This document shows positions 1 to 64,000 of a stretch of 64,000 nucleotides of DNA, piece by piece; the stretch's first letter is position 1, and each line of letters opens with the position of its first letter. A program made the translations under genes and the position numbers. Source of the stretch: Tubiluchus corallicola (lineage: Eukaryota; Animalia; Priapulida); contig JAQGDQ010000136.1 in assembly GCA_030141605.1 (NCBI GenBank), positions 62,001 through 126,000 of the forward strand, written 5' to 3'. Below the pieces are notes generated by a model. The model was given only the letters and a program-made list of their open reading frames with translations, searched no databases and had not been told where the DNA came from.

Positions 1-1169
1 AACCAAACAAACTATTTTTTTAAATCATTTACCGCTGAAGTATGGTAAATCTTGGCTGAAGAAATTTCGATAGCAAATCTACTTTTTTGGAAAAAAAACT
101 TTTATGCACTTTGAGATTAAATTTTCATGCATTGGGTTAATAAACGTCAAGGAAATGTTTAAACAGAAGGAGGGGGGTGGATTCCTTCTTCAAAATGAGA
201 AGCGTAGATTGCTACTGTATAACATGATGATGGTAATTATTAGGATAATTTTTGTGTCAATACTAGCGCCAGTACAGATGACAGCAGCTGCTGTGACACA
301 GAAAGAAAATTTGCCTAATTAACCGTCTTCTGTGGTTGTTGCTCACATTTTCATCTCATTTGATAATTCACCGCAAGCGGTAGGTGCCGTGTGCCATAAT
401 TTAGAGAAAGAAAAAAGTTAATTAGGAGGAAGAACGGACAAACCATAGGCATTGTAGCTGTATGATACTGTCTCTGATAATGAAACGTGTTGCCTTTATT
501 TCAGTTGAGTTCTGTGTTTGATAAAACAGCCTTTAACCATCCATGAAAATAACAGCTATTTTGTACCTAATTACGAGCACCTATATAAATCACCCTGATA
601 ATAACAAAATAAAATTAAATACTGTTACAGGAGTGAAATGCCATTTATTTTCAAACCCTCCTCTACATTGTGATGGCCTCGTCCGTACGAAACCATTGCA
701 TAATGTCGTTGAATACCAGGTACAAAACCATTGCTATGGAATGGCCTCGTCGATTCAGTAGGTGAACGGGCCTGTTCCGTAATCGCAACTAGCATGTGCA
801 AAACGTCAGTGAAGTCTGTCAGTTTATTATTATGAATTTCCTGCTCAATTCGCATTTTACGTCGTCACTAGTGGTTGTGTGGTACAAGAATTCAACAGTC
901 CAGTATTGAACCCTGGACCTCTTGGCCGCCATCGTTACAAAACATTACTTGCTGTTCCTTTTTCCCTAGTTTCGTGTTTTTTGCCATACTTTTGTTGCTT
1001 TGCTTTGCCATACCAATCCTTGTTCTATTCCGCTCCTCACTCTTCTTCTGACTTCTCCTCCTCACCTATTCTTCTTGTTTTCCTTTCCTTTCTCGCCTTG
1101 CATTGTTTTCTTTTTTCTCCACAGTTCTCTTTCCATTTCCATCTTTCGGTCGTTTTTTTGCAAAACTTA

Positions 1170-1741
1170 GACCGGGGATGGGCGGTGGAGAACGGGAATG
1201 GGCCTGGGGGCGGTGCGGGCCATGGATAGATAGCCCGTTCAACGGTGGGTGTAGTAGGCGTATTTAGAATTCGTGGGAGGGTCACGGCACCCCACAACGG
1301 GCGTTTTCCTGGACCCAACTCCCAATTTTTTCGAAATTTTGACCAAACAGCATGCGGAAAAACATTCTAGCTGCGCCTGGTGGGACTCTTGGAAGGAGAT
1401 ACATGGCTCTTTAGAAACAGGAAGAATAGGGCTACACGATGATGTGGGCCATATTTTAAGACACGTCTACCAAGAGGAGTGGCGACGAGTTAATTAGATG
1501 GTCCATTTTTAGCAATTTTCGCTTGGAAAACTGCTGACGCAAAGCCATTGTCCTGACATCATCCATTACACTCTGCCTATAACTTTAATTCAGTAAAAGC
1601 TGCTGCTGCTGCTGGCTTTGCGTTATAAATGAGGACTGTGTAGGATGTTCGCGTATTATTGATTATAAGTGTATTTATACGCAAATTTTTTTGCAGGGCT
1701 TTTGCTAGTAAGTGTATTAATTTTTGCGGGACCTTTGCTAG
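1170..1741 (+). mobile_element. Non-autonomous Helitron-like element, 3' part (copy 1)
   Basis: Block ~1207-1340 is a diverged copy of ~3279-3405. It ends in a gcaaa...tttgc hairpin plus CTAG at 1705-1708, with a second tttttgcggg...CTAG end at 1738-1741. Confidence 0.45.
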
Positions 1742-1761
1742 TCTATTAATATATGTGATAT

Positions 1762-2990
1762 TGTGGTGAATAAATTTATAAATCGATGATTTTCGATATT
1801 TTGGTATGAAATCGCATGCCTCCCTGATTTCATGAATAGAGTTACAAATGGTGCAATGGAACTCATTCAGCTGGTAAGCTCGAATTTAATGAGCTGTGAA
1901 AGCGTAGGATGCAAGAAGTAAAATTTATCGTTTACGTAAGGACACTCTAGGATGCTCAGGATAATTAGCTAATATTAGGTTGAGACGGATGTACCGTTTA
2001 TTATAAGCTATATGCACAAGTTACTAGTACTTAACGAAAACTCTGCGAGGTCACTGTTTCTTGAAGAAAAGAGGACTGATGAGTTTTACGGGTTACGATG
2101 ACTATGTCCTCCCAGCTGTCCAATAAATCTAAATGTTGCGTGCGACGTTGAAATCATGCAAGGTTAGTACGAGGTTACTTCGATGAGATATAAGCCATGA
2201 GTTCGAATAACCCAGGGCTCGTTCCACCCGATCGTACTGGAAGAGACACGTGAAGTGTGTGCGACACACGGAGGGCTACCTGACACAGGAGATTGGGACA
2301 ACTTGAGAAGTTCATCGTAGACATCCTTCTGCGTTCCTAGGATAATCTAGGCACTGGACAACGAGAGTCTCATATCAACTATTGGAGTTGGCCAAATTGT
2401 ACTGGGTACATTGTGGTCAATCCGCAGAGTTACGTAAACTTAACATATTGGTAAACTGAGAATTAACTGTGCATATCTGTAGTTCGTATAAGTTCACATT
2501 GTACTATATGATAAGTGTAGAGAACACCTTAGGTGATAGAATTGAAGAATTGTTCAGAAAGATACTTTTGGAAGCTATAAACTAGTTGTACGCGTCAAAA
2601 GCGCATAAGAACTAATCTTGTAAGCTATCTAGAAGCAGTAATTATTGTTAAATCAATAAAGTAATTCTCTTTGACCTTTAACGATTGGGTTAATGTATGT
2701 TATCAGAGTGTTTAACTCAAGCAACACTATTTCCGATATACGAATCTGATTAGTTCGCTTTGAATTAACTAGCGCTCATATTGCGGGAGCGTTGCTAGGA
2801 AGCTTGAGGGAAATTGACCTTTTCTCACAACGCGAAGGTCAAGGTGAAGTTTAGATAAGACGATCATTGCTTGCTAGACTAATATCTAAAGCCCTCGGAG
2901 CCAGGTGAAGAATTCGCCTTATAGCAATTAGAAATTAAGCGGACATATTAAATTCAATCTATACGATATATGGATTTAAGTCACCTTACA
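1762..2990. mobile_element. Candidate solo LTR (~1.2 kb)
   Basis: TG...CA termini with an imperfect terminal inverted repeat (tgtggtgaataaattt versus the reverse complement of the 3' end, tgtaaggtgacttaaat). Internal AATAAA at ~2655, no ORF, flanks atat/ctat (4-bp TSD with one mismatch). Confidence 0.4.
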
Positions 2991-3049
2991 CTATACGATC
3001 AAGATTAACGCAAACATTAGGTATTTAAAATAAGAAGGTGATAATATGG

Positions 3050-4214
3050 GTTTATATATAACCGACAAGGCTACAGCTCCGACGACGGCACCATTTTCGA
3101 TGATAAATACGTCAAATGAAAGCTCTCCACCCGAGGGTGTTCGCACATGGGGATTTATTTTTCGAAGCGGGCCCACCGGAAGGAACGGGGGCCGAAAAAC
3201 CTCAAAAAAACGCCCTTTTTGACCGTTTTTCGCAAAAAATTGCAAAACTTATACCTCTTATTTCTAGACAATCTGCCGAGGGCGGTGCCCGTAATGGTTG
3301 AATAGCTCAATCAACGGTGGGCGTAATAATCATATTTAGATTTTGCGGGAGGGCAAATAATACCCGGTACGGGCATTTTCGAGGACCCAAGTACGCAAAT
3401 TTTGCAACTGTTTGGGCAAGTTAAGAAAAAATAAGCACACTCGTAGAAAGAGGACGAAATGGTCTACAAAATTCTGGTGGTTTCACTAATAAAGATGTAT
3501 ACTGGGCGAAACGGGAGGGGTGTATTTCGAAGTTCTTTTTGCTGCACGCTGTTTGGAACATCCATTGTCTTTGAGTTTGAGAAATTTCGCGGCTGCTCTA
3601 GGCATTGTTTCCACCCGTTATTCTACAGTGTTATAGATTGTACATATAAATAAGTTCTGTTAGCTTATTATCATCTGAGAAGCAGCAAAACAAAACTATG
3701 TTGAATGTCCGCGCATTATTGATCATTGGTAGATAGGTTTAAGAGCATTTGCTATAGCACACTGTTTCGACTTTGTGCAAAATATTTTGAATGGTTTTAA
3801 CGTGATGCTGTGCTGTTGGTGTTGGTGTTGTAGCTGTCGTCATCGTTGCCGCCATCATCATCATCATCGTCATCAACGTCATGATCACCATGTGAGGTGG
3901 TGGATTTGATCTGGTGTGGGTTGTGTGGTATGGCAGTGCTGTGGGTGTTGTGCTGTGGATGGTTGTGATGGGGTGGTAGGGTGTGTGTGGTGTTGGTGGA
4001 GTGGTGTGGGTGGTGTGGTCGGTGTGGTTTAGTGTGGTCTGGGTGGCGTGGTGTGGTATTGATGATGTGGTGTGTGTGGTGTTGGTGTAGTGGTGTGGGT
4101 GGCAGGGTGTGGGTCTTGTAGTGTGGATAGTGTGGTGGGCTGGTATGGTGTGGGTGGTGTAATGTGGGTTGTGTGTCATTTATGCGTAAAATTCTTTTTG
4201 CGGGATTTGGCTAG
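3050..4214 (+). mobile_element. Non-autonomous Helitron-like element (copy 2) carrying a GT-rich tract
   Basis: Shares a ~130-bp block with 1207-1340. The 3' end is a cgtaaaa-ttct-ttttgcg hairpin followed by CTAG at 4211-4214 and then T, the canonical Helitron 3' arrangement. Confidence 0.5.
3803..4176. repeat. GT/GGT-rich low-complexity tract
   Basis: Degenerate (GTG/GTGTG)n; accounts for the His/Thr-rich ORF 3739-4179. Confidence 0.85.
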
Positions 4215-4835
4215 TTAATTAATGAACATTTTAATTATTTGATGACCAAAAATTCTAGAGGCATGACTTTATAATGAAGAGATTTACTTACTGTACGCAA
4301 GAAAACCAGTGCAATTTAAACAGTAGATTAATTAATTGGTGAAACGATGGCGTGGAAACCACTCGTTTTAATATACCTAGTTAAAGCAATATAATACAAT
4401 TTAGATTAACCACATGTGAAAAATAACAAGCAAAAAATCGAGAACTATAAATTAGTCCAGTGAAGATTTTCCCAATGACAAAATTTTATACGAAAAAAGC
4501 TTGCTACTTATTGCTCAATTTTTCGTCAAAGCTTAGAATCTTTAAGCTATCAGATGGGAATTTCTGACGTTCTGGTCGATTTTTCCTAATTAAGGCTTGT
4601 AGCCAACCGAGAGACATTTAGGCGTTCTTTCATGCGTTCAGCCATGAGAACACTGCAAAGTGGTAAATGTTGGTGTTAATTAATTAACTACCATATTGAA
4701 TGCAATTTGTGTTTGTACTAGTAAGGTTAAATGACAATGAGAAATTTAAAATTTTTATTGCTAATGTATAGCAAAGCTAAAACAAATTTTCTCCGGGATC
4801 AATAAGCATTAAATTAACCTAGGCTGGTCTTACCC

Positions 4836-4955
4836 AGCCTAGCCTAGTCTAGTCTAACCCAGTCCAGTTCAGTTCAGTTCAGTCCAGTCCAGTCCAGTCC
4901 AGTCCAGTCCAGTCCAGTCCAGTCCAGTCCAGTCCAGTCCAGTCCAATCTAATCT
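4836..4955. repeat. (AGTCC)n pentanucleotide microsatellite
   Basis: Direct reading; degenerate flanks agcct/agtct/agttc. Confidence 0.95.
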
Positions 4956-5048
4956 AGGAAAGAACTGCAAAAGTTGTAATTACAAAGCCTGTTCCAGATA
5001 GCACCAGCGATATACTCGCGAAACGATTTTGAAATAAAGAATATTGCA

Positions 5049-5051
<3 letters not shown>

Positions 5052-5122
<71 letters not shown>
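5052..5122. repeat. (CT)n microsatellite
   Basis: Perfect run. Confidence 0.98.
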
Positions 5123-5125
<3 letters not shown>

Positions 5126-7410
5126 CTTCTTTTTCCTATGCCTTCCCCTCATTTTACGCCTATTAATTAGTCATTTTTATCTAATATTTCGACAGTTTTA
5201 ATTCTCAGCTGACATAATGTTACAACAATCAATGTCACGCGCGCGCATCGAGTTTCATGTACAAATAAATGAAGTGTGTTCTGTAATGATCTTCTAAGGT
5301 CACTCAATAACGTAATAGTAGTCGGTCTTGGACTGTAAATACAGTATTACATCGCATACTGAAAATTAATATAATTAATGCCTACAGTAGCAATCCTACA
5401 TCAACAGTTCTGTTCTTAACATTTAATAATTCATAATCTTACGTCACATTTTACCTATGGAGATCAGACGTATTCAAGTAACCCAATGATGACGTAAATA
5501 AGAAGATACCTCAAGTTCTCTAACTGACACTTGGTGACCGAATTTTTTCAGTAACCGTGTAAAAATTGCTTACCTATTCTGCAACTTTATTTTTATTATT
5601 CTGTGTAATCATTTTTAGGAAAGGAACAGGCAGGAACGTACTTCATGTTAATAATATCGTGCTTTTCCTAAGTACTCCATGGTAACAATATCGTGTGTTT
5701 CCTAACTTCCTCATTATTTTTAAATAATTAGTAAAATAGCAGTTAGGCCCGCGCAGACGTGCTATTTTAATGGTATCGAATGAGTCCAAATAGTTTTGAT
5801 GAACTGCTGCGCATTATTAGGCTGTATATTACCTATTTCTACATCAAGCGGAGAAACGACTCTAATGCTTGAGCTTCACAAACTGCTCTATGTAAGCCTA
5901 CAGCCTTACATGGGCATGTTTTAGAATATAATATAGGTAAAATTTAAGCTCACTCGTGTACGTAGCGGCTGTAATTTACTGCCGTACTTTAAACTGCTTA
6001 ACAAATAAAGGAAATGAATTACCTATGCAGTTAAAAAAACTCGAAATCCAAATACAAATCCAAGTTTAGACTTTCCAATTCATGTGGAAAGGTTAAATTA
6101 TTTGGTTGTGTGAATTTTATACTTTTCACAGTTTGATACATTTGGAGTATGGGAACTTGAGTGACAGACCGGGAATACTGTAAACGGTGTCTGTCATTGT
6201 GAAAGGCCACAGGTAATAGGAAAAATCAGCAGTGGACAGATGAAATGTGCTGATTGCACTGAGACGTGATCGCATGCGCTGTTCACCTTTAAATTTCACA
6301 TTTTGATATCCTATTTCAGTAAGAATGATTTATATTCGTTAGTTTTTTCTGTTCTTTCTTTTATATGTTTAATGGTGCCTCTTCATAAGACACGGTCTTC
6401 ATGTTATGTTTAACTGATGTATTTGGTTAAAAGTTGCGCATTAAAAATTGGCTGTCTGCGTGTGGCTTTGCAGCAGGAACCAAATCCTGGTTGCTGAGTT
6501 CATTATTTATCAGAATTTTGGTGGCAACAAACTGCCAACAAGATTGTCCGAAATCGTCTATGCAACTTCGACGCAGACTTGAAAAGAAATTGCCTTACCC
6601 CAAAAACTGCTACAAATAAGTTTTCAGCAGGTTTTTGTAGCATCCGGTGTGCTTAATAACATATCAAACGTTTACGGCATCTAAGCACTCGAAAGGCTCA
6701 GTTTCAAGATGACGTTTTTCGGTCATTTTTCGTGCAAATGCTCATTACTGATTTAACGGCCACCTTTGACGTCATGTTGAAAATTAGGCCTTTCCAGTGG
6801 TAAGACTGTGGTAGACGTTTGAAATGCTATTAGACAAACCCGATGATATAAAAGCTCGTTGAAATACTTTTGTAACAATTTTGTGAGGTCAGTCAGATAT
6901 ATTTTCAGCCGTCTCACTGAAAAATCTGTTGTCATGCAGAGATTCCACACTTCCGCTCCATAAACTCAGCAAGGCGGCAGAAGGAAACGGTAAAAAATTT
7001 CGATATAGACTCAGAAAATTCTCAACTACTGTGTAAAAGTTTGCGACTAAATGAATGTCGCTAGCCGATTTGCTGCAAAACAAATTAACAATTAAATTAA
7101 CGAAAATGTTTGGAAACATTCAATATTTTAGAATTGATTTTCACGGATTAACTCTTTAATAAGAAAATTTTCTATGTGTTCAGATGATGTTAGAATCAGA
7201 TGATGCTATTTAAGAGTTATTGATGCAACATTTACTATATGTCTTTATGGACTAACAATGGTATCAGAAAACCATTTCACTTAAAGAACGATTGCAGTGC
7301 TTCAGGTATGTGTAGTCACAATCACAGAAGATCATGTTACAGCGTTCGTTACTACTGTGGAACGAATTATTACACTCAAAAAATTTATTTAGTTCTTAAT
7401 TTACTAGCCT

Positions 7411-7412
<2 letters not shown>

Positions 7413-7451
<39 letters not shown>

Positions 7452-7477
7452 GTATATATATATATATATACGTATAT
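7413..7477. repeat. (TA)n microsatellite
   Basis: Interrupted by two CG. It lies in a possible LINE 3' tail that ends in (TGAAT)n near 7572-7598. Confidence 0.95.
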
Positions 7478-9391
7478 CTGCTTATTTATTTATTTACTCT
7501 TGAAATTTTTATTTCATTGTATTTTATTTTATTTTAGTGCACTGTATTTGTATTTTATATGATCTAAAAATTTGAACTGAATTGAATTGAACTGAATTAT
7601 TATGAGCCGCTTGGATAACGTGTAAACGGGCAAAATTTTGTCTGCACTATATATAAGCAATCATATATTATTATACGATTACTCACTGCACATTATTATT
7701 ACTTTCATTTGCACTCAAAGTAAATCTGCTTAGCTAACAACGTCATCAAGTCGCAGTTTGATTTCTTCTTTTTCTTCTGAAACCGCCATGCTATCGAACC
7801 GTGTACTCATTGCACTCCGTGTAGTCTAAATCGAAGACCCATTGATGAATTCGCACGGATGAGGGCAAGTTTAGAGGGCGATTAAACGATTTCCTAAATG
7901 GATAGACACACAAACTTTTCTGGGAAGTCTCACTCGCAAAGAAATTCTGCGTTTTAACTCGGTTTCGTACGGAGAAGAACTTAAAACCAAGTCAATATTT
8001 GCATTATGTTCTATATACAACATGAGATGGAAACACAAAGAAAGAGCAAAGAGGTGGGTAGAAATCTTTCTGCTTTCAACCTCTCATTACATTGATCTAA
8101 AAAAACTAACAATTGACAATAACTGTATAGATGATGCTGTTTGTGCAGCACGAATGCGGTACCATACAAGAAGATAGTCGTATACAGATACAATGATACA
8201 GTAGTCTCTTGCCACTCTGGTACCTTCGCGCCTCGTTTAGTTTCTCGGTGAAATTTCTCTTGCCCAGTACTTTAACAATTCTCTTTTGTCGCAACCTTTC
8301 AGAGTTCATTTCTTTTGCATTTGGTCGCAGACTAGGCTACTGTCGAGAATGTGCCAAGTTCTGGTTGACTGACACGTAATTGTGAATTAGACAGCCAAAA
8401 AACTAGACAACATTTTGCCTTTTAGGGAGTAAAATACGAATCTATACCCAGATTTTACACGTTCCTGGAAACCATGCTAAGCATATTGCCAGGATAAGTT
8501 TCTATTATTCGTTCAAAGATTTGCTACACAAGAAGGTGCTAAAGGTCTATCGACCAATGAAACATAAGAAATATAAAAACATAGCCTCTTGCTTAGTAAA
8601 ATGACATGATCGCATGCGAGCAAAATAAATTCAAACGCCTGAAAATCTTCCGTCCCACTGAGCGGAACTAGATGTAGAGCATTTTGCGTAATTAGGCCCA
8701 TTAAAGTACTAACCTTTAAGCATAAATCCAACACAGAGCCGTGAAAGGTAATTAACCTTTGACTTTTTCATATTTTTCCGGACGGTTTAATGTTGACAGC
8801 ACTTGGTGAAAAATGACCTGCCGTTATTTTGAACGTTCTCAAATTTTTGCGACACTTCGCAATGGGCGCTTTGTTTTGCGCAGACAGTGTCATGCATAAT
8901 GTGATTATAATTATCGTCATTTACTGATAATGCGGGAAGCTGCGATAATGGTGACGAGCATTTTATAGCTTGCAAAATAGATCAGATTTCAAAAGCATAT
9001 TTTTTGAAAGCCTCTTTGTTGCGATGGAAAAAGTTCTGAAAAGCAGGCAGAATTTTAAAATGCAGCTAGTCACAGAAACGGAATACTAATTAGCCCATAA
9101 TGCTTATATCTGTTTATTTATTCAAACAATTTTTAAAAAGAAAAAAAAAGTAAGGAACTTGTGACATTTCCCAAATTACTGATGGCACATACATAATTAT
9201 GCATTACCATTTTTTAGTGAAGTCGTACACAACAACGAGGAACTTAGCATAGTTAAAACTTAAAAACGAAGTAGCGTTAGTGTGCTCGCGTAGAAGTGAT
9301 TATAACAAAAGCTACCTAAAATTCTTCTGAGTAAAACTCAGAAGAACGGCAACATCTTTTAATTGGTGTGGTAATTCAAAGTCAAGAATCT

Positions 9392-9780
9392 GATGTCACA
9401 GTGATGTCACAGTGACCACATGCATGCGTTCATGAGACCAAAATCATGAACTCATTCTGAGCTAAATTTGTAACAACGTTTTAGACCATACTGACCTCAT
9501 GCCATGACATCAAGCTGAGTTGAAGTCATGAGCTCACAGAAACCTCATGCTTATGAGCTCATGTTGATGTCATGTCATGAGGTAAGTACTATGAGTGCAA
9601 CCATCTGATATCATACTGAATCATGCTTCTGACCCCTCAGTGAGCTCATATCAGTGACTTCATGGTTATGGGCTCAGTACGACATCATTAAAATGATTTC
9701 AGCATGGTCTAATGTTTGTGATGATGAGCTCATGAAGATCTCATAGTTATGAGCTCAGCATGACTTCATTTTTATGAGCA
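9392..9780. mobile_element. Palindrome-motif-rich MITE-like element
   Basis: Five TGAGCTCA palindromes plus many CATGA variants. Inverted repeat ttagaccatactga (9481-9494) / tcagcatggtctaa (9699-9712). Confidence 0.45.
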
Positions 9781-10856
9781 TTTTCTATTTTATATTTTCA
9801 TATATATACGTATATAACTCGCTGTATTGCTGTCGTGTCAATTAGAAACGGTAATATTACTGAGCAGGTTTAGAAGATTTTAGGCGAAGCAAACTAGAAT
9901 TTTAGGAGATAATTGTAGATTTTTAACGGAACTATCGTATTAGTGTAAAAAAACTAAAATCATATTTACAACTCACATGAGCTTTGGTTCCCTGTTGCAT
10001 ACAACGTGATCAAAAGTGTCAATCTGTACTTAACTATAACGCCTAAAACATTACAGCTCTTTAAATATATGATTAATAATAATATAAAGATATTACATCT
10101 ACAGGGCTATACGAGCTTCACTGAGGCATGCCAGCTAAAACTGACCTGTATTAGAAAATTAACCTCTACAAACACATACTATGTGGGAATCAATTTAAAG
10201 AAATTTACTGATGTGCTATATTCTCCAGCACGTGGAAAATTGACCAGCACATACTGCATTAATTAAACAAGCAAAATCAACCTGAAGTACATTAACTTTG
10301 GAAATATTATCAAATGCAAAACTATTATCATTTCAACAAGCATTTCAGACACTGTTTTTAGCTGTCAAAATTTGTTTAACACAGATGATGACAAAATTTT
10401 CAGACAATGAAATAAAATTAATAAAATCAGCAAGGTTATGGTATGTGTACCTTGCCTTCATTATTTTTAGGACTCTAAGCGAATTTATTCGCCGTAATGA
10501 TTCTGGCTGTTTATCTCATGAAGGGAGAAGGTATTCACATCCGAACATGGCTGTGACGCCTCTGCCAGTTCAGTGATTCACACTAGAGACATAATCTTGA
10601 TAATAATGGTCTCGGTCTCGCCGCAAATATCTTATTGACTAGGCACTGACATGAAATACTCTGTATTCCGGTTTGCAGTGTACTAAGTTGTACAGAAAAG
10701 CAGGTGCTCAATGTTAGGCTATATCCGAACCTCTCCTGAAAGAACTTAAAGATCCTGTGTGTAGCTTAACGTTAGACTTGACAGCTAAGCCAGCTATATG
10801 GTATGAAAGTCAAATACACGTGACGATATTACAACAGACACGGGAACAAATATGGA

Positions 10857-11325
10857 AGTACAAAGATAGAAACTGAAAAATAATAACAAAAAGAAGAAGA
10901 CGACGACGACAACGACAAAAGATCATGCCAAAGCAGAAGAAACAGAAGGTGAAAAAAGAGGAAGAGAGCAAGGCAAAGAGAAGAACGGCAAGAAAAAGAA
11001 AAAAATAGGCAGAAGAAAACAAGACTTCAAAGGGGAAAAGAAGAAGCTTACAGAAGAAAGAATAAAGATTTCAAACAATAGGTAAGAAAATAAATACAAA
11101 AGGGACTGAAAAATAATAACAAAAAGAAGAAGAAGAAGAAGAAAGATCATGACAAAGGGGAAGAACAGAAGATGAAGAAAGAAGAAGGCAGAGGGAAGAA
11201 GAATGGCAAGAGGAAGAAAAAGAAAAAAGGCAGAAGAAAACAAGACTTCAAAAGAGAAAAAGAGCAAGACTTATATTAAAAAAGAAAAAATTGCAAACAA
11301 TAGATAACAAGGTAAAAATGAAAGA
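10857..11325. repeat. Two-copy tandem duplication (~233 bp period) of a purine-rich sequence
   Basis: The anchors actgaaaaataataacaaaaagaagaaga, aaagatcatg, aggcagaagaaaacaagacttcaaa and caaacaatag each occur twice in the same order. Confidence 0.8.
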
Positions 11326-12989
11326 GACGAACAGTCAGACAAGACAAATAAAAGAAGAAATGAACATAATTATTCATAGTGGGCGCACACGTAAGTGTAC
11401 ATAATAAAATCTAGAATCCAAGCCACTTGGCCGAGTAGCACAAGTCAAGAAAGAAAATCGTATTTACCCCATTCATTGCTAACAGAATTCGGCTCAATGG
11501 CTTCGTCAGATGCACAAATGACGTACAAAAAACAGGAAAGCAAGATGGGATAGTGAAGCTGTTGAATTATTCTTGTGCCCATTGTTACTCGCCGCTTGTT
11601 TTAATTTCTTGCCTAGAGAATAACAAAATAAATGTATGTATAAGATCATATTAAATATTAGATTTTATTGGATAAAGTTCCTGGTAATTAATAGCCATGT
11701 GAAACAGAAGATAATCCAGCAAATACAGGTCGTCGCAAAAGTCACTACACGCTTTACGTTTTTATATATTTAGCAAACAAAGCAAAACTTTGAGCAATTC
11801 TGTTAGTCAAATTAGACGAATATCTGAAAAGAACAATTGGACTAGAAGGCTTCGTTACTTTCTACAATGACTTCAAGAGCTTCAGAGACTAAGTCGGGCA
11901 CCTGTCTTTGAGAAAATCTCTCACAACAGAAAATCTCTCTGTCAGTGAGGAAGGGCTGAACATTGCTGAAAAACTACATTGTTATAGTGTGAGAATAGTG
12001 TGGTTCATATATGGTGCTCTGAATTTCCGCTCAACTTCAATTGGTGATCGAAGAGACCTCATACCAGATTGATTTTTCACCTCATTTCTAACGTTACTGC
12101 CATCGCCATAACAACGGTGTTCCAGTCAAAAAATAAAAAAAATGCTAACAGCTCATTTTGGTCCATGCACTAGCCCCTTTAACTTTGCTAAATTTAGAGA
12201 GAAAAACTAAAAAGAGAATTTGAAATCACTGTCTATATCGAGTTTTGAGACAAGGGAAAACTGCAGCGACACACAAGACCTACTGCACAATAATGTCGCG
12301 GTTCACGACGTCGGTCATGGTTGTGTAAAAATGCCATAAGCATATCGAGGATAAAAAGTATTGTACCATCATGCACGCACACATCACGAAGTTGTAAAAA
12401 CAAGCTCTAGTGCAAGTGAATATTGTTCATCATTCCCGGAACGTAACACGAGCTTCCTGTAACCGCAGCTTTAGGCGCCTAGACTGACTTTGTCAAACCT
12501 AGCTACCTTTAATTCTTTGTGTAATGAAACTTATATCATGTGTTTTCTATCATGTAACTTAATTACTTTTATTTGTGCCGTATTATAAATATGGACTCTT
12601 ACACATTGTGTGCACTTGACTAACAATTATTGTTATTGACAAAATCGAATTTCAAAATATCACCATTAAGTGCAAGTTGTCTAACACTTAATGTAGACAT
12701 GGTACATTTACACAGTTCTATGTATAGTCGCTATGTCCCTGTGAAGTCTAGTTTTTTCATGAGGCCGCTTAATCATTTCCCTATAAATCTTCAAACGACA
12801 AAAAAGAGTTCATGATACTATAAGAACTAATAGTTCCTTATAGTTACAAAAAAATGTAAAGTAAAATAGGGTTAAAGAAAAATCCTCTTCATCCCTCTTG
12901 TCACTGTCGTCTGAAATTCACTCTATTACTAAATCCTCTGAAATTCACTCTGTTACTAAATCCCTAAGAAAAACTGCATTTTTAATCTT

Positions 12990-13058
12990 TGCCTCTCCCG
13001 TAATCGAACTTAGTACCTTCTGCTTCCGTATCACGTGGCTTTACCGCTAAGCTTTCCT
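12990..13058 (-). mobile_element. tRNA-derived SINE head
   Basis: The minus strand reads agcttagcggtaaagc (A-box-like) then agttcgattac (B-box-like) at tRNA spacing, with no clean cloverleaf. A 27-bp tandem duplication lies adjacent at 12910-12963. Confidence 0.45.
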
Positions 13059-13461
13059 GTTCTACGTGAATTATATACTGTGAGTCTAATAAAAGTATTA
13101 AACCGACTTTAAATGAAGCCAAATAGCAAATTATCTGACATGCTGCAGCTGCCGAGACAGAAATCTCTTACAAACGATCAATTATAGGAGATTGTAAAAT
13201 GAGTAAGTTAACGACAACTTAACTCTTGTAAGGCGATTTGGGTATGGCTTCCTGGCTTATAACATGACAAAATTTTATACCTGGTTTGACGGTCTTCTTG
13301 CATCTGGTTTACCTCATGGGTATTTTTGATCCGTTCCAAGTCGTTTCAGGTTTATTTTTCCAATTATATTTTGCGGGTTTCGTTCACTTAGTTTTTGATT
13401 CAGCTTTTTATAAATAGGTTGATGTTTAACAGCAATTTTATTTTAATATTAAGTAAGTAGG

Positions 13462-13566
<105 letters not shown>

Positions 13567-13917
13567 TCATGCAAAATATTAGCAAAGTTAATTAAAAACA
13601 AATTATCGCGGCCAGTTAACATATAAAATATCCTAGTGCAGTAAAACGCTTACGAAATTTTCTCGTTTAATGCGACTTACGAATTTACATTCAAACAACA
13701 GATGAGGTGAGGTTTACCTCCCATCTAAATATTGGCACATATTATTATCTGCATAACCAATATTGTACAATAAATTATTAAAATTGTCTTGACAGGTAGG
13801 CAGCCTTGATAACCAAGATTGATAGGTAGGTAGGTAAGTAGGTAGGTAAGTAAGTATTTAAGTAATAATTCTTAATTATCTCTCTTAATTAATTCACCAT
13901 CAATTTCTCGAGTGCAA

Positions 13918-14415
13918 GGGAGGGGAGAAAAGGGAAAGAAAGAGAAAAGAAAAGAGAGGAGAGGAGAGGAGAGGAGAGAAGAGGAAAGGAGAGGAGAGGA
14001 GAAAAGAAGACAGCAGAGCGCAGCAGAGAAGAGACGAGAAGAGAAGAGAAGAGAAGAGAAGAGAAGAGAAGAGAAGAGAAGAGAAGAGAAGAGAAGAGAA
14101 GAGAAGAGAAGAGAAGAGAAGAGAAGAGAAGAGAAGAGAAGAGAAGAGAAGAGAAGAGAAGAGAAGAGAAGAGAAGAGAAGAAAAGAGAACAGAACCGAA
14201 CAGAAGAAAGGAAATGGAAGAGAAGAGAAGAGAAGAGAAGAGAAGAGAAGAGAAGAGAAGAGAAGAGAAGAGAAGAGAAGAGAAGAGAAGAGAAGAGAAG
14301 AGAAGAGAAGAGAAGAGAAGAGAAGAGAAGAGAAGAGAAGAGAAGGAAAGGAAAAGAAAACAAAAGAAAAACAGAAACAGAAAGAAAAGCAAAAAAGAAA
14401 GAGAAGAAGAAAAGA
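13918..14415. repeat. (GAAGA)n pentanucleotide microsatellite / polypurine tract
   Basis: Two long perfect runs (~14037-14181 and ~14217-14345) with degenerate flanks. Confidence 0.98.
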
Positions 14416-15999
14416 TAAGTAAAGTAAACAGCAAAAGTGCGCCATCAGTTAAACACATTACAGAGCACCCTCCCTCACTTATTGTTTACATCATCTATTA
14501 AGTGCTCTATATTTTTATTTATCCGATTCTTTTAAAACCTTAAAGCCAGCTGTAATAAAGAATTATTAAATCTTGCATAAGTCAAAGTTCATATGTATTT
14601 TAGTTACTCAAAACTTTATTATTTCAACAAATCGTCATAATTTACGACTAAAAATTTAGGAATAAACCCTTGTTTATTATAAATAATGTTTATTAACTTT
14701 CACCTGTAGTTAACTGGTTATTGTAGAAAACAATTTGTTATTGTAGAAAACTGTTTTTAAGTGTACATTGCTATTGGATTGTACGCACTCCCAGCATGCA
14801 CTTGTGCTGTCAGCCATTATTAACACAAAATCAATAAAGCGCCTATATATCTACTAACTCACGCAGTTGAACTTTTCTTCTTTTAATTTACAATTTGTGT
14901 TTTCAATAAATATAGTTTTTTTATGTTTTGCTGCATATGGCGCGCTGCTCTTTGTTTTTTCTTCGCTTTCTGTCACTTAACTCATAAAAGTTTTTTCTGT
15001 TTTACTTTATAAGCCTACTTTTTTCTATTTGTCGTTTCTTCTTTATCTTTTCTTATTCTCAAATTTATCCTATTATTTTCAAGTTTAAATTATACACACA
15101 TATATGTTTTCTGTTTCATATACCATTTCTTTTAGCTTCAAGTATTTTGCCTGTAACCATGATGAGGCTTATCTCTTAATTTCATATCTTTAAAAACCCA
15201 CGAATATTTCTATATATGCCTAGATCACTATTTCATATTCAGCCACAACAAGAATTCACTAAATACGTTTTTTGGAAAACTCGTCCGACAAAAAAGAGGA
15301 GAAAACATCGCTTCTTTTTTCAGGACAGATGTAGATGTTTTACTACAAAAATAAGTTACTATGCACATCAATAGCGGCAACGGAAACGAGACTAATATAG
15401 CTTTGTGACTGCAAATTCATTATCAGTTTCTCTCTAAATCACAGGGGAAAATGAAGTACTTTGGCATTTCTGAATAGTTGTACAAAAACGCCGTATTCTA
15501 CGTACCCGTCTACTCTAATTTACGTAGAGATGCATCATGAAAATTAATGCACCAAGTATACGCAATGATGAAGCTTTAACGAATGTCTCATTTAATTGCC
15601 CAAAGTGCTTCAAGCAACTGATAAAACTGTAAGTTTCTGCCAACGTCGAGCGCTAATATTTATTATTTTCGCAAATTTGCATAAGTGATAAACTGTAAAT
15701 TTCGGGACTATTTTTGATCACGTAACCTCGTAAAATTTTTAGCGTTACTTTCCGCATTTATTTACGTTGATCTTGTAGCGTTGGGCTACAACTAAGCCAC
15801 GCCAGCTTTTTTATTCAATCCAGTTTTGGTATGTACCATTAAGACTATGTACGATAACAGGTAAGCCTTATATACTAGTGTGTCTGTTTTAGGTTATATA
15901 TGCTATAACGAAGACCAAACATCTAGACTTTTATGAGTTAAAGACAAAACTTGATACATGCACTAAATAACAAACGAATTAAATTCAGACAAGCCAATT

Positions 16000-16320
16000 T
16001 CACTATAACTGACTTTTGTTTTTTTTCTTATTTTTCTCCAAACGTGTTCAGCTGCTCTACATCTGTGTATGTACCTTTCATTACTACAATTAAAAATTCT
16101 TTGATATAACAACAGATTCAATGTTGAACCTTGAGGGATACCACTGCGCACAGTCAAGACTTTGCTCAGCCACCGCAAGTTTGTATTTAAGCTTATTATT
16201 ATATGTTTATTACGGTTGACCAGTTACAAAGTATAAAATTATAAAATATAACTATATTAAGTGTTTTTAAGCCTGTAAGTACGTAACATATCAATCTGTT
16301 TTAATGTACCATACAACTAG
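16000..16320 (-). mobile_element. Decayed LINE reverse-transcriptase fragment
   Basis: VLTVRSGIPQGSTLNLLLY resembles the non-LTR RT motif GVPQGSxLGPLLF; the surrounding frame is broken. Confidence 0.6.
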
Positions 16321-19300
16321 ATAACACAATGATGATACCGATTTACTCTATCGTTATTCCATTTTCACTTCTGATAGTAGAGGAAAGTTAAATTTAGTCG
16401 GCACTTAGGGATAGAGATTATGTAAACTAGACGCCAGATTGCCAATCGTCTTCAGCCATTACCAGTATAAGAATTACCAAGACGGTAAGGAGAATATTGA
16501 ATAAAGGCGAAGAAATTGCGTTACGATATTTCATCACACTCCAATCATGCGAAAGTTTTCGCGCCAACATCAAGTAACTCTGTTAGGGTTCCCACACCAT
16601 TGTCTGACTAGGCATGTTCATAATCTGAAACCTAAATTTAAATGTATATGTATCCCAAAAGAGACATTTAAAATTACTGTAATCTGTACAGTAATCACCG
16701 TTGTGGTAATCAACTCGAACTTGCTGAATCAGACAAGACAATAAGGCAACACTAAATGGTATTCCACAAGGTTCAGCGTTAAGTCAAAGGCACTTATTTT
16801 TTCGCTGCTTAAATAATTTTTCAGCAACATTGACTACTTATTTAAATTACTACGGCGCTTGAAGAAACGTTTGCATGTTGGCGATCAACGGTTTGGATTA
16901 TCAATAATTAGAAGGTTCACCAATAGAGGAGATTCCTGGCCATTTCCTCGGTGCCCTCCCTAGGCCTTACGACCTTGGTACCCAAATACGTGGCACTTCC
17001 ATCTACGGCATTTGCTACTAGAAACGTCTAAATGCATTATCATTAGAAGTTGGTAAAAACATTGTTTACTTTCATTGTAATCATTAATCATAATCATTTT
17101 CATTATAAGCGTTTTTACGTAACATTAGTAGAAAAAATGCAGTTGATAAACTTGTAATAAACAGTAATGAAAGCTACGCCAGCGTCATTACTTAAGAAAG
17201 GAATTATTTGGTAAGTTTAGTTGATTTTAGTATCACGGGGGCAACAAGAGAATACAACAATCTTGTCTGCAGAAGAAAACGCTAAACAAATCCCACACTC
17301 AGCGCTCAAGGAGAGAATTAACAAGCTTAAAGCCTTAACAATAATTCCATTTTAAGACTGATACAAAGGTTTTAGTCTCAAAATGACATAGAAACTATTG
17401 TTATTACGCTATCTTCTCGACAAGTTAATTTAGATATAAAGAGTATTTATCTCTTGGCGATTCTTGCAAAAACAAGGACATTGGTGTACGTAAACTAGCA
17501 AATGCCACTTTGGATGTCTGCTGACCAGACTATACACAGTTTTCACAAGAAAAGCAAAAAATGTTTGAAGCCCAACAGTTTCTGGACTAATTTCGCATTA
17601 CTACATCAAAATTGTTCATCAAAGTTCATTACAGATTTAAGCGATAAATTAAGCAGATTTAACAACAAAATTAGAATCACTCATTTTAAGTAACTTCGAT
17701 GGATTTCGAATCACTTATGCCATAATAAACTTTATCAAGTTTCGACGAATATAGAATGCACGTGCCTTGCTGAAATGTTAACAGTGCTGACCAAGAGCGA
17801 GAAAATGACCGTAGCACTGTGGAAACAGAAAATAGCCACGGGAAGAGCATTAAATGTGGATTTCTTCAAGAAAGACGCTTGACCGCGTTTTTACACCGTC
17901 ACTAAGCTTTGTACACTAAGCCAAAGCCGCAAGTCCCGTGTGAATTTGCAGTTTGATCAGACGTCAGTATAGTGTGCCAAAGGTGGATTAGAAATAATCC
18001 ACGTTTAATTCCACCACTAGATGGCTTGTTATTTGTATCTAATTCGCGGAAGTTACTACTGTGTTCATTCGTTTTCAACAGCTGTTGTATGGCCAGGTTA
18101 TCAAATATTGAGTAATCAAGCGATTTATTAGACTAAATCGCTAGTCATCCAACGAGTTCGATTTTCGGATTTAAGTATGTTTTAAAGATTTAAACCCAAA
18201 AATTTTTTTCAGGCTTTATGCACAACGCGGAGACGTTTTAAAATTTTGTAGCTAACTTCTTCTTTTCATAAATAAAATAAAGCTGATTTCTCACTGTAAC
18301 TCGCTACAGTTTATTCCACCTTGGGATATCGACGATATTCTCCTGTATCTCATTACTTGTACCTTATATTTTCGTCTAGGTAACTCTGAGCATTTGACTC
18401 AAATTTTTATATGTTTTTACGCCTATTAGTTGCCCGACCCAGCTGTCGGCTAAATATAATACATAATATACATAATACATTTCATTGTGTGATAAAAGTG
18501 TAAATTCAATACTTAAAAAACGCACATCGTAAAAATATTTATAAAATTAATTGCTACAGTCACCGTTAATAATATTTAATTATTTTACAAATTATGTTGG
18601 TATCTGTCATATCATTTCTTTAAAGCATTTTTACTGGAGGCTACCACTATATATCCAGATAAGCTGTTCCACAAAGTAAACCAGCGTAACAGTCTAAAGG
18701 GCCGTTTAGACGATCAGTTTTTTTTTCGTCAAACTTGTTTGTCAGTTTTAGTTTTACAAACTATTATGTAAACAACGAAACTGACAAACTTTTAGTTTGA
18801 TAAACAAAGTATGATGGTCGTAAAGCTTAAACTTACATCGAAAAATGATGGGACAACTTTCTGAATTGACTTTCTTGAAGTTTGCATTATTGGAAACTAA
18901 CAAGCAGAATTCTTGTTGTTTAAAATTAAATGTGACACCCAAAACTAATGTTATGCTGAGCTGCTTTTTGATTCCATTACATAGCACATAAAATCTTGTT
19001 TCCCCCGAGCATCTCTACCCTATTTGCAAACCTAAAACAACGTAATGGCATCCCAGATGCGTACAATAATTTGCTTAACGTTCTAGCTGTGTTTGTGCAG
19101 CTATAATGTATCATTAATCTTGTTGGTATGTACATGCTTACATGCATTAGTTCATGTTAAAATAAGCATGTTGTATGAAGTTATTAATTTGTACAGTTGC
19201 GCCTACATTTGCAGCATTGGTCCAACAGTAGAAATCTTATTTTTGTATTACATTGTTCCTTTAGTGCAGCATCTAGATGTAGCTTACAGGTAGATAACGC

Positions 19301-19849
19301 ATACCCGTGATCTCCAGTTAAGGCGCTAGCTTTCACAAACAATTGAAAGACAGACGATTTTATGACCTTCTCTCATTTTGACCTATTTTATAAATCATAC
19401 ACTTTGCCGCCTATAATAATAATATTTATTACTTATATATTTCTATATTTGTAATAATTAATTCTCAGAAACGGCTGTGGCGGCCTTAACGACGCCCGTG
19501 AAGATGTGACACCAGCTGTGACGTCACCGCTGGAGTACAATTCTCCAACGGCAGGAATCGTCCATTAATTTTTTGTCACTGGGTTAACGCCGCATTGTTT
19601 CAGAACCTCTGATGTCATAACTGGGTAGTGGGCAAATGCAACAATATCACTATGACGCACGTACGATTCTTGCCCACTAAATTGAAGTTGGACTGCTAAA
19701 ATTAATAATTATCAGCATTTGTCGGTGTAGATGATTGTCAGCAAAATAAAATTCAATTCAATTCAGCTTAATTACCAGGAATTATCTGTTAACTGCGGTA
19801 AAGATAATTACCTATTTTTAAATTTTCATAGAACATTACAGAACCAACG

Positions 19850-20100
19850 ATTTCTGCTAGTTTTAATTGTAGCGTGGCTTCCTCGTAGGAGCATCCTGTT
19901 AATTTCCGGATGGTGATGCATGCACTTCCGGTAAATGGTATTAGCAGCGCCACAGTGTGATTGCAGGTTGTTGTTTTAGTCTGATAACAGACAACATTGA
20001 ATGTCCAAAACCATACACTGAATTTACATGAGCGAATCGTAGAGGGCATTTGATTAGGTCACTACTAGTAACAATAACTACTATTGCATGCACCTTTCCT
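19850..20100 (-). mobile_element. Decayed CR1-like LINE fragment
   Basis: TIRKLTGCSYEEATLQLKL resembles the CR1 C-terminal IPxLxGLSYEERLxxLxL segment. Confidence 0.35.
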
Positions 20101-23100
20101 GCTCCTTACTTTGGAATTGTTTATTGTACGAGACGTATCCAAGCTTATAGCATGGATCGTACAAGCTTGTTTTTCTTTGCACGGGCCGTTCTCTTTTACA
20201 GCGCTTTTGCAAATTAAGGAAGCCTCCAGCCACTTACATTCATTGGTAAAAAATGCACGCATGTACTTGATTTTATGTGTGCTCGCTTTGCTGATACAAG
20301 CATACTTGTATAAATCCTGTAGCAGAAAAGTAATTCCGTCTTCTCTTCTTGAAAAACAGACTTACTCTTTTAACTCAGCAACCTAGACAATTTAAACCAA
20401 TCATTAGTCTAACGATCAACCAAGCGCACTACAGTTTTACAATTCATTACAATACATTACAAATACAATGCAGTACATTACAAGGCAAAAAACTACACAG
20501 ACACAACCCCGCATGAGGTATAATCATTTTTATAGACTGAAGGAGTTTGCGGTGTCCACGATTTCACGAATGATTTTTTCATAAAATCGTTCTTACGAAG
20601 GACCGCAGAATTAAGTGGATTCTTCGAGCTTTTTTAAAGATTTTGAAAAATAACAAACGTCTGCAAAATGTTTCTCAAAATTTCACAATAGAAAGCACGA
20701 TAAATAAAATGTTCTTGCGTAAGATCGTTCTACGAATATTCTTTTCAACTCAATGGTAAATCGGGTCCCTAGTTAGGGTAGTTACTAGTGTTTCATTCTA
20801 GTAGTCTAGCGAAAACCATGTGCATGTTTGTATGATTTCGAAACTTTAGTGTGTTAAAAGATTTTGAAATCCTCACATAAATTGTCATTAAAGGAAGAAC
20901 AAACATTAATTATATTATTGTTTAGTGGCCGTAGAACAAAACAGCGATACAAAAACTGTATATTCTAGAGACGAAAACATAACGTAATACTTCACCAAAT
21001 GATATCAAGACTGCAATAGAATTCAAATATTTTATGGACCAATCTAGCATTAATTTTCATAGCTTTATCATCTTGTGGCGAATTTAAAAACATAAATTCA
21101 AACAGATTCATTATTTATCTTTTTTAAAGCTACCAGAATTCTGTCTGGAGCACTTTGTGTGCCCAAAGTTGGAACTAAGTGGGACGAAAAGATGTGCGTC
21201 AACTGTTGTGTACCATGGGCAAATGTGAGCTCATTTAATTTACCTGAATAGCGCAATTAACACAATTAATCTTATTGATTGAGAATGTAATTGCTAACTT
21301 TTCACGTGCTTTTAAGCAGTCGCCTATGTTATTATGCTTACATGAGAGCCGCTCTTGGTCAATACGGACTCTATGAATTAAGAGCTGAATTCGCTTCCAT
21401 CGACCCACAACCATTCCGCCTTTTAAGATGCTTCACTGGATTCTGAACGTAGTTTAATAAGCGCATGCGTAAGTGTATAGTATTCGCTACTCTACACATA
21501 GGGCATAAAACAAACGTGTACTAGATTGCTGGCTAACTTTCAATAAATACATAATAAATAAGTTCAGCTCTCTAAATCACTGATGCTCCTAGCTTGCTTT
21601 ACTCGTCCGTCAAACTGCAACTAAACGCGCTGGAGTTGACCTTGGTGTCAGCTTTAAAGCAGTTAAGTGATCGCCGATCAAAAAATTCTTTGAGAAGTTT
21701 AGTAACTGACCAAGAGAAGTTTAAAACTGCCTGGCACCGTATAAAGCAAAACAAAAACAAAGAAAGAACAAAATAAAGTTTCATGTCATTTGAACTAATT
21801 GCTATATAGTTTAATTTTCTTCGACATACAGTAATATTCTTTAAACATTTTTGTGTACGTACATAACATATCGCAAGAAGGACGCAGCAAGTTGAATTTT
21901 AAAGCGATATAACTATGCTGTGAAAACGACACGTCATTGTAAGGAATGATATAACTATACTCATATCAAAAAACGAACCTAAGGTTACGAACGAATAATA
22001 ATAGCTACGTTATAAAAAAACATTGTATGTCGATGGAAGACATAAAATATTAAGAAGTTAAAATTACTGAAATTAACCAGATTGCAATCTACGGGAATAA
22101 AATAAAACTAGTAATATACTAATTCTAAAAATCTATCGCGGCATATGCAAAGTGAATTGTGTTACTTTTGCCTTGCTAGCCTAAGGAACGTATCGTCTTG
22201 TCAAATCTTAAAACTACAATAACGTTGACGTTTAGTTAAATACGTCACATTGAATGAAGTCGCCAGGTCAACCTGTTGGTGCAGTCAATCGTTGCAGTTT
22301 TTCCACTCTAAAAAATGTAGCAAAGCCACTCTTACTGTGTGGCAGTGTGGTATAAATGGTTCACACTATGATTTGAGATTGCTTAATGCTGTTTGTGCAA
22401 TTTCTCTACTTTTCTTAAACACCAAACAAAACGTTTTGGAAATGTTTAATATATAATTTTTGCAGGTTGCTAAGACGAACCAAAATAAACATAATTTCTC
22501 CTAAGTTGCATTAATATCATAATTACTTTGAAGGTGAAATGAAATCTGAGAATGACTTTATGATACAAGTGCAAACTTTGGGTAGTTACCACGTTATCAG
22601 CTCTAATTTGCCAATTAGATTAAGTTTATATATGTAATCCGATCAGATTTTTTGCAATCATTTAGTCAGCAATTACCTTTATTTTACTGAGCTTTTTAAA
22701 TCGCACGTTTTAATTTACGCGCTGCTTTGAACACTTGAAGGATCATAAAATTCGTCAGCGCAGTAAAATGGAAAACAGTTGGCCTTTCAATGGCCGCTTT
22801 AATGCTCGAGGAAAACAGAGAATAAGAAAAATGAAGTTTGAGGACAGATTGTATGTATTTTCAACTCTGATTTTTAAAACCGCTTTCATGTTCATGCAGG
22901 GAATGACCCCCGAATAACCCTACCTAACAAGACCTCATTAAAGAAGTACCTGCGTCTCCACGAGTTAATTAACAAGGTGTTAAATAGTGCTTCAATTAAG
23001 AATGACCTTGACGTTGCCTTGTATTACCAAGCTCTCTTCAACACACGCATGTAGAGTTGCTTTTCCACTTTAAACAAGACAATAACTTGACATCTTGACA

Positions 23101-25083
23101 TGTGTGACGTTTTTTCTTGCTTTTTGCCTTTTTGCTTAAAGAAATAAACAAACGAAAAAAATAAGTTTTCGAAAATTTTGACGCGTTGCAATTAATTCTG
23201 TCAGTAATGTACTCTTTAAAGCTCCATTCACTCTTATGGACTAGAAAATTAATTTAAAATATCCGTTATAATGAATTTTTGTGCTCAGTTAAACAGATTT
23301 TTTCTCGATCAGCGCTCACAAGTATTAAACAACTTAATTCTAACATTCAAGCTTCCTCTAATTTGTAAATATGACACAGGCAAAAGTGACACAGGAAAAA
23401 ATAAAAAAATTGCAGACTTGTAAATTACGAGTTTAGGTTTAGGTTTGCTATGAAAGATAATTATATAAATACTAATACGGGTATATTTTTGTATGTTTGC
23501 TTGTTTTACGCTTTTTCCAGTCAAACGAATCAGACGAATAAATTTAGGACTGTTCGGGTTTGGCAGAGTTCTGCTTCCTACCAAGCGCATTCTAGTTTTA
23601 TTACAGCAATTATTTGTATCATAATAATTTTTGCGCCACTTTTTGCTACTTTCCCGTTTGTGCCATTTTTGACCTGCGCCATTTTTACCTACATACGTGT
23701 ATATATTTTGTATGGATGCGTTTTTGTAGTTGTATATTTTAGTACGTATTTTTGCAGTCTACAGTTTCTAGATAATAATTATTACAAGAATTGATCTATC
23801 AATCCACAATAGTTGTCTGGCTCACGAACTATATATTATAATATCAATATGTATTCTAAATTCATTGTTTATCTAGTCTGCAGATAGAGGCATTAATGTG
23901 TGCAACTTCGATGTTTCTGCAATGGGTTACAGAGAAAATACGTTATCCGTTTAACCCTCAATTCCTATCAATAACCCTGCCGGGAAGAAAATAGTACATC
24001 TCAGTTTTTTACAGATATGCTTAGTTTTAATTTAAAAGTTCTGTGAAGCTGTACAATTTATGTCTGCACCTAGTCGAATATAATCTGATGCTACATTGTC
24101 ACTGTTTTTCAGCTTGGCAGTAATCAAATTTTAGAAAAGCTGCATTAAGCCACCCAGTGTTGAGTTCAATTAGTGTTGGCAATCTATTCGTATTTTCTAA
24201 CAGCCCATCAACGCAATGATGACAAGTTATTGCACCACGGATTAGTGCAGAGTGAATTAACAAAGCGCTAAACAAATTGAGCTCGGGATTAGCTTGAAGG
24301 GCTACTAAGTCACGAACCTTGGTTGAATCACAGAAAACTTGCAGACAAATCACGTTTACGCCGCTTAAGCATAAAACTAGAAAACAGAATCGAAAATAAA
24401 ACAGAGAACGACTCGTCATGAAAAGCTGTCAGGGAAGCTGTATGGGATTTTGCGTTCGCAAAGTTGACGAAGGCCAAAAAACAGCATTAACAATTTGCAG
24501 CTCAATAATTCAAAGATATTATCGAAATATCCAAAAAAAATAAAAAAGTTATGTATTTAGTCAACTACACATATAATTTAGTAAAACATATTAACTAACA
24601 ATTATCAACCAAAATAGTTTGGAAAAGATCAAATAAGCCACTAATTTAGAGTTATGAGAGATAGTAAAGCCATATAATGCAATAATACATAAAACACACC
24701 AATACACATTACGGATAAAAGAAAAAAATCTATGCGAGTCATCACTAACTAATGGTTATCTTACTCTAACTGGTAACTTCGCAACAAAATTTTATTACAG
24801 GCCTTTGCACTTTCATAAACCACCAATTCTAAACCGACAACTAAGCAGCAAAAAAGCCTAAAAATTAATGAAATAACCGATAATGACTCGAAGCCAACTG
24901 ACACGATAATTAATAACAAAGAGAAGTAATCGCTCGTCTGTGCGTGGTGCAATCCATTAAAAACAAGGTCTTATTTGCTGCTTGTGCACTAAAATGATGA
25001 GATGTTTGAACTTGTGACGTGTAGCTCCCTCTAGCGATAAAAAGTCAAGTGGTCGCTACACGCGGCGACAATAATAATAGTGG

Positions 25084-25136
25084 TGATGATGATGATGATA
25101 ATGATGATGATGATGGCGACAACAACGACAATAAAA

Positions 25137-25188
<52 letters not shown>

Positions 25189-25221
25189 GATGATGATGAT
25201 GATGATGATAATAATAATAAT
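25084..25221. repeat. (GAT)n / (AAT)n compound microsatellite
   Basis: Direct reading; accounts for the poly-His ORF 25056-25253. Confidence 0.95.
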
Positions 25222-28200
25222 GGAATAAAGCCTACAGCTACTTTAAAAAACAAATTTGACCTAAAGGAAAGACGTGTGGAAAAATCCGTCCGTGTCGGAT
25301 AAAACTAATTTTACAGACAGAAAGATTAACTAATTAAAACATTATTTAAAAAATACTATACTGAAAATATATTAAATATTATTTCCGAAAGGGCAAAGAT
25401 CCTTGAGCGTATACAAAAACATCAAAGTAATAAAAGAAATGTTAGTAGCAGAAGTTTAATACTCAATCCATAAAACTATAGACACATTTCCGCATTATAA
25501 CTTTGAGTTAATAATCCAGCTCTTTATTAACACATCAGTAAAAACTATTCCGCGCATAACGTGAATGCCACTTCCCAAGAAATTTCAAATGCTATTCGCT
25601 AAAAAACTCGAGAATCCGCTTAATTAGACTAGGAATCTTTAATAACACGCCAGTAATCGCGTGTTAATAATTTGTTCAAAAGGAGCGCTGCTTTTTAATT
25701 TTTGATCCAAATTAGTTTGCGAAGACGGAAAAACCTGTCACAAAGAACTTGAGAAAATTACATGGTCTAAATAGTCGCAGTATAAAAACTGAAATTAATT
25801 CCTGCAAGCTGCTGATCCATATTCCACACATTCTACCTTGTAGCCACAATATTTTTGATGTATTTCGCTTTGTGTACGGTTAGTTTACAGATATCTATAG
25901 ATCGACAAGTTTCTGCTGTGAGTCTTTTGATAAGTTTTATAAGAATTTCAAGCAAAATTCTGCACGTTCTACAAAGCTATCTCCGATATTGCATTGCAAA
26001 TAAATGTATAATGAAGAAATTCGCACTCTATCTATATACATCATATAAAAGGAACACAATTCCACAGCTGGGTAGTCAAAATTGCACAAACATAACTCAG
26101 AGAATATTTTAACTATTGATGAGCTTACTGGTAAACGTACAGTAAATAATGAACCCTTTCAGCAAAAATTTATCTATTTGTGAATAATTTATTAGTGGTA
26201 AGTTTTTATTCTAGTGGTAAATAATATTTATAATTTGTAATAAAACTTGAACGCCAAAGACCGAAGCTTATGGTGATAAACTAATCTTATGTGACGGGAA
26301 ATTAAGATTAAAGAACAAAAATGTATCTAAAGTAATGTGACTGAAATGAACCGTTAGCACACATTCACCTAATTCTTTGCATATTTTATTAATGAATAAT
26401 TAATTTTAATATTAATTTTACTTATTAGATTATATCATGCACATGACTTTCATAGTTATGTTGATTGGTTACTAAAATGGTAGGACAAACCTGCCGACAA
26501 AAACTTGCCTACTCAAAACAAGGCCGCAAATTTAAATTCGCAAGCAAGACGATACTCGATACATAACGTAAATGTAAAACAGATCCGCGTGAATGACAAT
26601 GTTTATCACTTGAATACGCCTGGTTCAGTGCGGTTTAGTCATTTGCGACCCTACAAGTTTCGTAACTCTATGTACAATTGTTTTGGAGTTACCAGTGGCA
26701 CTCAAGTTATCAATTGCCTGAGCGCCTACCCCTGGTTGCTGCGTGTTTCACGACCTAGTCCTTCTGTGTTTGCGACTTAACGTGAATTTAGCAAAGACCA
26801 AGTTTTCTGGGAAGTTAGGCTTATTTCAATGTTCGCGAAAAATTTTGGAAGGATTTAGTAATAAAAGTGTGATAAGCGTCTTGTGTAATTAGTAAAATCA
26901 CTTCAAAGTGTGTGCGTGTGTGGGGGGTTATTTCACGCTTGGGCACTCCCATTCTGAATCTACATTTTTCCACCAATGACGTCGTTCGTCAAGCAGCGTA
27001 CACTGTCAATTTCCATCAAAAGAGTACTCAATTCTTACAAATAATAGACAGGTAATTTCGTAAGATGTAACATAAACATAACGTAAACACAAAGATTTGG
27101 TAACCTGCAGCATGCTTACGGAAAGCCACGATGCGCTTACGAAAAATCGCGAAGTCCGCCAGTTACGTCAATTTTCAAGTCAATGGCGGTTACCACCACG
27201 CCTGAAAATTTCTATATAGCGGTTGTATAAATTAACTTGATTGTTGTACACACTTCTAGTTGTAAGTTAAACCCAAAATGCTAATAATTTGTCCCTTTCT
27301 TTAAAATGGAAGCATAAGAAAACTCGATGCTTAACTAACATAAACTACAATCAAAATATTAAAAAATTGGCCTATATTTCTTTTAAATCGGCGCTGCTCG
27401 TGGATAAAAAAACGTGACCGTTTTAGTAAACGCATGGTCATACACTTGACTGCAACTTAAACAACATCACGCCTGGTGTTGTTGCTACTGTTATATACCA
27501 GGCAGTATGGGTGGACAACCGTCAGGAGGCTTGCTTCTAAGAAATACAATACATGCACAGCAGCACATTTACAAGCACGAAATGTAGATGATCTAATTAC
27601 GAGGTTTACGTGTCTAAAAAAAATTACAAATGTTGTTCTCTGTTCCGACTTTCATGACACCACTCTCGGCCGCATCTCGGCTCTTTAAAAACAATTGACG
27701 CTTGATCACGAAAATCGCACGATTTTATCAGTTAGTTAGACAGTCAAAGTAGATAGTGTATCAACATCTTCAGCGCTTACATTTTGAACCAACTCTTAAG
27801 AAAGTAAGTTTTATTAATGATTTATATTTCTAAAGCAAATTTTTGGTCTATACAAACAGTGTAGAGCTCGAAGTTGGTCGCTTAAAAATACGAAGGTTAT
27901 AACGACTTCATAACTACATTTGAAAACGTCCTCATAAATTTGTAGACAATCTTGTGCAGTAAACATGTAGGATGTATCTTCATAATTATTACGTATTTGA
28001 TTAATTAATCATTTGAAAACAAATAAATCATTCACCAAAATTTACTTTTATCTGACTGTCATTATTATTAGCATTTTTAAAGACGGCATATAAATATTTA
28101 ATTAGCCAAAGTCTTGCTAATACACACTCAAGAACAATTACAGTAATACAAATAATATTCTAATAAGGTTAATTATCATGCGCTTCATTTAAGTATACCC

Positions 28201-30529
28201 ACCTATTCTTTGAAGCTATTGATAAGCGAAAAAGGTCCTCATGTATCTTTTACTATAATATTCTTTGGCGGTGTAATTACTAATGTCTCTGTAGCCTGTC
28301 TGTCAAGAGATAAGCAGCGAGCACAGCAGAGATGGAAAATTAATCAAATGCTGAAGAAACCAAAACTATTTTGCGTACTCTGGACGGACCGAGTAGGCGA
28401 AGCCCCTCATGCGCGCATGCGCAGAACGCCAACGCAAGTCAGGTGGAAGACGAGTAAGGAAAAAGGCGCATAATTTCTGAGCTAGTCTGAACTTCTGTTG
28501 CTAGTCATTAGGTGCATGGTAGTCTAATGTGTTAATGCGCTGTCACTTGTATTTCAATGTGTATTTCAAGTAGCAAAACTAAACTATAAAAGCAATGCAA
28601 TAGTTAGTACAGTAAGAAGTCATAATTTTTATCAGTCTGTCTGTTCATTTGTCTGTCTCTAACCAGTCAAAAAGAAAACTGTTTACTGAATACTCGTATT
28701 ATAAAGAATGTAGCCATTATATCAAGTTAGGCATTGGTAGAGATATTGGTAGTGTCTAACTATTAATATTGAAAGGTGACCTAGTTTTGAGAATAGCCTG
28801 GCAGCGCTTTCAAAGCTAGTTTCTTTCGCCCTCATTAAACAGAGCGCATCATTTACTAGCGTTTTTTGTTAACATTCAGCTTCTTTCGTTGCGTTTCTTC
28901 AACGATAATTGACGTATGGGTATGATGGATATTACTGCAATACTTCTAGCCTGTTAGTCAAAGAATCAAGTCGTCCTATCTTTACGAATAATTGGTCTAT
29001 ATGAATTGCGTTAGTAATTTTGTTTCCGGTAATTATTCCAATTATTTGGAGGGAATCCTGCACTCACAGGAATGATATTGTTTCTGCGTATGTGTTTATA
29101 CATAGCTTCTGATGTTTCATCTTGTAGTTTTATAGTGCTGTGATTTGTTTTTTTCTTGTGTCAATGTTTATTCTGCAATAAAACTTCGATTCAATTATTC
29201 TGATAGTGGGAGGTTTCCTTTGTCAAACTATACAAAGCGTTAGAAGGCCACAGTCTACACTTTTTCATTATACGTGTGTGAGAGCTAAAAAGTCTTATAT
29301 TATATTATTTCGAAATCTGTGTAAGTTCTTAGGAAGACATATTAGGTACAGACAGCATTGGTCTATATTCTCGAAGTTATTTTTAATGACTAAGAATTGA
29401 AACAATTATTAACTAGCCCGGAAGGCAGAGCATTGGCTTACTCGCTTGTTGCTCGTTTTTTCTGCCTAACTGCCTGAGTCGCCATCTAGAACGCCCTTTA
29501 TATCGATGCCATAAAATCCGTTTTATCACAAAAAGGTAGAATGCAGAGTGTCATGACGTCACAACATAAAATTTGATGAAAAACTGATGACGTGAACAAC
29601 AGCGAAATCTAGACCGGCATCACGGCGAAATAGACCATTTTACAGACTTGACAAGTGAATAACGCCAAAATTCCAAAATAAAAGAATCAGGCTTGAAAAA
29701 CACTTGTAGTTCACGCTGTCTCCGATTTACGTTATGTACATAGCCTGTAATAAAATGTACATGTACATGAGTTTTAAGCCTTTATAGGGCGTTTTTATAA
29801 CCAGTATGCAAGACGTGGACCACCGCTCATAAGTCGCTTTCCATATTATCTGGGTCGCACCGTCTGAAAGGCGTACGTCCGAAATGTTAACGAACTATCG
29901 CCAATACGTAATACATTTATTCGTGTCAAAATAAAAATATAAAAGAACTAGCCCGGAATATGAAACATTTGGTTACTTTCTGTCGCACACGTACCCGCAC
30001 ACACGTAAATTTTATTTGCATGTAAAATAGCATTTGTAAAAACTACTATTTCTAGTAAAATGCCATGTTTTAATTGATGCCCTTTCATCGGTTCCTTTAA
30101 ATCATTAAATAATTTTTCTGCAATAGTGTTATCTTGTACTGTCACAAATTAAAATAATTAACCCACACCGCCCACTCCACACTGCCTACACCACCCCCAC
30201 CGTGCCACAAGACAACAACAACAACAACAGAAACATTTTGTTTAACGTGGAACTGCGTGAAATGACATACACTTATCCACAAACGATCAACAATGCGCGA
30301 ACATTCTATATAGTCTCTTTGCTTTTTGCTCCTGAATGACAGCAATAACAGGCGAACGTTCTACTTACTGCTTACCTCTCTCGAAATAATGGTAATATAT
30401 CTGTGTTGTTAACAGATTATAGATATGCGTTTGCGTTACCATGGAATCCAGATTTAAGTGAAAATTTAGGTACGTATTCTTTGCCTCAAAATGAGTAAAT
30501 GAGCAACGTGTTGTATTACCTAAACGACA

Positions 30530-31305
30530 ATATTGGAATCACGACGAAATTAACGGCTTTGTAGAATTATTCGCAAGCAGTAACTAAAAATGGAAGTTAA
30601 GAAAGAGTTAACATCATTTAATTGCGCATCAACTTTACCATTGCAATATTTTACGCCATTGTTATCGCGGTCTATTTCGATGGCATAATAGTTTTTGTTC
30701 TGCAAGTTACAAGTTACAACTCACAAACAGCAAAAAGGTAAATGGAAAGATCAGTGAGCCGACTCAACTACATATGACCTGTAAAACTAATTTAAAAAAA
30801 GTAAACAATTATTACAGCATCGCATGCATACATAACAAGTGTGTGCATTTTCTAAAAGCAAATATTGACGAAATGGTTACTTCGTAACTTATCAATTATG
30901 ACTAATTGTAACAGTTATCATTTTTGTCAACAAAGCAAAACAAACAAAGAAGTCACATGGCCTCATCACAATTAATTCTGCATAAATTAGCTGGTAGAAA
31001 ACATATAGAAGAATAATTACTCATACAAATATAAAACATATCGTAAGTAACTTCCACGTGGTTAATAAATTAACTTGGAGTCACGAACAGGTACTATTGC
31101 TGGTGAAATTGGAAGAATATAAAGAGTTAACATATACTTTAATTCTGTGCTAACTTTACCAATGCATTACTTTACGCCATCGTTATTGTGGTCTACTAAC
31201 GTACGTTTTGTTTCTTCTACAAGTTACAACTTACAAAAGGCACAACTATAAATTGGCAAAGGTCAATGCAGCCTGATTCAGTAACCTGTAGAAGTATTTC
31301 AAAAA
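30530..31305. repeat. Diverged direct duplication (~520 bp spacing)
   Basis: The anchors aaagagttaacat, aactttacca, tttacgccat, caagttacaact and acctgta recur colinearly at ~30590-30800 and ~31107-31305. Confidence 0.75.
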
Positions 31306-34300
31306 TTACGAAAAATTTCTCATAGTAATAGTTAGAGGTGCTATTGCTGGTCTTGTTATTGTTGTTATTGTTACTGTTGCTGATGTTAGGCTATTATAGG
31401 CACTTTTAGTAATCCATTTTACTAATTTTTTGTAAATAGGATAATGGTGATGATGATGCTGATAATAATGACAACGATGACAACGGCGGCAGCGTCGAGT
31501 ATAACAAGACTTTATTACATGTAAAATAAAATCATCGGTAATGAGCGACATTTTGTTTTCTTTGCCATAGCTCGCCGGGTTAGTTGTACTCGCCTTACAC
31601 CCTGGATGCATGTACGTACACCTTAACTAGTACTGCATTTTAGTAAACAAACTAATCATTCCAGCGAACACCTTTCCTTGATCTTTGCAGCTTATAAGTT
31701 GAAAATTTATTCGTCGAGTGGTCAAGACAGTTCTTGTCCAGATGTTCAGTGAATGCCTCTGCTAGCAGGTCGGCTCTAGCTGCTGTTACAACCATTACTG
31801 TCTGTTACTGTTGCTGCAGTTGGTTTACTTTGCTTGATCGTCATTATCAATTTGCTTAGAAAGTGAAAATTGCGCGTTCTATGTTTCAAGACTTCTATAT
31901 CCAGCAGTCTCATAAAATAATAACGCGCGTTTTCCCTTTGTAAATTACTTGTACCCTACATCCTTACGGGTTACATTTTCAGTAAGCCACGTGCTTCTTT
32001 TTTGGAATTGAAAAAATAAAAAACGATCGAATTACTCTATTAGACACATCCACATTGTTCTGTAGTTTTGAGTTTGGCTCAACAACTTTTGTTAGTTTCC
32101 CTATGAAAACGGTTTTTTATTTAGAGCATTATCAAGTGAATACATAGCAATTTTTTGTGTCACGTTACTGCAAACACTGCTACATTTAAAAGCCAGATTC
32201 AGATTCAGAAGGAAGATCGTGTTCAATTCAGGTATTTGCACCGAGAACGTTTGTTATCTAATTATAAACGATAACGCGAGACACTGCACTAGAAAAAGTG
32301 TCTTTTAGGTAAGAGGCATATCCGGATACTTCAACATGGTAAATAGCTGCGCCCACTGTATCAATTGGAACCGAGCAAGAGCACTTTTTCTGGCAGACAC
32401 AACCAATTTCTGACGAGGCTAAGTGTTATTTAAGTTAAGTCACTAGGCAAACCCAGATATCTTCGCGTTTGGATATTGTTTGAGAGAAATAGACGAAACA
32501 TTTTGCTATCTGATGAGATGAGACGAGACGAGACGGGAAAAGACGAGATGAGACACTTTATTTGTTGTCGATGTTTAAAACATTAGCCAAAGTTGCTATA
32601 ATCGACACAAACAGTGTAAAATCATACTTTTAAAATACACAATTAAATAAAAACTGTAATGACTCGAAAGCGAAAAAGTGACACCAATATATTTAATGTG
32701 CTATTGAGAAATAACCGTAATATTAGCTGTAATTCAGTGACATAATTATATGCACAATGAAAACATTTACAAATTTCGCCATACTAAGATATAATTAAGT
32801 TGTTAAACGACCTTAAACTGGTAGCCTTGTTTATCTATCTGACTACTTATTTATTTATCTCACTACATCAAAATGAAATCGCTATATAACACACAAACAG
32901 AAGTTTCCTAGTCGCGACTAGGGTGTGATTAAGCAGAACATTAGATTGGATACAAATATTCCGCGTGCCTAGACCCCACTTAAGACAACGAAACTGTCAT
33001 AAGTGTGATACATGAATCCGAGCCCAGCGTTCCACTTTCCAGCGATCTCGACCTTCATCTGCCATGAATCTGTCAGGAAAAGGCGCTGGTGACAATCAGT
33101 GTTCACGATGACTGCTTATTGAGTTAGGGAACAGGAGCTAATAGCACTAAATTGGGTAAACATTTGGATGACTAGCATTCCGTCCAACTTAATCATACTC
33201 TAGCAATACTCAGGTCGGTTGTGGAGCAGCTATTACATTCACGCATACTCAGAACAATGTAAAAGTGCAGATTATTTTAACTAGACTAACAACGGTAACA
33301 ACATCAGAACAGGAACAATAACAGCAAAGTGACCGCAACAACAATAACAAACAGTATTAGAAATAGCAGCAGCAGCAGCGACAGCAATAGTAACAGTAAC
33401 GACATATTACAAACACCAATAGCATTAGTATTATTTAGATTCATTGTGTAGTGCATCTCCAAGAAAGTCTTGGAAACCTATGCATCATTTCAGTGTGCTT
33501 TCTTGCTGCATCTTTATTAATAAAATTTAACAGTGAAACCACCCGAAATTTCCTACTGTGTATGGAAACTAGTTTTTTTTTGTAAAAAAATGTACAACAA
33601 AAATGTATAATTTTTGAACAAGAAATAAAAATATAATTTGCGAATAATCACACAACCGTACAACATAAATGCACCGAGGTTGATAGATAGCTTTTATTTA
33701 GTTCTCAAACCGATCGACACTTTTTATAAACTAAAATATCGGGATCTGCGCAATTTCGAATGCATCAGTTTTTAGTTATGGAAACAAGTCCTCTAGCATT
33801 TAAAATGAGCGCCAGACAGCGCTTTACAAAGCAATCTTATTAGTAGCTTTCTGTTTTGCCCTTGGCTTTGTAATTAGTTTGGCGGAGAACTTATCAATAA
33901 TAGCAAAGCTTTGTGATAACCCCTCGGGAGAAGAAACACAAAAGAAAAAGATTAAATTTTGAGAGAATCCGATAAACTATTAAACTGGATGGCACAATTT
34001 GTATGTTGCACATTCAGTTATATTACATAAGCTGCGATGAAAGATAAACCGAGTAAAGTCAAGAATTAACAGTAACTATAAGTAATTATCAACACCATAA
34101 GGTATGTATTATATAACAAACAATTAGAAATTTTTGTAGTTAAAAACAAAGGGATGCGTTACGAAATAATCTTATTCAACTCCATTATCAATTAGTCCAT
34201 ACATATTTTACGAGCAGTCATTTTACAAAAACGTTTCAGTAATGCAGCAACTCGCTACGTTATAGCAATACTTGATAACATTTTTAAGCTGTTGGTCTTT

Positions 34301-34710
34301 TTTTAAATGACCATAAAAAAACAGATTAACGTCTGTGATTAAATGTTTTTTCATATTTGTATAACATGCTCAAAATAGGCTAGAGACATCAAGTAGGAAA
34401 ATGAAATTTTTAGTTAAATTACAGTACCCTCACATGCTAAAAAATTATTCAAAAAAGTTTTGCAAGAGACGCCTTCTGTGTGCCATAAAACTAATCTTGT
34501 GATTATTTGTTTTTTTGGTTAAACAAGAAACTTGTTTGACTTAGAAATTTTGACCTGTTCAATCTTGGATTTCTTTTCCCTGCATTGTAAACTACAGTGT
34601 TCGTATAACTGTTTGCTGAAATACTGTACATTAAGAAAGCTTCATCCGCAAATTTAATCATCATTTTTCTGCAGACCGATGTCAAATAAGTAAAGCTACA
34701 TTCACAACGT

Positions 34711-34884
34711 CACTACAAGTCCAAATACGGTGTGCAAACCTTTTCATTAACTTTTTTCATTTATTATTGACAAAACATATTTGAAGACATCACATTCACT
34801 ACAAGTCCAAATACGGTGTGCAAACTTTTTCATTAACTTTTTTCATTTATTATTGACAAAACATATTTGAAGACATCACATTCA
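34711..34884. repeat. Near-perfect 86-bp tandem duplication
   Basis: cactacaagtccaaatacgg...gaagacatcacatt starts at 34711 and again at 34797; one C/T difference. Confidence 0.95.
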
Positions 34885-36162
34885 ATCTAATAAATCATAA
34901 CTTCCTCATAAAAGTTTATATACAAACTCAAATTTATAAATAGCAAACACAATTTACAGGCAACAGTATGTACACTATCATCAACAATATTAATAATTAT
35001 GACTGCCATTGCTACCAATGTACAAACTGTACATTTTACTTGTGGCTTTCTTCAATAAATAAAAACATTATTATAAAAACATGACAGAGGTATTAGAGAA
35101 CATATAGCACAAACACGTAACAGCTGAAGTGATTTATAATAATTAGACTACTTAATAGAATAAATTTGGACCAAGGATAAGTTCTGAATAACTTGAAAAA
35201 TTAATTTTTGTTCTTATTCTAACAAGCCAGTCATCATTTTTTAAGATAACATAGCAACAGGTAATCAATATATATACCGACAATTTTCAAAATTTCTAAA
35301 CAGTACAGTACACGGCACACTTCAAAATTTCCTGTTTGCTTGCAATTTGGATTAAAAACCCATCTTAATGTATTTGTACAATATATGCACATATCATAAA
35401 TATAACTCTTGTACTTTTGTTCTATACAATCACTGCATCAATGCAAATTGAAAGATCCAAAAGACAGCCTAAGAAATAGTGTTACCCTTAAGAAAGTCTG
35501 GATATCATCGCCTGAAATTTTTGAGTATTTCATATGTCTAAAAGCTACAGAAACTACTTGCACTATCTCACACTTTAAAAGTAGCAACTGTAAAATTGAC
35601 ATTAGCTTTCTATGCCTTTTTCTGTCACAGTACAACTAAAACAATATCACACCCACTATTATCACTTCAGTAAGATATGCGAGACTGATGGCCCAATAGG
35701 GTTCTACTATACATTTAACACCAGAACTTGTTTACTTCTTTCTGTTGAGTTAACTTCAGTGCCCAGAGGAAGTTTATAGCTGGTGCATGGAAGTCTTTAG
35801 GTTGTAGCTACGAAAAATTTGTTAAAGTTGCAAAAACATTGTTGCTACGACAACGGATTGTATTCGAAAGAGGAACTAAAACATAACAGCACAGACAAAA
35901 TGTTTCGACTAACAGGGTAGTAACTGCAGCTTTTACTAAATGCAATATAATTTAACAGTCCTTGTGGCTTTAAACTTGACTAGAAAATCACACCTAATTC
36001 TAAGCAACCGGCAAGCGGAATGCAATATTTTCAATAGTATGCCCTATGTAGCATTCTGATATAACAATGCTTCCTAATGCACAGTGATATCAGTGGCATG
36101 GAGCTGTGTGCGTATCCCTGGAAATGGAAACCCATAGATGACAATCTTGCTTGTTGAAATCA

Positions 36163-38938
36163 TCAGCAAACATCACTGTAAATAACCACAGGCACCTCCA
36201 CGTGAATTCTGGGATAGCGGTATTTTACCTCACCCTATAAAATGCATCAAAAACAAACACAATTTTAGATGATATGATAAGGTTTATGGCCTAAAGTATG
36301 AGAAAATAAGCTATGCAATTCTCACTAAACTTACATGCAGTTTAGCGTATAGCTAAATGATCAAAAAACTTTATCTACAGGTCTAAAAATATGAAAAAGT
36401 TGTATAAGAAAGTTGAAAGCCCTCCAGCTCAAGATGTCACTGACTTCTACAAAGATGGACTCCATACACTCAATTACATCTGGATTAAGGGTGTATATGT
36501 ACAAGAAAATTGTACTTCAAATGTGACGTGTTAAGTTGCCAAAGTTCAGTTCACTCCTTATAAATCCAATGAACTTTGACAACAACTCCCATAATATGTA
36601 ATATAATTATAGCAACATAGGACTATAAACATAACCGAAACTCCCAAGTTTGACAAAGACTAATAAAAGGAGAAGGCGAGGTTATTCAGCTGATTCGTCA
36701 TATATGATAAATATTCAATCAGCACAAGGCCTGCTTATTAAACGGGTAGTTGACCATCTTGAAAAACTGGTCCACAATTCAAGGATATCTTCAGCTGGCT
36801 CTGATCTTACTGTAATCTGCAACGTTAGTGTTAGGTTCAGTTACTATGTGCTTGGTTGCTACTTGCAGCCAGCTAAACTGTATAATATAATGTAATGTAA
36901 TATAATATATAAAAAAGAGAAAAACAACAGAATTTAGCTGAATTCACTGACTGGGGTCCAGGTCTCACACATTATAACTTGTTGCTTTATATGCTGTTAA
37001 TCATTTACCTCGGGTTTAAGATTTTCATGAATGCGTCTCATAAATGGCCGCTTTCGTTTTCCTTTAGGTACAACTTCAATATAAAATTCATGAGCCAGGT
37101 CACCATCTTCATCATAATATCTTGTCCTGAAACAAAATAAATATTTACAACCTTCTTCCATTTTTTGCCATGACAATCACCAAACATTATAAATAGGATA
37201 ATATAGTCCCTACTAGTGTTTTTGTATTAAGGCAAAACATTCTTAAAATCTTAATCTGTTTTACTGTGTCTTTTGTAAAATATTAACTGGTCAGCAAATT
37301 TATGTTGTACCAAGAAACTCATTTAAAAAAACACAAAAAACTGCGGGAAATAACAAAAGTGATACTTACAGCTTCTGGTTGTTTTCCAGAAGCTATTTGC
37401 AGATGTTTTCAAAACTTATTAAGCTAACATAATTTTGAAATAGATACACAACATGGTTTTTGTGCCAAGACCAAATAATGGAGTTAACATTCATTTAGCT
37501 ACGAGAGATTCATTATAATTTATGTAGTGCTCTCAAACAGCTCTAAAAGTGCGAAACACGTAAACCTTAAAAGCTTGTTTTGTGGAGTTTTGTAGACGCC
37601 ATGGACTGTAGTGCAGTAGGCTGTTGTAAGATAGTATGCCAAATATTAATATTTTGAGTTATAGTTTAACATTGGGTACAGTTTTCCTTTAAGTTAGTTT
37701 ACAATTTCAATCATTTTCTTGACTACTTCTTCGACAATGCACAGCATTCTTAGACCCCTTAGTATTGCAGAGCAGCTGTACATAGAGTGTCGTAAAATTT
37801 GGTTAAAGTTGCATTGATGATTCAGAACGACTGATTTTACATATGCAATTTAAAATGTACCCCGGGGGGGAGTAAACCTCTACCGGGCGCATCCCCCGGG
37901 TGGCGGATGGGGGACCCCTGGCTCACGAGCCAGGGTGCTCCGAATATTCAAATAAGGAGCTGTGGACCAAATCCTTCAGGATAGACCTAGCAAGTCACTG
38001 AAGTACTTTTTGCTCAAGTAACTCATGGCGAACACAACTGAAACAACGGCCCCCAGTCCCCGGGAGGAGAGGAATCCGACTGGTGGATGTGGAGGAGGAG
38101 AAGACGTATGAAGACAGAGACACCTGGAGAGACGTTATCAAGTGTTCGCCGGCTGACAGATGAAACTCTACCAGGAGGATGGTGAGAAAGTTTCATTCTG
38201 TACAAACCATTGAAAGCTGCCAAAAGTACCTAAAATACAGTTCGAAAGCATAAAATTTTTGTTTATTTATACAGCCAATTGATATTAAACCCAAAACAGC
38301 CAACTTAGCATATTTCACCACTACACTACAATGCAGTGTAGCAGTTTTTTGTATTGTAGCAAGCAGGATGAAGCGTCAGTACATAAATTTTAATAAATGT
38401 TTGACTTTTTGCATCGTTGAGTCACTGACTCATTCAATAGTGACTCTAGTATGGCTCTCCCCTCCAACAGGCTATCCCAAGCGTAACAGGGTAAACACGG
38501 TCACAAGATGGTCACCCTACAATAAGTAAGCAAGCTTTTTTGTAGTTTAGGTAGCTCCCTCAGATTTATACTGAATCACTGCCCAAGGTGTTCACAACTA
38601 CTTGGTAACTACTAATAGTATATTTCCAGTCGTGATTATTTTTAGGTACTGCTACTGTGTAGGTTTCTAGGTGAGAATGCATCATACGCCATTGCAAAAA
38701 TCCCCTAAATTACAATTACAGTGCTTGTGATTTAGAACAACTATTATCTCAAATTAAAACTAATACATCAGACAATATCAAGCTTCGACTTTTTTGCCTA
38801 CCCCATAAATGTGTAAACAAAAGGTGATACAGCCATTTTCATCTTTTCCGTAGACTCGTTTACCGTTTCACCAGCACCGTTATTTCGTCCATATGGGTAA
38901 AATATTTTGTGAAGCATGCGTGTTCCACTATTACCCAT
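36163..38938 (-). CDS. TUSC2: Tumor suppressor candidate 2 (Fus1) homolog, 108 aa; exons 38802-38938, 37009-37126, 36163-36234
   Basis: Spliced translation: MGNSGTRMLHKIFYPYGRNNGAGETVNESTEKMKMAVSPFVYTFMG/TRYYDEDGDLAHEFYIEVVPKGKRKRPFMRRIHENLKPE/GEVKYRYPRIHVEVPVVIYSDVC*. It contains the TUSC2 hallmarks PFV, YDEDGDLAHEFY and PRIHV, plus an MGxxxT myristoylation motif. Introns are GT-AG with consistent phases (2, 0). The ORF track misses it. Confidence 0.95.
37860..38200 (+). mobile_element. Internally deleted (bipartite) RTE-type non-LTR element in TUSC2 intron 1
   Basis: A GC-rich structured 5' part (ggcgcatcccccgggtggcggatggggga...cgaatattcaaataaggagctgtggac) resembles RTE 5'UTRs. It is joined to an RTE-like C-terminus, EDRDTWRDVIKCSPADR* (~38110-38163). 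No TSD identified. Confidence 0.55.
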
Positions 38939-40125
38939 TTTTGGATTCTTATTAAAGTAACTTTAGATTCTAGCGGACCCTGTCAACGTTATCCAAACTT
39001 TCAGAAGCTGCCATTTTCAGCTTATCGCAATGCAGTGAGTGCACACCAACCCGACGCACCGCATTCTTATTCGTCTCCTTTATTTTTCCCTTTTTCTGTA
39101 CTCTTCTTAACCCACTACTACTATATTATGTCGAATGAAACCTGAATAAAAAGCTAACAATCTGACATGGTGTGCTGGAATCTGAACTTTGATAAAAAAT
39201 ATTCATCAGCAATGTTACTGAGTTACTTACGGTTTTATAATCATAGTAAATTCTGCAGCTTTTGCTACTTATCAAAATTATTATGATTTTTATTAGTAGC
39301 CAAAGATAATTTTGTGTTAATTACAGTAAAAGGAACAAATGTAAGCAATAATTACTACAACAACTAGGCACAGTTATACCCAATTTATGAACAAAACTGA
39401 GCTATCAAAAAGTATAATAGTCAACATAATAATTGCATGTGAGTTTACCAAATAAAATAACCTAGTTTTAAAACAGTCTCAGTATAACTACTGCATACCA
39501 TGCACAAAAGCATTGTTAGGAAAAAAACCCTGACAAGAAAATAATGATTTCTGTCTTTTTCATGTTTAGCCAGCTATATGTTTCGGTTATGGGAAGAGAA
39601 CTTTATCTAACAGTGGCAATCTAGTTTTTACAAAATAGTGGCTAACTAAGTTTTTTTTGGTTGGGCCTTATACCACTCGTTTTGAGCTGGCGAATGTCTC
39701 CCAGTTGCTTGTCTTATTAGTTCTGTTTGAGGATGTCGATTTCGAATCGATGCCTCTCGCCTTCTTTTCCTCTTCTTCTGATAGCACTGGTTCAAACCGT
39801 CCAGGAGTGATTGCTAAGACCCGGGCGGTAAGAACCCGACGGCAGAACAGTATATACACTCTCTATAATTTGTTCTGTGAAACAGAATGTACGTACTACT
39901 TTCCCTGAGTATGTACTGCTTTCACATTTTATACTTTCTGGCAAATAGCTTTTATTTAAATATTTTTGTTTTAAATAGAGATTACGTATTAAATAAATAA
40001 AGTTAATAAGATTGTTGAAACAGAGTCAGTAAATAAATTCCGTAAAATTGACATTGATCAAAGTAACTGGTCTGAATGACGCGATTTTCAACTTCATCCT
40101 TCATAGGTGTGGTTTGGTTTGCCTG

Positions 40126-40210
40126 TCAGTTACATTTTCTCTGAAATCTGCCTTCAGACAGGTAAACGCAGAAGTTCAGATGAATTTTTATTCATTTGTT
40201 TTGATTTAAG
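40126..40210 (+). promoter_or_regulatory. Candidate RhoA transcription start / non-coding first exon
   Basis: Initiator-like TCAGTT at ~40126 and donor-like AAG|GTAAAC at 40210/40211, in a CpG-retaining region between the divergent TUSC2 and RhoA genes. A strong acceptor (tttttcag, ending 43489) lies 34 nt before the RhoA ATG, which implies an upstream UTR exon. Confidence 0.35.
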
Positions 40211-40519
40211 GTAAACATTATCCGTGTTTCTTTTTTAAATTTGCTGCATTTATTTTCATTTTGCAAATTATCTGTTGTTACAGGCCTAGTACGGGTTATG
40301 GTTTACTAATTCACAGTATCTAACAAACAGATCAGCCTACTTGAGACTCCCAGGGCCAGTTTTATGAACGATCTTACGGTTGTTGTTTTACTAACACTCG
40401 GTATCATCATCGTTCTTAAGTGAAGTGTTGATTAAGTGTAATAATATTTTTTAAATGTAAAAAGTTTACGAAGCATTTTGCAAAAGTTAGTAAGTAAACT
40501 CGAGAAAACTCAAGACAGA

Positions 40520-40790
40520 TATGTATGAGGCAGTCCTTGATGCAGATCCAGCGGTGATGTCCACTTTGGAACAACGCCGATGCACTGCTGATCTTGTCAA
40601 TTGTTATAAAATTATGACTTTCAGTTTTACAAAAACAAGATTTCTTCTCAAGACCAGGCAGAGAACTACGATGCCATGATTCCAAACTCTTCATTGAATA
40701 TAGCCGTTCTCATTTTTTGTGGCCCTTCCATGGAACTCACTCTCAGCTGATACTGTTAATGCACCATCTGTCGATAAATTTAGGTCCTGA
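40520..40790 (+). mobile_element. CR1-clade LINE 3' remnant, probably in the RhoA 5'UTR intron
   Basis: Frameshifted segments TLEQRRCTADLVNCYKIM, LRCHDSKLFIEYSR and WNSLSADTVNAPSVDKF match, in order, the CR1 C-terminal motifs TLExRRxRADLIxxYKI, TRGHxxKL and WNSLPxxVVxAPSVNxFK. Confidence 0.75.
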
Positions 40791-41494
40791 TGTCATTGTA
40801 AAGAAGATTGTAAAGCGAATAAAGATATTTACCACTTTCTAGCTTCAATAAAGTTCTTCATAAAGCTTTTCTTACACGTAACAAATTATTATTACACTTA
40901 ATCAACATTTGACTTAAGAACGATAGTAATGCAACATATCTTCAGTGCTGACAGCTTTGAGCATGACTGTGAAGCTTTAAATCTCCATATACATTTAATT
41001 TGAACAATCTCGAGCTTAATTTTATAAATCATGACATATAGACAACAGTACATGTAGACATGTAGAACAATTTGTTCATTTTATTGTCCTTAACCATTTG
41101 TAAACATTGTTCAACTATTTTGATTAAGATTTATTTCTTATTTTTGAGTGCAAGTACTACTACTACATATAGAAATTCCAAGGTTCTAGTTCTCGTTTAA
41201 CCGTTATGTAATACAAGTTCTTGTAGGCCATATGCAACCTAAAATTTTTAACTTGCAAGCAAAACAGTAGTGCATAATTGACATACTACTTACTTACCAA
41301 AATCAAATGTCACATTCATACATAACTGACAACATTAGCTTAATTTACTAATTTTTGCTGCAGCAGCAAACAGCTCGCCAAAACTTATTTTACTGTTGCT
41401 GTAATATTTAGACAATTGACTTTCATGAAGGACCAAAACCGACTTACAGTAAATTTACAATTTCCTCACAGCTGGTAATGATAAAACGCAAGTA

Positions 41495-41672
41495 CAGTCA
41501 AACCTCTCTATACCGCCAACTTTGGGACTGCAAAAAAATTGGCGTTGTATCAAGGTGCATTAATACATACACATCTATGCAAATATAGACATTTTGTTTT
41601 GTGAAAATTTAGGCGCTGAGCAAGGTTGACATTATAAAGGGAGGGGGAAGGTAATACAATGAGGTTTGACTG
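41495..41672. mobile_element. Tc1/mariner-pogo-type MITE, 178 bp
   Basis: Perfect 12-bp TIR cagtcaaacctc / gaggtttgactg, flanked by TA on both sides. Confidence 0.85.
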
Positions 41673-43439
41673 TACATCAAACTAATGAACAAAATGAGTG
41701 AGACTATGATCAGGTTTGAAAATCTTGCATCCTAAAACACAAACAAAAAAATTTTTGAAATATTTTTGTTAATATTATTTATTTTATCAGGATACTTTTA
41801 ACAAATTTGAGTGTATCATCACTGCTTTGAAATTACTTATGTAATAATTTTGAAGTTAATCATTGAAGCTATTAGCAATCAATTTGTATTCATTATTTTT
41901 TAATGTATTTGTATTGGAATTTCCGAAACTTAGCATTACTCTAAACTATTACAGCAGTAAGATCTGGTACCTCTGAAGGCAGTCTGTGGTTCGACAATTT
42001 TTTGGGACAGACAATTTTTTATCTTTCTGTTCCCATTTCTGATAGAAGAAATTGCTAAATTTGCACTCCGGGTAGTGCAGCCAAGTTATTTTTGTCAACA
42101 CCCAGCATTATTGCACACAAAGACTGTATCTTCATCGAAGATTCACTTTCTGAGTGAGATCACTTCAAAAGTGATTTTAGCCACTTTGCCACGACATAAT
42201 TCCTGATATGTGGCGCAGAGTCATTGGTGATTACGCATAACCATTGATGGTTATGTTGCCATAGATAGTCATCGCTAATTGTTTTGGAACTGATCTGCAA
42301 AACTGAAATCAGTTGCTTTTGTATTATAAATAGCTTATTCTTTCCAAATTGTTTGTTTTGCAGTACATCCCCCTGTAAAGCTCTCCTGTTTAATTCTTTG
42401 TTTCAGTTATAAATGTAAATCTTGTAGTCATGATTCAGGCCGACCACAAAAAATTGTTTCTATCTTACCTCATGAGCTCAAAAGATGTCAGTAGGGAGGG
42501 AGGAAACTTTTTCAAAATTTTTTTTAAAGCTGAAGCTTGGAATATTTAAAATGCACAAAATTTTTTCATTGCACAATTTTTCACACTTTGTTTTTTAGTT
42601 TCACATTGCTAAATTATCGTACAATTGTCGATTATTGTGTAGTCAGTCACTTTTTTGCTTCATAAACATGTATGTTCTGATAATTATTTTATAAGAGGTA
42701 ACACTACTTGGCCATTAATATGTGATTTGGCAGAAAATTCGGTACTTTTTACCCCTCAAAACAATGAGATCGTACAAAATGGCAACCCTGGCTGCGAGAT
42801 AGCCTTGGAAAAACATGAACGCGTCATACGTTCCCCGAAAGAACGATGTTATGATGATTATTGCGTTTAATGTTTTAAATTTAAAAAATACGCTTTTATA
42901 TGATTGTGTCAAGTAAGTATATGAACATACAAAAAAAAATTATAAAATTCCCAGCCAGGTGTGCTATAAAAAAATGTTACCCGGGCGATTAGACGGAAAC
43001 AGAACTATTTTTATTGTCGGTCTTATAAGTATTATAACGACGGCAAGACGTCCTTTATTTTCATACCCTGCCCTTATATTGCGATGGTTCGATCCATTAC
43101 AAAGCCATTGCATATCAGTTTGCTTACCAGGTATAAATTGGAATGGCTTCAACAGTTAAACGGACAGGTGTTCTTACCATCACGGCACCTGTTCCGTAGA
43201 CACAACCAGCATGAAGTGCACAGGACAAGTTTACTGGCAGTTTAATTTCACAAATCTCTGTCTGTGTTTATAAAGTTTTCATCATCCTGGCATTGAACCC
43301 GGACTACTTGGCCTCCAAAATACTAGGGAATGAACTGACTAGAGGAGCCACTAATTGCTATGGTGGCTTCTAGCCTCTGGCAGCAAGGACGCAGCATTGC
43401 TATGATATATATAAAATCGTGCATTCGACTGCATACTAA

Positions 43440-45887
<2,448 letters not shown>

Positions 45888-48834
45888 CCTATGCTCTTTT
45901 GTACAGTTTAGTTATTGCACTGTGAAACATTGTGTTGCTAAGCTGAGGTTTGCCTATAGGCATAATTTGCATATATATTAGCAGGTGTTCTTAGTAAGTA
46001 TAAAATGAAAATTTTAATTATCCAAAAAGTAAAAAAAAATTCTGTGCAATCTGTTAAATAGTATTTTATACATCACCTACCACATACCGTATCGAGCGGT
46101 TTTTCCCGTGCCTCTTATGTGTTGCATTGAATGACCTTGTCTGATGTTTGTTGTCAATTTTGTATTTTCTGGCTTTGTATACAACCCTATTTGTACTTAA
46201 ATCTATGTTTTGTGTTTGGTCTCGTTGAGGATTGCAGAAAATTTGTAGGCTCAGTCCTCAAATACCTATAATGCAAGGTGTCTTATATGCATTTTTGCGT
46301 TTGAAAAGCCTGTTATTGTGCTGTTGTAAGAGTTACGGCTTGTCATTAGTAAAAGTTTCTGGTTTGTCTCGTCTTCAAGATCGCTCAAAGAAACAAATTT
46401 AATGTGTTTTCTTATCAAATACAGCCACTTTACTTGTAACCATAACACTGCAACTAAAGATGGCATTTTAATTGAAAAGAGCTTCATCAACTACTAACAT
46501 TTTTTAGTACAACTTACAACTTGTTAAGATGTAATTAAGGCTCGAAAATGTAGTGCTAATCTGTTCAAAATCCCTAAAACTCAGTTAAATGTTCTTGGTG
46601 GTGCTAAGAACAGCCACACAATCATGTTTTGTTTCCATGTCACTGTAAAGTTGAAACAGACTCAGATTTGTATGACCTCAGAGCTGTAGAGTTGTGTTGA
46701 AGTCTACAGATGTACTTAGGTACTGAGTGCTACTAATTTACTTTAATGATTACAGTATAATTGCCTGAATATTGATAATATTTTGTTTAGTTTAAGTATC
46801 TTTCGTTTTTTGTTATGTTTACAAAGCGGTTCTTTTTGTAAAAATACAAACTATAAACTTTCACATGAACTCTTATGTGTGACACAAACCAGCAAGGCTG
46901 TCTTTAGAAATTAGATTGTTTAAAATTTACTAAGTAAGAAGGCTTACTTGTCGGCATAACAAACGGCATGCTGTTGGTTTAAGTCCCTGCAAAAGATCTA
47001 CTTACACAGTCAAGTTGTAATAGAACTATGAAATTCTAAGTTTCTGTGCATGTGATCAGCCTAGTTATGGTGTGTGCTGTGGCTAAAATGTATCAGGATC
47101 TTCTAGGCAGACAGAAGTAAAGCTATGTTCATGTCTTTTGTTTATGTAATGCTCCATTCTCACTTCTGTAATTGAAGTGGTTATCAGGTAAATACTTTTT
47201 GATTAAAATACTGCCTAACACTTCTAGAGTGGAGTTTTAGTTGAAAGTGAATTTCTAATTTCATCTTTATACATACATTATTGTAATCTTGTGTAATTCA
47301 TCACTCATTTTATGTACTCATCATATAGCTTTACTGTAAATCTATGTGCATTTTTCATAGATAGTGCAGCAAAATGTTTCTTGCAACAGGAAAGGTAGCA
47401 ACTTTCATGCCGGTGAAATCGTGGCTGCAAATTACGTTGTAGCTAGGTTAAACTTTAATTTGGTTTGTGGTGCCACCTGCATTTTAATTTTACAATTACA
47501 TGGATTTTTTCTATCAAATGGATTGCTTTAATGGTCTCTATGCAGTTAATATGTATATTAGTATGTTCTTATAGAATTGGTACAGTTGGTAAAAGTTCTC
47601 ATAATAGAGAATAGGAAAAACACATCGATTTGTTCACAGTAAATTATTTCCGGTAAATGAAAAAGTAAGAAAACGTCACTAAATCGCAATTTGTTTTAGA
47701 TTTTGTAGTGATAACACAATTTCTAATTAAACACAGATACATCACAATAGGAAAAATAATTGTTTTTTTTTGTGTTTTTCTGTGTATAATAAGTATTAGT
47801 GTTACTAAAAAATCTAAGCAATTGGCATATAGTGATTTATTTTGTTCTTTTTTACATGAACACGATTCACACTGGTGAACTTTGTGTGTTTGTGTTTTTT
47901 GTTTCTTTTATGGGCATTTTATTAAATGTGCTAACTTTATAAGTAGTGCTTATTGTGACTGATACATATCTAGTATTAGCTTCTTGGTATTTCTTCTTAA
48001 TTAAGCTGAATTGTATTTTCTTTTTTTTGTCTGCCGTAGTCATTCCTTGCCACTGCCTTATTGTTGACTTTCAGCCATATTTGTACTTAGAGCAGGGGAA
48101 TAATTAAAGCTTTGTCGTGACCATCTCTTCTGTTTTGTACTATGTAGGTTTTAATATTTAATTTTTTCATGGACTATCTGCGTTACAATGTGTTTGAGTA
48201 AGGGAAGAGCTCAGTTAAGTTAGAGCCCACCTAATGTAAGGAGAGCTCATTAGTCTGTATTTAATTTAAAGTGTGAAAAATATCATACCTTGTAATTGCT
48301 CTTAATATAATTATAAACAAACTTATAAACAATATAAACAGACTGTGTTTTGTTTTATTTTGGTGACATTTTATAACATTTTGAATTTCTCTTACTCCTT
48401 TTTCATACATACACGTAAGCGCTTTGTAACATACCGAGAAACGTGTTTTCACTTGATAAACAGTACTGTGGACACCACACTCGGGTTCAAATTTCTCTGG
48501 ATAACCTGAATTTTTATATAGTTCATATACTGGCTTATAGTTAACTACTACAGTAATAAATGGCCTGTAAATTTAAGAACAACAACATTCGTGTACATTT
48601 TAGGAAGTTTTGTTTTTGTGGCTATAAAAAATCAGCGGTGGTTGTATACTGAAGTGCACTGATCATTTACGAAACTTGTAATTGTACCTTAGGACATGTA
48701 GCCTCTCAGTGTGACAAACAATGAAAGAGCTAGCCTGGTGCCATAAATGCAGTGACTATTGGTCTGTTTCCAAAAAATGGGTAACTATAATACTATGAGT
48801 TGCATGTGTATTGTTCCACTGTTTTCCACTGAAT

Positions 48835-51365
48835 TCACTGTTTCCCACGTATTGTTCTCATACAGTTATATACTGCAGCCCAGTATCGGGTCGCATCAGG
48901 CGACCGAAAACCGTTGGGCCCTCCTCTATGTATGCGTGCAAAGTCCTCACACGTGGGTTGATGTGACAGCGTAGAAACTGTAGCATAGCGTCTCATGTAA
49001 GCTTCCATCATTCTTTCGCTACATTCGAACGTGGAGGCACAGTCCTTGAAATTTACTGTAAATAAACAAAGTTTGTTGATTAATAGGTACGACATTACCT
49101 GGTCCTGCTGTAATATTTTTTCAATTGACGTTTTGTAAAATTTTCGCTGCGACCAACGTTTGCTGTTGCTGTTGCTATAACGGTTGTTTCTATTGCTGCT
49201 GGCGTCGTTATTGTGTTGCTACTGCTACTGCCGTTGCTAGAGCCAAATTACAAGCTTTTGGGGCCCATAGGTTAATGATATTATTGACCCTCCCACAGAC
49301 GGAGCCACCCTCTATTTTGCTCGCATTCATCTCGAATATTTTTCTTGTGATCTGTTTTAGCAACATTTGATAGCTGGTGGTCCCATATTTCATATAATGG
49401 GCTTCAAACAGATGCCCTTGTCTCAAACAAAGGGCCCTTTACCTGAAATAAAAAGGCCTCAAACATCGATCCTTTATCTTAAACGAGGAGCCACTTTAAC
49501 ACTGGATTTTCTGACTTTCTGGCCCCTTTTTTAAAATTGAGGTTTTATTTTAAGTTACATGAATTATTAAGCAATGTCAACCTAGAGGGCACTAGGCTGT
49601 ACCCTATGGTAACCTATAAGGTAATCCAGCCCTAGTTGTTGCTCATATTGTGCAACTATTTACACTGACTTTCAGCATCTATACATCTAAACAATTTTAA
49701 ATAGAATATAGAAAGCATCTTTAATACCAAGTATTGTATTTACCTTGCGCGATACTAGGATCTTTTAACTGCGCATCAAGCCAAACAGCTCTATTAATAT
49801 TGTAAGGTCCGCAGTACTGAACTCCACTGGCTTGGTGACATATATTACGAGGAATGGTGCACTTTGTCTCTACCTCGCAAATACATCTCAGACACTTTGG
49901 TGGCAAATACGGTGCGTTTTCGGCTAGAAAATGAAAAAGGATTTACAACTGTTGAAAAGCAAGATCATGAACAACTGCTGGTTCAGTGACTTATCTTAGA
50001 GGCATACGTTTTATAATGTGTAAGTTCTGGTCCCGCCACAACCATTCAATTTAAGTAAAATCTGTCGTTGAATGCTCGATTCCGTCTTACAGGATTCCGA
50101 ATTGCTTAAAAACCTTCAGAAAAGCACATTTTAGGAATATTCCTCATCAAAGGTCAAGCTTGTCTGGCGAAATGAACAGAAACTATTTTTCTTTAAATAC
50201 TAAAATAAGTTTTTTGTTAATTACCTATTCTTAGATTAGTAAACTTACGTAAAGAGGGCAATGGTTCAGGTTTTGGAGTTGTTGCTGAAGGAATTTTTCC
50301 ACAGTTATTCCGCAGTTGCTGGGCACATCTTCTCCTTTCCCTTCCCAGATCTCTTTCCAGTCGCTGAGCTTGATTTTTATAACTGCTGCAAGTCTTGTTT
50401 AAAGTTGAAGTTTCCACCGTGAGTTGACGTGTTGCCGCCAGGTAGCGCTCGATTTCTTGGCGAAGGTTAGCATTCTCATCCCGAAGTTGATAATAACCAT
50501 TTCTGATCCTGTTATACCTGTATTAGAGCCAGCAAGATTATTAAGTTTGTATTGAACACAACTTTCAGTAAGGTAGAAGGTCGGTTTATGTAAGTTTTCT
50601 GGAAGTTTACAAACGGAAATATTATATATTACATAATTACCCGGTATTGCATCTGAATTGCTACATGATGATACCATAGGCCAGAGAAGGCTGAGTGTCT
50701 CCAGCACAGCGCAGCTGTGTGCCGTTATTGGCGTTATGCAATGTTACTATATTGTAATAGGTACTAGTCATTTTAGACCCAGTGTGTTTGCACAATTTAT
50801 GCGTTACCTTCTAGCAAGTCCGTCCCTTTCTTTTCCTAATTCTTCCACCTGCTGCTGAAGTTTGAACCTGCTGGTCGGGTGTGACGATCGTTCACTCTCA
50901 CATTCACCAGAGATGGGGATGATAAGCTTGTTTCTTTCCAGCGGTATCTGCTTGTAAATTAACGTGTATGAACTATTATTACATTTTTAATTTAATTGAT
51001 TCACGGATGTTTTTACTAAAAAGTGATATTTGACAGCACCTGCTAGCCGCATAATGTACTATCACATCTCTCCTTTTTTAGTTGTCTTTTTCATAAATCG
51101 TTAGGGTAGAAAAAACAATTATGAAATGAAAGAAAAGTAAGAGGAGAAAACTGAAACGAAAGTCAAAAAAATTAATAACGAACACGAATAAACAAAAGAG
51201 AAAAGAAAAAAATTTCGGAAAAGAAGACGGATAAACTCAACAAAAAAGGAGAATACGTGATAAGTGATGTAATACCTTAAAATGAAATGAACATGTTCCG
51301 TTGGCAAGTGTGCATTCCTGAGAAAAAATCGCCAAAATCATAACTGCATGCAAAACAAATTCCAT
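48835..51365 (-). CDS. Secreted coiled-coil protein with C-terminal i-type (destabilase) lysozyme domain, ~299 aa; exons 51276-51365, 50808-50947, 50249-50517, 49744-49923, 48835-49055
   Basis: Exons 4-5 give KCLRCICEVETKC...CGPYNI..VWLDA...CASTFECS...YMRRYAT...CEDFARIHRGGPNG...YWAAVYNC, the i-type lysozyme signature. Exons 1-3 join through GT-AG sites with matching phases (0, 2, 1, 1; 900 nt total). They add a signal peptide (MEFVLHAVMILAIFSQECTLA), NGTCSFHFKIP, a heptad-rich helix and a Pro/Thr linker. The lysozyme exons are very secure; the 5' exons are less so. Confidence 0.85.
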
Positions 51366-52616
51366 TAGTGTAAACGAGTGTTGATCCACAGTATTTCTGT
51401 TCCTATTTTTTCAATTATTTTGCAACGCCACCATTAAGAAATCTTGGTTTATTCTAAAAATTCACTGTTCGGTGAAATCATTTTGTCAAACTAGCTGCAA
51501 GACTATGAACAGGAAATGGATGGAAAAACACACTAGAAAAACACCAGGAAAACCAAATATGGAGATTTACAGGTGTAAATTGGCACATTCTCAAGATAAT
51601 CCTCACCGAAGGACATCCAACTGCAATTCTTTGTCTGTTCCCTTACTTGATAAAACTTGATAAAAATACAATAATTGCGATGACAGAAAGATTCAAATAA
51701 AAGTTGAATAAAAAATCAGCTAAAGTTTTTATAGATCATAAAGACTTCAATAAGGTCCTCTGGATCTTTTGTCAGTAATCGCCATAATATGTGCCTTATA
51801 CACTGTGCTTACTTTACTGTTGGTTCTGTTGTTACTGTTGTTGCTGCTGCAAGCCTAAATTATAGTTCAATGGGTTTTACGGAACCAGGTGTAGTTAAAA
51901 ACTGTAGGCTGTTGCCGCTACCGTTTGAAGGAATTTCCACTGCCACTTTAATTTCAGATATTACTAATTTCTGTGTTATTCGCTTGCAAAGTAACTCTAT
52001 AAAGAGATCTCTTTTGCCGTTATGTTGTTGCTGTTTTTCTTCTCCATGTTCTTCGTGTAATAAATTTTCATCAATTTTTAATGTTGTTACATCACAATAG
52101 AGTTACTCCATATTCCAAATTTTTACGAAAACGGATTCATGACAACGATGAATGGTGTTGTAAGTGATGTTCTACTATCCATGCAGTTCAGCAGAAAACA
52201 CTGAGATGAGCGAGCAAACCAGGGCTCCTCATTCCCGACTACTTTGTGATTAATTTATTGTGTTTAAAATGATCTGCCTGGAACTAATTATTAAAGATGT
52301 CAAACAGTCTTAATTTCAAGATTAATTTTATTAACAGAATAAAGTCACAACTATTATGCTTCCCAAATTCAGCCAAAAAATGTTTTTCCATCATCACCAA
52401 TAATCTTGAAATTAAGATTTAATTGAAGAATAGTGTCAACTAAACTGATGGCATTGAAATGTGTGGTATGAAATAAACAAAAAAATTCATAAAAGATATT
52501 TTTCAAGTACAGTTTTTTATTAATTACAAAAGGAATTAAAATGTAAGCAGCCTTCAAAAATTATACACAAGTATAACAAGGTAACAAGAATACTTGATAT
52601 TTCACTATTTGTGTTC

Positions 52617-55600
52617 TCACTTATTCCATCTCAAAAAGTTTCTCACAGAATTTAAAAAATATCTAATTCCACCAGCACGTGATTCGGTTTTCGTTTTCAT
52701 GATGAGTTTAATCCACTTCACGAAATTGGGAACTTTCCCGTAAATGCCATATCGACCATCTAGGCCACATCCTCTACCAAAACTCGTTACACCATAAACG
52801 CTCCATTTACCATCAATTTCACACATGAGTGGACCTCCTGAATCCCCAGAGCACGAGTCAGCTCTTCCATTTCGATACCCAGCGCACATCATGTTTTTAC
52901 TGATGAAATATCCTTCATATTCATCCACACAAATATCCCTTGGAACGAGCGGCACAAAAGCCTCGTGTAACACAGTAGCTCCTTCTTCGTGTTGTTCATT
53001 CTCCTTTCCCCAGCCAACTATTGCGCATCTTGTCCTGGAGGGAAGCTCAATTCGTTTTGGCGGGAGACAGATGAACTTTCCATCATACAACGGCATCCGA
53101 AGTCGTAGGAGAGCAATGTCATTGTCAACGGAGTTAACGTCATAGTCAGGATGTACATAAGGCTTCTCTATTTTTATCATTTTTTCACCGCCTTCTCTGG
53201 AATACAAATCGTGCTCATTGATCATTGCATAAGAACGTTTCTTGACACAGTGTGCAGCAGTGAGAACCCAGTCAGGAGCGATGAGAACTCCCCCGCAGTA
53301 TTGCTCTTTAAACCTGTTAAGCAGCGCCACCTATAGGCAAACAATGAAACAAATGAAAGCAGTCATTCTATATGAAATCAGTGAAATTGGCACTTGAAAT
53401 AGATGCGCCTTGAAAGATCAATAATAAGAAAGTGAAATACTTAAAACGAGTAACAAAAGACTAGGAAAACAGAAAAAACAGAGACAAAGTAAATAAGGAA
53501 TGGAGAGAGAGAGAGACACAGAGAGAGAACGAAAGGGGAAAAAAGAGAGGGAACTAGACTGTTATGATAATAGTTAAAGCCACAATAAAAACTGGCGGCA
53601 AGTAGAACATAGTACAAACCGTATAATCCAACACAAACGAAATTAAGGCCAAGCAAAGAAAAGTAAACAGTCATTTCCATTTACCTGCCATGGCCACCTT
53701 CCTGGACTAGATTCCCGTCCTCCATATATTCTTGTGGAAACTATGCCAGAAAAGTCAGATAAACCACATTCAGCAGGCAGCTGGTTTATCAAACCTAGAA
53801 ATAGGATTCGTCACGTCAAACATTTACACATTTGTGCACAATTTACCTTAAAGGAAAGCCAAACCTTCTCAGAAGTTGGGTTTATTTCAAAGTTTGCAAA
53901 AAGTTAGAAGTTAAAAGTGTTTTAAGCGCGTAATTAAGTAAACGATCATTTAAGGTAAAGATCAATTCATGCTTGGGCTCTCTCATTTCAAAAGCTTATT
54001 CTTCCATCAGTGCCATTCGTCAACTGAAGAAAAGAAAAGCAGTTCACTGTCCGTCAAAAGCGTAGTAAGCTTTTACAACAAATTAGATAGCTATTTTGTG
54101 ACATTTTTGCATGGAGCTGCAGAAGTTTGAATTAGTTTAAGCAGCGCATGCTTACAGAAAGGAAGACGCACTCACGAAGCCAACCAATTTCATCATGGCC
54201 TTCAAATGAATGGTGGCTAGCACAGTACCATCATGCCTGAAAATTTCTACACAGCAGTGGCATAAATCAGCTTTATACTTTATTGACGTTTTTGCAAATT
54301 TCTTAGCTATATGTTTCAAAGTTTAAGTGGACATGCTAAGTGACTTGTCCTTTCATTTAAGTGGAAGAAAAAGAAAAGAAAAAGAAACAACTACAGTCAA
54401 AAGTGCCCTGTAGTCCCATTCAGCTGAAAAAGTCACCTTTGGTTTAGTGGGACTGAATGTCATGATGATGAGGCTAACAACATCATGATGAGATACAACG
54501 ACAATAATGCTGATGATAAGGATAATAAAAATTCCAATGATCATAATTACAAAAACGATTAGGCATACCTCTAGTGTAATTTTGATTTGCCAGAATCATT
54601 TGTTCACAAGCACTGCCCTCTGGTGCGCATTCTGCTTGCTCGGTGATGACGTCACCACGGCAGTAGTGCTTCTTCACACAGGTCCGATGTCGCCGACGAT
54701 AGCAGGTGCGTGTGCAGCGTGACCATGGTGTCCATTCAGAGAAGTATTCAGGATTGGCATTGCGCTGTTGAGACCTTCTATCTAAGTGGTCGGCCCCATG
54801 ATCTGGACAGTTACCTTCGAAGCAACTGCGCATCTGAAAAAAAGATATATTATGAGTATAACCTTAGTAACTCCATTAATTCATTACTCCAAGCAACAAA
54901 GGCAACGTTGTCTTGGCTATGTTTGAATTCGGGAAGTCAAGAAATGGCAGATTTATGACTTAAAAATAAATGTAAACGATTTTTTAAATATTTTCATCAC
55001 AATTACTGTCATTTTAACTTGTTTTTCAAATGGTATGTCTCTGAGTCACTTCCTGAAAGTGTGACTGGCACATTGCAATTGACATATTTTTTGTGTTTTT
55101 GCTATAGACATATTTTTTGTTTGTGTTTTATAAGGTTGGCCTCAGTGGCTTTTGGCGGCTTTGAAATGTACAAAGACGCTTGTACTGGCTTGACATAAAG
55201 ACCAAGTAATTTTCAAGGTCAAGCGTTATTTCATGTGCCAATTAGGTTACCTTGATTTCAGCAGATGATGTTAGTACAAAACGTCCTGGCGATATTCAAA
55301 ATCTGTCAAATGTTACAATGACTTCTTTCACTAATAGTGGTAGTAACTGTGCCATGTTTGACCTTAAACGCCTCGCAGATATAAGATACTTAAACACGTG
55401 GAGTGAGACCTAGTTTGTTTAGCTTGCGCTTGTGGTAGTTTTACCGATTACCTCCTTTAACTTGTTGCTGCCGCAAACAGACATATCTCTGCAGTGTCTG
55501 ATTCTATGCTGACGACATCTAGCATTGCATGTGGTCCATTCGCCCCAAGGTGTATAGATTTCATCGTAAGACACCTCCGCGTAATCCGAAGGTGCTACTT

Positions 55601-56544
55601 TTTCATATTCCTTGGTGACATTAGTCGATCCAAAAGGTGACACTGTGCTATTTGTGTCTGGTGCATCATCAGACCAGGCTTCCTTAAAGCAAAAATTCAT
55701 TGCAAGATGTGGATAAACAATTACAGATTAAAAAAAGAATAAATAGAGGGTACTATATAGACGTCAAGCTGAAGTACAGATTTAATTATCTGATAGATTG
55801 ATCTAAAATTAATGCAAGAAATTTCTGTGAACAGACCGTACGACCAGCCCTATGAACAGTTATCACATCCTTATAACGCTGGATTAATTAATGCCAATGG
55901 TGCTAATTTTGTTTGTATTAACTGATTTGAAATCCAACATTACCTATATAATCCACTGAATTGTCTGCATTAGCCACCTTTTTCGGCACTATTTAAAAAG
56001 AGAACTGTTTTGACAACTCTTGCTTAGTTAATGTAGACTTACAGTTGCAAACAGTGCCTTTTAATTGTCTTCTCAGTGATATTGCTCACGATACAGTCAT
56101 GATTCAGTTTTTTTTTTATTCGAAGCGCGAGCCGATATAATTTTACATCTATCTGTAGACAACAAGTCTGTAAGCATGCGATCACATCTCGTATGCTCTC
56201 TATAATTACACCAACTACTCCAGAGCACTAAATATACCAACGTAAAATAATGCAGAAATTGCAGTTACAAACATATATATCCATATCCATATCGAAATAT
56301 ACATGTAACAGGTAATATGAAAAATTATTATTATTAGTCCATCTGAATGCAAATAGAACGTCAGCACTCAACCCGTTAAGCTGATTATTCATAACCGGAT
56401 GTTAACGTCTTGAATATACTAATAGGTCGTATTTACCTTAAACAGGTTCCAGCCCCATGAATAATACCAGCTGTCTGAATCCTGGCAATAGACATTGATT
56501 TGTATCGTCGCAACCAATAACAACACTTCCTTTAAAGATGCCAT
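52617..56544 (-). CDS. Secreted S1A trypsin-like serine protease with two thrombospondin type-1 repeats, 475 aa; exons 56437-56544, 55452-55682, 54569-54833, 53685-53794, 52617-53330
   Basis: Signal peptide MASLKEVLLLVATIQINVYC. TSP1 motifs PWGEWTTCNARCRQHRIRHC and SEWTPWSRCTRTCYRRRHRTC. Zymogen activation site CG...STR/IYGG, followed by WPWQVAL. Intact triad TAAHC, DNDIALL, GDSGGP; Asp in the S1 pocket (ADSCSGDS). GT-AG introns with phases 0, 0, 1, 0; 1428 nt. Confidence 0.93.
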
Positions 56545-59500
56545 CCAGCTGTATTCAGGTAAAAGTCTAAAAGTAGTCTCATACACAGTAGCAAGATCTT
56601 AAAGGTTGAGAAACTTACATGACCAGATAAACAAGCGACAAACACATAAACAATCGGCTAGAGGTCACGGGGAACTACAGAGTTGTGTTAAACTAAACAG
56701 TGTCTAATATACAAATAAGGTATGCAAGCCTTGGAAATATATTCTGGGAGATATCAACGCATTATGTTTATGTTTTCACTAACGGCCAAATTGTTAAAAA
56801 TTCAGGGAGAATTAGAGGGGAGAAACAAAGGGAGAGCGTGGATTACTGACAAAGTTAGGGAGGATTACAGACATAATTAATAATAATTTTTGTTAGGTCC
56901 GAGTCATCACAGTGTCTATAACATACTACAAGCACTTGCATGGGCGTCATCTAGGTTGGCAAACAGGTTATTTGATCCCCCTGAATCAGGCCTCCTAACC
57001 TACGGCGAGATGGTTTGGAAGTTAGAATTACCTTATAATTAATTCCCTAAAGAGTGTCGCGACTCGGATGCCTCACTCAGTAGTATGGTAAATTATGTGA
57101 TATAAGCTATTGTCAGGCCTGGGGTTCAAGTGGTCAAAACGAACAGTGACAGCTTAGGACGAATCACAGCCGCGGATTAACGTATTCAGCAGCGGCAAAA
57201 CTATGCACGGTCACGCACAAACTTGCTTTTTGTGGCGAATATAAAAATTTACGAACATTCTCTTATCATTTTAAATTACTATAGAGAAAGCTCGGATAGA
57301 TGCCTTTAGACATTTTGGTGAACGTTAAAATTTAATTTATGTATGATCGTTTAAATTTTCCAAATTGTGTGTAATTTCCAAAATGTTTCCTGTAACCAAC
57401 ACCTTATTTTGCGTGTTACCATTATACCACCCACCTTTTTAGATTAATTCAATAACAAAAAATGATTGACACTCAATAGCATGGTGCCCAATTCCATTTG
57501 CTCGGATGCTTCCCGCCTCTTTTAATTTCAACCACCTCCTAGCCGTATCGTAGCCTCGAGCTAGCTATCTCTTCTTTTTTCTAGCGTACTTTACTCAAGG
57601 CCAATCACAATATGTAACATTTTTATGTCCAAAAGCATTTGCCCACTACCACGGTAACGCGAAACTTTTTTTGTGTAGTTTATAAGCGTTTTCAAAATTC
57701 CTAATCCAAGAACTTCACCTGGCATATGCCCTACGACCCCCGCTAAACATACGTAGTTTATAGTCCCACATACTTCGGTAGTTGTATATCCAACGTCTTT
57801 GTACACCACTTTCCAAGCTGACCAAGCGGATCACAGCTATGTACGTATAAGGTAACCAATTTAACCACTTACGTCGTACATTATTGTTACACTTAATATA
57901 ACTCATACCGAACAGGCAGAATCCTCAAAGAAAAACCTCTTAGTTAATGTCTTAAATTATCAGCACCTCTTCTGTTAATATAAACGTTTACCTTACGTAA
58001 TTTACATCAGCACTGGCAATCAAACTCTCTATTTCTCATTGCACGAATCTCAGAGAAAAAACAACAGTCACGCATGTATTCATTCTTTACTATTAATCTG
58101 TCTATCACAACAACTTCTAGTAGCAAGAATAAACTTCCGGTACGGAAGCTGACAGACAGCATCACTGCACAGGAGATGCACACGCTAACTGCTTCGTCTG
58201 GCCGCTGACTCATGCTTTACTCAGTTGCACATAGATACTTCCTGTCCTCAATTTCAATAACCATAATATCCTTATTATCTCCAGCAGCAGATGTAAAACA
58301 GCTACATGTACAACGTTCCTTGCTTTCTTGATAGAGGTCAAAGACGTTAAGATCCCGAATATGAGGATTTAAAGGACGGAGGGCACAAAATATGCGCCGA
58401 AAATGGCTGTGATTTTACGTAAAAATACTTTTAGCCTTGTCAGCAAGTTTTAAATTCAAGCAGTGAAGTCATACGTTGATATCATTTTAACATCGAAAAT
58501 ATTTGCCCATTGGGAATATACATTTACTAACAATTTTTAAATATTTATTTTGCAAATCTGTGTTTGCAGTTAGTTTGTTTGGCTGTCATAATTCAATAAT
58601 GATCAACTTGACAAGTAATTAATTTGGTGACAACAAAAATGTAATCATTTGACACCTAGGACCAAATAATAATGTGTCACGCAGAAAAGCACCAGCAGTC
58701 GACTAATATTTTTCAACAAGCAGCTAAATCTAATGCTATAAAGCTTTCGTTGAACATTCCTGAAGAATTAAAATTGTTTAATTTAACTAATTTTAAAAAA
58801 AATCGATTAAACAATTCTGTTTATCGCTATTTATAATTTGCGCAGTAAATGTTTTCTAGTGTCTGCTTTCTGAATAATTGTTTGTACCATAGAATTATCT
58901 TAAGAGCTTTTCAATTGTTCAAATGTTTCACCTATTGTCAAGCCACAGTGTACCGTAAGTTTCCACAGGTTTCTCGAAATTTAAAATTTTGTTTTTCAAT
59001 TGAATTTATATAGTTGTAGAATGTTGTCAGTTATGATAACCATCTGTAGGAGGAAGACAAAAAAGCACTCGCTACTTCTTTGATACAACAACCTTATTTA
59101 ATCGTTATTATCATTGTATTGTTGCATCCGTTTTATTTTGGTTGTTGTAAAATAAATTCATTCAATTCTATGCTGTTTCTTTCCCATTTTCAAAATAAGT
59201 GACTTGCATCGACCAGGGCTTTTGTGATATGGCCTACAAGACCGCACTACCCCTATACCCTATCAAGTAACAGATCATTAGTAGTTCTATGCTTACAAGT
59301 ATCAGTGCTCTACCAACCTGACTCGTTTAGATTCCTCGTACCGGTTCAGGGTAACGGCCAGTACATGATTTTTTCGTTATACGTTTTCATAATGTCCATT
59401 GTTATTTCTTTAGCACCATTATTATTTCTTAGTATCCTGCGAGAAGGGTGGCTGATTCGATAACCCTTTGGTTTTTCGCCATCCTTTTCTCTTTCTATTT

Positions 59501-60863
59501 GAATTTTGTTTCTATTCATATTATATTGTACAACTCATGGAGAAGACCAAATTATCTATTTATCTATCTATCTATGTCAAATTACGCGTGAGTTTATATT
59601 TACAATCAATCATAAACTTTCAACAAAATTAATCAACTGAATACACATACATACAGAAATTAATAACAAATATAGTTTAAAAGACATGAAATAGGCAGCC
59701 GTGAGTAATAGAAAAACAATAATTATAATTAACCAGAATAATAAACCAAAACATTAGCTTTGATAATGAGTTTATTGTTGTGTAAATAATTTAAAGATGA
59801 TAAATTACTTTTAAAAATATCATAAAAATTATACCTACATCTTAATAACACATTTATTTACAGTAATTAAAAGCAACATGGCAACATTATTTACAAAAAA
59901 CTTAAGGGAGTAATTTACAACATTACAGTTATCACTATAATAATGTGATGAATCATTTATAATTTTTAGTTCATAAGCATCTGTGCATCTTTGGCTAGTT
60001 ATACATATCTTCATAATGAATACTGCAAGAAACCAGTACATGCATTTTGTATAACACAAATGCAAAAAAATTTGCAATTAATCACAGATTATTTAATAAA
60101 AATAAGCATAATCACTGCATAAATGATGAATTAATGACCAAAAACCAAAATTTTCTTACACCAAGACTATAGCTTATGAGACAAAGGTGTTTGCAAATTA
60201 CCAGAACCTAAAAACCATTTAAAAACCACAATGCGATCGGCCCATGTAATCAAGTTCACTGCAGCTTGCCATAGTTACACTAAACTGCCTCTATATACTG
60301 CAAGATATAAATTATCACTAATTATAATTACGTAATCACATGGTAAGTTTGAGCATTTTTCAAAGGCAACAAGATCTTACGACAACAATAACAGATTTAG
60401 GATAAAAGAAATCATTGAGAGAATAAAGGTTTCTGTGCAAAACCTGATCATCATCATTGCAAAATTTTCTAATTTGAGCACTTAGGCGAAAAACAACTTT
60501 TTACTAGAAAATTTATGTCACAATTTTCTGCTACACAGTACATAAATCAAGCATGTTTATATTCAAATGTAAATAAAATAAATGTGCTACTTCATGTAGC
60601 TCATGTTGGTAACAAAGCCAATGATAATTACTGCAAAATCACTTTTAGCAGACAAAGCTAGCAGTACCCAAAGGAAAAACTAAACTTTCAATAAAAGCAC
60701 AACATTACTTAGCTACTTTCACAAATCTATCACCAGTAGATTGATAGTTCTTTACTGCTACTTCATATAAGGTAAACAGTTAGGTGAGGAAATGTAAATG
60801 CTAGATGTTACTATTACTGTTGCTTTACTTCACTGCCACGCTTCAGGAAATCAGACTAAACTA

Positions 60864-61330
60864 AACTAAACTACGTATAACTCGAACACCTAGGGACCGG
60901 AAAATTTGTTCGAGTTATGCGAGAGTATGAGTTAGACGATGCTCATCAGAAAAGCCTTTAAACAAATATCAAACAACAATTTTATGAACAATCATGATTA
61001 ATAGAATTCGGAAATAATATTGTGATTTATATTTAAACTACGTTCAAAAAGCCATGTTGCGTGCAGCATTTTGCTAAGGTAATCTTAGCAGTTTTGCTGA
61101 AACTAGTAGTTAAAATCGTAGTGTGGTGCATACTTTCACGTAGGATTTCTTACTTTTTGAGATAGGTGAGGTAATTTCAGTCAGATTCTTAAGAATTGTA
61201 CTGGGAATTCGGTTAGAGTTACGCAATAACTCGAGTTACATGATACTTGGTAAAGGGAAAAACGAAAGACAAAATCCGTTCCACGAGATCGGTTCGAGTT
61301 ATACAGGTTTGGGTTACACGTAGTTTAATG
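60864..61330. mobile_element. pogo/Tigger-type MITE, ~467 bp
   Basis: Imperfect TIRs taaactacgtataactcgaac / gtttgggttacacgtagttta, TA flanks, and internal (t)cgagtta subterminal repeats. Confidence 0.7.
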
Positions 61331-61761
61331 TATTTCTCAACAAACTGCAAAACAAGGCAATTAAAATTATGCGATTACACAACCAACATGACCCAACTGT
61401 AGAATATTGATTAATTTCATATATGAATATCACTGATGTTAATTCACGATTCATCACAATAACACAACAGAAAAACTGAATAGTCTCCAATAGCTAGGAA
61501 GATCAATTTGACAGAAGACAATAGCCATTTTGAAGCTGTGAATTTCCAGTTAAATATCTAATTTTGCAGAACCTTGTCGTACTTTTGAAACAGATGCAAA
61601 ACTAAGAAAATAATATCACTGAAGAGGAGACATTAGTTGATTAACCTAAAATCTTTACAACACATGGAGCAGCAAAGAATATGGAGCTGAACATAAAGAT
61701 ACCATTTATTTCTAACAAAATGAACACCTTAGCACCTTAACAAATTTCTTAACGAATAATA

Positions 61762-62183
61762 CAGTAAGCGCCGCTTAATAGACTCACTTTGAGACCGAAG
61801 TGTTTTGACCCAATTAACCAAATGAACCTATTAACCGATGGGTGTAGTATTACTGGTATAGAGATATGAGTCACCAGCTTACAATGCGCTGCAAACGTTT
61901 TTAATGAATTTTAGAAACGAAATAATGCCTAAATTCCTTTGTGCAGTTAAAAATTTAAAAAATGTTTTAAAATATTAATTTATATAAAAGGCTCTTTGGT
62001 CATATACAAATGTTTTATTTTAAGTATGTGAAGGGCAAATATTGAGACAATTATGCAGAGTTACTAGAGTCAATTACCAACAGTTTTATGTACATTTCAA
62101 TAGAAGCAGCCCGTGCCAGGAGTCATTGAGTCAATTAAGCGATTGAGTCTATTAACCGTGAGTCTATTAAGCGGCGCCTACTG
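61762..62183. mobile_element. pogo-type MITE, 422 bp
   Basis: 26-bp TIR cagtaagcgccgcttaatagactcac with one mismatch, TA TSD, and subterminal gagtc(a/t)attaa repeats. Confidence 0.9.
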
Positions 62184-62339
62184 TAATAATAAAAACCTTT
62201 GGCAAAATCTATTATCAAATCATTCTCATAATTAAATGTACCTCTGCTGCACATAATTCTCATAAAAACACAAATGAAAGACCAGAGTAATAAAGGCAAT
62301 TTCAACAAATTTAAAACAATTTAAATTAATGCATCGTTT

Positions 62340-62715
62340 TTATATGTAAGTTGAAACCTCTTCATCAAACGTGACATTTTTCTTTTCCTGCATGGCTAAG
62401 TGATCTTCAGTTACAAACTCAGGGACATCGCGTGATTTCTCATCAGCCTCATCAAATGCTGCAGTTTTTTCGAGGTCAGAAGCAGTGACCAAGCTTGGCA
62501 TGACTTTTTGCAATATCGTCGGAGTGGAAACCGACTCTAGATCTATATTATCATCCTCTTCATTCGGTGGGGGTACCGTAGGTAGAGGTGGAGGAGTGCT
62601 TGCCGTTGATACAGAAGAGGGCACTGATCGTTGCGAAGAAGATACTTCATTTGCAGGGGGTTTCAATTCATCATGAACAAACATGGGATTTTGTAAACCT
62701 TGGTCCGTTGACTTC
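62340..62715 (-). CDS. Probable terminal exon of an unidentified gene (acidic, Pro/Ser-rich, cytoplasmic-tail-like); upstream exons not identified
   Basis: Strong acceptor ttttctttgttgcag at 62716, then an open frame KSTDQGLQNPMFVHDE...PPPLPTVPPP...KKNVTFDEEVSTYI*. It is followed by a long AT-rich 3'UTR-like tract toward ~59.7 kb. Confidence 0.7.
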
Positions 62716-64000
62716 CTGCAACAAAGAAAATTTAATCGACATTAGCATAACCTGTTCTTTAATATTAGCAATTTAACTGCTGTAAAGAAACATGTATTCT
62801 GAATTCAACTTTTTACAATGTACTTCAACAAAATTTCTATTCTATAGTTTTATAGAGCACACAGCTATGTTTGATAAGAGTACAAAGAACAAACACAATT
62901 ACAAGTTAATGATAACCATTTATGCACTGTGGCGAATTTTGACTGACGTTTAATTTATCAACTTAAAATTGTTTGTGTTTAAATTTGCTAGTTTTACAAA
63001 TTACAGTTCAGAAAAACACTGGCTGGGTAAAATATAACTAACAACATTACAATGTGACACTTGTCAAATAAATAAAACAATCACAACAGATTGTACAATC
63101 TGAAAGAAGATGCTACACGACAAAAACAAAGTTGAGTGCAATACCAGTCATCTCTAATCTGAGTGCGTCACATGCATTAGGTGTTTACTGTTTTGTTTAT
63201 ATTAGTGTTTTGGGCATCAATTCACATTAGTGACATACAATTCAGCTAAACATTGCATGCATTTAACACTATCGTGTTGCACCCGTGACGTTAAATTCAT
63301 AAATAGAACGAAAAATGATTCTGCACTCCTAATACTTATTTGAAACAAAGATTTGATTTAACCAAAGCAACAAGAATGCAGCAAAAAACTACCACCGACC
63401 GTAAAGACTTAACGTAAAGTGAAAGTCAATAATAAACTCATGCAACATCATGCTTAATACCAAGAAATCTTACCAATAAAATTCTATATTTGATGAATAT
63501 CTTAATATCACAACTCTGTCGTTGGTGAACGATATCCTAGCCTGTGCGATTAAAAGTAATACCAAATACATATACATCTTTACATCAATACAAAATCATA
63601 CACGAAGAAAACTGGCATATAGAAACGATATGTTAAGCAATAATTAATAGAGAAATGATTAGATATTTGTTACATTGTAGTCTCAACAGCTACATTGTAG
63701 CTTTAACACACCAGGCTGCTATGGAAACTATGGAAATTAATTTTTAACGCTTGCTTACTAATGCTACTTCATGAACAATATCAACAGTAACCACCGAGAT
63801 GAAATTGCACCACTGCAATTGTACCACTTCTGTTAGTGAATATATGCTGTAATGCTGTTTGCTCTATAAATGCACGTAAAAAATACAAACAATCTGTTGC
63901 AAGTTATTATCTTTCATAGTCATTCCACACTTGTTTAATTAAACCTATTAACTGGTTACTAAAATTAATCAATTAACTCTTTAATTCACTAAAGATGCAC

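Follow-up and report, generated by a model that had tools for sequence, protein, structure and literature searches.

The window analyzed here, a 64,000-nucleotide stretch of the genome of Tubiluchus corallicola, contains a gene whose predicted product joins a coiled-coil stalk to an i-type lysozyme head in which alanine occupies the position of the catalytic aspartate, an architecture that has apparently not been described so far. Judging from the sequence, we favor, with moderate confidence, the reading that this product is a secreted, bivalent, and poorly lytic glycan-binding protein that is carried on a predicted rod and traps or clumps microbes.

The gene spans 2,531 nt of the minus strand (48835..51365) and has five exons, with GT..AG boundaries at all four introns and intron phases of 0/2/1/1. 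The exons total 900 nt and form one open frame of 299 amino acids that contains the peptides quoted in the first-pass annotation, so the five phase-compatible exons proposed there are upheld. On the minus strand, exon 1 (51276..51365) provides the ATG, a signal-like peptide (residues 1–21), and a G-x-C-x-F-x-F motif that includes Cys25 (51293–51291). Exon 2 (50808..50947) encodes the remainder of a two-cysteine segment (with Cys46 at 50902–50900), a short linker, and the first residues of the coiled coil (from residue 57, at 50869), and exon 3 (50249..50517) encodes the main coiled coil, a leucine zipper that extends to residue 141 (50325), and a Pro/Thr hinge with Cys141 and Cys149. The lysozyme head is divided between exon 4 (49744..49923), which encodes its first half, and exon 5 (48835..49055), which encodes the second half with Ser239, His269 (48930–48928), and the stop codon; Pfam Destabilase matches these two exons separately (E 2e-10 and 2e-14, respectively), as expected from the lysozyme domain recognized earlier. 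The first AATAAA past the stop codon (48354..48359, minus strand) is a candidate polyadenylation signal.

The spliced form of this gene is matched by P0001, a 307-residue Logan protein that was found with exon 3 alone as the query and is encoded on a single contig of 1,182 nt. An end-to-end alignment of P0001 with the spliced window model has 251 identical residues at 307 aligned positions (82%) and crosses every one of the four junctions; three of these are free of gaps, and near the first there is just one gap, of a single residue, 11 residues beyond it (from the coiled coil onward, a P0001 residue number is the window number plus 8). Because the window gene takes up 2,531 nt, the P0001 contig has no room for introns of this size; this contig is most likely a spliced mRNA from a related species, and may instead be a retrocopy. 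At the level of sequence, the match to P0001 confirms that the window gene is real and spliced as modeled. It is very improbable that the model is an artifact made of two adjacent genes, or of a lysozyme with a short leader of its own and unrelated upstream exons: P0001 comes from a single contig, but it reproduces the whole product, including the junction regions. The first-pass annotation had itself raised the short-leader possibility, yet a scan of introns 1–3 for an in-phase mini-exon running from an ATG to a splice donor returned two candidates, neither of which is hydrophobic (best 0.78). The proposed signal peptide stands as a hydrophobic leader (residues 1–21, judged from hydropathy, Kyte-Doolittle up to 2.7 over 9 residues) in which 18 of 21 residues are identical between the window and P0001, and its cleavage after Ala21 is a by-eye call.

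The segment that follows the leader (residues 22–47, with Cys25 and Cys46) is identical to P0001 at 23 of 26 positions, and in the AlphaFold2 monomer model its pLDDT is <50 across P0001 residues 28–50. Its G-x-C-x-F-x-F motif presumably echoes the G-x-C-x-[FY]-x-F start of angiopoietins and myocilin, from which the first-pass annotation had assigned the stalk to that type. This assignment was not sustained: the angiopoietin/myocilin stalk family is absent from the 20 Pfam matches obtained at E ≤ 10 (the 19 matches other than Destabilase are weak and below cut-off), the two-cysteine segment is modeled with low confidence, and a comparison of the stalk with the Atlas returned nothing at or above 0.8, the best match (0.77) being unnamed and uninformative. 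The heptad-rich helix that had been proposed is well supported, since the fraction of hydrophobic residues at the a and d positions is 0.71 in one register and 0.04–0.50 in the other six, and AlphaFold2 models one helix at P0001 residues 63–149 (block pLDDT 73–94); in the window protein, residues 57–141 form a single helix of ∼85 residues. The d positions of this zipper are rich in leucine, and the a positions contain Val, Ile, Thr, Asn92, and Cys120, which is the usual pattern in parallel two-stranded zippers. The stalk has a basic pI of about 10, and a phase-1 intron separates the end of its Pro/Thr hinge from the start of the head.

When two copies of P0001 residues 23–165 were modeled, they formed a parallel, in-register coiled coil with a score of 0.57, compared with 0.00 for the best of three controls, which were unrelated proteins not picked as coiled coils. 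At least 64% of the contacts recur between runs, the partner pLDDT is at least 71, and the contacts extend in register from residue 64 to 149 of P0001 and include Cys128–Cys128′ (window Cys120). Among microbial proteins, 21 of 30 solved pairs and none of 23 single chains attained the mark used for a dimer; 7 of 16 animal pairs and none of 30 eukaryotic single chains did so, as did just one of seven eukaryotic pairs that have no older solved relative. Because many leucine zippers have been solved, resemblance to them may account for the pass. As the first-pass annotation had suggested, the stalk is thus predicted to pair with itself, as a parallel dimer in a model that folded two copies and does not discriminate between a dimer and a trimer or tetramer. 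Removal of the leader would leave a chain with 15 cysteines (5 in the stalk and 10 in the head), all of which are retained in P0001, and this odd count fits at least one interchain bond. Disulfide-linked chains, which had also been proposed, are therefore likely on this modeling, with an interchain disulfide predicted at Cys120 and perhaps another at Cys141; the two-copy model gave no confident contacts before P0001 residue 64, the region that includes the two-cysteine segment. The model therefore speaks neither for nor against the multivalent bouquet put forward in the first-pass annotation.

By both profile and fold, the head belongs to the i-type family. The full protein matches PF05497 (Destabilase) with an E value of 1.2e-27 and 96.8 bits against a cut-off of 26.2, covering positions 3–116 of the 116-position profile, and Foldseek assigns the i-type fold with an E value of 1.7e-9. 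The head superimposes on leech destabilase with Z 19.2 and an rmsd of 1.9 Å over 117 residues; across the leech (8BBU/8BBW), Tapes (2DQA), and Meretrix (3AB6) structures, Z is 17.6–19.2 and the rmsd is about 2 Å. The next structural neighbors are lytic transglycosylases that use a single Glu (Z about 11).

In leech destabilase, the muramidase dyad is reported to be Glu34/Asp46, and the isopeptidase activity has been proposed to use Ser51 (or Ser49) with His112 and Glu34 (PMC10126035). In the alignment to the leech structure, Glu185 (49870–49868) corresponds to the catalytic Glu34 and is retained, as are Ser239 and His269 (the equivalents of Ser82 and His112). Ala198 (49831–49829) lies at the Asp46 position, and Val201 and Tyr203 lie at the Ser49 and Ser51 positions, in both the window protein and P0001. 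The head therefore has the Glu of an active muramidase and lacks the Asp, and it has the His and Glu of a serine-type destabilase isopeptidase and lacks both serines. A serine is present at position 199, in the same loop as Ala198. The pairwise alignments to three solved structures are ungapped at this loop; family-wide, it aligns poorly, and its column, gapped in 86 of 169 domains, was left unused. In alignment A1, the catalytic Asp is present in 16 of 29 other rows and the Glu in 21 of 29. Two further cleft positions differ from the commonest family residue (Gln to Asn208 and Asn to Arg270), suggesting that the ligand may have changed.

The head is the best conserved part of the protein and exceeds the coiled coil in this respect: the window protein and P0001 are identical at 119 of 127 head positions (94%) and at 65 of 82 coiled-coil positions (79%; Fisher p 0.002), which indicates that the head is under strong constraint. 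A conserved head from which the Asp is gone suggests that the cleft is selected for a role that is different from, or weaker than, classical double-displacement hydrolysis. With Glu and His kept and single-Glu enzymes as structural neighbors, loss of the Asp need not abolish activity; in g-type lysozymes, substitutions of the Asp are reported to cut activity 10–300-fold, not to nil (PMC4914998).

The first-pass annotation knew of no described protein with this architecture, and the searches agree with its being rare. A HMMER search of 1.84 billion representatives yielded 757 relatives at E ≤ 0.001, and among the best 150 of these, P0001 is the sole whole-length match. When 150 further i-type relatives (the best of the 757) were screened, none had this stalk. 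Two word-index searches, a kind of search that is weak evidence for absence, returned P0001 alone: one had exon 3 as its query and took in longer proteins only (103 candidates), and the other had P0001 (761 candidates). A home-made, uncalibrated heptad score placed P0001 first (1.02) among 151 proteins, and the runners-up were helices that belong to lysozyme domains, the C-terminal tail of P0107, P0005 (0.84), and spacers rich in Gln in the arthropod proteins P0128 and P0028. A metagenome scan gave 61 pattern matches, and the one that passed was rejected as fortuitous, since it lies out of frame within a bacterial ORF. In the literature searched by title and the start of the abstract, a scope outside of which most subscription journals fall, no i-type lysozyme with a coiled coil was found. 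The premise that i-type lysozymes are usually small single-domain proteins has to be softened, as multidomain members are common, for example the SH3b-lysozymes described in PMC11083476. Many of the other relatives are also multidomain, with tandem lysozyme repeats, Cys-rich N-terminal repeats (in echinoderms), or Pro-, Asn-, or Gln-rich spacers; the echinoderm proteins P0007, P0012, and P0017 (Amphiura and Holothuria) have N-terminal Cys-rich repeats that end in C-C and have no Pfam match at E ≤ 10. Each ingredient of the window protein has precedent, in a family that fuses domains readily.

One of the best 150 relatives, P0005 (Logan, 237 aa), has a shorter and apparently unrelated helical stalk. 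It has a leader and a single Cys, a helix of 58 residues (39–96), and an i-type head that retains both Glu and Asp. Its stalk has no significant similarity to that of P0001 (50 of 500 shuffles attain the score), and in the Atlas P0005 matches small single-domain lysozyme clusters, none of them at or above 0.9. The P0005 head is nearest to the window head in both trees (SH-aLRT 96 in the quick tree of 49 rows; 91/73, unstarred, in the careful tree of 26 rows), and P0005 may represent either a distant sister or a form that arose independently. The window head groups with echinoderm- and hemichordate-like sequences with SH-aLRT 99 in the quick tree and weakly in the careful tree, and among the matches listed the named sequences closest to it are lysozymes of echinoderms and hemichordates (about 41–43% over the head).

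Collectins and ficolins multiply a weak glycan-binding head on a stalk, and the layout of the window protein follows a similar logic. It differs from them in having no collagen Gly-X-Y in its 299 residues, in its head, and in being predicted as a dimer rather than a trimer. Myocilin is described as having a leader, two Cys, a coiled coil, a linker, and a head, and as forming a Y-shaped dimer of dimers (PMC6890424). The parts of the window protein follow the same order, with the two Cys near the N terminus and the head at the C terminus, but its two Cys are spaced 21 residues apart, and its head is a lysozyme rather than the olfactomedin or fibrinogen-like domain of myocilin and the angiopoietins. 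With the i-type/destabilase family (PF05497), it has in common the fold, 10 family cysteines, the catalytic Glu, and the Ser82/His112 equivalents, and it departs from that family in having Ala for Asp, no Ser49/Ser51, an N-terminal stalk of ∼150 residues, and a predicted dimer. The SH3b-i-type lysozymes of clitellates and mussels (Ealb-iLys, Ea-iLys, and HcLyso4) likewise have a signal peptide, an N-terminal accessory module, a linker, and a destabilase head, but in them this module is a proposed wall-binding beta-barrel and not an oligomerizing rod, and their Glu and Asp are intact (PMC11083476). Insect i-types are reported to typically lack the catalytic residues and to be non-catalytic, and a mud-crab i-type (Splys-i) is reported to bind and agglutinate bacteria without cleaving them (Zhou 2017, as cited in PMC13736114). 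These muramidase-deficient arthropod proteins have the loss of catalytic residues in common with the window protein, and binding or agglutination is proposed or reported for them; however, the section on them in the same source describes no stalk (PMC13736114), and the window head falls, in the quick tree, among the echinoderm- and hemichordate-like sequences.

In the reading we prefer, the 299-residue protein would be secreted, and its 85-residue leucine-zipper rod would pair in parallel and hold two i-type heads. Having Ala for Asp, these heads would bind peptidoglycan or other GlcNAc polymers with little cutting, and the paired heads could cross-link or trap microbes; the dimers might also cluster through Cys25 and Cys46. 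Ala198 and the absence of the isopeptidase serines, which the first-pass annotation had overlooked, strengthen its idea of binding and agglutination. A more specific form of this proposal, which we consider doubtful, is a disarmed head on a disulfide-locked zipper whose two-cysteine segment bundles the dimers, that is, a lineage-specific, lysozyme-headed counterpart of the ficolins and collectins in a basal ecdysozoan, with P0005 as its still-catalytic sister.

The head may instead be an enzyme that uses Glu185 alone or with His269 (as a weak or inverting muramidase or chitinase, a transglycosylase, or an isopeptidase-like protein), and the rod would then dimerize it, attach it to mucus or to the lining of the gut, or hold it in check until cleavage of the hinge; this is possible, although we think it rather unlikely. 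It is consistent with the retention of Glu185, Ser239, and His269, with the 94% identity of the head, with the single-Glu enzymes that have the same fold, and with P0005, which is helix-stalked and has both Glu and Asp. Isopeptidase-active arthropod i-types without Ser49/Ser51 are reported (PMC10126035), as is an insect i-type that uses a shifted Glu34/Asp50 dyad (PMC12766996), but classical i-type muramidase catalysis is stated to require both Glu and Asp (PMC13736114). The hairpin at residues 195–209 of the window protein contains neither Asp nor Glu that could serve as a replacement nucleophile.

The priapulid cuticle contains chitin, and lysozyme-like proteins are found among gamete proteins. 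The product could be a non-immune extracellular protein whose rod fixes a GlcNAc-binding head to a surface of the animal itself, such as the chitinous cuticle, the lining of the gut, mucus, or the coat of the egg. NAG oligomers are ligands of this fold (3AB6 and 2DQA are among the top structural matches), the basic stalk (pI about 10) could attach to a matrix of polyanions, coiled coils of the myocilin type have been described as sticky and matrix-binding (PMC6890424), and the slow evolution of the head suits a self ligand. In the literature consulted, however, non-catalytic i-types are tied to antimicrobial roles (PMC13736114), and we regard this matrix function as improbable. If the window protein does bind and clump bacteria, it would represent a third route to a multivalent microbe sensor, besides the collagen-stalked lectins and the fibrinogen-related proteins, in which a lysozyme cleft has been reused as a binding head. 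It is a candidate effector for priapulid immunity, a subject on which our literature search found no lysozyme paper, and it would allow a clean test of the role of Asp-less i-types, since valency and catalysis are separable in it. If it is merely a tethered weak enzyme, it would be one more fusion in a readily fusing family.

Two genes flank the lysozyme gene. A RhoA-like gene (43440–48290, plus strand) has splice joints at 43677/45104 and 45293/45653 in RNA contigs of run X2, which is spliced RNA from a diverged relative and covers this gene and part of the protease gene on the other side. The same run gave no coverage of the lysozyme gene, a result that says nothing for or against its expression. 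Conserved non-coding patches continue out to 48290, suggesting a 3′ UTR of ∼2.4 kb, and the end of this UTR would lie tail-to-tail with the lysozyme gene, within about 70 nt of its first AATAAA. On the other side, a serine protease gene (52617–55727, minus strand) lies 1.25 kb upstream of the lysozyme gene on the same strand. Its trypsin domain is encoded in a single exon of 237 codons (Pfam E 1.7e-53), and its upstream exons are Cys/Trp-rich and resemble thrombospondin-1 repeats by eye, with no Pfam match at E ≤ 0.01. The best single-domain match of the protease is Priapulus caudatus P0173 (58% over 239 residues), and they form a sister pair with support of 100/99 in a tree built from 24 sequences, in which there is no other scalidophoran; from this one gene, the host would be placed as a priapulid-like worm. 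Contigs of run X1 contain the introns of the lysozyme gene, and many diverged X1 contigs are attracted by repeats at 49160–49590 (intron 4) and 51860–52190 (upstream of exon 1), which are likely dispersed repeats and CAG/CAA-type microsatellites. Elsewhere in the window, a long pentanucleotide-type simple repeat (13872–14501) gives rise to spurious ORFs on both strands.
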